NCBI GenBank assembly: GCA_963729625.1
Contig: CAVSOU010000015.1
Location: forward strand, 38,375-102,374
Source: an uncultured bacterium
GTDB taxonomy: Bacteria > Chloroflexota > UBA5177 > JANWHV01
Reading direction: 5' to 3'
Length of the DNA stretch: 64,000 bases
The stretch's first letter is position 1; every line of letters starts with the position of its first letter. This document shows, one piece after another, positions 1-64,000 of this stretch. Made by a program: the position numbers and the translations under genes. The notes beneath the pieces were generated by a model. The model did not search any database and was not told the origin of the DNA. It was given only the letters and a program-made list of their open reading frames with translations.

Positions 1-2
1 CT

Positions 3-119
3 CTCAACGTGCGCGCCGGACTGGTGGTAACGAACTTCGGCGTCGTCGCAGGGGTCACCGGCGAGCGGCTGACCGCGCAATTCAGTGTTTTCGGAAAGCA
101 TGCCGCCGAGCTCACCTGA
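3..119 (+). CDS. 3' end of an unidentified CDS entering from the left edge
   Basis: Open frame LNVRAGLVVTNFGVVAGVTGERLTAQFSVFGKHAAELT* with GC3-rich codons, ending TGA at 117-119. Confidence 0.4.
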   Translation, partial: LNVRAGLVVTNFGVVAGVTGERLTAQFSVFGKHAAELT

Positions 120-434
120 GTCATGTATCCCCAGCGTCCCAGCCCAATCCATCACGCAGCGAACTGGTCGAGCAGGCCCCACACTGCTCGGCCTGTTCGA
201 GCGATGCACGCTCGGCCAGCGTTAGCGAGGCGCCGGCCGTGACAGAGAACGCTTTGGGGACTCTCGGCCGCCTGACGATCGCCAGGCCGGCCACGACGGC
301 ACTCGCGTCTTCGGCCGAAGTTCTCGCGACGTCGGACAGCTCTTGCCTTCTTCTTGAGCGGTCCCGTGCTCCCGGCCGCGGCACGCGTCAACCGCATCCA
401 GGAGGTTCCCTCCCAAGCGGCTTCATACCGCTCC

Positions 435-641
435 TCAGCGCCTGCGACCCAAGACCAAGAACCAAAGAATGCAGCCGACCACTATGATCACTGCCGCGGC
501 GATCACCATGGTCACAACCGCTTGCATGAGCAAGTACGCAGCCGCCACCGCGATAACCGTAACCGCGCCTCCGGCAACGGCTTCCCTGCCCGCGCGCGTC
601 ACGCGGCTTTCGCCTTCGGGTACGCGCATGAGATCATTCAT
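435..641 (-). CDS. Small membrane protein (68 aa), hypothetical
   Basis: ATG preceded by purine-rich AAAAGGGG; long hydrophobic stretch (about two TM helices) ending in RRR (positive-inside rule). Confidence 0.55.
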   Translation of the reverse strand: MNDLMRVPEGESRVTRAGREAVAGGAVTVIAVAAAYLLMQAVVTMVIAAAVIIVVGCILWFLVLGRRR

Positions 642-946
642 CCCGAACTACCCCCTTTTGGCCGGTCTTCTGCGGAATTCACGCCTGGTCTTCAGGACAG
701 AGGCCGGCAGCGTGAAGTTGTGCAACGCTTGCCACCAAGGCAAAACCCCAGATCGTGGCGATTGTAAGTCTATCATTGCACAGGCACAGGTAAAGGTCGA
801 ATCCACCCAGAATCTGACATACGTGGAGTCACGGTTGAGCGCCAAGGGCGCACCGACCGCCCGCCGGCCATAGATGCATGTGACTCGTCCTGTAACGCCG
901 GGTGCGCCGGCCGCGTGGTCGCGGGTGCTACCGCCCGACAATTGCG

Positions 947-3448
947 TCAGTCTCCGTGCGGCACCCAGATGTTCTTCACCTGCGTCGCCTCGCGCAGGCA
1001 TTCCGCGCATGAGGCCGCCGAAGAATCCGTCCAGTCGACCTCGCCGCCGGGAATGGCCCAGGTACGCTTGAGGTTCCCGGCGGAGGCCATCTCCACGGTC
1101 TTGACGCCGCCGGCAGTGCCAAAATACCAGACGGACTGCACGTCGTCATGCGCGGCAAGCACGGCCGCCAGCGGATCCCGCTTTCCGGTCACGATGTTTA
1201 CCACGCCCGCCGGAACGTCCGAGGTGTCGAGCACCTGGTAGAAATCGGTTGCACTCAACGGGTACGGCTCCGACGGCACGATGACAACGGTGTTGCCCAC
1301 GGCAATCGCCGGAGCCATCAGCGAGACAACGCCGAGCAGCGGGTACTGATCCGGGCACAGGATCCCGATCACGCCGATCGGCTCCGGCACGGCAATCGTC
1401 AGACCGCGCATCGGCGTGTGCGCCACCCTGCCGTCGTACTTGTCGGCCCACGCGCCATACGTAAACAGCCGCTCGATCGCCAGGTCGACCTCCGCCTGGG
1501 CCGAGATCCGTGCAGGCCGCTGTCCGGCGCTCCCGGCACATCTGTGCTCGGAACAGCCGGTCATCGCCGCGATGCGGCGCGCGAACTCCTCACGCCGCTC
1601 CGATAAGTTTTCTGCTACATAGTAGAGGATCTGCGAGCGGTTATAGCTCGTGGTCAGGCTCCAACCTGCAGCCTTGTGCGCCGCCTCCACAGCGTTGCGG
1701 ATGTCTTTGCGGTTCGCCTCTCCGGCTTCTCCCACCAGCGACCCATCGGGCTGGCGCACCGGCATGCTGTAGCCGGAATCAGGGCGCGTCTGCTTCCCAC
1801 CGATGTACAGCTTCGGCGTGCGATCGATGGGCGGGAGGTCGATGCTCATCGCCGCATCGTCTGCAGCGGGTATACCGGCGAGCATGGCGGTATCCTCGCC
1901 ATGCTGCGCGTCGGTCGCCGGCATCGTCTGCGCACCTGAGTCGACGCCGTTTGCCGGCGAGCCTGCAACTCGATTCGCGACGGTATCCGCGCGTTTTACG
2001 TACTCGTACAGTCCCTCTTTGCCCCCCTCGCGCCCGAACCCGCTCTCGCGATAGCCGCCGAACCCGGAGGCAGCATCGAATATGTTGGTACAGTTGACCC
2101 ACACGGTGCCGGCTTTGATACGCCGAGCCACGTCCAGCGCAAGATTGACGTTTTCACTCCACACGCTGGCAGCCAGGCCGTATGGCGTGTTGTTGGCCAG
2201 CTCGACCGCCTCGGCAGGACTGCGGAACGTCATGGCCACCAGCACCGGGCCAAAGATTTCCACTTGAGCAATCGTGGCCGCGGGCGACACATCGGTAAAC
2301 AACGTCGGCGGATAGAAATAGCCATCCGCCGGGCAGGACCAGCTTGGCTGCCACATGGTCGCGCCCTCGGCGACACCCTTCTCTACCAGGCCGCGCACGT
2401 GTTCCAGCTGCACGGGGGCGACGATAGCGCCAATATCCATCGTTTTGTCCAGCGGGTCGCCCACGCGCAGAGTCTCCATGCGCGCTCGCAGCTTGCTGAT
2501 GAAGGTGCCGGCGATGTTCTCCTGCATCAGCAGCCGGGATCCCGCGCAGCAGACTTGCCCTTGGTTGAACCATATGGCGTCGACGACACCCTCGACAGCG
2601 CTATCGAGGTCGGCATCGTCGAACACCAGGAACGGCGACTTACCGCCCAACTCCAGGGAGATCCGTTTCCCAGTGCCTGCCGTCGCGCGCCTGATCGCGC
2701 GGCCGACCTCTGTTGAACCGGTGAACGCTATCTTGTCGACGTCCTGGTGATGCACGAGCGCTTCGCCGGTGCGGCCGTCGCCGGTCACGATGTTTATCAC
2801 ACCCGGAGGCAGCTTGGCAGTCTCGACGATCTCGGCAAAGAGCAGCGCCGTCAGCGGGGTAAACTCAGCAGGCTTCAGCACGACCGTGTTGCCCATCGCC
2901 AGCGCGGGCGCCACTTTCCACGACAGCATCAGCAACGGGAAGTTCCAGGGGATTACCTGGCCCACCACGCCCACGCTTTCGTAGCCGGGCAGCTCTTCCT
3001 TCATCAGCTGGGCCCATCCCGCGTGGTAGGCGAAGTGGCGAGCCACAAGAGGGATGTCGATATCCCGCGTCTCGCGAATGCACTTTCCGTTATCGAGCGT
3101 TTCCAGCACCGCAAATAGCCGGCTGTGCTTCTGCACCTGACGCGCGAGCGCGTAGAGGTAGCGAGCCCGAGCGTGCCCGGACAGCGCGCGCCAAATGGGC
3201 AGCGCGGATCGGGCAGCGCGGACCGCTGCATCTACGTCCTGCGGCGTTCCCTGCGCCGCGCGCGCGAGGCACTTCCCGGTGGCGGGATTGATCGTGTCAA
3301 AATACTCGCCGCCCTGCGGCGCTACCCATGCATTACCGATGAAGTGGTCAAAGCAGTTGTCGTGCCGCGCCAGCCAGGCAATGGCCGGGCCGGAAGTCTC
3401 AGGCGCCGGGCCGTACGTCATCGTCTCGAAAATCTCCGCGACACTCAT
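947..3448 (-). CDS. ALDH16-family aldehyde dehydrogenase (full ALDH domain plus second Rossmann-like domain)
   Basis: IPWNFP, FTGSTEVG, LELGGK (catalytic Glu), QVCCAG (catalytic Cys), EIFGPV, GFGREGG; second domain IDRTPKLYIGGKQ...TQVKNIWVP; RBS GGAAGGAAAGG. Confidence 0.95.
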   Translation of the reverse strand: MSVAEIFETMTYGPAPETSGPAIAWLARHDNCFDHFIGNAWVAPQGGEYFDTINPATGKCLARAAQGTPQDVDAAVRAARSALPIWRALSGHARARYLYALARQVQKHSRLFAVLETLDNGKCIRETRDIDIPLVARHFAYHAGWAQLMKEELPGYESVGVVGQVIPWNFPLLMLSWKVAPALAMGNTVVLKPAEFTPLTALLFAEIVETAKLPPGVINIVTGDGRTGEALVHHQDVDKIAFTGSTEVGRAIRRATAGTGKRISLELGGKSPFLVFDDADLDSAVEGVVDAIWFNQGQVCCAGSRLLMQENIAGTFISKLRARMETLRVGDPLDKTMDIGAIVAPVQLEHVRGLVEKGVAEGATMWQPSWSCPADGYFYPPTLFTDVSPAATIAQVEIFGPVLVAMTFRSPAEAVELANNTPYGLAASVWSENVNLALDVARRIKAGTVWVNCTNIFDAASGFGGYRESGFGREGGKEGLYEYVKRADTVANRVAGSPANGVDSGAQTMPATDAQHGEDTAMLAGIPAADDAAMSIDLPPIDRTPKLYIGGKQTRPDSGYSMPVRQPDGSLVGEAGEANRKDIRNAVEAAHKAAGWSLTTSYNRSQILYYVAENLSERREEFARRIAAMTGCSEHRCAGSAGQRPARISAQAEVDLAIERLFTYGAWADKYDGRVAHTPMRGLTIAVPEPIGVIGILCPDQYPLLGVVSLMAPAIAVGNTVVIVPSEPYPLSATDFYQVLDTSDVPAGVVNIVTGKRDPLAAVLAAHDDVQSVWYFGTAGGVKTVEMASAGNLKRTWAIPGGEVDWTDSSAASCAECLREATQVKNIWVPHGD

Positions 3449-3476
3449 GGGCGCGGTCCTTTCCTTCCATTACGCT

Positions 3477-4808
3477 TCACACCTGGGACCCTACTACGTG
3501 GATTGAGTCAAGGCTACGCTGCACCTGCTCGTATTCATGAGCCAGGTCTGCCGTGCGGGCGGTCACGCTGGGTAGGCCGAGGCTCACAATCCCCTCGACG
3601 ACGCTCATGCCGCCACTGGCGGCCCGCACGCGAACCTCGCATTGCGCTTCAAGCGATTGGCCGGAGAGGCGAAGCACCGCATCGGCGATACCGTACTGCT
3701 GGCCGTCAAGCGTGCGTACCGTATTGGTAATGGTACCGATCGGCGTGCCAAGCGCGCGCAAGAATCCGGAGACGTAGCGCGGGTTCGAGACATCACCCAC
3801 CGTGGTCGTCTCAGAGCCGAGAATGAGGGCGGTCTTGTCCGGAGAGGCAACCTGATAGTCGCCCGCTGTGTTGTCGGTCTCGGTCCACGTGGAAGGATAG
3901 GCGATGCTGTAGCCCGCGCCCGAGGGCGACGCGCTCTTTGTCGAATACGATTTGCCCAGCGCCTGTGCCGCGCCCGACCGGGTGGAGAGCAGTTGCACGA
4001 TTGTCTCGATCGTTTCGCTCTGGGAAAGCGCGTGCGTGCCCTTGCTATCCGAGACGGTCCCGGTGCTCGAAACGGTCTGGCGCAGATGCTCGTTGAGGAA
4101 CACGCCACTCTCGACCCCAATTCCCCAGGTCCCGGTTTCGCGCACATCGGTGGTCGCGACGTAGTGCTTGCCCCCACTGCTAATCGACGACTTACCGCTA
4201 CTATGCATAGCAGTCGTGACCGTGGCGACACGTCCAAAGCTGTCCGTCGAGAGCTTGGTCAGCTTGTTGTCCAGTGTCACGGACGGGCCGCCACCGAACC
4301 AGGTGTTGTCGATCTCGCTACTCCATTTGCCGGAAACAGCAACCGGCGCGAGAGGTACCTGGCCCACGTCATTCAACCCATACGCGCCGCGATAGACACA
4401 GTACTGGGTGCCATCGTTCTCCTGAATGCATGCATTGGCCGGAGTGCTGAGCCGATTGGCGGGCACCGTACTGTGACTCGTCTTGCCGTTATGGACGCCG
4501 GTTTCGCTGCCCGGGTCAAACTCGATTGAGAGCGTGGCATCTCCCGACGAGTCGACGCTATGGATGATGTATCGCGCCTTATACAGAACCGTGCTGGTAG
4601 CAGTGTCGACCGGCTGTCCGGCGATAGTGGTCTTGATCGTCTCTACAGTCTTCATGGAGTAGGACAGGATCTCGCCCGGCGTGAAGCGGTAGCGCAGGCT
4701 GACCGCGGCATTGGAGTCGGCACGCGCGACAGGCGCCCAACTGCTTCCCAGCGCGAGCGTACCCGCTATGACCAACGCAGCTCTTCGAACAACCCCGTTC
4801 CGTACCAT
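3477..4808 (-). CDS. Secreted Ser/Thr-rich hypothetical protein with possible PsbP-like C-terminal domain
   Basis: Start refined to ATG 4808 (RBS GGAGGGG); signal peptide MVRNGVVRRAALVIAGTLALGSSWAPVARA; C-terminal GYSIAYPSTW...LDSIHV pattern. Confidence 0.8.
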   Translation of the reverse strand: MVRNGVVRRAALVIAGTLALGSSWAPVARADSNAAVSLRYRFTPGEILSYSMKTVETIKTTIAGQPVDTATSTVLYKARYIIHSVDSSGDATLSIEFDPGSETGVHNGKTSHSTVPANRLSTPANACIQENDGTQYCVYRGAYGLNDVGQVPLAPVAVSGKWSSEIDNTWFGGGPSVTLDNKLTKLSTDSFGRVATVTTAMHSSGKSSISSGGKHYVATTDVRETGTWGIGVESGVFLNEHLRQTVSSTGTVSDSKGTHALSQSETIETIVQLLSTRSGAAQALGKSYSTKSASPSGAGYSIAYPSTWTETDNTAGDYQVASPDKTALILGSETTTVGDVSNPRYVSGFLRALGTPIGTITNTVRTLDGQQYGIADAVLRLSGQSLEAQCEVRVRAASGGMSVVEGIVSLGLPSVTARTADLAHEYEQVQRSLDSIHVVGSQV

Positions 4809-5070
4809 CCGCCCCTCCAACAAGCTCGTTTCTCCGTGCGGCACCATGGTATCGGGTTTTGAGGTTGCGGAGTACTGTGCATCCTGAAGAGCGTGCCCTC
4901 GCCCGTCTCCGCGCCTGCTCAAGCGCCCTCCGCTCCGGGCGTTGGCAGGCTGGTCGACGTCAACGCTTGAGGCGATCCTGAACGACATCGACCACGGCGA
5001 GCTCCGCGAAAGCACTGCGGTAGCTATACCCCGTGGTCGCGGCCTGGAACTTCCAGACAGCAGGGAGAAC

Positions 5071-5346
5071 CTAGTGCAGATTAAGGGGATTGCCGTAGCG
5101 GCGAACCGCGTAAATGACCGCACTGACGCCAAGTACAAAGAACACCGCGCCGCGGAGCGCCCTCGGAGCGAACTGCAGGGTACCGGCATGCACCCAGTCA
5201 ACTGCCCAGGAAGGGAAAGGGAAGTCCCGGTAGAGCGCTACCAGCAAATAGTCGATGCCCAGGACACCGACAAGCAACCCAAGAAACAGCACGAGAACCC
5301 ATCGCCTGGCATGGCTGCCCGGCAAGAACCTGGTTGGTATTCCCAC
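5071..5346 (-). CDS. Small two-TM protein resembling the N-terminal membrane extension of YvcK/GlmR proteins
   Basis: GTG start after AGGAG; LPG..RRWVLVLFLG..YRDFPFP..TLQFAPRALRG pattern recalled from Chloroflexota YvcK N-termini; no catalytic domain follows. Confidence 0.55.
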   Translation of the reverse strand: MGIPTRFLPGSHARRWVLVLFLGLLVGVLGIDYLLVALYRDFPFPSWAVDWVHAGTLQFAPRALRGAVFFVLGVSAVIYAVRRYGNPLNLH

Positions 5347-5556
5347 GCGTCGCTCCTGCAAGAAGAAAAAGCGAGCCGACTGCCGAATCCTTGCGTTCCG
5401 AAGTCTACCACACCAGTCTGACATGGTGGCGGCGTCGACGCCAGTGCAGGGTCACGTGCAAACATTGGTGTCTATCGCGGCGCAATCGGCCGTGGCCGGA
5501 GGCTTCGCGCCTTCAAACAAGCCAGGGAAAGCGCCGGATAGCGCGGTAAACGCGGT

Positions 5557-5976
5557 CTACTCGGCTATACTCCAGACCCGGACACGGTAGTGCGGCACTT
5601 TCCCCACTTCAAAGCGAAAACGAATGTCGCACAACTGCCGATCGTAGCGGAAGCAGTTCACGTCCAGCATCGGCGCCGGCACGTCCACCCGGATACGTCC
5701 CTGGTTCTTCAGGTGTGCTTTGCCTTGCAACACTTCCACCACGCCGGCGATGTAGGCGGGGCCGGCAAAGGAGTCCTTATCCTCCGGTGCCTGCAGCGCG
5801 AGCTCGAGTCCGACGTGCCCGTCGAGCTGTTGGAACAACTGCTGCGCGATCTGTTGTTGCGCCATTAGCAGGAGTTGCTTCACACGGACATTGTGGGGGT
5901 GCGCGGCGCCCAATAGTGGATTCGTGTCCGTTTTCGCGGGCGGGAAACCGTCGACCTCGATCGTGATTTCGCTCAC
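5557..5976 (-). CDS. Hypothetical protein with RusA-like (Holliday junction resolvase) fold signature
   Basis: RBS GAGAGGAG; ITIEVDGFPPAK start, VGLELAL strand, F.YDRQL and YRVRVW end match the RusA layout. Confidence 0.7.
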   Translation of the reverse strand: MSEITIEVDGFPPAKTDTNPLLGAAHPHNVRVKQLLLMAQQQIAQQLFQQLDGHVGLELALQAPEDKDSFAGPAYIAGVVEVLQGKAHLKNQGRIRVDVPAPMLDVNCFRYDRQLCDIRFRFEVGKVPHYRVRVWSIAE

Positions 5977-6182
5977 GACAAACTCCTCTCACCAACAATA
6001 ACGTGCAACCCCAATACAGCCCGCAGGACACAGATTCACCGCATCTGCCGCAGTCATCGCGTGTGCGACCAAGCAGAAGGCCTAAGACCGTTGATCTCGT
6101 GATACCGCAGTATACGCTCGAACAACCGCCCCGTGCACCGAGTTATGTACTATGGGCAGAAACAAACACCAGAACGGAGCGA

Positions 6183-7577
6183 TCAAAGCACTTGAACGAG
6201 CACCACTGCCCCTGAGGTCGGCGCGCCCGTCACTTCGTCGACGTGCGGCACCGTGCGGAACAACACCAGGGTCGAATGCTTCCCTGACTGCAACAGCGTG
6301 ACTGGAGCGCTCGGCTGCAACGCTCCGATGCCGGAGTGTTCGGTGATAGCGTACAGCGATAGAAGCTTTCCCGTGCCCGAAAGCAGCGTGATGCCGGTCT
6401 GCCCCGCCATTTCCACGGTTCCTGTCGCCTCGTTCACTGCCATTGCCACTGTATAGTCGAAGTACGCACTGGAGCACAGCGAGTAGTGATCCCTGTAGAT
6501 CACGCGTCGAGTGCCCTTGGACTGTGTCGCGGCATCCACCGAGCAGTAGCTGCCGGCGATCCATCGCAGATAGCCCACACTGCGCGTCGTGTCCACCACG
6601 AAGCCCGTCGACGGACCCAGCCCGGTCGGCGTGTCGTAGTCCGCCTGGATCTGCTTGCTCAGCCCGCCCGTGCGCGCGCTGAACACCGTGATGAGCCCAC
6701 CGGGAGCCGCGTACCAGACCTGCTGCGTGCGCGCACTGTACGTCGCCGAGAACCCTCGCATACGGTACGGGAAGGCGCGATTCCACGCACGACCTCCCTT
6801 CCGGGTGTCAAAGGCGACAAAGCGAGTCGCTCCCGGCAGTGCTACGTGCATCTGCAGCCCCACAATCGCGCGATGCGCGGTTCCGTCCATGAACAGTGTG
6901 TTTGGCACACCCTCCAAGCTTGCCAGGTACAGGGCTTGCGACACCGGATCGACGATGAACAGATCGTTGGTGGCATCGTTCTGCGTCGTGGCCAGGACAA
7001 CTCGATTCGCGCTGGAATCCGTAGCCATTCCGGCAACGGTGATCGGACCACCCTCGAAGACCAGCAGCTTCTTCACGACCCGACCAGTATGCAAATCCAC
7101 GACCCACAGGTCGAGGTGGTACGACGTATAGGGGTCGCTTGGGCCAAGGGAGACCGGCGTATCGACCGCGAGATACGCCAGCCAGCGGCCCTCGTCGATG
7201 GCCACGCCTTCGATTGATCCCGTGGTGGCAACCCGTGCCAGCAGGGTGTAGTTCTTCGTGTCGATAAGCGCGAAGACGTTCGAGATCGGACTGGCCTGAG
7301 GCCCTGTCGTCAGGTCCACGCCCACCTCGATCAGCCTCTGGTCCTTGACATTGGAGGCCACGAGGGTGCCGGCGATCGTGGTGATCACGGTGTGCGGGTG
7401 AAGCGTCGCCACATCCTTCATCACGGTTGCCGAGGCGGATGCGCGGTTGGCGAGCACCACGCTCGGCGTGGCTCGACCCGCTGCCCCCGCCCTCAACATC
7501 CAGCCAGCGCCTGGAGCAAGGGCGACGACGCAGCAAGCAGCAACGCCGGCCAGCCCAATCAGGCCCCCGTTCCTCAT
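6183..7577 (-). CDS. Secreted beta-propeller (YncE/YVTN-like) protein
   Basis: ATG 7577 with RBS AGAGGAGG; signal peptide; repeated VAID/MATD/LFMD/FVVD/MAVN blade-like motifs. Confidence 0.75.
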   Translation of the reverse strand: MRNGGLIGLAGVAACCVVALAPGAGWMLRAGAAGRATPSVVLANRASASATVMKDVATLHPHTVITTIAGTLVASNVKDQRLIEVGVDLTTGPQASPISNVFALIDTKNYTLLARVATTGSIEGVAIDEGRWLAYLAVDTPVSLGPSDPYTSYHLDLWVVDLHTGRVVKKLLVFEGGPITVAGMATDSSANRVVLATTQNDATNDLFIVDPVSQALYLASLEGVPNTLFMDGTAHRAIVGLQMHVALPGATRFVAFDTRKGGRAWNRAFPYRMRGFSATYSARTQQVWYAAPGGLITVFSARTGGLSKQIQADYDTPTGLGPSTGFVVDTTRSVGYLRWIAGSYCSVDAATQSKGTRRVIYRDHYSLCSSAYFDYTVAMAVNEATGTVEMAGQTGITLLSGTGKLLSLYAITEHSGIGALQPSAPVTLLQSGKHSTLVLFRTVPHVDEVTGAPTSGAVVLVQVL

Positions 7578-7757
7578 TGGTTGGAACCTCCTCTTTGGGA
7601 CAGTGTAGCCATACGGCGGCGCATCAGCCCAAGTCGGAAGTGGATTACATCGCGCGCTGATCCCGCTCGCCGGGATAGCCAAAATTGGCGAGATCTCACA
7701 TCGTGGCGCGCCCACCGGCATGGAAGCGAACGGGCGGCGCGGTGGGGATCGTGAAGG

Positions 7758-7795
7758 GGGAGGGCGGCCACCACAAGTCGGGTGGCCGCCCTCCC
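7758..7795 (-). terminator. 15-bp perfect stem-loop downstream of the 7810-9630 gene
   Basis: GGGAGGGCGGCCACC-8 nt-GGTGGCCGCCCTCCC; no clear U-tract. Confidence 0.6.
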
Positions 7796-7809
7796 TGCTC
7801 AGGAACGTA

Positions 7810-9630
7810 TCAGAAGTGCCGTGCGCACGAGCCGCTGAACTGCGGGTTGGGCATGAGCTGGCTGGTGAGCGTCCCTCCGTAGCGGGCCACATCCGGCGTT
7901 CCATACTCGGCAGGTCCGCCGAAGCTCTGTATCGTGGTTCGCGGGATCACATTGCCGAAGTTCCAGAGGCACAGGGTCCTGCGATCACTTGCGGCACGCA
8001 TCGCGTCGCCCCCCACGGTCCAGAAGGGGTAGAAGTCTGCCCCAACCGGAGGCGCCGTGCAACCCGTGCCCGTCTCCGTATTGCAATTGTTCTCGGAGCC
8101 CCCGAGGTCGGTCTCGAACTGAATCGTCGGATACGGGTTGCCGTGCGCGTCGAACGGTCCGAGATAGGCAAACGAAGTTGGGTGCATGAATGAGCCGTCC
8201 GGCCAATCGGCGCGGTACGAGCTGCCGTCGAAGTCCAGGTCCCCGTTCTGGAAATAGTTATCCTGGCAGCCTGCCACACGCCAGCTGACCATCTGCGGCT
8301 GCCCGTTGACGCTGATCGTCCTCGGACCTGCCGGCATGCAGTTCGCGTCCGAGAACTCACACAACGCGCCAGTGATGAAGCTGTTGGTCGGGCAGGCGCC
8401 GCCGCCCTCGGTCGTGGCGTTCGTACAGGTACCGGTGGTGAGGCTGCACGGGCCTTCTCCCGTTGCCGTCGCACCCTCGAAGCCGCCCACGCAGGTTTGG
8501 AAGACGTTGGGATCGCTAAAGGTCTGGCCGTTCCCAAAGGCGGCGTTGTAGGGGAACGAGGTGGTCACCGACGAGCAGGGCTCAAAGTGGCCGAGCTCGT
8601 CTTGCATCAGCACGCCACCCTCGAGCGCCGCCCAGGGTACCTGGTTCTGTTGCTGCGCGGAGCTGTACTCGGCATGGAAGCTGAACGGCGTGCCGCTGCA
8701 ATCCGCGAGGTTGGTGTTCATGAACCCGTTCGCGGCGCTGGCGACGATAAACCCTGATCGGCCATTCGAGAGGTCGAAGATGCGCGCCTCCAATCCCTGA
8801 CCAGTGTCCCTGATACTTACCGCAAGCTCGTCGCCCTGGTTCATGAGGAGCGTCTTCGCGTTAGGCGTGAAGGTGTTTTCGTCCGTGAGCTGCGGGCTGG
8901 GCGGGCCCGCCGGGACGCCGTCGGTCTGCAGGTACGCGAAGTTCACCGGCTCGACGCAGGAGTTGTTGCAGTTGCCGAACCCAAACGTGCACTCCAGGCT
9001 ATCGATGGTCAGCGCCGCGCAGTAGTGGGTTGGGTCACAGCTTACGGCGTCGGTGAACGGCGGATAGCCCGGCGGGTAGAACTGCAGCTCCATGAAGGCC
9101 GATCCGGCGCCATTGGGGTCGCCGATCAGGCCACTATTGGTATCGCTGTCAGGGGTGCACGGGTTCTGCGGATAGGACTTCGGGTCGCACAGCGGCAGGC
9201 CGAACCACGGGGCCGGGCTTAGCTCCGCGTAGTCCGTGGCTGCCGCGCTGGTCGCGGTGGGTGGCACCCTGGGGTCCACTGCCAACCGCATCAAGTAGGT
9301 CATGGTACTGGCACTACCGGGCGCGCTGGAGATGAATTTGACCGACGGCTCGTCGTGGCCGACGTAGTGCTTGTTGTCGTAGAATCGGTATGCCTTGCCG
9401 TCTTTCCAGATGGCGATCGGGTCGGTACATAGGCCACCAAGGTCAGGCTTGGCCCCGGTGTAGATCGGACTGTGGCTATTGCAATCCATCATGTTGACCG
9501 AATTCGGCGCTACCGCGCCGGTGCTCGTGCTCGTGGTCGTACTGTCACCGAAGGCGGGCGCCACGCTCAACGCGAGCGCGGCACTAACCGCGCCGACCAC
9601 CCCCAGCCATCGCCTCCAAGACCTGCTCAT
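7810..9630 (-). CDS. Secreted cysteine-rich hypothetical protein (606 aa)
   Basis: RBS AAGGGG; signal peptide ending APAFG; 22 Cys; YVGHDEPS, AFMELQFYPPG, DLDFDG and FYPFW motifs. Confidence 0.88.
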   Translation of the reverse strand: MSRSWRRWLGVVGAVSAALALSVAPAFGDSTTTSTSTGAVAPNSVNMMDCNSHSPIYTGAKPDLGGLCTDPIAIWKDGKAYRFYDNKHYVGHDEPSVKFISSAPGSASTMTYLMRLAVDPRVPPTATSAAATDYAELSPAPWFGLPLCDPKSYPQNPCTPDSDTNSGLIGDPNGAGSAFMELQFYPPGYPPFTDAVSCDPTHYCAALTIDSLECTFGFGNCNNSCVEPVNFAYLQTDGVPAGPPSPQLTDENTFTPNAKTLLMNQGDELAVSIRDTGQGLEARIFDLSNGRSGFIVASAANGFMNTNLADCSGTPFSFHAEYSSAQQQNQVPWAALEGGVLMQDELGHFEPCSSVTTSFPYNAAFGNGQTFSDPNVFQTCVGGFEGATATGEGPCSLTTGTCTNATTEGGGACPTNSFITGALCEFSDANCMPAGPRTISVNGQPQMVSWRVAGCQDNYFQNGDLDFDGSSYRADWPDGSFMHPTSFAYLGPFDAHGNPYPTIQFETDLGGSENNCNTETGTGCTAPPVGADFYPFWTVGGDAMRAASDRRTLCLWNFGNVIPRTTIQSFGGPAEYGTPDVARYGGTLTSQLMPNPQFSGSCARHF

Positions 9631-10083
9631 CCTGATCGTTCCCCTTGATGAATGCCGAGGCGCCTGCCTCGGATTGGCGGACTGACCAGACTTTCGCCGC
9701 GCGGGCGGACCTCACCCTTCCAGCAGTGTGGGACTGCACCTCCCCGGCACCTCGGTTGTGCCACGAACCGAGCATGGACGATTCTGCACCGTGGGTCGAT
9801 TGGGTCAAGACCCGTCAGTTGAGCGAAGCCAAGACACTTGAGGGCGCGCACGTGAGAGACAGCGACACTGGGCGCGCCGCTGCGCTAGAGCAAAGCCAAG
9901 CAAGGATCCAGATGAACGCGTACTACGCCCGAGGGTTCCACCGTGGCTTGACTCTTGACACAGACTGCTGGGGACTGCAGCGCGTGGGGGCCAAGTCTCC
10001 GGTTAGGCATAGCCTAGCACGGCGAATCATAACTGTACAGATTGATGGATGCTGCACCTACGGTCTGCAAATAGTGCCAAACA

Positions 10084-10204
10084 GCCTGCGGATAATTCCG
10101 GATGGAAGCGACGACGGGCCGGATAAATCCGGGCGCGGATGGCTTTCATCGCGGCCGGATCTATCCGGCGTGAACCCTGCCATCCGCTTTCAAGCGGAGG
10201 TTCC
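10084..10204. repeat. Cluster of REP-like palindromes (three CGGAT-nn-(A/T)TCCGG cores plus TCCGCT-TTCA-AGCGGA hairpin)
   Basis: GCGGATAATTCCGG, CCGGATAAATCCGG, GCCGGATCTATCCGGC; 10164-10204 is homologous (inverted) to 19827-19867. Confidence 0.6.
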
Positions 10205-10334
10205 TTGACTGTTTTCAGGTCCTGATCCGGTCACCGGCGTTACAAATCACGCCGATCGTACTCCGGTGGTCGGGGATCCAGGGGAGAAGGCGAGGCATGC
10301 ATCGCGCTCGCGACGGCAGGTTCAGGCGAACGAC

Positions 10335-10526
10335 TCATCCTTCAGGGCGAGAGACGATGCGCCCTGCTCGAACGTCTTCAAGTCGCGCCAGGCGATCTAT
10401 GCGGCTGCTCAGCAGGAGGTACCGGCCTTGGTCTACCCTGCGTGGCGGATCGATCTGACTAGGACGCTCGCTGTCCAGCAGCTCAGACGTCTCTTCGGCG
10501 CGGTAGTGCGCATACCAGCGCAACAT
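10335..10526 (-). CDS. Small hypothetical protein (63 aa)
   Basis: ATG 10526 after AGGAGG; directly downstream of the MFS gene; MLRWYAHYRAEETSELLDS... Confidence 0.45.
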   Translation of the reverse strand: MLRWYAHYRAEETSELLDSERPSQIDPPRRVDQGRYLLLSSRIDRLARLEDVRAGRIVSRPEG

Positions 10527-10610
10527 CGACCGCGCCTCCTGCCGGGCATCACCATGGACGGCAGGAGGAAAGCGGCCCGGGCGCCACACGCGCTCGATGA
10601 GAACGTCCCT

Positions 10611-11864
10611 CTACCATGTGTCCCGCTTGGCCGGCGCCCTCGCGATGAGCGCCAATAGCATGCTGCCCAGCGCGGTACAGCACGCCGCCAGGCCAAACGC
10701 CCAGGTCATGCCGGCGGTGGACAGCACGTAGGCACCGAGCAAGGGCGCACTTGCTATCGCGCAGTTGGCCACCATGCTGTAGATCGCCAGGTACTGCGTC
10801 TGCTGCCGCTCAGGAGTCACCTCCAGCAGGGACTGCAAGACCCCCATGCCAAGCACGGCGCCCAGGCCACCCTGCGCCAGGGCGACCGGAATATAGGCTA
10901 CCAGACTGGCGGCATGACTGGCACCGAGCGGCACCAGTGTAAACAGCGCACAGATTGCCACCAGCAGCGGCCGGCTGCCGAAGCGCGCGGTACCGCGCGC
11001 CCAGAGCAGTGACAGCAGCACCCCGCACACCCCACCTCCCGTGCCGAGCGCGCCGATCCAGGCATTCGGGGCGTGCAGCCGGTCGACCAGTACCAGCGGG
11101 TAGAGAGCTGCCGGCACGTAGATGCCCAGCAGCAGCACTACAGCGCCGGCAAGGAACCGCCAGAATGGCGCTCGCCAGGGCAACCGTCCCGCCGTTTCGG
11201 CCGTATCTCGGCGGGCGGCGCCCGGGGGCGGCACTTCGGCCGGGATGCCTTCATTGAGCGCGGGAATCTTCAGCCGGGATATCAGCCATGTGCTTACTTG
11301 CACACAGATGAACGCCACGCCGAAGACGACAGAGAAGTTCCCTGGAAACGGCATCAGCTCGAGCATCCAGCCGGCAACGAGCACGGCGAGCGTGCTTGTC
11401 AGACCCGCGAGGGTGCCACGAAGGCCAATCACCCGGCCACGGATGTCCTGCGGCAAGACCTTGGCAAAAAGCGGCACGAACGCGGTATTGAAATAGGCCA
11501 GGGCCACGGACAGCAACCCAACGGCGGACACCAACACCGCGACCCGCGCGTGGGCCGGCAATACGGGGACCAGTGCCACCACGGCGAAGAGCAGGCGATA
11601 GACAGCGAGCGGCACCACGATTACCGGTTTGCCCCAGTGGCGCTTGACCAACCGCGCAGCGGGCAGCGGGAAGATGATCCCGGCCAGGGCCGGGCCGGTG
11701 GTCAGCAGGCCGATTTCGGCCGGCGAGGCGCCAAGGCGCAGAGCGAAGATGGAAAGGAAACTGACAAACACGCCCCCTGCCGCGCCGGCCCATGCCACCT
11801 CAGCGCACAATAGCCGCGCGTTGTGACGCGTAGTCTCGTTGGCTGGCGCAGCCGCGTCTGACAT
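10611..11864 (-). CDS. MFS transporter
   Basis: About 12 hydrophobic segments; ALRLGASPAEIGLL, LPQDIRGRVIG, ARFGSRPLL loop motifs; RBS GGAG. Confidence 0.9.
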   Translation of the reverse strand: MSDAAAPANETTRHNARLLCAEVAWAGAAGGVFVSFLSIFALRLGASPAEIGLLTTGPALAGIIFPLPAARLVKRHWGKPVIVVPLAVYRLLFAVVALVPVLPAHARVAVLVSAVGLLSVALAYFNTAFVPLFAKVLPQDIRGRVIGLRGTLAGLTSTLAVLVAGWMLELMPFPGNFSVVFGVAFICVQVSTWLISRLKIPALNEGIPAEVPPPGAARRDTAETAGRLPWRAPFWRFLAGAVVLLLGIYVPAALYPLVLVDRLHAPNAWIGALGTGGGVCGVLLSLLWARGTARFGSRPLLVAICALFTLVPLGASHAASLVAYIPVALAQGGLGAVLGMGVLQSLLEVTPERQQTQYLAIYSMVANCAIASAPLLGAYVLSTAGMTWAFGLAACCTALGSMLLALIARAPAKRDTW

Positions 11865-12046
11865 GGGTCTCCAGCCCGTTGGAGGGCAACTGAACGTGCC
11901 AAGGTTCGCCCGAGAATGCGGGGCCTTCCGAGAAGCACTCCTGCGAGGTCGTGCTCGACAACTACTCGGTGCACTCCGGCGCAGTGACTAGCAGGGCAGA
12001 GCCAGGGCTGGCCACGGCAGGCGCCCCAGCTTGTTCCCGCCGCCGT

Positions 12047-12160
12047 ATCGAACGAGGCTTCGTCGTTACGCCTATCGTACAGCTTGGTAGTACGTGGTGA
12101 TCAGTCGCTTGCCAACGTATGCGCCAGCCTAATCCAGTGGCACCCTCGCTTTCCCACGCA
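12047..12160 (-). pseudogene. Decayed C-terminal fragment of a tyrosine recombinase/integrase
   Basis: Minus strand 12100-12047 reads SPRTTKLYDRRNDEASFD (cf. ..NHESPRTTKLYDR..DE..LD around the catalytic Tyr); in-frame stop just upstream. Confidence 0.6.
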
Positions 12161-12570
12161 TGCGCGCCTGCACTACGCGCGTTGCACCGGCCTTGCGAGC
12201 TGCGCCGACTCTTGCTCGAAGCGACACCGTGCCGCCAGTACCAGCCGCAACATCACACTGGCCAATGCCTTCGCCCTCAAACATGGCGGCAATGAACACC
12301 TTGTGCTCAGCAGTACGGCAGACGCAACGTTGCGCTCGTCTTGTCTCGGCGCGCCTTCTTGGGCGCCGTCAACGCCAGCGTACGGCAATACCAATGTTCA
12401 GAGGCGGCAGGACCATGCGACGGTTTGCACCGGCCTCGTCGGAGACACGGCCGGCAGAGCTCGTGAAAACAAACGGGCTGTACGGGAGGAGACGGCCAAG
12501 TATCATAGGAGCGAGTGACCAGTTCAATCCGGGAGCCGGAGCCCCGTTGAAGCGATGAGGGAGAGTGGCT

Positions 12571-14260
12571 GTGCAGCAGTGGTGGAAAAGCAGCGTCGTG
12601 TACCAGATCTATCCCGCGGAGCTTCAAGGACAGCAATGGCGACGGTATCGGCGATCTGCCCGGCATCACCGAAAAGCTGGACTACCTTCAGGATCTCGGG
12701 GTCGATGTCGTCTGGCTATCGCCGGTCTACAAATCGCCCAACGACGACAATGGCTACGACATCAGCGATTATCAGGCGATCATGGACGAGTTCGGGACCC
12801 TGGCCGACTGGGAGGAACTCATCGCCGGGATGCACGAGCGTGGTATCAAGCTGGTGATGGACCTCGTGGTCAACCATACCTCCGATGAGCATCCCTGGTT
12901 CGTCGAAGCGCGCAAGTCGAAGGACAATCCGTACCGCGACTACTATATCTGGCGCCCCGGTCGCAATGGGCGCGAGCCCAACAACTGGCGCTCCCACTTC
13001 GGCGGGTCAACGTGGGCCTACGACGAGAGGACCGGCGAGTATTATCTTCACCTCTTCTCCCGCAGGCAGCCGGACTTGAACTGGGAGAACCCGCGGGTGC
13101 GACAAGCGGTGTACACAATCATGCGCTGGTGGCTGCAGAAAGGCGTCGACGGCTTTCGCATGGACGTGATCACGATGCTTTCGAAGGTCCCGGGATTACC
13201 GGACGCACCGGTGGTCAACTCGGATCGCTATCAGCCGGCAGGCTCGTGCTACATCCACGGGCCCCGCCTCATGGAATTCCTTCACGAGATGAAGGAGGAA
13301 GCGCTTTCGCCATACGATACGCTGACTGTCGGCGAGGCAGCCGAGGCGACCACGGCGCAGGCGGTGGAGTTGACCAGTGCAGGGACTGGGCCGCTCAACA
13401 TGGTCTTCCACTTCGAGCACATGGGGCTCGACCGCGATGCCACGGGTCCGGCACCGTGGAGCTGGCGACACTGGGATCTGCTCGAGCTGAAGACGCGTGA
13501 TGACACGCTGGCAGGAGGATCTGTACGACAGGGGGTGGAACAGCCAATACCTGTCCAATCACGACCAGCCGCGCCAGGTCTCGCGATTTGGCGACGATGG
13601 CCGCTTTCGTGAGCCGTCAGCCAAGATGCTCGGCACGTTTCTGCACCTGCTGCAGGGCACACCGTACATCTATCAGGGCGAAGAGATCGGCATGACCAAT
13701 GTAGCGTTCCCTTCAATCGAGGATTATCGCGATATCGCGACCCGTAACGAGTATCGCGAGATGGTTGAAGATCAGGGGGCTGGATCGGCAGGCGGCCATG
13801 GATCTGGTGCATCGCCGAAGCCGGGACAACGCCCGCACGCCAATGCAGTGGGACGCCAGCGCGAACGCCGGCTTTACGACCGGCACGCCATGGATCGGGC
13901 TCAACCCGAATTACCGGGAGATCAATGTCGCGCAGGCCATCGCGGACCCCGACTCAATCTATCACTACTACCAGCAGCTGATTCGGCTTGCGCAAGAGCG
14001 ATCCGGTGATCGTGTCCGGCCGCTACCGCCTCATTCTCGCCGATGACACGGCGATCTATGCCTTCACCCGCACTCTCGACGACGACTGTCTGCTCGTGAT
14101 CCTGAACTTCACCGCCAGCACGCCGGTCTTCCTGCTTCCGCCGGACCTTCCGGCAGGCGGTGCGGAGCTGCTGATCTCCAACTATCCGGTTGCTCGTGAA
14201 ACGGACATTCAACGGCTGGGGCTTCGGCCTTATGAGGCTCGCGTCTATCGACTGCGGTAG
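12571..14260 (+). CDS. malL: Oligo-1,6-glucosidase / alpha-glucosidase GH13_31 (four apparent frameshifts)
   Basis: WWKSSVVYQIYP(RSF), DLVVNHTSDEHPWF, QPDLNWEN, GVDGFRMDVI, TVGE, YLSNHDQPR, YIYQGEEIGM, SRDNARTPMQW; +1 shifts near 12615, 13495, 13775, 13988. Confidence 0.92.
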
Positions 14261-14388
14261 CTGCGCGTCCAGGGCGGACTTGGACGTCCTCATACGACGC
14301 CGCCGGACCTCGTGGCCTTCACGAGGTTTCGAACCAGCCCGTACCGCGGACGCTTGCTCGAGAAGCGGGCGCCGCCGTACCCTGTAGG

Positions 14389-14824
14389 TCAGGCTACGAC
14401 CGCGAGCCGATCCAGGGCCTCACGCCACCGGCGCGATATCTCGGGAAGAATCGCGATTGCCATTTCCGGGTGCGACTCCAGCTCAACTCGGAAGTGCCAC
14501 TTGTACAGCGTCAGGCACACCGTATCTTCGAGCGCGACAACAGTTGCCGTGCGCGGGCGATCGTCCAGGAGAGCCATTTCGCCAAAGAATTGTCCCGCCA
14601 CGAGCTCGTCGAGCACGAGCGGCTCCCGGCCCAGTCGCTCTCGCCGCACCTCCACGCGCCCAGACACGATAATGCTCAGGTGGGTGCCCTCCTCACCCTG
14701 CCTGATGAATGACGTCCCCGGCCTGATACTGGCTCGTGCCAGTGCATTTCGCAAGGTAGCTGCGATGACTTTCGTTCAGGCTGCGGAAGAGATCAACCTC
14801 CGAGATCAACGCCATCACGTCCAC
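14389..14824 (-). CDS. Stand-alone cyclic nucleotide-binding domain protein (one frameshift near 14708)
   Basis: GTG 14824 after GGAAAGG; VDLFRSL..YQAGDV/IRQGEEG..IIVSGRVEV..GQFFGEMALLDDRPRTATV; no HTH. Confidence 0.88.
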
Positions 14825-15268
14825 GGGTATTGCCTTTCCATCCATTCCGCGCCTCGGTGGAGTTCACACCGGCAGCATCGTAAGGACGCCAACGCGCACG
14901 ACTGCCACCGACTGCGGCCTCCGGTGGCAGGCCGCGACAGCTCACTGATCAGTACGATACCTGTCGGCCGTCTTGAGCACAAATGCGACGCTGGAGTTGC
15001 ATCTGGTGTGCCTGCTTGGTGCCCGTATTTAGCGCCTTCTTATCGAAGCAGGTACAGTCTTAGTAGGACGCAGCGCGTCCGGCGGTGTCGGGGTCTACGA
15101 AGACATCGGACCTCCGGCTCCTCCACTGAGGATGCCGGTCGAGTCGTGTTTTGGGCGCGGGTTTCCATCGCTTTTGACGCTCGACAGGCTTCGGCACGAC
15201 AGCGGATGAGTGGCGCTGGACCCGGGTATTGGCTTCCGGAGTGCAGGCGTGGGTGCAGAGAGATCGTG

Positions 15269-15754
15269 ATGAATCAAAAGCGTGCGTGGGGTGTGTTCCG
15301 CGGACCCGGTCAGAAACCGATGAGCACCGAGACGCTGTTGTCTCAAGTCAGCCTGTTTCGGAGCCTTGACCAAAAGCAGCTCGCTCAGCTCGCCAAGCGC
15401 ATGGAGACGCGCCACTACGAAGAGGGCCAGGTAGTCCTGGCGGAAGATGAGCCGGGCGACGCACTGTATCTCGTCGTGTCCGGTCTGCTGCATCTCGAGA
15501 AGGCGCGACCGGGCCGGGAGCCAGTGCGCTTCGGTACGCTGGCGCCGGGCCAATTCTTCTGCGAGATGGCTCTGCTCGAGGACTCTCCACGCCTGGCCAC
15601 AATCAAGGCGGCCGAAGCCACTACCTGCCTGGCCCTGCGGAAAGATGCGTTTCAGGACGAGCTTGCAGCGCACCCGGCGATCGCCGTCGCGGTCGTCTTC
15701 GAGGTGTCGCGCCGCTTGCGTGACACTCTGGATGTGCTCGACGCCAACGGATAG
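15269..15754 (+). CDS. Stand-alone cyclic nucleotide-binding domain protein (alternative start 15320)
   Basis: VSLFRSLD..YEEGQVVLAEDEPGDALYLVVSG..GQFFCEMALLEDSPRLATIKA; no HTH. Confidence 0.88.
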   Translation: MNQKRAWGVFRGPGQKPMSTETLLSQVSLFRSLDQKQLAQLAKRMETRHYEEGQVVLAEDEPGDALYLVVSGLLHLEKARPGREPVRFGTLAPGQFFCEMALLEDSPRLATIKAAEATTCLALRKDAFQDELAAHPAIAVAVVFEVSRRLRDTLDVLDANG

Positions 15755-15866
15755 AAGCTGCCTTTTGTCGGCGCCGCCCTCCTGCGTCGTGCTGGCAGGT
15801 GGAGCGGCCTGCAGCGGGGCCCGGGTACCACGATGGTAGCTAACCCGAACGCTTAACAACACGGAT

Positions 15867-18800
15867 GTGCTGAGGGCGCTTGCCGCATTCATGCCAATCG
15901 ACCGGCGGCACGCACTGGCACGGGGTACGACGTTGCCCGCTCTTGCCACGGGCGCGGCGCTCTTTGCCGATATCTCCGGCTTCACTCCGTTGACCGAGTC
16001 CCTGCTGCGTGCGCTCGGGCCCCAGCGCGGCGCGGAGGAGCTTACTCACTTCCTGAACAGGGTCTACGATGCGCTCATCGCCGAACTGTATCACTACGGC
16101 GGCAGTGTGATCGGTTTCAGCGGCGACGCTATCACCTGCTGGCTCGACGGGGACGATGGTCGGCGAGCAGTCGCCTGCGGTCTGGCTATGCAACGCGCCA
16201 TGGCCCAGTTCGCCGCGACAGCAACGCCAAGCGGCGACTCGGTTTCCCTCGCGGTCAAGGTAGCGGCCGCCGCTGGCTCCGTCCGCAGGTTCGTGGTCGG
16301 AGATCCTGCCATCCAGCTTATTGACGTGGTGGCGGGACGGACTCTCGAACATCTCGCCGCGGCAGAGCACCTGGCGCAGAAGGGCGAAGTGGTCGTGCAT
16401 GATGCCACCGCGGCTGCGCTGGACGGTGTACTGCGTTCCGCGGAATGGAGAGCCGATGAAGCGCACGGTGATCGGGTCGCCGTCGTTGCATCGCTTACCG
16501 TCGCAGTGGACCAAAACCCGTGGCCGATCCTCCCGCCCGACGCCCTGCAAGAGGATATCGTCCGCCAGTGGGTGCTCCCGGCGGTGTACCAACGCGTGCG
16601 TACTGGCAGCGGCGAGTTTCTCGCCGAGCTGCGGCCCGCCGTCGCCCTGTTCCTGCGCTTTGGCGGCTTGGACTTCGAGCACGACGAGGCGGTGACCGGG
16701 AAGCTCGACGCCTATCTTCGCTGGGTACAGGGCATCCTCGCCCACTTCGAGGGCACACTGGTGCAGCTCACCATTGGCGATAAGGGGAGCTACCTGTACG
16801 CGGCATTTGGCGCGCCGATAGCACACGAGGACGACGCCGTACGCGCCGTCTCTGCCGCCTTCGCATTACGATCCCCGCCCGACACATTCGCCTACATAGG
16901 CGTGCCGCAGATCGGCATCAGCCGCGGGAGCATGCGCGCCGGCGCGTACGGCGCCCACGACGGCCGCACGTATGGCGTGCTTGGCGACGAGACGAACATG
17001 GCGGCGCGACTCATGCAAGCCGCACATCCCGGCCAGATTCTGGTCAGCGAAACCGCGCATCCGGCTGCTGCCGGTGTGGCGCAGTGGGAGCGCCTGCCAC
17101 CGATGCGCGTGAAAGGCAAGTCCAACCCGGTCACCGCCTACGCGGCCCTGGCCCCGATGGACCATCGAACCCTGCGGCTTCACGAACCCCGCTACACACT
17201 GCCCATGGTCGGCCGCGAGTCCGAGCTCGGAGTAATCGCGCAGCGGCTGGCACTGGCGCGCCGGGGCCGCGGTCAGGTTGTCGGTATTTCGGCAGAAGCG
17301 GGCATGGGCAAGTCCCGCCTCGTCGCGGAGGCTATTCGACTTGCGCAGGAGCAGGGCGTCGTCGCGTATGGAGGCGAGTGCCAGTCATACGGCAGTACCG
17401 CCAGCTACCTCGTCTGGCAGGACATTTGGCGCGGGCTCTTCGCGCTGGAGGAAGGTTGGACGGTCGAACAGCAGATCCAAACGCTGGAAACCACGCTGGC
17501 CCGTATCGATCCGGCGCTCGTGCCACGCGTGCCGCTGCTCGGCACCGTGCTCAACCTCTCCATCCCCGACACCGATCTCACCCGATCCTTCGACGCAAAA
17601 CTGCGCAAGAGCTCGCTGGAGGCCCTGCTGGTCGACTGCATGCGGGCACGGGCCGCGCAGGCCCCGCTGCTGCTCGTGCTTGAGGACTGCCACTGGATTG
17701 ATGCGCTGTCCGAGGATCTGGTGGAGGCGCTGGGCCGCGCCGCCGCAAACCTGCCGGTGCTGCTAGTCCAGTCATACCGGCCGCGCGACATCCGGAGCCT
17801 GTCCGGGCATCGCATGGAGGTGCTGAAGCACTTCACCGAGATCAAGCTCAGCTATTTCAGCGCGCAGGAGGCCGCGCAGTTGATCCAGCTGAAGCTCGAG
17901 CAGCTGAGCGGAGCGCGCTTGGGCGTGCCTGCGGAGGTGATCGAGCGCATCACGGCGCGTGCCGACGGCAACCCTTTCTACATCGAGGAGCTGATCAACT
18001 ACATCCGTGATCGCGACATCGATCCGCTGGATACGGCAGCGATGGCGCACATGGATCTGCCGACCAGCCTACACAGCTTGATCCTCAGCCGTATCGACCG
18101 GCTCGGCGAGCGAGAGAAGGTCGTGCTCAAGGTGGCGAGCGTCCTGGGCCGGCGCGTGCAGGCGGATTGGCTATCGGGGGCATACGGGCAACTTGGAGAT
18201 CTCCAGGGGTACGAGCCTGTCTCGATTCCCTCAGCACCGTCGATCTGCTGCCGCTGGATCAGCCGGAGCCGGACCTCGTGTACATCTTCAAGCACGTCGT
18301 TACCCAGGAAGTCGCATACCAGAGCCTGCCCTTCGCGCTGCGCGCCACCCTGCACGCGCAGTTGGGAGGTTTCATCGAGAATACCTATGGCGATACGCTC
18401 GACCAGTACGTCAGCCTGCTGGCCTTCCATTATGAGCGGACAGACGATGTGGCCAAGAAGTGCCATTACTTGATGCGAGCGGGCGAGCTAGCTCAGGCGG
18501 CCTATGCCAACGGTGCAGCCATCGACTACTACCTGCGGCTGCTCCCGTTGCTGTCCGGCGGGGCACGCGGGCCCGTCATGTTCAGGCTCGGCCAGGTGTT
18601 GGATCTCATGGGCGACTGGGGCAAGGCAGACGACCTGTATCGGCAAGCGCTTGACCTGGCCGTACAGCACGATGACCGGCATGGCCAGGCAGCCGGCCTG
18701 AGGGCACTGGGCTGGCTCAGAAGGAAACAGGGAGCATACGGCGATGCGGCATCTTACCTGGCCCAGGCGCGCGAGGCTTTCGAGCAAATGGACGATCTCG

Positions 18801-19771
18801 CGTCCGTGAGCCAGGTGATGACCGACACAGGCGAAGTCGCGCGGCAGTTGGGCGCCTTTGCCGAGGCCAGATCGTGGTATGAGCGAAGCCTCCGCCTTGC
18901 GGAATCCCTGGGCGAGCGTGAACAGTCTCTGCGGGCACAGGCGCAGGCACTGAAGGGCGCCGGGACACTGGCGAACCAGCAGGGCGATCGTTCGACGGCC
19001 CGCGCGCTGTACGAGCGGAGCCTGGAAATATACACGGAGGTTGGCGATCGGCCTGCGGTAGCGGTGCTCCTGAACAACGTGGGGGTCGCAATCCGTCACG
19101 CGGGAGAGTATGACGCTGCCCGAGCCATGACCGAAGAGAGCCTGGCCGTCTTCCGGGAGATCGGCGATCGCTGGTCCATGGGGCAACTGCTGAACAACCT
19201 GGGCTGCGTGGCTGGCGACATGGGAGACTATCCTGCCGCGCGGCGATTGCTGGAAGCGAGCCTCGACATCCGGCGCCAGATCGGAGATAGAAGCGGCCTG
19301 GCGCTCTCGCTCAACAGCCTTGGCGACGTGCTGTTGGACGAGGGCGACCACGCGGCAGCGCGTCCGGCCCTTGTCGAGAGCTTGCGGATCAACTGGGACC
19401 TGGGCGACCGGGCCGCTGTCGCCTATCTGCTCAATGACTTCGCGGCGCTGGCTGCCGCCGAAGGGCGGGTGGAGCGCGCTATCCAGCTGGCAGGCGCCGC
19501 GGTCGCGGCGCACGAGGCGACCGGCGCTGCGGTCTCACATGCCGAGCGAGAGCGGTTCGATCGATTGCTGCTGCCGGCTCGGCAGGCCCTGGCAGCGCCT
19601 CGTGTCGCGGCACTGGCTGCCGCGGGGCGCGCCCTGAAAATGGATGAGGCCGTGGCCTACGCGCTTGGAGTCGAGCCCGCCGACAAGCTCGGACCGAAAA
19701 GTGATGACGACGCTCCACACATTGACGAGCCTTCATTCGCGGTCAACCCGGGCGATCGGCGCGCAGTGTAG
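15867..19771 (+). CDS. sAC-like tandem class III adenylate/guanylate cyclase - AAA/STAND ATPase - TPR protein (frameshift near 18205)
   Basis: C1 FADISGFT and FSGDA; C2 GDKG, AFGAPIAHEDD, GDETNMAARLM; MVGRESEL, Walker A AEAGMGKSRL, Walker B LVLEDCHWID, GNPFYIEEL, YIFKH; GDR..LNNLG TPRs. Confidence 0.93.
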
Positions 19772-19826
19772 CACAAGCGGCTTGTCAGCCGCCCCACGAG
19801 TACGCCACAGGGTCCGTACCAATCAT

Positions 19827-19867
19827 GGAACCTCCGTGTGAACGCGGATGGCAGGATATTTGCCGGA
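19827..19867. repeat. Second copy of the REP-like intergenic element, between convergent genes
   Basis: 33/41 identical to the reverse complement of 10164-10204. Confidence 0.6.
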
Positions 19868-19881
19868 GGCAGTTCTTCACT

Positions 19882-22800
19882 TCAGGCGACGGTCAGCGTG
19901 GCGCTGCTCGTCGCCGTGTGGCTGCTGCCATCCTTCGCCGTCAATGTGAGCATATACGTGCCCCGTGGGAAGGACTTCGTAATCGGGAAGCTTACACTCT
20001 GGCTGACGGTCTGCCCCGCCTTCAGGCTGAATGAGAGCGGAAGGTTGACGGTCAGGCTGCCATTGCTCCCTGTGTAGACCAGCTTGGCATTCACACTTAC
20101 GGTCTGGGTCGACGCAGTGTGGTTGCCGAGCGTGAAACTGGCAGTTACCGTCGAACCGGTGGTGACCGGGCCGCTAGAGCTGCTTGTCACCACCATCGCC
20201 AGATACAACGGCGGGTAAATGATGGTCAGCGTGCCGGTCACGTAGGTCGGGCTGTAATCGGCATCGTTCAGGGTACAGGAGGTCGGGTAGCTGCCGACCG
20301 GACTGTTGGATGTGGCAGTTGTGGTGCAGGCGGCCTTTGCCTGCTCGGACGTGGAGCTATCGCCATTCACGAGGCCCGTGAAACTGGCAGTGATGGCCGG
20401 AACCGTGCCGCCGTAGGTCATGCTGGGGCTGCTCGCGGTGATCGTGAGCGAGGCCGGCATAACGGTGAGTTTTCCCGTCCCGTAGCTGATACTGTAGTTG
20501 GGATCGGACGCCCCAGAACAGCTGGTCGTGTAGCTATTGACCGGACTGCTGGGGCTCACGCCGATGCAGGTCGGTGGGGTTGCCGGGGCGGCATTGCCGT
20601 TCACCAGGCCATTGTAGATGGGGCTGATGGCCGGCTCCGGGCCACCGTACGTCATGCTGGCGCTGCTGGCCGTGATGAGCAGCGATGCCGGGGTGACGGA
20701 GAGCGTGCCCGCTGCATAGCTGATGCTGTAGTTGGCGTCGGCCGCGCCCATGCAACTGGTCGCGTAGCTGCCGACCGTGTATTTGTTTGGCGTGGTGGTG
20801 ACGGCACAGGTTGGCATGGTGGTCAGGGTAGAGGGGCCGTCGCCGTTGACGAAGCCGCTATAGCTGGGTGTGATAACCGGCACCGTGCCGCCATAGGCCA
20901 TTGTGGGGCTGCCGGCCGTGATGGTCAGGCCTGCCGGGGTGATAGTTAGGGTCGCCGTGCCAGGCGCGCTGCTGCCGAGGTAATTCGGATCCGGAGAGCT
21001 CATACCGAAAGCAGCGGTCACGCCGTACGTACCGGCGGGAAGGGACAGACCGGCAAGCGCCGCGTTGCCGCCGGCGTCCGTGATCGCGACCTTCTGGCTC
21101 ACACTCGCACCGGTGATGGAGGTGATAGTGAAATACACCGACTTCTGGGCCAGACCGGTTCCGTTCGCCTGAAGCGTCGCCACGATCCCGGTGGACTGGC
21201 TGGAGCCGTATGTGGTGCTCGCCGAGGCCGGGGCCAGGGTAAGCATCGTCGACGCAGGGTCGATTTTGAACGTGCCGACGCTCGACGAGACGGCGTCGTA
21301 TGCAGTGCTGCCTACGGTCGCCCCCTCGTATGAAGCCCAGAGATCGTAAGTGCCGGGTGACTGGCCGAGCGGCATTGTAACCGAGGTCTGGCCGACCGGC
21401 AGCGTGACGGTGGCATGGCCGCTGTCGTTGGTCTCGGCGATTGCTTCCTCACTGCCAATATGTACGCCCACAGCCTGGTCCGGAATGCCCACGCCGCCCG
21501 AGTGCAGGCTCACCGTGAACTGGGCAGACGATTGATAGGCCCCGCTCGCCGGCGGCGACTGCAGCGTGAGTGTCGGGGTGACCTGGTTGGGCGCGCTGTC
21601 GGGAGCGACGGTAAAGTAGGCGCCGTTGTTGGTGTCAAGGCTGACCAGGCCAGTCGCGTTTGCCGCCTGAACCATATACACCGTACTGTAGGACAGGCCG
21701 GGGGCTGTGCCGGTCCAGAGTGATGGGTCGCCAGGACTGGGCGTCAAATCGAGCGACGTCCACTCGGTCGCGGCGGCGCCGCTGCTGCCGGGATCGTTGT
21801 ACGTGACCCACACATCCTGCAGATCCTCCTGCGTGCTGCCCGGCAACAGGTTGTTCTGCACCCGTACCTGGAATGTCACGGTCTTGTTCGTTGCATCTTC
21901 GGTGCTCGCCGCCCCGATGATGTTCGGCGCCGAGTCGAGCGCGGCGCCCGTACCAATTTGACTGACCAGCTCACTATTGCCGAGGTAGTACAGACGGAAC
22001 TTCAGGTCGGTGAACTGCCGCATCGTCCCCGACGTAGCGCCGGGTGAGGAAGACTTGTATTGCGCGGGCGCCACCGCCAGGCTCGTGAGCCCGCGGTTGA
22101 GCCCATCCACCGTATCGAAATAGTTGGCGCTCCAGACTTGCGTCGGGTAGAACACGTCGGAGAAGAAGGCCGGGTGGCCGACCGAGGTCTCGGTGCTCGG
22201 CGCCCCGGTGAGCGGCGTCACACCGGGGAGGTCCGTGTAGCTTCCGCCCCGGAACCCGATGCCCCGCAGCACCTGGTCGGACACCGTGGCATTGTAGAGC
22301 TGAAGCGGGAAGACCGGGTCGAGTGGATGGGTCACAACGCCACTGGCACCACTGAGCCAGCTCGCCGTCTCCGGGTTGCCGCCGCTCGCATCGGTGAGCG
22401 TCACGGTATTCGTCGTCGTCGTGGGAGTAACCTCGATTTCGGGCGAACCGGCTGCCGTCTGTCCGACGGCAAGCCCGAGGGCCGCACCCGGCCCCGCCGT
22501 GACGGTCGGCGCCGAACTGACTATCGAGTCGGACGTGGGCGGCGTACGCTGGCCCGGCATCTTCACCTGCAGCATGGGCAGCCCGTACAGGGTCGTCTCC
22601 AGCAGCGTCTTCTCGTCGATGCCGCCAAGGTCGACGTGCGTGTTCAGGTACTCTTGCTTGGCCGCCACGTTTGCCACCCCGATCGGCACCCCGCCCGTGC
22701 CCGTGCGCAACTGCTGGGCGACGTCGACGAAAAGGCGCTCACCGTACTCGGTCAACACGGTGTCGCCGTACGCGTAACCCGTTGCCGCCAGCAGTGTCGC

Positions 22801-25671
22801 GCCCTTCTGTGCCATCGCCTCCGGCCAATCGGGCGAGGGCGAGACGCCGGGGATGGCATCCTGGCCGGGGATGTTCAAGCCGCCGTGGCAGCCGAGCGCC
22901 AGCACCAATGTGTCGGTAAGGTCGGCCGTGGATGCGGCGACCTCGGCCGCGCTGAGCTGTGTCAGATAGTCGGATGCAAGCAGGTTCCCGGCGCTGAAGT
23001 GGCCGGCCAGGAACACGATGTCGTGCTGCTTGAGCCGAGGAGCTGCTGGCGAAGGTCGTCGGCCGTCCATATTGAGGGGTCGCTGGATGCCGCGCCCTGA
23101 GGCGCGATGAGCTCATCAGGGACGATGCACGTGCCGGCGGCGTCCAACCCGGTTGAGTGGTGCCGGCGGAGAGCTCAGCCGCCACGCTCGTGGCGGCATC
23201 GGCCACGAAATCGTATCCGGTTACCAGGGACGAGCTCGGGGTGATCACGCCGTTGGCGGCCGTGTAGGCGTCGAGCATATTGCTCGCCTCGGCGGCCGTG
23301 TCCACCAGGCGGCCGACTGCGATATCCGGGATCGGCATCGAGTGATCGCCGCGCGGAACGCTGGTGGACGAGCCATACTCGTCCTGTCCCAGGATGTAGT
23401 TGTCGCGCAGGCTGGCCTGGGTTGGGCTGCTGTCGCTCACCGGCGGGATGTAGCCGCTCTCCGGCGCCAGGCCCGATTCATCCGGGTAGCGGAAGAACGG
23501 GATGGAGTGGTCGTCACCGATCAGCACGATATACTTGACGGCGGTCGTGCCATCAGCATTGAGGTACGCCTTGCGGTAGCCCTGGATGACCGCTTTGATT
23601 TCCGCGGCTACCAGGTTCTTGGCTGCCGGGCACGCCGCGTTGTTGCTGTTGTCAGCCTGGATGTTCGCGTTCACCACTCGCTGGAACTGGCTCAGGTCGA
23701 TGACCTGGCCGTTCACGTCGGCGCGCTGCGCGAACGCTGCCATCTTGGACTGCAGGTGCGGACACGTCGGCGGCGGTAGTCGCCGGCAGCGCGTCGAGTC
23801 CCACCGTCGTGGAGTCCCACAGGATCAGGGTCTGCGGTGGACGTCCACGACCGTTGTCGTCGGCAGGGCCGCGTTGGTGCCGGACACGGGCGCGATGCCG
23901 CCGCACACACCGCCATCTTCGGTCACCGTGAGCGTGAACGCCCCGAGCGGGCCGGCAACGCGGACGTACAGGTTCCCGGTCAAGTCCCAGGTATTGCGGT
24001 CGATGCTGAGCGATGTCGCGGTGGGGCTGGTCGCGATCGCCATCAGGCTCTGGCGCGGCACGCTCGAATAGGCGCCAGGCAGATAGCCGGAGGGAAGATA
24101 GCCGGACGGCAGGTATCCCGATGGCAGATAGCCGGACGGCAGATAGCCCGACGGTAGATAGCCCGACGGCAGATAGCCCGAAGGAAGGTATCCCGACGGC
24201 AGATAGCCCGAAGGTAAGTACCCCGACGGCAGATAGCCTGATGGGAGGTAACCGGACGGCAGATAGCCGGATGGTAAGTAGCCGGATGGCAGGTAGCCGG
24301 ATGGCAGGTACCCGGACGGCAGGTACCCGGACGGCAGATAGCCCGAGGGCGCGTCCTGAATGGCCAGGTCGGCGGCGACCTTTGAAGCGGTCTGGGAATT
24401 GGTGAGGCTGTTATAGAGTTGCTGGATATCGGTATGCAGGCTCACGACGCTTCCGGCAGGCCCATTGAAGCTGATATGCACCTGCGCACCCGGCTGAACC
24501 GGGAAGTCGTACCAGCGCTCCTCGCCCTGCGCGTACATGCTATGTGGGACGGATGGGTTCTGGGGAACAATCACGCTCTGCGATCCGGGGGCTGACCACA
24601 AAGGCGTCGCGGTATCCCAGCTGTCGTTCCCCTGGACCGTAGCGATGCACGATGACTGCGCCGACACCGGACCGGACGGGCCGCTCGCCGTGGCCGCGAT
24701 CTCTGTGTTCGCGGTGGGGACCGTACCCTGCACGGTGGGCGAGAAGGGAGCCGTGCCCGAGACATCCGTCGTCACGGTAACGGGGTTGGCACCGATCATC
24801 GTCGGAGAAGCACCGCAGGTGTAGAACGCGAGCGCGTACTGCGTGTTCGGGGCGGCGCCGCTGAGCTGGCCGAAGATCGTGGTGCCGAAGGTCCCGGCGC
24901 CGGCGCCGGGATGGGTCTCGGCGAGCGTCAGGGTGGGAGCGGGCGGCGGAGTCGCGGTGGCGGTGGCCGTCGCGGTGGCGGTGGCTGTCGCGGTAGTGGT
25001 GGCTGTCGCGGTAGTGGTGGCTGTCGCGGTAGTGGTGGCCGTCGCGGTGTTGGTTGGCGTGGCAGTGGATGCGTTACAGGACACTGTGCCTGGAATGCTC
25101 ATTATGATGCCGGAGCACTGCGCGCCTGCGACAAATACCGTAAACGCGTCGCCGATGTGGAGCTGCCAATTATATGCAGGTCCATAGGCGTTTCCGAAGG
25201 TGAATGTGACCTGAGTGGACGAGAAGCTGCTGAACGCGATGCCAATGCAATTAGCAACCTGGCCACCGGTCGGATCCGCTTGACCCGCATTCCAGTTCGC
25301 GGTCGTGTCATCGAATCCATACTGCTGGTACGCGTAGTTGGAACCTGAATGACTACCACATTCATACGGCGAGATTTGGCTGTGTGCCATAACGGGGCAG
25401 GTTGCACGCCGAAATTGCTCCCTGTGACCGTGACCGTTGGGGCGGCTGCACTGCCTTCGAAAATGACGCTCGCGATCACCGGGCCGGCGGCATGGGCCAC
25501 CGGCACCGAGTCAGCAGGGCCGATCGCGGCCACCTGCGACAGGAGCAGGCAAGACAGGGCGAACAGTGGAACCAGCCCGCGACGCGAGATCCAAAGGCCG
25601 GAGCGGTGGAAGTGGCGGCCCATGAAGGCGCGATTCGCAGTCCCTGGCACCACTTGCAATTGTTTCATCAT
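19882..25671 (-). CDS. Large secreted multidomain protein (~1900 aa): Ig/TIG-like - TA linker - PPC-like domain with (PSGYL)18 - peptidase C25-like - Big/MBG Ig repeats; several frameshifts
   Basis: Joined from ORFs 25102-25704, 23825-25390, 23652-23906, 22739-23743, 22962-23147 and 19882-23070; signal peptide ..VPVAHA; KYIVLIGDDHSIPF, PDIAVGRLVD, FLAGHF, LGCHGG, TTLYGLP; three LTITASS.SMTYGG MBG-type repeats. Confidence 0.85.
24080..24349 (-). repeat. 18 x 15-bp coding tandem repeat encoding (PSGYL)18
   Basis: 270 bp = 18 units; protein units identical while DNA units differ at synonymous sites. Confidence 0.97.
24950..25066 (-). repeat. Thr/Ala low-complexity linker (TATATTTATA...) with 18-bp tandem units
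   Basis: GGTAGTGGTGGCTGTCGC-type units repeated; encodes TATPTNTATATTTATATTT...TPPP. Confidence 0.85.
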
Positions 25672-26014
25672 CGACCTTCGACCCCCGTCTTGACTACATC
25701 GCACTGGCCTTGTCGCGTATTGAATTGTTTTGGGATTGTTCGTCTGCCCTCAACGAACACTGACTGATGCCGCAGCCTGGCCCCACGCCCCTGCATTCCA
25801 AATTGTGCCTGAGCGCGCTTTAGCGTTTCCGGAGTCAGCTCCGCCACCTTACATGGCGCCCACGCATAGCAACACCAGTGCCTGGCAGTGCCTCGCCGAT
25901 GGCGAATCGACCGCCCGAGGAGCGTGCGCCGAGTGACTCGTCCTCAGGGATCTGGCGCGCTGTCTTTCGAAAATCTCACAGAAAGAGCGGGTGAGCGCCG
26001 GTTTGGGCTCTACA

Positions 26015-26054
26015 GCAGTTAAATATATAATACTGATTAATCCTGTGTTAATCC
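26015..26054. promoter_or_regulatory. AT-rich divergent promoter core with TATAAT and a TTAATCC direct repeat at 11-bp spacing
   Basis: TTAAATATATAATACTG followed by TTAATCC at 26037-26043 and 26048-26054, within otherwise GC-rich DNA. Confidence 0.5.
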
Positions 26055-26269
26055 AACGGGCTTCGAGCAGAAACGATCGCTCGAGTGGACGTTGGTCGTG
26101 ACCTGTCCGCGTAGCTTCAAGCCGGCGCGCTGATCCGGCTCGTCTTCAGCTAGAGCACCTGCTCGAGGGTGGCGCCGCATGCGCAAATCTGCAGGCGGCC
26201 TCGAACGTCGCAGAGCATGACGCCTGCGAGGCGCATTCACTACGAACACGTCACAGGTGGTGCATATCG

Positions 26270-29200
26270 ATGAACCCGTTGTATGGCGTGCTGAAGATCA
26301 GACCCGGCGAGGCGCGGCTGGTCCTTTCTCTGGCCGTCCTCTACTTTTCGCTCGGCATCGCCTTCGTCCTCACGCAGGCGGCGGCGTTCGCATTGTTCTT
26401 GACCAAGTACAGCGCGTCGACGTTGCCGCTCGCCTACATGGCCATCGCGGTCGTGCTGTCCCCGGTCACATTTGCGTATTTAAAGCTGGCAGATCGCCTC
26501 GCGCTTCCCCGGCTGCTGACTTTGAACCTTGGCGTTCTCCTGATCGTCAGCCTCGTGCTACGCCTCGGCCTGGCGGTCCACAACGCCGGCTGGGTGGTCT
26601 TCGTGCTGCCGATCTGGTTCCAGGGAATCGTCAATCTCGGCAATCTCGCCTTCTGGACGCTCACCGGCCGGGTCTTCGACGTGCGGGAAGGCAAGCGTCT
26701 GTTCGGCCTGGTTGGCGCGGGCAACTGGCTGGCCGCGATCGCCGGTGGCTTTCTCACGGGGCCGCTTGTCGTGCTCTTCGGCACGGCGAACCTTCTGGCT
26801 GTTGCGGCGGTTGCTCTCGCCGTCGCTCTCGTGCTCCAGGGAGCACTGCTTCGTTCCTGTGCCGACCGACTCGTTGTCTCGCGCGGAGGCGATCGCCCAC
26901 GCGATCAAGGGGCGAGCCGGCGCGTGCCGCGCAATCGCTATGTGCTCCTGATCTTCGCTCTTGTCTTGTTCTGGTGGCTCGGGTTCTACGTCATCGACAA
27001 CATCTTCTACATCAGGGCCTCCGCGCAGTTCCCCACCGCTGGAAGGCTGGCGAGTGCAGTGGGAATCCTTTACGGCTGCCAGGGAGTCCTGGCGCTGGTG
27101 ACCACGACACTTGGGACGAGCCGGCTGCTGGGCCGGTATGGCCTGCGCGGGGGCCTGCTTGTGATGCCCAGCGTCTGCGCTGCAAGCATCGGCGCCCTCG
27201 CCTTCGGTGGCACGTTAGGCGCCGCGACATCGGTCCTCTTTCTCATGTCGGCACTCGCTAAACTGGTCAGCGTGGCGCTGGGATTCTCCCTGGAACAGGC
27301 ATCGTTCGTTATTCTCTACCAGCCACTACCGCCTGAGCAACGGCTGCGCCTGCAGACCACGGCAGAAGGCATCGTGCAACCGATCGCCGTGGGCATCGCC
27401 GGGGCGATGCTTCTGGTATTGCACCGGCTTCTGTCGTTCAGCTCTGTTCAGCTTTCGTATCTCTTTCTCCTGATCGTGAGCGTCTGGATCGCTGTGGTGC
27501 TGGCGATCGTGCGCGAATATCCCAAAGCGCTCGGGCGCGCGCTTGCCTCACGGCGCCTCGGCGGCGCCTCGCTGGCGCCGATCGATAGCACACGCCGACG
27601 TGTGCTGGAGGCGGCCCTCCATGACCGCCATCCGGGCGTGGCGTTGTATGCCCTGTCGCTTCTGGCCGACGACGATCCATCGGCCTTGATGGCGGCCGCA
27701 CCCGTCGTCCTGGCCCATCCCATGCCTGAAGTGCGGCGGGAGGTCCTGGAGCGAATCGAGCACGCCGGCGCGTCCGCCGATTGTGACGCCGTGCGCCATT
27801 GCGCGGAAAACGATCCATCGCCGATCGTGCGGGCTGCTGCGCTTCGCGCACTGGCGGCGCTGTATTGCGCGGCCGTGTTTCAGGAAATCGCCCGATCGAT
27901 GGACGATGCAGATGCAGAGGTCAGGCGAGGGGCCATGGCCGGGCTGCTGCTCTACGGCGGCACCGAAGGGGCTATTGCAGCCGGCCAGAAGCTGCATGGC
28001 TTGGTATCATCCGCGAGTCCTCTGGATCGGGCCTTGGCAGCCGAAGTCCTTGGGGACGTGGGCGTGCGCAGTTCCCACCAGCCGCTACTGATGCTTATGG
28101 ACGATGCCGATGCCGATGTGCGCTGGAAGGCGCTCGCCGCCGCGGGCAAGGTGCGACATGCCGCACTATGGCCCCGTGTCGTGGCGCGGATCTCGGATCC
28201 GAGTCCCAGGGTGCGCGACGCGGCGAGTCTGGCCCTGGTCTCGGGAGGCACGGAGGTTGTGCCAGCGATCGCACCGGCGCTGCAGCGGCTTGGCGCCGAG
28301 CATCGTGCGGAGCGTTTGCGCCTCGTGCGCATCTGTGGGCGCGTGGGCGGCATGGCCGCGATCGATCTGCTGTGCAAAGAAGCGGACTCTTCCGACGCGG
28401 GCACTCGACTGCAGATACTGGAGGCGCTGAGCGCGTGCGGCTATCACGCTTCCGCTAGGGATGCGGCGAGCGTCTGGCAGCGTGTTCGGCGAGAAGTGGC
28501 TGAGGCTGCCGCGAGCCTGGCCGCTCTCGGCGACATCGGCAGCGACTACGATACGGCGCTCCTTTCCGGCGCCATTGCCCTCCAGGTAGAGGGCGCACGC
28601 GACCGTGCGGTGATCCTCCTGTCATTCGTCCTGCCTGCGCAGCCTATCCTGTCGGCGCGTGCCGCACTGAAGCTCGGCGCGGGAACGCTTCGCTCCTACG
28701 CCGTGGAAGTGATCGACAGCTTGCTTCCTTCGGAATGGAAGCGGCGCGTACTTCCGTTGCTGGAGGGTGTGCCGCCCGAAGTTCAGCTGCGGCGTCTGGC
28801 GGCGGAATTCCCCCAAGAACGAATGAGCCGCGAGAAGCGTGTGATCGAGATCATAGCCGGCCTGGGAACAGGTCGGGACGCCTGGACCAGGGCTTGCGCA
28901 CTGCATGTAGCAGGCTGTAGCGGCCAGCTCTCCGCGGCGCCTGCCATCACCGCGTCGTGCGGCGCACCTGACCCAGTCGTGCGAGAGACTGCCCGCTTCG
29001 CGCTCGCACAGCTGCAGGCCGAGGCCGCCGATCGCGGCGCACGTACGTCTGTCGGCACGCATGGCGCAGCAGTGGAGGCTGCGCGACCAGGGAAGGAAGG
29101 AGCTGAGGCAGTGTTTTCCACGGTCGAGCGCGTGATCATTCTCAAATCAATAGGCATGTTTGCGCAAAGTCCGGACGACGTGCTCGTTGATGTCGCAGGC

Positions 29201-29789
29201 ATCGTCGGCGAGGTCCATCTGGCTGCCGGCTCGTCGATATTTGAAAAGGGCGACCAGGGCAGCAGCATGTACATCATCGTCAGCGGAAGGGTAAGGGTGC
29301 ACGACGGGAACCACACGTTGAGCGAGCTGGCCGAGCGCGACGTGTTCGGTGAAATGGCGCTGCTGGATCCCGAGCCGCGGGTTGCGTCGGTCACGGCGGT
29401 CGAGGACACTGTCGCTCTTCGGTCTGGATCAAGACGCGTTCTACGCTCTGATGGCCGACCGGAGCGAGGTGGCGCGCGGTGTGATTGCCGTTCTCACCGC
29501 TCGTTTGCGCGAGCGCGTGCGAGACGCCGCCAGTCTGGGCGCTCGGGTACGTGAGCTCGAGCAGCTCGTGCGAGCTCAGGGCGAAGCACAACTGATACCG
29601 CGGCAGCACCGTGCGCGTGGCACGTTCGTGGACGGAAGGGCGCTTGATCGGGATCCCGCTGCCCGAGATGTGTCGGCGCGAGGACGAGCGCGTGTACTGG
29701 GTCCGCACCAACGATCCCGCGGCACGGCACCGCCCTTGCGCCGCAGCAGAACTCGAGACCGGCTGAAACAGATGGGCGGTGCTCAATGA
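26270..29789 (+). CDS. NTT (Npt1/TLC-like) transporter - HEAT repeats - cNMP-binding domain fusion (frameshift near 29423; exact stop uncertain)
   Basis: IRPGEARLV, FWTLTGRVFDVREGKRLFGLVG, ILYQPLP (NTT motifs); many D.D.EVR..A HEAT units; STVERVIILK..IFEKGDQG..FGEMALLDPEPRVASV. Confidence 0.9.
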
Positions 29790-29829
29790 TGATTGTCGAC
29801 AGGTGGGCGCCCCCGACTCGGCGCCAGCA

Positions 29830-30378
29830 CTACGCGTCTCGCAGCTCGAGGGCCACATACGCGCCAGACACGATATCATCCACGCCGATGCCGGTTTGAC
29901 GATACAGGTCCTGCAGTGAGCCGGACTGGCCGAACTGGTCGACCCCAAGCGAGACCGTGGGCGCCCCATAGATGCCACCGACGAAGGCGAGGCTATGTGC
30001 GGAGGCGTCCTGCACCGTGACTATCGGCGCCGCACGCTCGGAAGGAGGCAGCAGCGTCTCGACGTGGCCAAGCTCCGATGATTCCCTTGCGTCATGCCGC
30101 TGGCTGGTCCGGCGAGCCCGAAGCGTGGCGAACAGGCGATCCGGGCTCGTCACGTTGATCACGTTGGCCGCGATCCCTTCCGCCGCGAGACGGCGAGCCG
30201 CCTCAACGGCTTCGGGCACCATGATGAGCGTCGACAGCCACAGCACGCGGCGCTGGATCGCGTCGAGAATACGATACTCGTCCGGCCGCAGTACGGGCGG
30301 CGCCAGGCCACCGGCACTCAGCGGAAGGGGCGGCGGTACAGATGCGGCACTTGCAGTCGTGTCTACATTCCCGTACAT
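29830..30378 (-). pseudogene. AceE/MdeB-like TPP-dependent dehydrogenase E1 with a large in-frame internal deletion
   Basis: N-terminal LDAIQRRVLWLSTLI joined directly to C-terminal MVPEAVEAA..NVTSPDRL..SLGVDQFGQSG..LY; no TPP-binding GDGE motif. Confidence 0.8.
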
Positions 30379-30828
30379 GCTGGTGGATGCGCCGGCTCCT
30401 GCCTCTGCCGGCGAGGGTAGGTGCTTGCTGTGCACGGCTGTGCTCCTTGGCTTTGTTTCTTCACCAGAGCAGCGGCTGCCGATGGCTAAACTGCTTGGCT
30501 CATGTACTGTAGCACGCGCTCTACCGCACGCCTCGGCTTTGTGCACGCGTGCGTACTGCTATCGCCTGAGCCCGCATCCAGATCACCAGGTTCTGCGCCG
30601 CGAGCGTGACACCCAGGAAGAGCGGTAGTGTGCGAACACGGCCAGCACGTGTGATGCTATCACCACGCCGATTGCGGTACTGAAGGACGGAGCAGGCTGA
30701 AGCGCTCAGCGGCGGCCGATGCGCGGCTTGACGAAATCGCGGCGCGGTTGGTTATATGTTGTCATCGAGCAGGCGCGTTGGATCGGTCGAGCCTGACTGC
30801 ATATCAATATGGGGATGACGAGGGCAAG

Positions 30829-31482
30829 ATGCACGTAATCAGTGTGAACGTCGGGAAAGAGCGGTCGATCCGGCACGGCAAGCCCTCAGGGAAGACAGGT
30901 ATCTATAAGCTACCCCGAGCGGAACCGGTGCGGGTCACGCCACTTGGGCTGGACGGCGACGCGATCGTCGATACGGAAAACCATGGCGGTCTGGATCAGG
31001 CGGTGTACCTGTACACCGCGCCGGATTACGCGTGGTGGTCGGCACAAGTTGGGCGGCCGCTCGGGCCAGGGACATTTGGGGAGAACGTAACGCTGTCCGA
31101 CCTGGAAAGCGCAACGCTGCATATCGGCGACCGGCTGCGGGTGGGGGAGATCGTGCTGGAAATCACCGCGCCGCGAATCCCTTGCGTCACTCTTGCGGCG
31201 CGCATGGAAGACCCGCAGTTCGTGAAGAAGTTCCGCTACGCCGAGAAGCCGGGCGCGTACTGCCGCGTAATCGAGGCCGGCTATGTCAAGGTGAACGACA
31301 CGGTTGAATTGATACCCTTTCAGGGTGCGGCGCTACGCGTGCTGGACATGTTCCGGTGGTCTTACGAAAAGGAACTGACCCGGGATGAGCTCCTTCGGCT
31401 ACTGGCCGTGCCCATCCCAGGCAAGAAGCGCCCGCGCTACGAAGCGATGCTGGCCTCGGCGCCGGCCGTCCCGGCGGAGTAG
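30829..31482 (+). CDS. MOSC domain protein (YiiM-like)
   Basis: SVNVG..KTGIYK, HGGLDQAVY, GTFGENVT, PRIPC, GAYCRVIEAG. Confidence 0.92.
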   Translation: MHVISVNVGKERSIRHGKPSGKTGIYKLPRAEPVRVTPLGLDGDAIVDTENHGGLDQAVYLYTAPDYAWWSAQVGRPLGPGTFGENVTLSDLESATLHIGDRLRVGEIVLEITAPRIPCVTLAARMEDPQFVKKFRYAEKPGAYCRVIEAGYVKVNDTVELIPFQGAALRVLDMFRWSYEKELTRDELLRLLAVPIPGKKRPRYEAMLASAPAVPAE

Positions 31483-31519
31483 AGGCGAAGAAGACGTCCC
31501 CAATGAAGGAGAATATTCC

Positions 31520-32702
31520 ATGCCAATCGACACAGCACCGCCGAGCGTCGTGCCGCACGTCTTCGACAATCTCACTGTCGACGAGATTCGGCGGCGCGGT
31601 ACTGCGAAGTGGTCACGCTACGCGGAAGATGTCCTGGCTGCGTGGGTGGCAGAGATGGATTTCCCGCTCGCGCCGGAGCTTCGCGCAGCGCTCCACGATG
31701 CGGTGGAGTGTGGCTGCACCGGCTATGCGCCTGAGGCGGCGACAGACCGGCTCGCGGCTGCTTGCGCGTCCTGGATGTCGACGAGCTTCGGCAGCAGCTT
31801 CGAGCCGCGTCAGATCCGCATTGTTCCCGATGTGCTGCGCGGTGTCGAGCTTGCTATCAAGACATTCTCCCGACCGGGCAGTCCGGTCGTGCTGCTGACG
31901 CCTGCGTATCCTCCGTTCTTTGATATCGTACGCCAGTGCGGGGGGCAGGCAGTCGAGGCGCCTTTGGCAACGGCTCGGGGCGGTTGGGGCATCGACCTCG
32001 ACGCCGTGGAGACCGCGCTGCGCGCCGGCGCCGGGACCGTCATGCTGTGCAATCCGCACAATCCGCTCGGCAAGGTCTACACGCGCGATGAGCTCACCGC
32101 GCTGGCATCCCTCGTCGAGACGCATGGCGCCCGCGTCGTGGTCGACGAAATCCATGCGCCGCTGGTGTATCGTCCGGCAGAACACGTTCAGTACGCCGCG
32201 CTATCGGACAGTACCGCCAGCCACGCGGTGACGATCGTGTCGGCGTCGAAAGGTTGGAACATCCCCGGCCTCAAGTGTGCCGAGGTGGTGCTGTCAAATG
32301 AGGCGGATATCGCCCGCTGGGATCAGCTGTCGTGGCTGGAAACGCATGGCGCAAGCATCATGGGCATTCTGGCCAACCGCGTGGCGTTCGAACAGGGGCA
32401 GCCATCGCTTGCCCAGGTGCTCGACGTATCTGGACAGCAATCGCAGGCTTCTTGCGGCGCTGATCGCGGAGCATCTGCCTCGGGTGCGCTTCGTGCTCCC
32501 CGATGCTACCTACCTTGCCTGGTTGGACTGTCGGGACCTCGGGATCGACAACCCGGCCGAATTCTTCCTGCAGCACGCAAGAGTCGCCATGAACGACGGG
32601 GCGAATTTTGGCGGCGTCGGTCGCGGCTTCGTTCGGCTCAACTTCGCCACCTCGCGCCTCATCCTGACCGAGATCGTACGTGCGATGGCCGCGGCAACAT
32701 AA
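31520..32702 (+). CDS. patB: MalY/PatB-family PLP-dependent C-S lyase (frameshift near 32426)
   Basis: [54 protein letters not shown]; RBS AAGGAG. Confidence 0.9.
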
Positions 32703-32907
32703 CCCCCGGCTACCCGCGCTCTCCGCCTCGTTGGGACGGAGCGCGCGGCAACGGAGAGGGAGGCAGCGTCGATCACGTGCCTACCGCGCGGCTCTGGCCG
32801 GCTGGCCAGTTCCGCGTGAGCGACGTGGGGCCAGCGTTCAACTGGTTGACACCGCCAGGCAGGGAGCCATCCCGTCATGACGTGCCGGCATGCAGGATGG
32901 TACCCAT

Positions 32908-33952
32908 TCAGTGCGCGCCGGCCCCGGCGGTCGAGATCTTGCCACGGAATGATCGGTACAATACCGCCGCGTAGACCAGGGCAAGGATGAAACCGAGAGG
33001 CCACCAGACAATACCCACCTTGAGCCCGAAGTCGGTGTTGGCAGCATTATGGATGGTAAGGCTGTTTGCCTTCGTCACTGCCGGCAGCACGTTCGGATAG
33101 ACGGCGAAGACGGTGGCGGTCAGCATACCCAGGATGTAGGCGCAAGATGAGAGAAATACCTCGATCTCGCGACTCCGTGCGTGGTAGTACCCTATCCCTG
33201 CCAAGCCACCAAGCGCCAGCAACGGAAGGACTATACCCCAGGGCTCATCCTTGAAGCGTGTCAACATGCTGGATTGCAGCCAGAACGTGGCCACCGTGCC
33301 GGCAGCGGTCAAGACGATGGTGGCGACCCACGCCGGCCGAACCCAGCGGAACGCACGCTCATTGACCGGCCCGGCAGTCTTCGCGGCGACATACGCCGCT
33401 CCATGCGTTGTAAGCGTGGCCAGCGCCAGCAACCCGATCAGTACGGTGTACCAGTCCAGAATGCCCGGCGCACTGCTCTTGGGATCGAAGTTCGTCCACA
33501 GTGGCTCGAAGAAATAGCCGTGGCTGTCGAGCGGCACGCCTCGGACCACATTGGCCAGTGCAGCTCCATAGAAGATGGCCAGCAGACCGCTACTGACGAA
33601 GAAGACACCATCCCAGAACGTGGCCCAGATCGGACTCGGGACTCGCGAGCGAAGCTCGATTGCGATCGCCCGGCCCATGAGCATCCACAGGACCATGATC
33701 AGTGGCAAGTAGAAGCCGCTGAAGCCCGCGGCATACAGCGGCTGGAAATGCAAGGAAGAGCGAGCCGCCGGCGGCGAGCAGCCAAACCTCGTTGGCGTCC
33801 CAGACCGGCCCGATGGCCTTGATCACCATCCGCCGCTCATCATCGCTCTGGGCGACGAACAGATGGATGACCCCGGCGCCCAGGTCGAACCCATCCAGCA
33901 CGACGTAGATGCCTACCATCAACGCAACGAGTATGAACCATAGCGTTGCCAT
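32908..33952 (-). CDS. cydB: Cytochrome bd ubiquinol oxidase subunit II (frameshift near 33742)
   Basis: YVVLDGFDLGAG, IGPVWDANEVWL, FLAFP..YA..FSGFYLPL, NVVRGVP; directly downstream of cydA. Confidence 0.95.
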
Positions 33953-34025
33953 CAAAGCCTCCCTCCAGGCCCGACGATCCGGGCCCCAGTCACGGAACAG
34001 GAAATCCGGTGCCTCACGCGACGGC

Positions 34026-35387
34026 TCAGTACATGCTCAGCGCGTCGGTGTCCGACGCGGCAGCGGCGGGCGCCGACGGGCCGCGCACGGCTTCCTGCAC
34101 GATCAGGATCACGAACAGCAGGCCGAGCACCAGGTAGATGCCTGCAAACCCAAGGAGGGTGAACAGCACGTTCCCACCCGACAAGGTAGGCGACGTACCG
34201 TTCGCTACACGTTGCAGGCCGTACACGTTCCACGGCTGGCGGCCCAGCTCGGCCGTCAGCCAACCGGCGGAGTTGGCGATAAATGGCAGAGGCGTGGCCA
34301 GCATCAGTACCCACAGCATGCGTCGCGAATCGAACAGGCGCCTGCGCCAGAGCATCAGCAACGCGATCAGCATGATCGCGATAAAGATAGTGCCAAGCCC
34401 GACCATGATGTGATAGACGAAGTAGACGAAGGCAACGCTGTCAGGCCACTGGTCGTGAGCAATAGTGTTGAGTCCTTGCACACGGGCATTCCATTGCCGG
34501 TATGTCAGGAAACTGAGCATGTTGGGCACGATCAGGGCATTGTCGAGCCGACTCTTGCCGACATCCGGCTGGCCCAGTATGGCGATCCCAGCGCCGTTCT
34601 CGCTCTGGAACAGGCCCTCCATGGCCGCCAACTTGGCCGGCTGGTGAGCGGCCACCTGTTGTCCTTCGAGGTCCCCGCTTGGAAACAGCTGAAAGCCGCT
34701 GGCCAGGAACCCGGTGATAACGCCGACTGTGAGAAATATCCTGCCATAATCGACATGCAGATTGGTCAGCACATAGTACGCGCCGAGCCCGGCGGTCAGG
34801 AAGCTGGCAGTAATCACGGCGCCGCTGATCGTGTGCAGATACTGGGCCGTGATCCAGGAGTTGAACAATACCGCCCAGAAGTCGTGCAGCGCGTACTTGC
34901 CGTCTGACTGCACAACGTAGCCGACAGGATGCTGCATCCAGGCATTCGTGGCGACGATGAAGAAGCCCGAGAGCCAGGTTCCTACCCAGACCAGAATTGC
35001 CGCGAGGTAGTGCACGCGCTGGCCGAAGCGGCGTTCGCCGAACAGAAAAATGCCGAGCAGGGCCGATTCCAGAAAGAAGGCAAACGCGCCTTCCATGGCC
35101 AGCAACTGCGCGATAAGCGCGCCGGTCGAGGCCGAGAATCTCGCCCAATTGGTGCCGAACTGAAACTCCATCGGAATACCGGTGACGACGCCCATGACGA
35201 AGGAAACGGCGAAGATTCTCGCCCAGAATCGGGCAGAATCGTTATAGGTTTCCTTGTGCGTGCGCGCATGCAGTGTCTTGAAGACAACCAACAGGAGTGC
35301 CAGACCCATTGTCAATTGGGGGAAGAGATAGTGATAGGTCACCGTGAACGCGAATTGCAGCCTCGAAGCCAGCGTCGGATCGTCCAT
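34026..35387 (-). CDS. cydA: Cytochrome bd ubiquinol oxidase subunit I
   Basis: SRLQFAFT..YHYLFP, GVVTGIPMEFQFGTNW, NAWMQHP, QPAKLAAMEG, GWLTAELGRQPW. Confidence 0.97.
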   Translation of the reverse strand: MDDPTLASRLQFAFTVTYHYLFPQLTMGLALLLVVFKTLHARTHKETYNDSARFWARIFAVSFVMGVVTGIPMEFQFGTNWARFSASTGALIAQLLAMEGAFAFFLESALLGIFLFGERRFGQRVHYLAAILVWVGTWLSGFFIVATNAWMQHPVGYVVQSDGKYALHDFWAVLFNSWITAQYLHTISGAVITASFLTAGLGAYYVLTNLHVDYGRIFLTVGVITGFLASGFQLFPSGDLEGQQVAAHQPAKLAAMEGLFQSENGAGIAILGQPDVGKSRLDNALIVPNMLSFLTYRQWNARVQGLNTIAHDQWPDSVAFVYFVYHIMVGLGTIFIAIMLIALLMLWRRRLFDSRRMLWVLMLATPLPFIANSAGWLTAELGRQPWNVYGLQRVANGTSPTLSGGNVLFTLLGFAGIYLVLGLLFVILIVQEAVRGPSAPAAAASDTDALSMY

Positions 35388-35513
35388 CTAGTCCATCCTT
35401 TGCCTGCGCACTGCGACAGAGAACTGGAGGCATTATACTCTGTGGCGCGGGCCACTGATGAGCCCGCATCGAGAGAGTGATGGCGATCCGCCATCTCTTG
35501 GAGGCAAAGCCGA

Positions 35514-35783
35514 ATGTGCCGAAACATCAGGCCGCTATTCAACTTTGAGCCGCCGGCTACAGAGGACGAGATTCATGCCGCATCGCTGCAGTTCGTGCGG
35601 AAGATCAGCGGCTTCAATAAGCCGTCAAAAGCGAACGAGGCAGCCTTCAACACGGCAGTAGAAGACATTGCCGGCAGCTCGCGGCGGCTTCTCCTCTCGC
35701 TAGAATCGACGGCAGCGCCCAAGGATCGGGAGGAAGAGGCTGCCAAGGGGAAAGCGCGCGCCGCTCAAAGATATAGCACGTGA
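35514..35783 (+). CDS. DUF2277 family protein
   Basis: MCRNIRPLFNFEPPATEDEIHAASLQFVRKISG signature; RBS GGAGG. Confidence 0.9.
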   Translation: MCRNIRPLFNFEPPATEDEIHAASLQFVRKISGFNKPSKANEAAFNTAVEDIAGSSRRLLLSLESTAAPKDREEEAAKGKARAAQRYST

Positions 35784-35785
35784 TG

Positions 35786-35989
35786 CTACTCTGGCCTGCC
35801 TATGAGGTTGCTTATCGTACGGATTGGCAGGAAGAGCTGGCAAGGCCGCTCGGGAAAGCGGCTGAACTCGAACCGCTCGTAGAATGTCCGTGCTGCATCA
35901 TCGATCGCGTCCACCACGACGCCGAGCGCTCCGAGGTCGCCTGCAATGCGATAGCAGCGCTGGGGCGTGGTCCGTGCCGTCGTCTCCAT
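35786..35989 (-). pseudogene. Remnant of a GNAT toxin (TacT/AtaT-like C-terminus) fused to a short N-terminus
   Basis: GALGVVVDAIDDAARTFYERFEF....LFLPI is a GNAT-toxin C-terminal motif; the acetyl-CoA-binding motif is absent. Confidence 0.7.
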
Positions 35990-36022
35990 ATCAGGCTTCT
36001 TTCGTCTGGTAGCTCACTGCAA

Positions 36023-36043
36023 TGTATCGCATTGTGCAATACA
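36023..36043. promoter_or_regulatory. Imperfect palindrome, candidate antitoxin operator between divergent TA loci
   Basis: TGTATCGCA-TTG-TGCAATACA (9-bp arms, one mismatch). Confidence 0.45.
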
Positions 36044-36112
36044 AAGCAAGTACGATTCGCGGGCGGAGCACGCGTGTGGACATATACACCACAACTGGCT
36101 ACACTTGATTAC

Positions 36113-36529
36113 ATGAGTAGCGAACCGATTCGAATTGACGCCAAGACGCTCCATGGACTGCGTGAGCGAAGCGCTCGAAGCGGTGAGCCGCTGGTACGCC
36201 TTGCCCAGCGCTACATCAATGAGGGGATGCGGCTCGACAGCCATCCCGGTATTATGTTCCGCACCGGGCCCGCAGGCCGTCGCGCGGTGGTGGTTGGTGG
36301 ACCGGACGTGTGGGAAGTGGTTGTGGCTGCCCGTTCAGCGCCCGAGCGCGGCGAGGCACGCATGCTAGCGCTTGCCGAGCGGATCGGTGTGTCGTCGGAC
36401 AGGATCCGCATCGCACTGCGCTACTATGCTGAGTATCCAGATGAGGTGGACCGCCACATCGCGCTTGTGGAGGAGGAGGCCCTCCGTCTCGAGCAGGCGC
36501 TTGAGCGTGAGCGGCGCCTTTTGGGGTGA
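36113..36529 (+). CDS. Putative antitoxin (RHH-like N-terminus plus DUF433-like domain)
   Basis: LAQRYINEGMR..HPGIMFRTGPAGRRA...GGPDVWEVV...ALRYYAEYPDEVD; GTGA overlap with the PIN gene. Confidence 0.85.
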   Translation: MSSEPIRIDAKTLHGLRERSARSGEPLVRLAQRYINEGMRLDSHPGIMFRTGPAGRRAVVVGGPDVWEVVVAARSAPERGEARMLALAERIGVSSDRIRIALRYYAEYPDEVDRHIALVEEEALRLEQALERERRLLG

Positions 36530-36900
36530 AGCTACTGCTGGACGAAATGTACTCGACTGTGGTCGCCGAGCAACTTCGAGAGCACGGCCATGACGTCGCC
36601 TCAGTGCTCGATCAGGACCACGACCGGCTACGGGGTGCGCCGGATGAGCACGTGTTCGCAGCAGCGATCGCCGAGCAGCGCGTTCTCGTGACCGAGAACG
36701 TGTCCGACTTCCGCCGACTTGACGACGAGGCGCTGGCAAACGGCCGTGAGTACCCCGGCCTGATCTACACGACGAATCGGCAGTTTCCCCGCGGTGACAG
36801 TGCTACGATCGGACGACTTGTGCTGGCACTGGATCGCTTACTTGCGCTGCAGCCGACATTGGCCGGTGCTGTCTTTCTCAAGCCGAATAACTGGCATTGA
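36526..36900 (+). CDS. DUF5615 (VapC45-like) PIN toxin
   Basis: MKLLLDEM..GHDV..DEHV..RVLVTENVSDF. Confidence 0.88.
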   Translation: MKLLLDEMYSTVVAEQLREHGHDVASVLDQDHDRLRGAPDEHVFAAAIAEQRVLVTENVSDFRRLDDEALANGREYPGLIYTTNRQFPRGDSATIGRLVLALDRLLALQPTLAGAVFLKPNNWH

Positions 36901-36956
36901 TCGGTCCCGGGCTGTTGTCGGCGCTTGCCGCAAAAGCCAGTAGAGCGGGGCCCAAG

Positions 36957-37709
36957 CTAGTACGTGGCGCGTCCGCCGCTGATATCGATGCATTGGCCTG
37001 TCGTGAACGTGCACTCGTCTCCGACCAGCCAGCCGACGAGGGCCGCAACTTCGTCCGGGGTGCCCGTGCGGCCGAGTGGTATGCGCGACACCATGTAGTC
37101 GATTGTCTCCTGGGCCAGCTGATTCAGAATCTCCGTCTGGATCACGGCGGGCGAGATCGCATTCACGATAATGCCCTCGCGCGCTACCTCCTTGGCCAGA
37201 GACTTGGTGAAGCCGATGACGGCCGCCTTAGACGCAGAGTATGCCGCCAGTCCGGGATTTCCTTCTTTCCCGGCAATGGACGCCACGTTCACGATTCGCC
37301 CGTACTGCGCCGCGAGCATGTCCGGCAGCACGGCGCGACAGCACAGGAATACTCCGCGCAAATTCACCGCGATAGTGCGGTCCCAGGCTCCCAGATCGAT
37401 CTCCGCCACCCTGGCGGTTCCGCCGCTGATTCCGGCATTATTGACGAGGATTGCAACCGGCCCTATCTCGTGGTGCACCGTCGCGACCATAGCGCCGACG
37501 GCACTTTCATCGGAAACGTCCACGCCGATCGGGTGGGCCTGGAGCCCGTCCGTGGCGAGCGCGGCCGCGGCCTCGGCTGCCCGAGAAACGTTGATATCGG
37601 CGACCACCACGTGCGCGCCGGCACGCGCCAGTCGATGGGCGATGGCGAAACCAATGCCCTGCGCTCCACCGGTGACGATGGCAACGCGTCCGTCCAGATA
37701 ACGTTCCAT
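36957..37709 (-). CDS. Short-chain dehydrogenase/reductase (FabG-like)
   Basis: TGGAQGIG, NNAG, ASIAGKEGNP, YSASK, DISGGRATY. Confidence 0.93.
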   Translation of the reverse strand: MERYLDGRVAIVTGGAQGIGFAIAHRLARAGAHVVVADINVSRAAEAAAALATDGLQAHPIGVDVSDESAVGAMVATVHHEIGPVAILVNNAGISGGTARVAEIDLGAWDRTIAVNLRGVFLCCRAVLPDMLAAQYGRIVNVASIAGKEGNPGLAAYSASKAAVIGFTKSLAKEVAREGIIVNAISPAVIQTEILNQLAQETIDYMVSRIPLGRTGTPDEVAALVGWLVGDECTFTTGQCIDISGGRATY

Positions 37710-37866
37710 GCTCGCCCACTCCCTTCCTGCATCGTATGGTAATGGATTCTCCTTCGCAGTATCACGCCTATACTGAGCGCGAGGCCGGGAGGAGCCAGAG
37801 TATGGCCCTGCGGCCGCTGGCCAACCAGTGGATCCGGATTATCGCATTTTGGCAACCCAAACAACG

Positions 37867-38704
37867 CACTCAACGCTGATGAGCTTGTTGGCAGCGTCGG
37901 GCCGAAGGAAAGAGGCGCTGCGGATCTACCAGACACTGGCCACCGCGCTGGAAGAGGAACTGGACGTGACCCCTTCGGTTGAGGTCATGGCCATACGCGC
38001 GGAACTCCTGGCAGAGGAGAGTTCGCCACTCGCCGCCGGCGTGCCCGTAGCACCGCGAGCGGCGCGACTGACCAACCTGCCGCTCACACTGAGCAGCTTC
38101 GTGGGACGAGCATGGGACGTGAGCGAGATCACGCACATGCTGGAGCCTGGCCAACACGCTGATTGGCTTGGGGAATGTTGTGTGCCGTCGAGGTGATTTC
38201 GACCGTGCCGCGAACCTGCTCGAGGAGGGACTCACACTTAAGCGCGCGTTGGGGGACCGTCCGAGTGGTACAGAAGCGCTGCACGGTCTGGCACGTGTGG
38301 CCTGCGGGCAAGGCCAGTACGAGCGGGCGATGGATCTGCTGCGGGAAGGTCTCAGCCTCAGCCGGACCGTCGGTGCGCAAGCTGAAGTGGCGCAGTGGCT
38401 GCTGGGTTTTGCCAATGTCCTGGCCGCGATGAACCAGCCCATGCGAGCCGCACGGCTGGCCGCGGCTGCCGGGGCGCAACGTAGAGTCCTTGGCGTGCAC
38501 GTGCTGCCTTCTGAGCGCGCCGATCACGAGCTGACGGAAGCGGCCATGCGCGTGACAGTGGGTGAGCACGCCTTCGCAGTCGCCTGGGCGCAGGGCGCGG
38601 CCATGACGATAGGGGAGGCTATCGCCTTTGCCCTGTCATCCGCGAGCGACCCGGATGGCCCTGCCGACGGCGACATGGTGAAATCGACTGGAGCTACGGT
38701 CTGA
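37867..38704 (+). pseudogene. Remnant of a BTAD-ATPase-TPR (AfsR-like) regulator lacking the N-terminus and ATPase core
   Basis: LM..LAASGRRKEALRIY..LEEELDVTPS (BTAD end), TNLP..LSSFVGR (ATPase start), then a frame change at ~38143 into TPRs ending FAVAWAQGAAMTIGEAIAFAL. Confidence 0.75.
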
Positions 38705-38797
38705 AAAACCGAGCTAGACTGGAGAAGAACAGCATCCTGCCAGGGCATCGCATGCCGCCGGCGCGAAGAGTCTTGGCCTGAACGAACAGGGGGATCG

Positions 38798-39574
38798 GTG
38801 GAACAGCAGTATCCAATCCTTGAGTTTGATCCGTCGCCCACCGCGCTGATCAATCCGCGCTCGTCAGGCACTCCAGCTCATCAGACCACGTGCGCCGTGC
38901 TTTGCTTCTTCCAGGACGTGATCACGCGCCTTTCGCAGGAGCATCAGGCCGTCGTCGTGGCGCACTTCCAGAGTGAGATTGGCCGGCACCCGGTCTACGC
39001 GTTGACCAGTCAGGGGCAACGGCTGCTTGTTCTGCACCCGGGTGTGGGCGCGCCGTTGGCGGCCGGGCTGCTGGAGGAGATCATCGGCGTCGGCTGCACG
39101 ACGGTCACCGCCTGCGGAGGCGCCGGCACGCTGGACGCGGCGCTCGCCGCCGGCCACATAGTAGTCCCGATCGCCGCTGTACGCGACGAGGGAACGTCGT
39201 ACCACTACCTGCCGCCGAGCCGCGAGGTGCCAGCCGATTCCGCCGGTGTGATCGCGGCCGAGACGGTGCTCAAGCGGCACGGCCTGGATTACGTCGCCGG
39301 CAAGACCTGGACAACCGACGCCTTCTTTCGGGAGACGCCGGCCAGGATCGAGCGTCGCCGCCACGAGGGTTGTATCGTCGTGGAGATGGAAGCTGCGGCG
39401 TTCTTCGCCGTTGCGCGTTTCCGCGGCGCGCGTTTCGCGCAGTTGCTCTATGCCGGCGACGACGTCAGCGGCAGCGAATGGAATGCTCGCGACTGGACCA
39501 CCCATTCCATCCGTGACACGCTCTTCTGGCTGGCAGTCGAGACCTGCTTCGCGCTGTCCGCGGCGGCCAGCTGA
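38798..39574 (+). CDS. Nucleoside phosphorylase (PNP_UDP_1 family)
   Basis: YPILEFD, PGVGAP, CGGAG, AVRDEGTSYHY, TWTTDAFFRET, VEMEAAA. Confidence 0.92.
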   Translation: MEQQYPILEFDPSPTALINPRSSGTPAHQTTCAVLCFFQDVITRLSQEHQAVVVAHFQSEIGRHPVYALTSQGQRLLVLHPGVGAPLAAGLLEEIIGVGCTTVTACGGAGTLDAALAAGHIVVPIAAVRDEGTSYHYLPPSREVPADSAGVIAAETVLKRHGLDYVAGKTWTTDAFFRETPARIERRRHEGCIVVEMEAAAFFAVARFRGARFAQLLYAGDDVSGSEWNARDWTTHSIRDTLFWLAVETCFALSAAAS

Positions 39575-39619
39575 TCGTACGGCGCGTTATCTGCTTCGAA
39601 GGGACCCGGCAGGACGCTT

Positions 39620-40780
39620 CTACAAGGAATCAGCCACGATCGCGCGCGCCATCTCTGGGTCAACCTCCTGGCGCTCGCCGAGCGCCGTTTTACCATGCGC
39701 CCGTAGCTGCGCCGCGACTGTGTCCGCGGCTCTGCTTTCGTCGACTTCGTATTGGGAAAGCCTTGTCAGCACCGACAGACTCTCGAAGAAAGCGCGAGTG
39801 CTCGCGATAGCGGCGTCGATTCGCTCATCGTCGCTGCCGTTCGTGATCTGCCAGACCCGTTCCGCGTACTGGAGCAATTTGGCGCGCTTGGCCTCGCGGC
39901 GCACAGTCAACATCGACGGCAAAACGACCGCGAGCGTGCGCGCATGGTCGATCCCGTAGAGTGCCGTGAGCTCGTGCCCGATCGAGTGCGTTGCCCAGTC
40001 CTGCGGCACGCCGGCGCCGATCAGCCCGTTGAGCGCCAACGTCGCTGCCCACATCAGGTTCGCCCGCTCGTCGTAGTCATGAGGCGCCGCCAGGGCCTTG
40101 GGGCCGATCTCGATCAGAGCCTGGAGCAGAGCCTCGGCCAACCGGTCCTGCACGACCGCGTTGACGGGATAGGTAAGGTACTGCTCCACGACATGAACGA
40201 AGGCGTCGACCACGCCATTGGCAATCTGTCGTGGCGGCAGGGTAAATGTCTTCTCCGGGTCAAGTATGGAGAAGCGCGGATAGACATGTGGGCTGGAGAA
40301 CGAAAGCTTGGCGGAGTTCGCCTTCCGGCTGATCACGGCGTTCGTGTTCATCTCGGAGCCCGTCGCCGGTAGCGTCAGCACCGTGCCGAGAGGGAGCGCC
40401 TGTTGGACATTCGTGCCTTCCTGGAGCAGGATGTCCCAGGGATCGCCCTCGAAGGGCACGGCGGCCGCGACGAACTTCGTGCCGTCAAGCACGGATCCAC
40501 CGCCTACCGCCAGAAGGAAATCGATCCGGTCGCGCCGCGCGATCTCGACCGCGCGCATGAGGGTCTCGTACGTCGGATTCGGCTCGATGCCCTCAAACTC
40601 TTGCACGTGCCGGTCTCCCAGCGCGTGGCGCACCTCGTCCAGCGTGCCGTTTCGCCTGATACTCCCGCCACCATACAACACGAGCACACGCGCCTGGGCA
40701 CCGACATGTCTAGAGATCTCAGCGATGCGTCCGCTACCAAAGATGATCCTCGTCGGATTGCAGAACTCGAACTCCATCAT
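39620..40780 (-). CDS. yqhD: NADPH-dependent iron-containing alcohol dehydrogenase, YqhD-like
   Basis: NPTRIIFG, YGGGS, GIEPNP, AVGGGSVLDGTKF, TLPATGSEMN, DAFVH, DWATHSIGHELTA; RBS GGAGG. Confidence 0.93.
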   Translation of the reverse strand: MMEFEFCNPTRIIFGSGRIAEISRHVGAQARVLVLYGGGSIRRNGTLDEVRHALGDRHVQEFEGIEPNPTYETLMRAVEIARRDRIDFLLAVGGGSVLDGTKFVAAAVPFEGDPWDILLQEGTNVQQALPLGTVLTLPATGSEMNTNAVISRKANSAKLSFSSPHVYPRFSILDPEKTFTLPPRQIANGVVDAFVHVVEQYLTYPVNAVVQDRLAEALLQALIEIGPKALAAPHDYDERANLMWAATLALNGLIGAGVPQDWATHSIGHELTALYGIDHARTLAVVLPSMLTVRREAKRAKLLQYAERVWQITNGSDDERIDAAIASTRAFFESLSVLTRLSQYEVDESRAADTVAAQLRAHGKTALGERQEVDPEMARAIVADSL

Positions 40781-40851
40781 CTTGCACGTTCCTCCCTCAA
40801 AAGCAGATTGTGTGTCCAGGAAATGGTGATGCGCGGACCGGCCCGCGCGGC

Positions 40852-42924
40852 TCAACGGTCTCGCTCAAATACGACCATGGCGTGACCATTGACTTCAGGC
40901 ACGCTCACGCTGGCGTACTCGCCCTGCTGTGATATGTCAAGTACCGTGCGCTCGGGAGCGAGATAGACCTGGCGCGGCCTCCAGCCCGTGCGTACTGCTA
41001 CTGACACGTCGTGGAGCGCGATCGCATCCTCCACGAGATCGAGATCGGGGGTACGTCGCTGTGGAACGTAATGCAGCAAGTGGCAGATCAGCCGCTCCGG
41101 CGAGTCGCCGTCGGCGCCCGCCGGCTGGCGCAGCACCGTCACCTCCGCGGTGGTAGGAAGGTTCGTCCGCACGATCGGATCGGGGAGCAGACGCCGCAGC
41201 AACGCGCCCACGATCTGCCGGTACGCTGGATACCCATTCCTCTGGTACGACAGGAACAGGGGGTGTGAGAGGTAGGCCACCCGGCCGCACAGCGTGGCGG
41301 CGGCAAGACCGTGCAGCCCGGCCGGATCGGGTGGCGTCTGCGCGTGCGATGAGAAGTGCGCCCAGGTACGGGAGAAGTAGGGCGAGACGATCTCCGCCAG
41401 CACCTCGGTCCCGGGCCGCGGTCGCACGGCGCTGCCGCGATCGTAGAGTGCGTGGTCCATGGCCGGAATCGACCCGGCGAGCGCGTCCATCGGTCGAAAG
41501 AACTCCACGTCGTCCCGTCCGGCGCCCAGGTACTCGACGCCCATCAGCGCCTCCAGCGCGAATTCTGAGCCGTCCACGCGCAGGCCCGACTCGTGGCTGA
41601 GCAGAACGGATCCCCCTCCACCCACGTAGCCACGGATCTTGGCCGCGAGCGCGGCATCCAGCCGGACGTGATCGGGGGCCACGATCACCCTGTAGGGAGA
41701 GAAGTCCGCCGCGCTATCGATCACGGCTGCCTGAGCGCCCATCTCCAACAGCATGTGCAGGGCACCCTCTTCGCTCTCCATGCCCATGACGCGCGTGCCC
41801 GTACTGCTGTCCGGTGGCAAGAGGATCGCCACCTCGGCCTGCGGCACGGCGCCGCGGCACCAAGGTTCCTTCGCCTCAACCGAGGCGTACGTCCTGCCAA
41901 TGCGTCGGTAGGTCTCCGCCACGGGGATCCCGCGCGGATGCAGCTGGTCGCCTACCGAGCACGCCGCGCCGCCGGCAAGGGCCCTGAAGCACTCATAGTC
42001 CAGCGCTGCCTGGCTCTTGACGGTGCCGAAGTCGGCCCACGAGCGGTGGAACGCCGCCGTCATGCCCAGGACCGGCTTGCCCAGGGTCTGGAAGAAGCGG
42101 TTATAGAGCGCAAAGTGCGTGTAGCCCCAGCCGCCGGTCGGCAGCGATTCCAGCTCCCAGTGTGTGTAATACGGCGCTTCGGGACGATTGCCTTCCTGCG
42201 GATCGCCGGTCAGGCGCATGCGCGCGTTGAAGTAGAGCGGCAAGCCGGGACGCTTTGCCCAGACCTCGCGGCTGATCCTGTCCATGAACCGGCGTTCCGC
42301 GGCAAGCGTGTAGGCATGCAGCGCCGTGTCGTCCTCGGGGTTCACACCGTCGGCCATCATACCGCGCAGGCAGTACGCACAGCAGCAGCCAGGCTGCGCG
42401 CTCATCAGGATGTCGAAGAAGAGACCATCCGCCGCATAGTGCGAAAGCACCTCATCGGTCACTGACGAGACGTGGTCGGCGTAGGGGCTGTTCATGCAGA
42501 GCCAGTGCCAGGAGTTATGGGCCAGCGCTCCGACCGGTAGCCGTCCGACGGGCCGGCCATCGCGATGTACCTGGCGCCACTCCGGATGCTCTTCAGCCTG
42601 GTGCTCGCTCCACACCACGGTGATGTAGACGGGCACGTTGATGCCGTGCCGGTGAGCAGCCTCGATCTGCTCGCCAAGCAGGTCTCGCTTGAGATGGGGA
42701 TGCATGTAGCCGACCTTGGTCGGGTAGTAGCTCATACCGTGATGGCAGGTAGCAAAACAGGTGATCGAATCGATGCGCGCATCGCGCAGCTGACGGGCCC
42801 AGGCATCGGCGTCAAAATCCTCGCCAACCGCGGGGATCAGCGGAGAGGTGTGGAAATCCAGATGCACCTGGCGAAAGCGCAGTGCAGGAACCTTCGGCTG
42901 GGCAGTGACCTGATCGGACATCAT
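40852..42924 (-). CDS. Glycoside hydrolase, GH151 alpha-L-fucosidase-like, with beta-galactosidase trimerisation domain
   Basis: RQVHLDFHTS, FATCHHGMSYYPT, DGLFFD, ELESLPTGGWGY, FHRSWADFG, GDQLHPRG. Confidence 0.82.
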   Translation of the reverse strand: MMSDQVTAQPKVPALRFRQVHLDFHTSPLIPAVGEDFDADAWARQLRDARIDSITCFATCHHGMSYYPTKVGYMHPHLKRDLLGEQIEAAHRHGINVPVYITVVWSEHQAEEHPEWRQVHRDGRPVGRLPVGALAHNSWHWLCMNSPYADHVSSVTDEVLSHYAADGLFFDILMSAQPGCCCAYCLRGMMADGVNPEDDTALHAYTLAAERRFMDRISREVWAKRPGLPLYFNARMRLTGDPQEGNRPEAPYYTHWELESLPTGGWGYTHFALYNRFFQTLGKPVLGMTAAFHRSWADFGTVKSQAALDYECFRALAGGAACSVGDQLHPRGIPVAETYRRIGRTYASVEAKEPWCRGAVPQAEVAILLPPDSSTGTRVMGMESEEGALHMLLEMGAQAAVIDSAADFSPYRVIVAPDHVRLDAALAAKIRGYVGGGGSVLLSHESGLRVDGSEFALEALMGVEYLGAGRDDVEFFRPMDALAGSIPAMDHALYDRGSAVRPRPGTEVLAEIVSPYFSRTWAHFSSHAQTPPDPAGLHGLAAATLCGRVAYLSHPLFLSYQRNGYPAYRQIVGALLRRLLPDPIVRTNLPTTAEVTVLRQPAGADGDSPERLICHLLHYVPQRRTPDLDLVEDAIALHDVSVAVRTGWRPRQVYLAPERTVLDISQQGEYASVSVPEVNGHAMVVFERDR

Positions 42925-43303
42925 TCGAAATCCCTTCTCTCCTGGCTGACGAGCATTCGCCTCGTGCATCCGGCTTGCGCAGCGTGCTCACTGGAACGCC
43001 ACCGCCGCTGTGAAGCGCCGACATGCGCCTGTGGCGACGAGGGACTCGCCTTCATGGTGATACCCTCAAGTCTAGCGCCCGTCCAGGCCGCGGATGCTGA
43101 TTCCCTCGACAAGGTAGCATGGCGGAGGCGCCAGATCGCGGTGCGCTTCACGCCAGGTCGCGGCCCGGGAGGTGCCCTCGCCCCGCTCCTGGCCAGACCC
43201 TATCCCAGCGCTTGAACATACCTGCTGCTTCTGCTACGACTAGCAATGGGCCGGTGTCATGCAGGAACCGCGTGCACGCCGTTTAGCTCGATCGGAGGAG
43301 GAG

Positions 43304-44350
43304 ATGGAATACCGCCAACTTGGACAGTCTGGATTGCGCGTCTCGGTGCTCACTCTGGGCACCATGACGTACGGGGGCCGGGGCGACTTCGCGAAGACCG
43401 GCGCGATCGATGCGGTCGGCGCCCGCCGCCACCTTGACATGGCCATCGACGCGGGCGTCAATCTGGTTGACACAGCCGATATCTATTCGTTCGGGCTGTC
43501 TGAGGAGATCGTGGGCAAGGCCGTCGCCGGGCGCCGCGACCGCATTCTCCTTGCCACGAAAGCTCGCATGCCTCTGAGCGACGGACCGAACGACGCCGGC
43601 CTCTCGCGTCATCATCTTATGCGCTCCCTTGAAGCCAGTCTCCGACGCCTGGGCACGGAGTATGTCGACCTCTATCAGGTCCACGAATGGGATGGCCAGA
43701 CTCCCCTGGCAGAGACCCTGGAAACGCTCGATTCGCTGGTGCGCGCCGGCAAGGTTCGCTACATCGGCTGTTCGAACTACGCTGGATGGCAACTGATGAA
43801 GGCATTAGGCGTATCCGATCGGCTCGGCTACCAGCGCTTTGTGAGCCAGCAGATTTACTACTCGCTGCAGGCCCGCGATGCCGAGTATGAGCTCATTCCT
43901 GCCGGCATCGACCAAGGCGTCGGCGTGTTGGTCTGGAGTCCGCTTGCCGGTGGACTGCTCTCCGGCAAGTACCGCCGTGGGCAGGATAGCGCGCGCCGGC
44001 TGGCTGGGTGGGACGAGCCGCCGGTACGTGATGCGAACCAGCTGTACGACACTGTCGACGCGCTCGTCGAGGTCGCCGCGGGCCGAGGCGTCTCTCCGGC
44101 CCAGGTTGCTCTTGCCTGGCTGCTACGCAGGCCGGGCATTACCTCGCTGGTCGTCGGCGCACGGACGGATGAACAACTTTCCGACAACCTTCGAGCTGCC
44201 GACCTGCGCCTGACCGACGCAGAGCAGGGACGGCTGGATGCCACGAGCGTCCTGCCACTCTTGTATCCCTTCTGGCACCAAGCCGCGACGGCTGCAGACC
44301 GCCTGAGCCCAGCCGATCTCACCCTCCTCGGGACGCGCATCCGTCGCTGA
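43304..44350 (+). CDS. Aldo/keto reductase
   Basis: MEYRQLGQSGL, GTM, DTADIYS, DLYQVH, GKVRYIGCSN, WSPLAGGLLSGKY; RBS GGAGGAGG. Confidence 0.95.
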   Translation: MEYRQLGQSGLRVSVLTLGTMTYGGRGDFAKTGAIDAVGARRHLDMAIDAGVNLVDTADIYSFGLSEEIVGKAVAGRRDRILLATKARMPLSDGPNDAGLSRHHLMRSLEASLRRLGTEYVDLYQVHEWDGQTPLAETLETLDSLVRAGKVRYIGCSNYAGWQLMKALGVSDRLGYQRFVSQQIYYSLQARDAEYELIPAGIDQGVGVLVWSPLAGGLLSGKYRRGQDSARRLAGWDEPPVRDANQLYDTVDALVEVAAGRGVSPAQVALAWLLRRPGITSLVVGARTDEQLSDNLRAADLRLTDAEQGRLDATSVLPLLYPFWHQAATAADRLSPADLTLLGTRIRR

Positions 44351-44385
44351 CTAGAAGCTACTACGCCGCGACATAGCACCATCCT

Positions 44386-44414
44386 CGATTGAGCCGGCGG
44401 TGCCGGCTCAATCG
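44386..44414 (+). terminator. 13-bp perfect hairpin after the AKR gene
   Basis: CGATTGAGCCGGC-GGT-GCCGGCTCAATCG. Confidence 0.55.
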
Positions 44415-44630
44415 GGCATGTTTCGGGCGGCCGCGCTAACCTATAGTGAGATGGCGGAGTCGGGTGGGGCACAGGCCCTCGCCGGAGCGGACCGCGAAGC
44501 GCGCGGCAAGCAGAGAGCAAGGAACGCACACGTGCAGGATCGCACAGCCGGTCTTCAGCTTATCTACGGAGCCAGGACCGACGCGTCTCTCGGCGACGCG
44601 CAGTCCGCGGCACCACGCGGGCCCGGTTCG

Positions 44631-45392
44631 ATGCGGTTGTTCAGACGGAGCTCTGCAGTCATTTACGCGGTGCTCATGCGCCACGTCGCCGGTACCTGCG
44701 CAGCAGGTGACCACTTGCGCGGGACGGCGCCCGGCCAGCCCATCGACCTGCGTGAGGCCGCGCTCGCTTTGGGCGCCGGAGCGCGCGTTGCCGCGGCGTA
44801 CGCCGATTCGGGTGTGCATGATGAGACCTCCACTACGTGGGTGGCTGTCGGATCGACTGCGCCTTCACTGATCGTGTTTGGCGCTGCCGGAAAGGACACA
44901 TCCGATATCACCATTCACTGCGCGATCGAAGACGTTACATCCGGCAGCGCGAGCGTTGCGCTGTTCCCCGAGGTGACCGGCGGCAACTTCTTTAGCCGCG
45001 GCGCCAGGAGGCGGAGGGCCGACGAGCTGTGCCAGTCACTCATGTCGACGGCATCGCTGGCCATCACACGACACGCAGGAAGCACGTCGCCGCGATGTGC
45101 TCCACGCGAGTTCGCGCGAGGAAGCGCGCTTCTCCTTGTGCATGGCGCCTCGTTCAGAGGCGAGCTTTGCGAGATCAGCGCCGGAGGCGTCTCAGCCACA
45201 ATTCCGAGGCACGCGTTGAGCGGGGAGCTTCCGGGTCGCGCATCGAGCGGAGGTGTCATGCTGCGGAGCGCGGTCGGATTGTCCGGCACGTTGATCACGT
45301 GCCTGAAGCACGCTCACGTTACGCAGTCCGTTCGCATCGTGCACCTATGGTCGGTGGCTCATGGTCTTCGTGTGGGCATGCTGTTGACATAG
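44631..45392 (+). CDS. Hypothetical protein with C-terminal PilZ-like domain (start uncertain, possibly 44451)
   Basis: RCAPR followed by GELCEISAGGV and terminal LRVGM match the PilZ RxxxR / (D/N)xSxxG layout. Confidence 0.55.
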   Translation: MRLFRRSSAVIYAVLMRHVAGTCAAGDHLRGTAPGQPIDLREAALALGAGARVAAAYADSGVHDETSTTWVAVGSTAPSLIVFGAAGKDTSDITIHCAIEDVTSGSASVALFPEVTGGNFFSRGARRRRADELCQSLMSTASLAITRHAGSTSPRCAPREFARGSALLLVHGASFRGELCEISAGGVSATIPRHALSGELPGRASSGGVMLRSAVGLSGTLITCLKHAHVTQSVRIVHLWSVAHGLRVGMLLT

Positions 45393-45604
45393 CCGGCGCG
45401 GCGCCGGCCGGGAATCTGCCGCGCGCCGGCACGAACGCCTTCAGCATGCTCTGAACAGTGGGTTCTGCTCACTCGCGCCGCGGCCCAGTGCTCGGCCCGT
45501 AACTGACAGGCCCCCAGACCGGCTAGCCCCTTTATGCCGGTGCACCCGCGCATGGGACGTGGTATGGTGGCACTATAGGTCAGGCGATCTGAGGTTCTAA
45601 TACC

Positions 45605-46075
45605 ATGGCTGCGAAATATGCTGAAGCGTCGATGCCGGCGTCCTCTCAGCGCACTATATTGGTAGTCGATGACGACGTCCCGACGCTTGAGTTGCTCTCG
45701 GCGACTTTCACGCTCGAGGGCTATCGCGTTGTAGATGCCATAAACGGACGCGAGGGCCTGAACAGGCTGATACGCGATCGACCGGACATCGTTTTGTGCG
45801 ACGTGCTCATGCCTGATATCGACGGGCGGGGTTTCTCGGAGGCCTTGCACGCACACGCCACATTCAGGAAGATCCCGCTCGTGCTGGTGAGTGCCGGCCA
45901 GGAGGCCACTGTGGCCAAGGGTATTGAGTACCGCGCCTTCGTGGAAAAGCCCTTTTCTATCAGTGCGCTCATCGCGTTGGTGAAGTCTCTCATCGACGAG
46001 CCACACCCCCAGGCGCCATCTGAGTCGCAGGTAACAGACCTTCCAAATACGTCCCGAACGTCCCAGCCTAGCTGA
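45605..46075 (+). CDS. Single-domain response regulator receiver
   Basis: ILVVDDD, DIVLCDVLMP.IDG, VSA, KPF. Confidence 0.92.
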   Translation: MAAKYAEASMPASSQRTILVVDDDVPTLELLSATFTLEGYRVVDAINGREGLNRLIRDRPDIVLCDVLMPDIDGRGFSEALHAHATFRKIPLVLVSAGQEATVAKGIEYRAFVEKPFSISALIALVKSLIDEPHPQAPSESQVTDLPNTSRTSQPS

Positions 46076-46171
46076 TGACCGAAATTTCCGGTACGCCCAA
46101 CTCTGCTACTGTGGAAAGCGTGGGATATCTGCAGAGAGCAGAGCACACGTAGCAGAGGGGGTACCGAGGCA

Positions 46172-46618
46172 ATGCCGAAAGCCGCATTGAGCACCGCACA
46201 TGCCGCCTGGGACGGCGACCTCATCCACGGAAAAGGAAGCTTCACGGTGGGGAGTGGCGCCACCGGCGAGCTTCCCGTCACCTGGGCCGGCAGAACTGAA
46301 CGCACGCCGGGCACCACGAGCCCCGAGGAGTTGATCGCGGCCGCGCATGCTGCATGCTATGCCATGGCCTTCTCGAATACTCTGGCCAAGAAGGGCACGC
46401 CACCCACGCATCTGGATATCACGGCGACCTGCACGTTTGCACCTACCGACAGCGGCTTCAAAATCGCCTCAATGCTTTTGCAGGTGCGTGGCCGCGTGCC
46501 GGGTCTGGACCAAGCCGGCTTCGAGGCCGCTGCCATACAGGGCGAGCAAGGCTGCCCGGTCTCCAACGCGCTGCGTAACAACGTCGAGATCACCGTGAAG
46601 GCGGAGCTCGCCAACTAG
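46172..46618 (+). CDS. osmC: OsmC-family peroxiredoxin
   Basis: W.G.L..GKG, TSPEELIAAAHAACYAMA, CPVSNAL. Confidence 0.95.
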   Translation: MPKAALSTAHAAWDGDLIHGKGSFTVGSGATGELPVTWAGRTERTPGTTSPEELIAAAHAACYAMAFSNTLAKKGTPPTHLDITATCTFAPTDSGFKIASMLLQVRGRVPGLDQAGFEAAAIQGEQGCPVSNALRNNVEITVKAELAN

Positions 46619-46619
46619 C

Positions 46620-47630
46620 CTAGATACAGCTCAGCACGATCTTGCCGAACTGCGCGGCCTCCTCCATGCGAGTCTGGGCCGCGCCGGCCTCCGCCAGGGA
46701 GAAGACGCTGTCGATCGCCGGCTTCGCCGTGCCGGCGGCAAAGACCTCCAGCATGGCCGCGAACTCAGCCGGCGTGCCCATGGTGGACCCGCGGACGTCA
46801 ATCTGCTTCCAGAAGACGCGCCGTAGCACCATATTGGACACGACCCCGAGCGTGGAACCGTACAGGACGACGCGCGCACCCGGCCGCGCGACGTCGAGAA
46901 CCTGGTTGAAGAAGTCACCGCCAACGCTGTCGATCACGACGTCCGGCCCGCTGCCGTAGGCGGCAGCACGGACCTTTTCTACCCAGTCGGCTGCCTTATA
47001 GCTGAAGCCGGCATCGGCGCCCAGAGTCGCGGCCCGCGCCAGCTTCTGGTCGCTGCCAGAGAGCACGAGCACGCGCGCGCCGAGGCTGCGTGCGAAGGTC
47101 AGCGCGAACGCCGCAACCCCGCCTCCGATGCCGGTGATCAGCACGGTCTCGCCAGGCGCCACCTGTGCCCTTGTCACAACGGCCCGGTATGCCGTAAGCC
47201 CGGCCAAGGGAATGGCCGCGGCTTCTTCCCACGACAGCGCCTGAGGCTTTGGATAGATCGCGCTTGCCGGTACGCGCACGAGCTGCGCATAGGTGCCGTT
47301 CTCCGGGAGACCAAGAATACGCCAGTTGGGCCCTTGAGTCGCGGGATCGTCACCCCAGTCAAGCGACGGGTTGATGACCACCTCCTGGCCGACCGTGACG
47401 TGCGTTACCCCGTCGCCGACCTCGGCGACGACACCTGCCCCATCGGAGCCGGGGATGATTGGCAGCACGATCCCGGCATATCGGCCAGAGCGGATGTACG
47501 TGTCGCGGCGGTTCAGCGCGGCGGCGCGAAGCCGCACCACCACCTGGCCCGGGCCGGCCACCGGGTCGTCGACATCTTCCAGACGCAACACTTCGGGTCC
47601 ACCGATCTCACGCTGCACGATCGCTCGCAT
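46620..47630 (-). CDS. MDR-family NADPH:quinone oxidoreductase / zinc-binding dehydrogenase
   Basis: GGPEVL, ALNRRD, PGSDGAG, TGIGGGVA, GSTMG, QFGKIVL; RBS GGAGG. Confidence 0.92.
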   Translation of the reverse strand: MRAIVQREIGGPEVLRLEDVDDPVAGPGQVVVRLRAAALNRRDTYIRSGRYAGIVLPIIPGSDGAGVVAEVGDGVTHVTVGQEVVINPSLDWGDDPATQGPNWRILGLPENGTYAQLVRVPASAIYPKPQALSWEEAAAIPLAGLTAYRAVVTRAQVAPGETVLITGIGGGVAAFALTFARSLGARVLVLSGSDQKLARAATLGADAGFSYKAADWVEKVRAAAYGSGPDVVIDSVGGDFFNQVLDVARPGARVVLYGSTLGVVSNMVLRRVFWKQIDVRGSTMGTPAEFAAMLEVFAAGTAKPAIDSVFSLAEAGAAQTRMEEAAQFGKIVLSCI

Positions 47631-47994
47631 TGGCTTCTTTCCTCCCGGATTGAATGGCACATGTGCCGGCCCACCCCGCATGCGCGACGGCTACGGTGAA
47701 CCGGGGACACACCGATTCGACCGGGGACTATGCACTCGGCGCCTCATGCAAAGGCACGCGTCCCTGGAAAGGCTCCCATTGTTGGACTTCGCCGTCAATC
47801 GCACTGTCGAAGACGATGTCCGACCTTCCGCGCTAACAGCGGGCCTTTTCCATAGTATCGGGCGACTCGAGCACGAGTGTGGCGACTCTTGTATCGTTAG
47901 GCTATGCACGCGCAGTTCGCTGGATGGCCGATACAGGTATGGGGATATCCGGATTCACCACTTGAGAACCAGAATGCGCCTGGCCCATAGTTGT

Positions 47995-48049
47995 AGGTGG
48001 TCGCGTGCCCAGCACGTCGCCTACGGACTGAGAACCCACGCGACCACCT
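47995..48049. repeat. 13-bp perfect inverted repeat with 29-nt loop upstream of chrA
   Basis: AGGTGGTCGCGTG...CACGCGACCACCT. Confidence 0.6.
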
Positions 48050-48086
48050 TGAACACTCTGCCCCGGCCCATCCGCGGGTCACGATC

Positions 48087-49301
48087 GTGAGCGCGGCGCC
48101 TGCTGAAGTCGTGCCGCCGGCCACCGGGAACGCACCGGAAGTGTTTCTGGCGGCGCTGAAGCTGGGAGTCACGTCGTTCGGTGGGCCGGTTGCGCACCTG
48201 GGATATTTCCGTGCCGAGTACGTCGAGCGCAAGCATTGGCTTGACGACGCTCGTTTTGCGGACCTCGTTGCACTATGCCAGTTCCTGCCGGGCCCGGCGA
48301 GCAGTGAGCTGGGCATTGCCATTGGTCTCACGCGGGCCGGCCTGCTTGGCGGGCTCGCCGCGTGGCTTGGCTTTACTTTCCCGTCGGCACTTGCCCTCGT
48401 GCTGTTCGCGTTCCTCGTTCGCCACGGCAGTGTGGTCGACTCGGGTTGGATTCATGGGCTGCAGGTGGTCGCGGTTGCCGTGGTAGCGCAGGCCGTGTGG
48501 ACCATGGCGCGGACACTCGCGCCCGACCGGCCCCGGGCGACACTTGCCATTCTTGCCGCCATCGCCGCGTTACTCACGTCTTCACCCGCATTGCAGGTGT
48601 TGGTGATCGCTGCCGGCGCTGCGCTTGGGTGGCGTCTCCTTCCCGGCGAGAAGGAGGTCGAGCATCCGGCTGTGCCCAGGAGCGTCGGGCGCAGATCGGC
48701 GATCGTTGCCTGGACGCTGCTGATCGGGCTGTTGATCGGCCTTCCGCTGCTGCGGCGACTCTATGCAGCGCACTGGCTGGCGCTTGCCGACAGCTTCTAC
48801 CGCTCCGGCGCGCTCGTGTTTGGAGGGGGCCACGTCGTGCTGCCGCTCCTGCAGGCGTCAATTGCCGCTCCCGGTTGGGTAACGAATGCCCAGTTTGCCG
48901 CGGGTTATGGCGCCGCGCAAGCGGTACCGGGCCCGCTCTTCACGTTTGCCGCCTATTTGGGCGCCGTCGAAGGTCCGGCGCCAAACGGCGTCGTGGGGGG
49001 TGCGATCGCGCTGGTAGCGATATTCCTCCCGGCCTTTCTGCTGGTAGTGGGTGCGTTCCCGCTCTGGAACGCCATGCGCCTCAACCCGGTGGTTGGGGCG
49101 GCGCTTCGCGGCGTCAACGCCGCAGTGGTTGGCCTGCTTCTCTCCGCGCTGTACAACCCGATCTGGACGAGTGCCATTCACCGTTCGCTGGACGCCGCTC
49201 TGGCGCTGGCCGCATTTGGACTGCTCGCGATCTGGCGCCTGCCGCCGTGGCTGGTCGCACTATTGGCAGTCGGCGGCGGCACGCTCATCGCCGCGCAATG
49301 A
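48087..49301 (+). CDS. chrA: Chromate efflux transporter (long-chain CHR)
   Basis: SFGGPVAHLGYF, QFLPGPASS, LVFGGGHVVLPLL, AQAVPGPLF. Confidence 0.95.
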   Translation: MSAAPAEVVPPATGNAPEVFLAALKLGVTSFGGPVAHLGYFRAEYVERKHWLDDARFADLVALCQFLPGPASSELGIAIGLTRAGLLGGLAAWLGFTFPSALALVLFAFLVRHGSVVDSGWIHGLQVVAVAVVAQAVWTMARTLAPDRPRATLAILAAIAALLTSSPALQVLVIAAGAALGWRLLPGEKEVEHPAVPRSVGRRSAIVAWTLLIGLLIGLPLLRRLYAAHWLALADSFYRSGALVFGGGHVVLPLLQASIAAPGWVTNAQFAAGYGAAQAVPGPLFTFAAYLGAVEGPAPNGVVGGAIALVAIFLPAFLLVVGAFPLWNAMRLNPVVGAALRGVNAAVVGLLLSALYNPIWTSAIHRSLDAALALAAFGLLAIWRLPPWLVALLAVGGGTLIAAQ

Positions 49302-49330
49302 CTGGCATCGCTCGATTCTCGGGTACGCGT

Positions 49331-49774
49331 TCAGGAACCGCTCTCATCATCCTGCGAAGCAATGTATACGGGGACTTCCTGTACCCGGCCATCGACGATA
49401 CGGAATGCGCGAATCTCGGGGTTCTCAGCATCCTGCAGCGTAATGATGGCGTAGTAGACGTCGGGATAGAAGGCCAGGCCGATGTCCGTCGGCGACGGGT
49501 ATGCAGGTGTATGCGTGTGCGAATGGTAGATCGCCAGCAGGTCCCAGCCGTGCTCGTCCATTTCCTGTATCGCTTTCAGCTGGGCGCGCGGCTCCACGTT
49601 GTAGCGGTAGATACTGGGATCTACGTTGGGGAGGCGATACAGCCGCGTTGCACGGCCGTGCAGGCCGGCGATCAGCCCGCAGGCCTCGGCCGGCGCCTCG
49701 GTACGGGCTTGCTCGACAATCTCACGGGCGTAGGCGAGCGGGAGAACGAGCGCTCCGGCGTCACCACCTGACAC
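49331..49774 (-). CDS. mec: JAB/MPN+ (M67) metallopeptidase, Mec-like
   Basis: EACG...YHSHTHTPAYPSPTD JAMM motif; IRAFRI; RBS GAGGG. Confidence 0.9.
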   Translation of the reverse strand: MSGGDAGALVLPLAYAREIVEQARTEAPAEACGLIAGLHGRATRLYRLPNVDPSIYRYNVEPRAQLKAIQEMDEHGWDLLAIYHSHTHTPAYPSPTDIGLAFYPDVYYAIITLQDAENPEIRAFRIVDGRVQEVPVYIASQDDESGS

Positions 49775-49871
49775 TGCCCTCTATCTCCTCTTCCAGCTAT
49801 CGCGGATCTGCCGCACAGAACCGCGCGCTCACCGCCCGAGCACGGCGCGGCATCGCTGTCACCGCAGCCGC

Positions 49872-51041
49872 TTACCGCTCCGGCACCGCGCACGCGTAGT
49901 CGAGGTCTGTCACGTGCTCAAGGGTGGCGTGCTCTCCGCAGGCCGGGCAGTTGAGATTCTTCCGCAGCCGCACTTCGCGGAAGCCGGTTTCCAGAGCGTC
50001 GAAGAGCAGTAACCGCCCTATCAACGGCTCGCCAATGCCCAGCAGCAGCTTGAGTGCCTCCAACGCCTGTAACGATCCGACGATTCCGGGCAGCACTCCG
50101 AGGACCCCTGCCTCCGCACAGGAGGGAGCTAGCTCGGGCGGCGGTGGCTCTGGGAAGATACAGCGATAGCACGGGCCTTCGTAGGGCTGGAACACGGTCA
50201 GTTGCCCTTCGAAGCGGAAGATACTGCCATGTACGACCGGTTTTCGTGCTAGCAGACTGGCATCGTTCAGCAGGTAGCGCGTGGGGAAGTTGTCGGCGCC
50301 ATCCACGATGAGATCGTACCGGCCGATGATGCCCATCACGTTCTCGGCCACGAGTCGTTCATTATGCTCGACCACCCGCACGTCCGGGTTGAGCGCCTCC
50401 AGGGCTTGGCGCGCGGACGACGTCTTCGGTTGGCCCAACCGTGCAGTGGAGTGGAGGATCTGCCGCTGCAGGTTCGATTCGTCGACCACGTCCGAATCCA
50501 CCAGGCCGATTGTGCCCACCCCCGCGGCTGCCAGGTACAAAGCTGCTGGGGAACCGAGGCCGCCGGCGCCGACAAGCAGCACCTTGCTTTCAAGCAGTTT
50601 GATTTGCCCGGCCTCGCCAATCTCCGGGATCAACAGATGCCGGCTGTAGCGGTTCCTCTGGGCCGCGTCGAGCGTGCGGGGAACGTTGTAGGGCAGTCCG
50701 GCGTTCTTCCACCCGTTGAAACCGGTCTCCATCGAGACCACATCGGTGTAGCCAAGGCTCTGAAGGGAAACGGCGGCGAGAGCCGACCGTACCCCACCAG
50801 CGCAATAGACCACTACCGGCTGGTCGCGGTCGGGAACCTCGCTCTCGATACGCAGCTCGAGATAGCCACGTGGGATGTGTATGGCTCCACGCAGGGCGCC
50901 TTGCTGATACTCGTCCAGCTCGCGAACGTCGAGCAACACAGGCGGATGAGGCTGCTTGGTCGCCTCGAAGACGTCCGAGGGACCGGCCTCACGAATCTGC
51001 TGCTTCACGTGCCGCAGCAGTTGGGGAAAGCTCTGTGCCAT
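49872..51041 (-). CDS. moeB: Rhodanese-ThiF fusion adenylyltransferase/sulfurtransferase (MoeB/MoeZ-like)
   Basis: N-terminal LDVRE..YCAGGVRS; RYSRH, VGAGGLG, SNLQRQ, PCYRC, SCAEAGVLG, CPAC; RBS AAGGAG. Confidence 0.95.
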   Translation of the reverse strand: MAQSFPQLLRHVKQQIREAGPSDVFEATKQPHPPVLLDVRELDEYQQGALRGAIHIPRGYLELRIESEVPDRDQPVVVYCAGGVRSALAAVSLQSLGYTDVVSMETGFNGWKNAGLPYNVPRTLDAAQRNRYSRHLLIPEIGEAGQIKLLESKVLLVGAGGLGSPAALYLAAAGVGTIGLVDSDVVDESNLQRQILHSTARLGQPKTSSARQALEALNPDVRVVEHNERLVAENVMGIIGRYDLIVDGADNFPTRYLLNDASLLARKPVVHGSIFRFEGQLTVFQPYEGPCYRCIFPEPPPPELAPSCAEAGVLGVLPGIVGSLQALEALKLLLGIGEPLIGRLLLFDALETGFREVRLRKNLNCPACGEHATLEHVTDLDYACAVPER

Positions 51042-51342
51042 GCTGGTGTCTCCTTGCGCCATCGTTCGACCTGCGCCCGGTTCATCGGCATCATGTATCT
51101 CTACGTTACCTGCTTTCTATCTTACGCACGGCAGATCGGTGCGCGCCTATTCCTCTCTTCCCCTTCGCTCGCCCCTCCACTCCGGGGGGCTACCCGACGA
51201 ACTCACCATCGACCCACCGGTACCAGGCAGAATTGCGGCCCGGGCCAGGGGCAAAGAGTAGTAGACTGTTCTCAGGGCCTGGCTGCAAGATCTTGCCAGG
51301 AATCCGGTCAACTGAGTCCGCCTGTACAGAGAGAAGGTCGCC

Positions 51343-52305
51343 ATGTACGCTCGCAAACTCGGCCGTACCGGTCTCAAGGTGTCACCTCTTTGCCTCGGCA
51401 CCATGCAGTTCGGTTGGACTGCCGATGAGACAGTCTCCTTCGCCGTGCTCGACATGTACGTCGAGGCCGGCGGCAACTTCATCGATACGGCCGACGTCTA
51501 CAGGCACTGGACCGAGGGAACTTCCGGCGGTACGTCCGAGCAGATAATCGGCCGCTGGATGCGCGCGCGCGGCAACCGGGAGAGCATCGTGCTCGCGACG
51601 AAAGTGCGCGGCCAGATGGGACCGGGTCCAAACGATCAGGGACTCTCGCGCCGCCATATCGTCGGCGCCGTCGAGGCATCGCTTCGCCGGCTACAGACGG
51701 ACTTCATCGATCTGTACCAGGCGCATTTTGACGACGAGGACACGCCACCTGACGAGACGATGAGCGCGTTCGACGACCTCGTGCACCAGGGCAAGGTCCG
51801 CTACGTTGGGGCGTCGAACTACAGTGCCTGGCGGCTGACTCGCGCTCTATGGGAGAGTGAGAAACACGGACTCGTTCGCTACGAGAGTCTGCAGCCGCAT
51901 TACAACCTGGCGCATCGGGAGGAGTTCGAGCGTGAGCTGGAGCCGCTGTGCCGCGAGCAGCATATCGCGGTGATACCCTACTCCCCGCTTGCCGCAGGCT
52001 TTCTTTCGGGAAAATACCGGCTGGGCCAGCCGTTGCCCGAGAGCGCGAGGACGGACAGGATCGTCAAGAGCTACATGAACGAGCGAGGAATGAAAGTGCT
52101 GGCGGCGCTTGACCGGGCCGCCTCGCAGCATGAGGCGACGGTTGCGCAGGTCGCGCTGGCCTGGCTCCTGGCTCGCCCGACGATCACGGCGCCTATCGTC
52201 GGCGCAAATACGCCGGATCAGCTACGCGAGCTGTTGCCGGCCACGGAGATCAATCTCTCCCTCGAGGCGATACAGGCGATCGACGAGGCGAGTGCCTGGA
52301 CCTGA
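51343..52305 (+). CDS. Aldo/keto reductase
   Basis: [51 protein letters not shown]. Confidence 0.95.
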
Positions 52306-52527
52306 CGCGCCGCAGGCAGGCCAGGTTGAGGATGGACCTCCAGCCGGGGGTGCGCAGCACACCGCCGCGGGTCGCGGACGGTAGGACCATCCACCTTTGT
52401 GGGATGCGCGGCACACCGGCTGGGCCGGCCGGTCTTCGGGCCGTGTTTATGCGTGCTGGTGGACAGCGGACTACGATGAACCAGCGCGCCCATAGAGGTC
52501 GCGCGGAGACGCGGCAGCACAGATCGG

Positions 52528-52561
52528 CGAGGGCGGCGGTCAGGGCTCACCGCCGCCCTCG
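52528..52561 (-). terminator. 13-bp hairpin between convergent AKR and mscL genes
   Basis: CGAGGGCGGCGGT-8 nt-ACCGCCGCCCTCG. Confidence 0.55.
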
Positions 52562-52591
52562 TCCTCGCTTGTCAGGTTCTGGTTGGTGCGC

Positions 52592-53008
52592 TCAGGCCGC
52601 CTTGAGATCGGAGGTGCAGAACGCGCAGCGGGTCGCCGCCGCCGGCACCGAGCTGAGGCAGAACGGGCAGTCCTTGGTCGCAGGCGGGGCGGGGACCGCT
52701 TCGGCCTTGCGCTTGGACAGGAAGTAATTCAGCGGCTTCACCACGAGGAAGAAGATCGCCGCGGCGATAATCACGAAGGCGATCACGACGTTGATGAAAT
52801 CGCCATAGCGGAAGATGCTGCCATTAATCGTGAAGGTCAGGTTCGAGAAGTCCGCCTTTCCCGGGATGGAGATGATTGGGGTGATGATGTCCTTCACCAG
52901 GGCGTTCACCACAGCAGAAAAGGCAGCGCCAATCACCACTGCTATCGCCAGGTCCACCACGTTGCCGCGAAGAATGAACGTCTTGAACTCACTGGCCCAG
53001 TTGCCCAT
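52592..53008 (-). CDS. mscL: Large-conductance mechanosensitive channel with C-terminal CxxC..CxxC tail
   Basis: EFK.FILRGNVVDLAIAVVIGAAF, YGDFIN; CPFCLS..RCAFC. Confidence 0.96.
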   Translation of the reverse strand: MGNWASEFKTFILRGNVVDLAIAVVIGAAFSAVVNALVKDIITPIISIPGKADFSNLTFTINGSIFRYGDFINVVIAFVIIAAAIFFLVVKPLNYFLSKRKAEAVPAPPATKDCPFCLSSVPAAATRCAFCTSDLKAA

Positions 53009-53282
53009 AGTCTTCTCCTCCGCATTCCCTGGCTAGGCCGGCAAGGGGGCAGCCTGATCCGCTAGAGGCGGACCATCTCGGAACGCCGCAGTGGCCGGCA
53101 GCCTCTTTCGCAGTGTACCACGGCCTCGCTACTACCATGTCGCCTCGAGCTGTGTCGGGGTGCACGTGGAGAATGTGACCGCTGGGTTCCTGGGAACGCT
53201 CACGTTGCCGATCACTTTTTCAAGCCGCGCCCGCTGTATCACAGCACATGACCGTGGCTGCCTTGTCCACCATCTCTGGCAG

Positions 53283-53936
53283 TCATCCGCCCGTTTGCAT
53301 GGCAATGCGGTCGGCGCCGGAGAGGTGGTCCGGCACGCCAATGCTCCGCAGGAGCAGCTGGCGCAAGGCAGGAAGCGTTGCCTCCAGCGCCTCCGGCGCG
53401 GAACCCGCGTCGAGCAGCCAGCGCAGCACCACCTCGTTGATAGCGCCCAGCCATACGCAGGCAGCCACGCCGGTGTCGAGCGGCGCGATCGCGCCCTCGG
53501 CCACAGCCTGCGCGAGGTACGATTCGATGATGCCCACGAACACACCGCGTGCCGCGCGCACCTCCTGGTCGAAGGGCGGACCCAGGCCGCTCGTCTCCAC
53601 CAGCAGCAGGTGTGTCAAGCCGCGGTGAGCGGAGAACGTGCGGATGACCACCGTCAGGGCAGCATCGACGCGAGCCAGCGCGCCGTGCTCGCGCGCGATG
53701 GCCGCTTGCACGTCGTTTACGAGCACGGTTACCAACTCGGCAATCAGCGCTTCGAAGATCGCCCGCTTATTGGCGAAGTGGAAGTAGACACCCCCCTTGG
53801 AGCTGCCGGCCAGGCGTGCAATCTCGTCGACGCTGGTCGTGCCGTAGCCGCGTTCCGCGAAAACAGACATGGCGGCCTGAAGTATTCGCTCCCGGGTGGC
53901 GGCCTTGTCTCGAGGGACTCGCGTCGTCGCGCTCAT
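53283..53936 (-). CDS. TetR/AcrR family transcriptional regulator
   Basis: RERILQAA..VFAERGY..TSVDEIARLAGSSKGGVYFHFANK. Confidence 0.95.
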   Translation of the reverse strand: MSATTRVPRDKAATRERILQAAMSVFAERGYGTTSVDEIARLAGSSKGGVYFHFANKRAIFEALIAELVTVLVNDVQAAIAREHGALARVDAALTVVIRTFSAHRGLTHLLLVETSGLGPPFDQEVRAARGVFVGIIESYLAQAVAEGAIAPLDTGVAACVWLGAINEVVLRWLLDAGSAPEALEATLPALRQLLLRSIGVPDHLSGADRIAMQTGG

Positions 53937-53938
53937 CG

Positions 53939-54718
53939 CTATGTGATGGCCACGTGGATGGCAATGGTGCCGAAGTTCAGCAGCCGGTAGCGCACCTGGC
54001 GGAAGCCCGCGCCCGCCATCATCTCACCCAGAGCGCCAGCGTCCGGAAAACTCGTGAGCGAATGCGGCAGGTACGTGTAGGCGGCTCGATCCCCGGAGAG
54101 CAGCGCACCGAGCAGCGGCGCGAAGTAGAAGAAATAGAGGTTGAAGGGCAGTCGAATGACGGCCGACCGCGCATGTGTCAACTCCAGGCAGACCAGGCGC
54201 CCGCCCGGTTTGAGCACGCGCCGCATTTCATGCAGGCCTCGCTGAAGGTCGGCCAGATTGCGCATACCGAAAGAGATGGTGACCGCGTCAAAGCTCTCAT
54301 CTGCATAGCGAAGGCGAAGCGCATCGCCCACAAGGAAAGACGGCACAGCATCCAGGCCCCTGGCAAACCCGCTGCGCGCCGCCGCTTGGGCCTGCGCCGC
54401 CACGATCATCGGCTCACAGAAGTCGAGTCCGTCGATTCGCGCCCTTGGCGTTCGCCGAGCCAGAGCAAACGCTACCGCACCCGTGCCCGTGGCCACGTCG
54501 AGTGCGCGACCCCCCGCCGGCACCGCGGCGACGTTCGCCACCATCCGCCGCCAGCGGCGATCCTGGCCAAAGGTAGACAGCGAATTGAAGAGATCGTAGC
54601 GTGGCACGATGCGCGCAAAGAGCGAGCGCACGTACTCGGCGCGCTCTGTGCCCGTCAGGTGCGCACCGCGATCGCCCGATACCGGTCCGGACTGCGGTTC
54701 CCAGTGTGGTCGTGGAAT
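53939..54718 (-). CDS. menG: Demethylmenaquinone methyltransferase (start uncertain: ATT 54718 or GTG 54631)
   Basis: F..I..RYDLFN...FGQDRRWRR, LDVATGTG, GDAL.L, FGMRN, RVLKPGG, AYTYLP.S. Confidence 0.9.
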   Translation of the reverse strand: MPRPHWEPQSGPVSGDRGAHLTGTERAEYVRSLFARIVPRYDLFNSLSTFGQDRRWRRMVANVAAVPAGGRALDVATGTGAVAFALARRTPRARIDGLDFCEPMIVAAQAQAAARSGFARGLDAVPSFLVGDALRLRYADESFDAVTISFGMRNLADLQRGLHEMRRVLKPGGRLVCLELTHARSAVIRLPFNLYFFYFAPLLGALLSGDRAAYTYLPHSLTSFPDAGALGEMMAGAGFRQVRYRLLNFGTIAIHVAIT

Positions 54719-55007
54719 GGGACGTGCACCTCCTCAGGCTGCAAACATGATACACGCATAGAGCGGCGACGGCTTCACTCATGCCGCGCTGGCCTGCCAG
54801 GCGTGTGCTTGACACAGGTGCTATGCGGTGCGCAGTCACCTGCCGGGGCGCGGATATCGTATCCGCCGTGCTCGTCGGTCGCGTCTTGCCGCGGGCAGGG
54901 GCTGCCGCGGAAGGCGGCATGCATGCGCAGAGGGTGCCATGTCAGACGCGGCGGCGCCGGTACTTGCCGCGGCGCGGGTAGAATGAGGAAATCAGTGACA
55001 CAAGAGC

Positions 55008-55187
55008 GTGGAGCCTGGGGATATCGTGTTCGGGGACGTCGATGGGGTCTGTATCGTGCCCGCCGCGGCGGCAGAGGAAGCATTTCGCGGCGCCCTCGAA
55101 AAGGTGCGGGGGGAGAACCTGGTGCGGGAAGCGCTCGAAGCCGGCACGAGTGCAGCCGAGATCTTCGCAACCTACGGGATTATGTGA
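55008..55187 (+). pseudogene. C-terminal remnant of an RraA/HMG-aldolase family protein
   Basis: VEPGDIVFGDVDGVCIVP...ALEKVRGENLVREALEAG..AAEIFATYGIM*; not in the supplied ORF track. Confidence 0.75.
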
Positions 55188-55231
55188 AAGTTCCATGAGG
55201 GGGTCCGCCTTTGGAGATGTCGCCGCGGAAT

Positions 55232-56440
55232 ATGCAACCTGACCCAGCACACAAGACAATTGAGCAGCGACTGGCCGCGAGGATGTCCCGGCTTGGCACC
55301 GAGAGCGCCCTCGAGGTGCTCGCCAAGGCCCAGGCCCTGGAGCGGCAGGGACAACATATCATTCACCTGGAGATAGGGGAGCCGGATTTCGATACGCCCA
55401 GGGCAATAGTTGAAGCCGGCGCACAGGCTCTGCGGAACGGCCATACGCACTACACGCCCTCCCCGGGAATACTGCCTCTTCGCCAGGCCATCGCACTGGA
55501 GATGCACCGTAGCCGCGGGCTGGACGTGACCCCAGAGCAGGTTGTCGTGACACCCGGTGGCAAGCCCGTGCTGTTCTTCACCTTGCTGGCGCTGGTCGAC
55601 GACGGTGATGAGGTACTGTGCCCGGACCCCGGCTTCCCAATCTACGAGTCGATGATCCGGTACAGTGGCGGCATTGTCGTCCCCGTTGCACAGCCGGAAG
55701 AACGTGGTTTCCAGCTCGATCTCGATGGGTTGCAGAACGCGGTGACCAGCCGCACCAAGCTGATGATCATCAATTCGCCCGCCAACCCGACCGGCGGTGT
55801 TCTGCAGCAGGACGACCTGCGGCGTATCGCCAGTATCGCGCGTGAGCATGACCTGTTCGTGCTGTCCGACGAGATCTACTCCAGGCTGCTCTACGAAGGC
55901 GTGCATCACAGCATCGCCGCGATCCCGGGCATGGCAGAGCGCACCGTCATCCTGGACGGCTTCTCCAAGACGTACGCCATGACGGGCTGGCGGCTCGGAT
56001 ACGGCGTGTTCCCACCGGCCTTGGCCCCGCATATCGGCAAATTGATGACCAATTCAAACACCTGCACGGCCGCCGCGACGCAGGTCGCCGGCATCGAGGC
56101 GCTCACCATGGATCAGGAACCCGTAACTGCCATGCTCGAGGAGTTCCGAAGGCGGCGGGCTGTGATCGTCGAGGGTCTCAATGCCCTGCCGGGCATATCC
56201 TGCAGCATGCCCTCAGGCGCCTTCTACGCGTACCCCAATATCCAGAAGACCGGAATGCGGTCGGCCGAGCTTGCCACGCTGCTGCTGAACAAGGCGGGCG
56301 TTGCAACGCTGTCCGGCACGTCGTTCGGACCGGCCGGTGAAGGATACCTGCGTCTCTCATATGCAAACTCCATTGCAAACATCGAGGAAGCGTTAGCGCG
56401 AATTCGTCGTGCGTTGGTTGATGTAGCGGGAGGTTGTTAG
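55232..56440 (+). CDS. Class I/II PLP-dependent (aspartate-type) aminotransferase
   Basis: LEIGEPDFDTP, THYT..GI..LR, NSPANPTG, SDEIY, FSKTYAMTGWRLG, GAFY, YLRLSYA. Confidence 0.95.
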   Translation: MQPDPAHKTIEQRLAARMSRLGTESALEVLAKAQALERQGQHIIHLEIGEPDFDTPRAIVEAGAQALRNGHTHYTPSPGILPLRQAIALEMHRSRGLDVTPEQVVVTPGGKPVLFFTLLALVDDGDEVLCPDPGFPIYESMIRYSGGIVVPVAQPEERGFQLDLDGLQNAVTSRTKLMIINSPANPTGGVLQQDDLRRIASIAREHDLFVLSDEIYSRLLYEGVHHSIAAIPGMAERTVILDGFSKTYAMTGWRLGYGVFPPALAPHIGKLMTNSNTCTAAATQVAGIEALTMDQEPVTAMLEEFRRRRAVIVEGLNALPGISCSMPSGAFYAYPNIQKTGMRSAELATLLLNKAGVATLSGTSFGPAGEGYLRLSYANSIANIEEALARIRRALVDVAGGC

Positions 56441-56442
56441 CG

Positions 56443-57429
56443 GTGCCAAAGCCACGCGTATTCCTCACTCGCGAGTTGCCGCCGGACGTCATGACCGCGC
56501 TTCGCGAGCGGTGCGAGCTTAGCGCAAATCTTGCGCCGCGCGTCCTGACCAGGGACGAGCTGATCGCGGGCGCCACCGGCAACGATGGCCTGCTCTGCCT
56601 GCTCACCGACACTATCGACTCCGAGGTGCTCGACGTCCAGCCGCGGCTGAAAGTCGTGAGCAACTATGCAGTGGGTTTCAACAACGTCGACGTGGCGGCG
56701 GCAACTGCCCGCGGCATCCCGGTCACCAACACGCCGGGCGTGTTGACCGAGACAACCGCGGACTTCGCCTGGTCGCTGATGATGGCCGCGGCGCGCCGCG
56801 TGGTCGAGGGCGATCGCTTCGTGCGCGAAGGACGCTTCCAGTTGTGGGAACCGCTGTTGATGCTGGGCGCCGACGTGCACGGCAAGACCCTCGGTCTGGT
56901 TGGAGCCGGGCGCATTGGCCAGGCAATGGCTCGCCGTGCGCGTGGATTTTCCATGCGCGTGCTGTACACCGACGTCGTTGAGCCGGCCGCCGAGGTCGTC
57001 CGCGAGCTGCAGATGGAACGAGTCTCGCTCGAGGATCTGCTGAGCCGATCCGACTTCGTGTCGGTCCACGCGCCATACAGCGCCGAGACGCACCACCTTG
57101 TGGGCGCGGCAGAACTCAGGATGATGCGACCAGGCGCCATCCTGGTCAATACAGCCCGTGGTCCACTCGTCGACGAGACGGCCCTCGTGGAGGCGCTGCG
57201 AAGCCGCGGTATTGCCGGGGCAGGATTGGACGTCTACGAGCACGAGCCGCGCCTGTCCCCCGGGCTAGCGGAACTCGACAATGTGGTACTGGCGCCTCAC
57301 GCCGCCAGCGCGTCGCTGGAGACGCGTACGAAGATGGGGATGGTAGCCGTCGACAACCTGATGGCCGTCCTGGAGGGTGGGCGGGCGCTGTTTACCGTTA
57401 ATCCAGAGGTCTACGAACACGTGAAATGA
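56443..57429 (+). CDS. gyaR: D-glycerate dehydrogenase / glyoxylate reductase
   Basis: AVGFNNVD, TNTPGVLTETTAD, GAGRIG, NTARG, GLDVYEHEP, PHAAS; RBS GGAGG. Confidence 0.92.
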   Translation: MPKPRVFLTRELPPDVMTALRERCELSANLAPRVLTRDELIAGATGNDGLLCLLTDTIDSEVLDVQPRLKVVSNYAVGFNNVDVAAATARGIPVTNTPGVLTETTADFAWSLMMAAARRVVEGDRFVREGRFQLWEPLLMLGADVHGKTLGLVGAGRIGQAMARRARGFSMRVLYTDVVEPAAEVVRELQMERVSLEDLLSRSDFVSVHAPYSAETHHLVGAAELRMMRPGAILVNTARGPLVDETALVEALRSRGIAGAGLDVYEHEPRLSPGLAELDNVVLAPHAASASLETRTKMGMVAVDNLMAVLEGGRALFTVNPEVYEHVK

Positions 57430-57435
57430 GACGCA

Positions 57436-57545
57436 CTATCGATCAGACAGGTGAGAAGCTGCGGGCAGCGCCTCCAGCAGCATGTTCACCAGGAGTTCTC
57501 GCCCGAAGAAGTCACCGGCGTCCGCCCCGGTGAGGACAGCCGCTC
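57436..57545 (-). pseudogene. Possible short remnant of an nSTAND1-type NTPase N-terminus
   Basis: LTGADAGDFFGRELLVNMLLEAL resembles F.E.DA..FFGRE.LV..LL. Confidence 0.45.
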
Positions 57546-57909
57546 TATCTCCAGTTGCATCCCCAATTCCCAGAGCGCTGTAGGCGCTGTTGCCGATGCC
57601 CTCGTGGTCGTCCTGGACGCTTGGCCAGGGGACGGCCGACAACGGCCGTGAAGCCTCAACGCATCAGCCTTGCGCCCGGGGCACAACTAACCACCCTGGC
57701 CGGATCGGCTGCGATATGCAGCGGACATCGCCGCGCAACAGTGATCACGAGAGTGCACCTTCGTGCATGAGCCCGCTCGACGGGTAGTTGGTTTGGCGAA
57801 ATGCCTAACGTCGGGCCCGCGCGAACACAGCGCCGTTGTCTCACATGCTACGCGCGTGACGGTCAGCAACGGGAACGACGCGGGGACAGGTGGCCGGCAC
57901 CGGCACTTG

Positions 57910-60872
57910 TCAACTGAGCGGAGCCAGCAGCTGCTCTGTCTGCTCGACGTCCTTGCGCGCACCCAGGCGTTGGAAGATGGCCAGCGCCGCTTGCAGTCGT
58001 TCTCGCGCAGAGGTGACAGCGCCGCGAGCCAGGTGCAGCCGGCCGTACACCGCCAGCAGCCGCCCCTCGCCATGCGGATACGGCATGGCGCGGGCCAGCG
58101 TCAGCCCCTCCTCCAGCGCCTGCTCCGCGGTGTGCAGATCGCCCTGTCGCAGGGCTATCAGCGCCTGCACCCGCAAGGCGCCCACCAGGGTCAGCCGGTA
58201 CTCCAAAGCACGGGCCCGCGCGATGCCGGCCGCGATCGTCTCAGCGGCCTGCTCGACCTCGCCCAGCTCGAGGTAGGCCCACGCGAGCACCGGCAGCACA
58301 TAGCCGGTCACCTCTCGCTCCTGTACACCCTCCTCGCGATCCAGGAGCGGAAGGAGTCGCGCCCGGGCCATCTCCGGCCGTCCCTCCAGCAGGTCGCGCT
58401 CGGCCAGGTAACTCTGGACTACCCGCTCCTGCACGAGATTGCTGTGCCGCGCGAAGGCGCTACACTCCTCCAGGTAACAGGCCGCCTCCTCCCACTTTCC
58501 CTCGGCCAGGCACAGCCGCCCGCGCTCGAGCAGGAGTCCTGCCTGCTGGACCATCCGCTCGGGGAGCGGCTCGAGTCGCTCGAGATCGCGACGCGCTTGA
58601 CCCCAGTCCCCTTCGAAGAAAGCCACGGCCACGAGCCTTACCGTTGCGTCAATGATCAGCGCCGGATCGCCCAACCGCTCGGCGACGGCGAGCGCGCGGC
58701 AGGCAAGCAGCCCGGCCCTATCGAGCTCGCCACGGTTTTCATGGACGTTCGCGGTGAACGACAGTACGCCGCTGAGGGTGTCGAGCTTACCCGTAGCCTC
58801 GGCCAACCGACCGGCCTCCTGGAACGCCGCCAGGGCCTCATCGTCCCGCCCCAGCAGCGAAAGCATCCAGCCGCGCAGCCACTCAGCCTCGGCCAGCAGC
58901 CCGCGATCACCCACCGCACGGGCTATCTCAGCAGCCCGGATGACGGTTGCCATGCCTTCACGGCGCTGCGCGAGTCCGAAGTGAAGGCGGACCAGGGCGC
59001 AGTACGCCGCAGCCAGGCTCTGGGAGGGTCCCCGCGCCTCCAGCGGCTCCAGCACCGGCAGCAGGCAAGCGAGACCTGACTCGAAGTCGCCCTGCGTCCA
59101 GCGGTCGGCATGCACGTTCGCGCGGGCCGCCAGCACCCGTCCGCAGGCCCTCGACGTCCCCGGCCACGCGAAGCGCCTCGGCCGCTTGCTCCAGCACCGC
59201 TAGCGCCGCGCTCGTTTGCCCGGCCCTTGCCAGCACGCCGCCCAGCTTCTCCCGGATCCGCGCCGCCTCGACCGGGCGGCCCAGCCCATCCAGGCGGGTG
59301 ATCGCCTCCCGGTAGTATCCCTCCGCGGCGCCATGGGCCGCCTGGTCCCGCGCCGCGTCACCGGCTTGCTCCCAGTACGGCACTGCTCGCTCCGGCACAT
59401 CGCTGCGCCCGTAGTGGTAGGCCAGCACATCGGGTGGTGTAGCTTCGGGACGCCCCTCGAGCGCTTCGGCCGTCTGCCGGTGCAGCAATCGCCGCCGCGC
59501 CTGCCCCAGGTCGCTCTCCGCCACCTCGCGAATCACGTCGTGGACGAACCCGTAGGCGTCGTCGCCCACCTCCTCCAGCAACCCGGCCCGGCAGGCCTGC
59601 TCCAGGGCCTCGATCACCTCTGACTCCGGGCGGGCCAGCACGCGCCAGCAATAGCGCGCGCGGCGTCACCCGCCCGGCCACGGCTGCCGCGGCCAGCAGC
59701 GCCTGTCCCGCCTCCGGCAGCGCCCGTATCCGCCGCCGCAGACTCTGCCGCAGGTCCCAGGGCAGGCCCGCGGAGGCCGGCTCCGCACCGCCCTCGCCCT
59801 CCAGACTCCTGGCGTAGCTCACCAGGAAGAAGGGCACGCCACCCACCCGCCGCACCACCTGGGCCGCCGCTGCCCGCGCTATCCCCTCCTGGCCTCCGAG
59901 CAGCGAGGCAACCAGATCTTCCGCCTCATGGTCGGCCAGCGGCCCGAGCATGTGCAGAGTGGCCAGTTGGGCCTCGGCCAGCTCGGCACAGGTAACCGCG
60001 AGGGGGTGGTTTGCTGTCATCTCCGTGGTCCGGTAGGCGCCGATCACCCGCAGTGGCCTGCCGGCGGTGCGCACGAGCGTGACCAGCAGCTCCAGCGCGT
60101 CGGCAGCCGCCCACTGCAGGTCGTCCAGCACCAGCACGGTCCCTGCCGGCCCCGCCACGTTGGCCAGCAGCCTGGCTACCGCCCGAAACAGCAGCCGCCG
60201 CTCCTGCTCAGGCGTGACAACCCAGCGCGGCAGCGGCTCGATCGGCCCCTCTGCCAGCTCGGGCAGCAGGCGGACCAGCCAGGCGCAGCCCTGCAGGTCC
60301 GCGCGCAGCTGGACCGGCGACCGGGTGCGCACGTGCTGCTCCAGCGCCTCGAGCAGGGGAGCATACGGCGCCTGACCGCCCTGTCGATGGCAGCCGCCCT
60401 CCAGCACCCGCCAGCCTGCCGCCGGGGCCTGCTGCGCGGCGTGCTGCAGCAGGCGCGACTTGCCGATGCCGGGCTCACCCGCATACAGCAGTACCGGCGG
60501 CCCTTCCCCGGCAAGGTGCTTCTCCAGCAGCGCCAGCTCACGCCGTCGCCCCACCAGGGGTGGCCGGCTGCCCTGGTCACGCGGCTCGACCCTGGGCGGC
60601 GGTGGCGCGGCGGGCGGCTCGGACGCGGCGACCGTCCGGCGACGCGGTGCGGGTCCCGCGGAGGCCAGAAACGCCGGGTCCGCGGACTCGGGCAGGCCCA
60701 GCGCCCCTGCCAGCCGCCTGGCCGTCTCGCGCTGCGGCTTGCTTTCGCCACGCTCCAGCGCCTGGATGCCGCGCGCACTCACCCCGGCCCGCTCGGCCAG
60801 GGCTTCCTGCGTCAGCCCCGCCGCCAGCCGCTGCTCCCTGAGCTGCTCACCGAAGGATCGGGTGGTCTCCAC
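57910..60872 (-). CDS. XRE HTH - AAA ATPase - TPR regulator (frameshifts near 59641 and 59140)
   Basis: FGEQLR..RLAAGLTQEALAERAGVS..LERG; LVGRRREL, GEPGIGKSRL, LVLDDLQWA, GVPFF, F.HDVIRE; TPRs; RBS GAAGG. Confidence 0.9.
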
Positions 60873-61270
60873 CTTCGTGCGCGGTCCCCGTCGTGGGTGT
60901 CAAGCTCGCCGTGCGCAGCTGCGCTTCCGCCACGCGAGGGCGCTTGCCGTGATCATAGCACTGCTTCGAGCGCGAGCGCTGCGCCGGCGGCGAGCGTGGT
61001 TGGCGAAGCGTTAGGCGCAGCATGTCGCCCGTCGCCACAGACCTGCGGGTACCGCTTCCGGTCTGCGTGGCCCGCGCCACTCCGACCGTCTAGGCTGGCG
61101 GTATCGACGGAATCGGGACCACCGGTCGGCGGTGGGCCGGGGCAATTTGGAACAGCCAGCCCGCCGGCGGGCTCAAGCAGCCGGCGGCTCCGCAAGTCGC
61201 ACCGCGCGGAAGTGGCTCCGCCGGCTTCGAGGCAGCCTCAATGCGCGCCACGCGCGAAAGGACTCCTACC

Positions 61271-62601
61271 ATGAACGCGATTCGCCGCATGCTTCCGTCC
61301 ATCCTGCTGGTGGGCAGCCTGTCCGCCTCCGTACCTGCAGTCGCTGCTCCGGCACTCCACCAGATGACTGCGCCGGCTCGTTTCGGCACCATACTGCCGG
61401 ACCGCTACCAGCCATTGGCCGGACTGAGCCGTACCCAGGCGCCTGAGGCGACGACGCGACGGCCCGTTGGCAGCAGCAGGCAGAGCTCACGGCGAGAGAT
61501 GGCGCACCCGGCGACCACCTGGGCGGTCCGGTGGCGCTGAGCGGCGATACCGCCCTGGTAGGCGCCTGGGACAAGAACCACGGTGCCGGCGCAGCCTACG
61601 TCTTCGTGCGCACTGGCAGCAGTTGGGCCCAGAGTGCAAAATTCGTCAACGCCGACGGCAAGCCGGGAGACTGGTTCGGCGTCTCGGTGTCGTTGAGCGG
61701 CGACACCGCCCTGGTGGGGGCGCCGATGGCCCGCCATACCGGCGCAGCCTACATCTTCGTGCGTGACGGAGGCCGTTGGACGCCGCAGGCCAGGCTTACC
61801 GCGAGCGATGGCGCGCCGTGCGACTGGTTCGGCCGCAGGGTGGCGCTGAGCGGGAATACTGCCTTGGTGGGCGCGTGGTACAAGAACGACGACACCGGCG
61901 CCGCCTACGTCTTTGTGCGGCACGCAGGGCACTGGACCCAGCAAGCCAAGCTCACGGCTGGCGATGGCTTCGCGGAGGACTACTTCGGCACTTCTGTGGC
62001 GCTGAGCGGCGATACTGCCCTGATCGGAGCCGCCGGCAGCAACAACAACGCCGGGGCGGCCTATGTCTTCCAGCGGCACGGCAGCCAGTGGACACAACAG
62101 GCTGTGCTCACCGCTGCCGACGGCAAGGCGGGCGACACGTTTGGCGCCTCGCTGGCCCTGAGCGGTGAGACCGCCCTGGTCGGTGCAGGGTTCGCCAACC
62201 GCACCGCCGGAGCGGCCTACGTATTCGTACGCGATGGACCCCGCTGGGTCCAGCAGGCCAGACTGACGGCCACCGATGGTGTGGCGGCCGACTGGTTCGC
62301 CGTCTCGGTGGCGCTGAGCGGGGCCACCGCCGTGGTAGGCGCGTGGTACAAGAACCACGACGCCGGGTCCGCGTACGTGTTCGCCCGGCGCGGCGAGCAC
62401 TGGTCCCAGCAGGCCAAGCTTACGGCGGTCAACGGGACAGCGGGAGACTACTTCGGCACCTCGGTGGCCCTGAACGCGAGCACCGTCCTGGTCGGTGCGG
62501 GGTTCAAGCACAACGCCACCGGAGCCGCCTACGCCTTCAGCCTGGCTCGCGGCACGCTCCCTGCAGTTCAGACCGGCATTCCCTGCGGAAGCTGCGTCTG
62601 A
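61271..62601 (+). CDS. Secreted FG-GAP repeat seven-bladed beta-propeller protein (frameshifts in the N-terminal part)
   Basis: RBS AAAGGA; signal peptide MNAIRRMLPSILLVGSLSASVPAVAA; seven V(A/S)LSG.TALVGA...GAAYVF..W.QQAKLTA.DG units. Confidence 0.88.
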
Positions 62602-62618
62602 GTACAGGCGATGTCCCC

Positions 62619-62760
62619 GCGAAGCTGGTGTTCTTCGACGGCGATCGCGTCCGACCGATGCGGTGTCTTTGTGCTGTTGAGCGGGGACGCCGCCCTGGCG
62701 GGCGTGTGGCACGGGAACCGCGACACCGCAGCCGCGCACGTTTTCGCCCAGAATAGCGGG
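62619..62760 (+). pseudogene. Degenerate extra FG-GAP repeat downstream of the stop codon
   Basis: AKLVFFDG/DRCGVFVLLSGDAALAGVWHGNRDTAAAHVFAQ aligns to the blade consensus with a frameshift. Confidence 0.65.
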
Positions 62761-63210
62761 TGCTTGCCCCAGAAGGCCAGACTCCCGGTTGACGCACGTT
62801 TGCAATTCGACTCTTCCCGGCGCTGGCCGTCTGTGGCTGCCTTGCGCACGGGGCGACGCCAGGCGCTGCTCCCGTGCGCAGTGGTTGATGGCTGCGCGTC
62901 GACGGTTCAGCAACTGGAACGACGCGGGGTAGATCCAAAGTGCCGATCGCCCATGCCAGTGAGAGCCAGGGTGTGTACCTTTATGGCATCACCCTCGCAA
63001 GACTGGTACTGTGCGCGCGATTAGCGACACATCGGTTGCGGCCGGTGTCGTTTGAGCGCTAGTCCGATCAGCGTGTGCGCGGTTAGTCATCGATGCTATC
63101 CAGGAGATTGCGGGATGATCCACTTGCAGTGGATTCATCGGCTCGCGTACGTCCGGCGACCTCGTTTCGGACGCTGGATTCGTGGGAGTATTTGAAACGA
63201 ATGCACCACC

Positions 63211-63426
63211 ATGCAGACGACTGCGATCATACAGCCGCCCTTGTTCGTACGGCCCAGCCTCGAGAACTCCCGTTGGTATGGCAGCGCGCAGGCCAGCTTC
63301 CTGGCCACGACGGAGATGACGGGAGGGCGCTACTCGCTGCAACGTATGCGGCTGGGCAAGAGCCTTGCTCCGCCCGCGCCGCCCCGGCACGGGCCAGAGG
63401 ACGTCAGCCGGCAAGCACCTGGATAG
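63211..63426 (+). pseudogene. Truncated cupin (quercetinase-like) N-terminus
   Basis: SRWYG..ASFLATTEMTGGRYSL...PP.H..ED then breaks off. Confidence 0.55.
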
Positions 63427-63740
63427 GTACTCCATCGAACGGCAAGAGCGATCCCAGGATCGTGGTCCTAACCGGGAATTGCACGGTGACGGGCACAGCC
63501 GTCGATATCCAGGCTACTGCGGCCACGCCACAACAGGTGACGGTGCTCGAAGGTGCTGCTTGGGCGACCAATGCTCTCAACCCGTCCGCCGTTATTGCGA
63601 ACAAAGCCGGACTCTCGATCATGCCGGTTCCGCTGTTAGCGGGGGCGTGTGCCGCCTTGGGAGGCACAGTCAGCTTCAGCTACGTGTCAGCGGGGCAGGA
63701 GACAGCAGCTACTGCTCCGCCAACGCTCGGAGACGCCCGT
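63426..63740 (+). pseudogene. Possible FecR-like domain fragment
   Basis: TVTGTAVDI......VTVLEG resembles the FecR V.GT.F.V...V.V.EG motif; no start or signal peptide. Confidence 0.3.
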
Positions 63741-64000
63741 CGACAGTCTCGGCACACCACGCCAGCCCGCGATCCCGGCCCGAGCGTGCAGGTCGGCAAT
63801 GAGATGGGGCCGCGCGGCCGGCCCGGCGCCGGTGCGCTGGATGCGGGAGCGCTCGTCCATATTCAAGGTGACCATGGAAGTCAAGCGGTGTGGGTGTGTG
63901 CAGATCTGCGCCAACCCTGCCCTCCGAGTGCTTCAACTGCAGGACGTTCTCGAGGTCCGCTTGCGACTTGATGAGTCGCCTCCCATGGCCGGGGGTCCGC

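What the first reader, a model, noticed from the sequence alone, without database searches (positions are those of the whole stretch)
24080..24349. Eighteen perfect PSGYL pentapeptides with synonymous-only DNA variation, inserted within a folded domain
Seen: 18 x 15 bp with every unit encoding exactly PSGYL, while codons vary (CCG/CCA/CCT/CCC, TCC/TCG/TCA, GGC/GGG/GGA/GGT, TAT/TAC, CTG/CTT/CTC/CTA/TTA). That pattern indicates an old array under strict amino-acid selection rather than recent slippage. It lies between ERWYDFPVQPGAQVHISF and SLSIDRNTWDLTGNLYVRVAG, which look like two halves of one PPC-like beta-sandwich, just upstream of the protease domain. Inference: a Tyr-ladder beta-solenoid, an elastomeric/resilin-like di-tyrosine cross-linking segment, an assembly module, or a tandem array of substrate peptides released by the protein's own protease.
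Basis: partly seen in the sequence, partly recalled or inferred. Interest (0 to 1): 0.72.

Follow-up and report, generated by a model that had tools for sequence, protein, structure and literature searches.

The report
Letter-perfect pentapeptide loop beside a protease
Eighteen identical PSGYL units form a long loop inside a small beta-sandwich domain just before a gingipain-type protease domain of a giant secreted protein; hundreds of relatives keep such a loop letter-perfect, each with its own five-residue unit, and its job is still unknown.

Summary
Window 24080-24349, minus strand, encodes 18 x PSGYL. All 40 departures from the consensus unit are synonymous.

The array is a loop at one hairpin of a PPC/collagen-binding-like beta-sandwich (AF2 plus VIA-align, Z 11.8). 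It lies about 70 residues before a gingipain-type C25 domain (Z 33.2 to RgpB). The host is a roughly 1,900-residue secreted Chloroflexota protein. The gene is frame-broken here, probably by assembly indels, and is intact in a sister species that also has 18 x PSGYL.

This is a family trait. Of 213 relatives with both sandwich halves, 208 carry period-5 or period-10 arrays at this site. They use 83 different units with the consensus P-x-x-[FYW]-[SLAT], and the median is 18 units. Arrays change 13 times more slowly than the catalytic region (1.4% against 18.2%). Whole units nevertheless switched at least 17 independent times.

AF2 twice predicts no regular structure for the array. The function is unresolved. 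My favoured reading, at about 0.3, is a latency loop of self-substrate sites for the adjacent protease. The rivals are a self-stacking or assembly repeat, an adhesive multivalent loop, and released pentapeptides.

I found no paper describing it. This scan has met the same family three times before.

The parts
24080..24349 (-). Array of 18 x PSGYL (15-bp units). This is the loop itself: P0001 residues 348-437, P0124 residues 94-183.
   Evidence: AF2 pLDDT is below 50 with no secondary structure.
24431..24628 (-). N-terminal half of the PPC/collagen-binding-domain-like beta-sandwich. It runs from NDSWDTA to VVSLH and includes ERWYDFPVQPGAQVHISF.
   Evidence: AF2 strands 26-65 have pLDDT above 90. 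VIA-align Z 11.8 to 5iku and Z 10.2 to 5sv5, with the alignment spanning model residues 1-237.
24350..24430 (-). Helical lead-in to the array (TDIQQLYNSLTNSQTASKVAADLAIQDA).
   Evidence: AF2 helices 68-76 and 78-91. An equivalent segment of the L-x-x-LSAE-x-A type occurs in relatives.
23909..24079 (-). Exit of the loop (PGAYSSVPRQ, a degenerate last unit plus an Arg), followed by the C-terminal half of the beta-sandwich (SLMAIATS ... NLYVRVAG ... FTLTVTE).
   Evidence: AF2 strands 195-239 have pLDDT above 90. Among 175 relatives anchored on the return strand, Arg is at position -1 in 115 and at position -2 in 61.
23825..25390 (-). Open frame that holds the array (P0001, 521 aa). It is a fragment of the full gene. 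It also contains a Thr/Ala-rich linker and an Ig-like segment upstream of the sandwich. It ends at TGA 23825-23827.
25393..25623 (-). N-terminal fragment of the same gene in another frame. It has a Sec-type signal peptide by eye (MGRHFHRSGLWISRRGLVPLFALSCLLLSQVAAIG...AHA).
   Evidence: tblastn places G001 protein residues 24-100 here in a different frame. Coordinates are; the translation is.
22570..23815 (-). Gingipain-type (C25, clan CD) catalytic domain, spread over three frames in this assembly. The His motif FLAGHFSAG is at 22987-23013 and the Cys motif LALGCHGG at 22879-22902.
   Evidence: Pfam Peptidase_C25, 30.2 bits against a cut-off of 23. Frame map; motif coordinates. His and Cys are invariant in 51 of 51 aligned relatives. 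The ortholog model gives Z 33.2 to RgpB.
19882..22569 (-). Conserved post-protease region and C-terminal Ig-like/MBG domains of the same protein.
   Evidence: Pfam MBG_2 x3, E 3.9e-35. Collinear with G001 residues 924-1810.

Best explanation
SHOWN
- The array is coding sequence on the minus strand.
- It forms a 90-residue loop that leaves and re-enters a PPC/collagen-binding-domain-like beta-sandwich at a single hairpin. The hairpin follows the strand that corresponds to the 'DYDLxLY' strand of PPC domains.
- The loop sits about 70 residues upstream of a gingipain-type cysteine peptidase domain with an intact His/Cys dyad.
- The host is a roughly 1,900-residue secreted multidomain protein of a Chloroflexota bacterium.
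- It is the local version of a family-wide module. Relatives carry at the same hairpin a homogeneous array, nearly always of pentapeptides P-x-x-[F/Y/W]-[S/L/A/T], with lineage-specific units and a median of 18 units.
- Purifying selection keeps all units of an array identical, more strictly than it conserves the catalytic domain. Whole arrays have nevertheless been replaced by a new unit many times.

INFERRED (about 0.3)
The beta-sandwich acts as a prodomain-like module. The array would then be an expanded, non-globular counterpart of the 'inhibitory loop' of the RgpB prodomain: a string of identical recognition or cleavage sites for the neighbouring peptidase.
- As a tethered pseudo-substrate at very high local concentration, it would keep the enzyme latent.
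- Cutting within the array, or at the Arg that usually sits at its C-terminal base, would open the sandwich and activate the protease, or shed part of the protein.
- Each unit is about as long as a protease subsite footprint. That would explain why every position of every unit is constrained, and why the unit can differ between lineages.
For: Position and fold
-.
- The array-bearing sandwich accompanies the C25 domain in 213 of the 255 relatives that match the post-array query. The other 42 are cut at the N-terminus or lack the N-terminal half.
- The His/Cys dyad is invariant in 51 of 51 aligned relatives.

The loop is non-globular
- AF2 gives pLDDT 32-45 and no secondary structure in two runs, with alignments of 34 and 51 sequences.

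Strength of constraint
- 0 non-synonymous against 40 synonymous departures in G000, 38 in G001 and 25 in G010.
- In 29 independent same-unit pairs the arrays differ at 40 of 2830 positions (1.4%). The next ~520 residues of the same pairs differ at 18.2%.
- 25 of 44 PSGSL proteins share the exact architecture 6 + PTG[YF]L + 16, although their catalytic regions are only 59-95% identical.

Precedent
- The RgpB zymogen has an N-terminal prodomain whose loop puts Arg126 into the S1 pocket, and that loop is the first cleavage site. I read passages of PMC4357240.

Residue pattern
- Units almost never contain Lys or Arg: 3 of 83 do, binomial p = 1e-7 against a 5.7% background.
- An Arg usually sits just before the return strand: at -1 in 115 and at -2 in 61 of 175 anchored relatives. 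This is what an Arg/Lys-specific C25 enzyme with one designated cut site would favour.
Against: - No residue of the unit is common to all lineages as a P1 candidate. Units end in L, S, A or T.
- A co-variation test found no catalytic-domain column that changes with the unit. It used 17 independent unit-switch pairs, 29 control pairs and 477 columns. The best uncorrected p was 0.0013, which does not survive correction. The test has low power.
- If positions 2-3 are free to differ between lineages, a permissive cleft should tolerate single-unit variants, yet these are rare. A model with contacts between units explains that pattern more simply.
- AF2 did not dock the loop on the protease with any confidence. 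I could not read model coordinates, so the distance from the loop base to the catalytic Cys is unknown.
- The sandwich resembles a collagen-binding/PPC domain. The RgpB prodomain chain is not among the 50 rows shown.
- No biochemical data exist.
Confidence: 0.3

Rival explanations
1. The array is an ordered, self-stacking repeat element. It could be a beta-solenoid, a beta-spiral or a homotypic zipper, within one chain or between chains. Identical units would pack on one another, and the element would serve as a fixed-geometry structural or assembly module projecting from the sandwich.
For: - This reading best explains why all units must be alike while the unit itself may change. Arrays differ at 1.4% against 18.2% for the catalytic region, yet there are at least 17 independent whole-array unit switches, for example PDQFS against PDIFS at 87-88% catalytic identity.
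- Proline and a hydrophobic or aromatic residue keep fixed positions. Position 4 is F, Y or W in 68 of 83 units.
- Conserved internal landmarks sit at a similar fractional position: PTG[YF]L at unit 7 of 23, PDAYA at unit 5 of 18.
- Copy number is kept within clades. There are 18 units in G000, G001 and P0005. GNLNAI x8 occurs in five loci of one genus, one of them with all eight DNA units identical, which suggests the array was re-homogenised at the same number.
- Distant homologues carry hexapeptide arrays with a hydrophobic residue every third position at the same site.
- 59 of 83 units fall on the compact side of the charge-hydropathy line (the formula is recalled).
Against: - AF2 predicts no regular structure in two runs, although it usually recognises solenoids.
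- No Pfam pentapeptide-repeat hit at E <= 0.01.
- With Phe or Tyr taken as the centre residue, position i-2 is D, E or Q in 32 of 83 units. That is unlike the recalled A(D/N)LXX consensus.
- The two ends of the array must meet at one hairpin.
- Copy number ranges from about 4 to 33 without quantisation, and differs in 16 of 29 same-unit pairs.
- The oligomer prediction could not be run.
Confidence: 0.25
2. The array is a flexible, multivalent 'sticker and spacer' loop. Evenly spaced aromatic or Leu stickers on a Pro/Ser/Gly/Asp spacer would bind a polymeric ligand (cell-wall or sheath polysaccharide, or the protease's insoluble substrate) or make the surface protein cohesive. The collagen-binding-like sandwich would be the anchor.
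For: - The host domain has the fold of a substrate-binding domain (ColG CBD, Z 11.8).
- The loop is predicted to be disordered.
- One aromatic or Leu per five residues, enriched P 19%, S 18% and F 12% against 5%, 8% and 3% in the background.
- The proteins are giant secreted multidomain proteins with adhesin-type domains: beta-helix, cadherin-like, Ig-like, MBG.
Against: - Sticker-spacer or linker regions normally tolerate substitutions. Letter-perfect conservation of all five positions, 13-fold slower than the catalytic region, is not expected.
- Net charge varies between lineages, from neutral PSGYL through acidic PDAFS to basic SPFKA, which argues against one common ligand.
Confidence: 0.15
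3. The array is a polyprotein of identical pentapeptides that the adjacent protease cuts out and releases. The peptides would act as lineage-specific extracellular signals or other small products, by analogy with multi-copy pheromone, neuropeptide or RiPP precursors.
For: - It explains identical units, constraint on all five residues, lineage-specific units with frequent switching (like pherotypes), tolerance of copy-number change (lengths differ in 16 of 29 pairs), lack of structure, secretion and the obligatory neighbouring protease.
- The conserved Pro and aromatic positions could be processing determinants, and the variable positions specificity determinants.
Against: - Units abut without spacers or recognition sites.
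- Cleavage would have to occur at or next to X-Pro bonds, or after different P1 residues in different lineages.
- Conserved odd units at fixed positions are hard to explain.
- There is no receptor, transporter or modification gene next to the gene. Its neighbours are a cyclase-AAA-TPR protein and a HEAT/cNMP-binding protein.
- A 1,900-residue surface protein is an expensive precursor.
- No peptide data exist.
Confidence: 0.1
4. The array is neutral low-complexity filler produced by replication slippage in a tolerant loop, with no function of its own.
For: - The loop sits at a surface hairpin, where insertions are tolerated.
- Some arrays are young at the DNA level: PGTYL x15 with only 4 distinct DNA units, GNLNAI x8 with 1.
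- Array length varies across the family.
Against: - All 40, 38 and 25 departures from the consensus unit in three species are synonymous.
- Arrays evolve 13 times more slowly than the catalytic region.
- The period and the P and aromatic positions are kept across 83 units.
- Ser codons stay within TCN.
Confidence: 0.03

Closest known systems
RgpB (gingipain R) zymogen: N-terminal prodomain with an 'inhibitory loop' (PDB 4IEF; reviewed in PMC4357240)
   Same: - The catalytic domain is of the same fold and family type: Z 33.2, rmsd 2.6 A over 313 residues, with a His/Cys dyad.
- A beta-rich domain lies directly N-terminal of the catalytic domain and carries a protruding loop.
- In RgpB that loop mimics a substrate and is the first cleavage site (passages read).
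   Different: - Here the N-terminal domain has the PPC/collagen-binding fold, and it stays inside a much larger protein.
- The loop is 90 residues of identical pentapeptides with no Arg or Lys inside it.
- Whether it reaches the active site or is cleaved is not known.
- Sequence identity to RgpB is about 15%, and phmmer finds no PDB relative.
PPC (pre-peptidase C-terminal, PF04151) and collagen-binding domains of clostridial collagenases (ColG s3b, 5IKU/2O8O; 5SV5)
   Same: Same beta-sandwich fold: Z 11.8, rmsd 2.3 A over 102 residues at 22% identity, and Z 10.2 for a PPC domain. Many relatives keep a 'DYDLxLF/Y' strand motif.
   Different: - No Pfam PPC hit at E <= 0.01.
- The domain is N-terminal of the protease, not C-terminal.
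- One hairpin turn is replaced by a helix plus a 60-150-residue repeat array.
Pentapeptide repeat proteins (Rfr fold: MfpA, Qnr, HetL; PF00805 clan)
   Same: Tandem five-residue period with a hydrophobic or aromatic residue at a fixed position.
   Different: - No Pfam match.
- Units start with Pro and are identical to one another. Natural Rfr repeats vary.
- AF2 predicts no beta-helix.
- The consensus differs from the recalled A(D/N)LXX.
Ser-Asp repeat regions of staphylococcal Clf/Sdr surface proteins, and elastin/resilin-type or FG/LARKS-type low-complexity repeats (all recalled, not tested)
   Same: Short repeats in secreted or structural proteins that are perfect or near-perfect at the protein level. 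In the SD repeats the DNA varies synonymously. There are Pro/Gly/Ser spacers with periodic aromatic residues.
   Different: Those are in-line stalks or whole-protein materials, not a loop closed by a folded domain beside a protease. Their units tolerate variation. Tyr is not general in this family: it holds position 4 in 20 of 83 units.
Multi-copy peptide precursors (pheromone, neuropeptide or RiPP polyproteins such as fungal dikaritin precursors and plant BURP-domain core-peptide proteins; recalled)
   Same: Many identical short cores in one precursor, conserved at the protein level with synonymous DNA variation. In the BURP-domain case the cores are fused to the processing protein.
   Different: The known precursors separate cores by recognition or cleavage spacers and have dedicated maturation genes. 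Here the units abut and no such genes lie nearby.

Membership tests
Peptidase family C25 (gingipain type, clan CD): host protein | Pfam PF01364 match above the gathering score | tested here: met
   The window frame 22739-23824(-) scores 30.2 bits against a cut-off of 23, E 3.6e-7. Relative P0077 scores 37.5 bits over profile positions 46-348.
Peptidase family C25 (gingipain type, clan CD): host protein | Catalytic His and Cys dyad in the Gly-His ... Gly-Cys context | tested here: met
   FLAGHFSAG at 22987-23013 and LALGCHGG at 22879-22902. H540 and C577 are invariant in 51 of 51 aligned sequences.
Peptidase family C25 (gingipain type, clan CD): host protein | Gingipain catalytic-domain fold | tested here: met
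   Model of the G001 ortholog: RgpB 4ief_D Z 33.2 (313 aa, rmsd 2.6 A); Kgp Z 28.8; the next family, separase, Z 16.6. Foldseek E 3.5e-11.
Peptidase family C25 (gingipain type, clan CD): host protein | Arg/Lys specificity at P1 and proteolytic activity | not testable with these tools
   No sequence-level alignment to a solved gingipain is available to map the S1 Asp (one search found no hit).
PPC / collagen-binding-domain beta-sandwich | Fold | tested here: met
   Z 11.8 to 5iku, 11.5 to 2o8o and 10.2 to 5sv5, with the alignment spanning both halves (model residues 1-237). Foldseek E is only 0.02-0.04 but TM normalised to the target is 0.62-0.73.
PPC / collagen-binding-domain beta-sandwich | Pfam PF04151 sequence match | tested here: not met
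   No PPC hit at E <= 0.01 for the window fragment or for four relatives. The ESM Atlas neighbours carry PPC in 10-89% of members, which is a lead only.
Pentapeptide repeat proteins (Rfr fold) | Match to PF00805/PF13599/PF13576 | tested here: not met
   No such hit at E <= 0.01.
Pentapeptide repeat proteins (Rfr fold) | Right-handed quadrilateral beta-helix | tested here: inconclusive
   AF2 gives pLDDT 32-45 and no strands for the array in two runs. A negative prediction does not exclude a fold.
RgpB-type zymogen prodomain with inhibitory loop | Beta-rich domain directly N-terminal of the catalytic domain, carrying a protruding loop | tested here: met
   In the AF2 model of G001 residues 394-1150 the sandwich occupies model residues 24-240, the loop 87-185 and the catalytic domain 264-689. 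pTM is 0.76.
RgpB-type zymogen prodomain with inhibitory loop | Loop occupies the S1 pocket and is cleaved on activation | not testable with these tools
The feature itself is taken from PMC4357240.
RgpB-type zymogen prodomain with inhibitory loop | Fold of the RgpB prodomain | tested here: inconclusive
   The prodomain chain of 4IEF is not among the 50 rows shown for the sandwich model. The best matches are CBD/PPC domains.
Multi-copy peptide precursor (pheromone/RiPP polyprotein) | Identical cores separated by recognition or cleavage spacers | tested here: not met
   The units abut directly with no spacer.
Multi-copy peptide precursor (pheromone/RiPP polyprotein) | Dedicated maturation, export or receptor genes nearby | tested here: not met
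   The neighbours are a cyclase-AAA-TPR protein and a HEAT/cNMP-binding protein. Only this window and two relatives' loci were inspected.
Resilin/elastin-like elastomer with di-tyrosine cross-links | Tyr in every unit across the family | tested here: not met
   Position 4 is Tyr in 20 of 83 majority units, Phe in 44, Ser in 9 and Trp in 4.

The most novel reading that the evidence does not exclude
The module is a protease-fused peptide factory with a built-in identity code. The gingipain-type domain would cut its own loop into about 18 identical, lineage-specific pentapeptides (PSGYL here) that act as extracellular signals or kin labels. The 17 or more independent unit switches would then be pherotype changes. 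Equally unusual would be a repeat fold or register-free zipper, so far undescribed, in which only identity between units matters.
Probability: 0.12. Interest if true: 0.9.

Novelty: new variant of a known kind. Interest (0 to 1): 0.62.

Why it matters
Short perfect repeats in bacterial proteins are usually written off as slippage products or floppy linkers. In this family a loop predicted to be disordered is conserved 13 times more strictly than the enzyme next to it, across a family with 2,491 representatives at 50% identity. Yet the whole loop is periodically rewritten with a new five-residue unit.

That combination, where units must match each other but the unit itself is free to change, is a clear and testable signature. 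It points either to contacts between units or to a co-evolving reader such as the neighbouring protease.

Working it out would reveal one of three things: a new zymogen-control principle for clan CD peptidases, a new repeat architecture, or a new route to small peptides. It would also give a function to a large group of unannotated giant surface proteins of Chloroflexota, which are abundant in digesters, sediments and soils. The family further offers a natural data set for studying how coding repeats are kept stable by synonymous diversification.

Tried and rejected
- Reads. Only one public run was found (contigs, 0.09 of the sampled words). Its pieces do not cover the array or the frame breaks, so copy number and indels remain unchecked.
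I used the genome search instead.
- Complex prediction (three copies of the sandwich with its loop, to test self-assembly) could not be run. The queue was full or the job was not sent on.
- 60-bp (4-unit) super-period, read as a hint of a four-sided solenoid: not significant (lag-4 p = 0.08).
- Positional orthology of units between G000 and G001: none (3.28 against 3.22 differences per unit). Flanking four-fold sites are also near saturation (36 of 71), so this result says nothing about array turnover.
- Co-variation of catalytic-domain columns with the unit: nothing survives correction.
- phmmer against PDB sequences: no hit, so the S1 pocket could not be mapped.
- The Pfam hits 'PMG protein' (16.7 bits against a cut-off of 29) and 'Extensin_1' (27.3 against 105) are compositional and were dropped.
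- The own-genome search found no second array. Other hits were the antisense frame or low-complexity matches.
- The ESM Atlas gave only PPC-flavoured neighbours.
- Literature. There were no papers for six literal repeat strings and none for Chloroflexi + peptidase C25 + tandem repeat. Listings for CSLREA/PxKF/choice-of-anchor, for perfect repeats + synonymous + pentapeptide and for gingipain-like/Chloroflexi/Anaerolineae/C25 showed nothing on this loop. I saw listings and abstract starts only.
- Charge-hydropathy places 59 of 83 units on the 'compact' side, which is not decisive.


Full report
OBSERVATION

The plus strand of window 24078-24350 shows a 15-bp repeat. Tandem Repeats Finder reports 17.7 copies, 79% matches and score 266, plus a 60-bp row with score 329.

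The coding strand is the minus strand. ORF 23825-25390(-) (P0001, 521 aa) contains 18 uninterrupted PSGYL units at residues 348-437, which correspond to window 24080-24349. Sixteen of the 18 DNA units are distinct.

All 40 departures from the consensus unit are synonymous, although only 14 of the 45 possible single changes would be. A rough probability of that by chance is 5e-21.

Ser is encoded only by TCN. AGY is used 0 times in 18, whereas AGY makes up 46% of Ser codons in 490 long ORFs of the genome (p = 2e-4). Pro and Gly codons are close to genomic usage. This pattern fits an old array drifting by single synonymous steps under amino-acid selection.

THE GENE

P0001 is only a piece of the gene. 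A same-genus genome, G001, has an intact 1,811-aa ORF (P0002) that is 74% identical over P0001 residues 108-514.

Mapping P0002 onto the window shows one collinear gene from about 25623 to 19888. Its frame changes near 25393/25315, 23150 and 23030. By eye there are two compensating shifts near 23850 and 23755, around the TGA at 23825-23827.

The neighbouring cyclase-AAA-TPR gene is a single 1,303-aa ORF in G001. In the window it is also split between two frames at about 18207. G000 is a 21-contig assembly, 87% complete. I therefore read the breaks as probable assembly indels, not gene decay. Reads could not settle this.

The N-terminal fragment carries a Sec-type signal peptide by eye.

ARCHITECTURE

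AlphaFold2 was run on window residues NDSW...VSGT (P0124, 251 aa) with a 34-sequence alignment.
- The two flanks fold into one beta-sandwich with pLDDT above 90. Strands 26-65 come from the upstream half and 195-239 from the downstream half.
- Two helices (68-91) lead into the array.
- The array itself (95-183) has pLDDT below 50 and no secondary structure.

The sandwich matches the ColG collagen-binding domain (5iku: Z 11.8, rmsd 2.3 A, 102 residues, 22% identity) and a PPC domain (5sv5: Z 10.2). Foldseek E-values are weak (0.02-0.04), but TM-scores normalised to the target are 0.62-0.73. There is no Pfam PPC hit.

A second model covered G001 residues 394-1150 (757 aa, 51-sequence alignment). 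Mean pLDDT is 82 and pTM 0.76, and the array is again at pLDDT 32-38. Its catalytic domain matches RgpB at Z 33.2 (313 residues, rmsd 2.6 A) and Kgp at Z 28.8, far above separase at Z 16.6 (Foldseek 3.5e-11). The His and Cys of the dyad are invariant in 51 of 51 aligned relatives. Both are present in the window at 22987-23013 and 22879-22902.

THE FAMILY

Searching with the post-array part of P0002 returned the following.
- 633 proteins at E <= 1e-5 among 7,999 scored candidates, of which 120 were listed.
- 2,491 representatives at 50% identity at E <= 1e-3, with 899 at E <= 1e-30 and 150 listed.

I pooled the 259 listed proteins. They are not independent of one another. I dropped P0001, P0124 and the duplicate P0004.
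- 4 lack the post-array match.
- 42 are N-terminally cut or lack the upstream half.
- 213 have both halves.
- Among those 213 the best tandem period between the halves is 5 in 193, 10 in 15, 7 in 3, 8 in 1 and 12 in 1.

The 202 clear period-5 or period-10 arrays use 83 different majority units. Residue counts per position are as follows.

| Position | Residues (count of 83 units) |
|---|---|
| 1 | P 76 |
| 2 | S 22, D 20, A 9, G 7, Q 6, E 6 |
| 3 | A 23, G 16, Q 10, S 8 |
| 4 | F 44, Y 20, S 9, W 4 |
| 5 | S 36, L 28, A 11, T 6 |

The median length is 18 units, with an interquartile range of 13.4-20.6.

PSGYL x18 is found in G000, G001 and a metagenomic relative, P0005. A same-class genome, G010, has PQQFL x12.

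More distant C25 relatives carry hexapeptide arrays at the same hairpin: GNLNAI x8, GRISAI x6, AFVGGN x17 and others. One carries an octapeptide array, and one relative lacks the sandwich altogether.

In a sample of the phylum, 27 of 401 genomes had the protease core at E <= 1e-20. Names carried by homologues point to Chloroflexota: Anaerolineales, Chloroflexales, Oscillochloris. A few point to Actinomycetota.

No Pfam or NCBIfam model covers the sandwich-plus-array.

HOW THE ARRAYS EVOLVE

Synonymous-only variation is repeated in G001 (38 changes) and G010 (25 changes). It is also seen in other loci: PSGSL x22 with 21-22 distinct DNA units, and SSPWN x8 with 8 of 8 distinct. Other arrays are young at the DNA level: PGTYL x15 has only 4 distinct DNA units, and one GNLNAI x8 array has a single one.

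Between G000 and G001 there is no unit-by-unit codon correspondence (3.28 against 3.22 differences). Flanking four-fold sites are equally near saturation (36 of 71, against 41 of 68 in the array). Ordinary orthologous divergence is therefore sufficient to explain this.

In 29 phylogenetically independent pairs that share a unit, arrays differ at 40 of 2,830 aligned positions (1.4%). The following ~520 residues differ at 18.2%. Array length is equal in 13 of the 29 pairs.

Twenty-five of 44 PSGSL proteins have the identical architecture of 6 units, PTG[YF]L, then 16 units. Their catalytic regions are nevertheless only 59-95% identical, with a median of 77%.

Yet close relatives can have different units throughout. 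PDQFS and PDIFS occur in proteins whose catalytic regions are 87-88% identical, and PSGYL and PSQSL in proteins 80% identical. At least 17 independent switches can be picked.

The constraint is therefore mainly that all units of an array be alike, within a P-x-x-aromatic-x frame.

MECHANISM

None of this shows what the loop does.

My favoured reading, at about 0.3, borrows from the RgpB zymogen. There an N-terminal prodomain puts a loop with Arg126 into the S1 pocket, and that loop is the first cleavage site. I read passages of PMC4357240.

On this reading the array would be a tethered string of identical recognition or cleavage sites that keeps the neighbouring peptidase latent until it is cut. 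Three points fit:
- its position;
- the predicted lack of structure;
- the near-absence of Lys and Arg in units (3 of 83; p = 1e-7), together with a frequent Arg just before the return strand (at -1 in 115 and at -2 in 61 of 175).

Four points count against it:
- there is no common P1 residue;
- the co-variation test was negative, although weak (best uncorrected p 0.0013 over 477 columns);
- AF2 did not dock the loop on the protease;
- a permissive cleft does not explain why single-unit variants are purged.

That last pattern is explained better by contacts between units, that is, by the self-stacking or assembly rival (0.25). AF2's two negative predictions, the closed-hairpin geometry and the unquantised copy numbers argue against that rival.

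The remaining readings are an adhesive multivalent loop (0.15), released lineage-specific pentapeptides (0.1) and neutral filler (0.03, contradicted by the substitution data). The self-assembly prediction could not be run because the queue stayed full.

COMPARISON AND NOVELTY

The host protein is a structural member of the C25/gingipain family. The sandwich has the PPC/CBD fold without a sequence match to that family. The array is not a member of the Rfr pentapeptide-repeat family: it has no HMM hit, a different consensus and no predicted helix.

Literal-string and keyword searches found no paper on this loop (listings and abstract starts only).

This scan has met the same family three times on other genomes: SPSVF x18, DSWSP x13, and GSIAx arrays. 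Those notes reached the same descriptive conclusion, which I had reached independently before reading them.

I rate it a new variant of a known kind: a gingipain-type protein with an N-terminal beta-sandwich and loop. It has an unusually sharp evolutionary signature and an open mechanism.

Noticed in passing
window 19888-25623 (-) and 15855-19687 (+): Two adjacent long genes are each split across reading frames here, although both are single intact ORFs in the same-genus genome G001. The protease gene has about five breaks. The cyclase-AAA-TPR gene has one, at about 18207. The assembly probably carries indel errors, so other 'pseudogenes' in this window deserve caution.
   Followed up: partly
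window 24951-25068 (-): There is a second repeat in the same gene: an 18-bp unit, 5.4 copies, 95% matches. It encodes a Thr/Ala-rich linker (TATATT...). G001 has a different Thr/Pro/Ser-rich linker (TNTSTPTPTA) at the same place, so this one behaves like an ordinary variable linker, unlike the PSGYL array.
   Followed up: partly
window 14312-19771 and 26270-29554: The protease gene is flanked by cyclic-nucleotide signalling genes: a cNMP-binding protein (14312-15754), an adenylate/guanylate cyclase-AAA_16-TPR protein, and a HEAT-repeat protein with a cNMP-binding domain. The cyclase gene is also the neighbour in G001. In G010 the adjacent ORF is a different 783-aa gene that I did not annotate.
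   Followed up: partly
L036, L042, L044-L054 (loci): Distant C25 relatives carry hexapeptide arrays (GNLNAI, GNLDAI, GRISAI, SIARIR, IGQINA, GQIYFT, AFVGGN) at the same hairpin. GNLNAI x8 is kept in five loci of one genus, with between 1 and 7 distinct DNA units of 8. Several units loosely resemble the recalled [LIV]-[GA]-x2-[STA]-x hexapeptide signature of left-handed beta-helices.
   Followed up: partly
L027:3354-6533 (-) (G010): The G010 homologue (PQQFL x12) loses its frame exactly at the catalytic Cys motif (LVLALGLPWRIQH in place of LVLALGCHGG). That genome is also a roughly 20-contig assembly, so this too may be an assembly indel.
   Followed up: no
relatives P0020, P0024, P0032 and others: Many arrays hold one or two conserved odd units at fixed positions: PTG[YF]L at unit 7 of 23 in PSGSL arrays, and PDAYA at unit 5 of 18 in PSVFS arrays. 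Both lie about 0.3 of the way along the array. The window's PSGYL array has none.
   Followed up: partly
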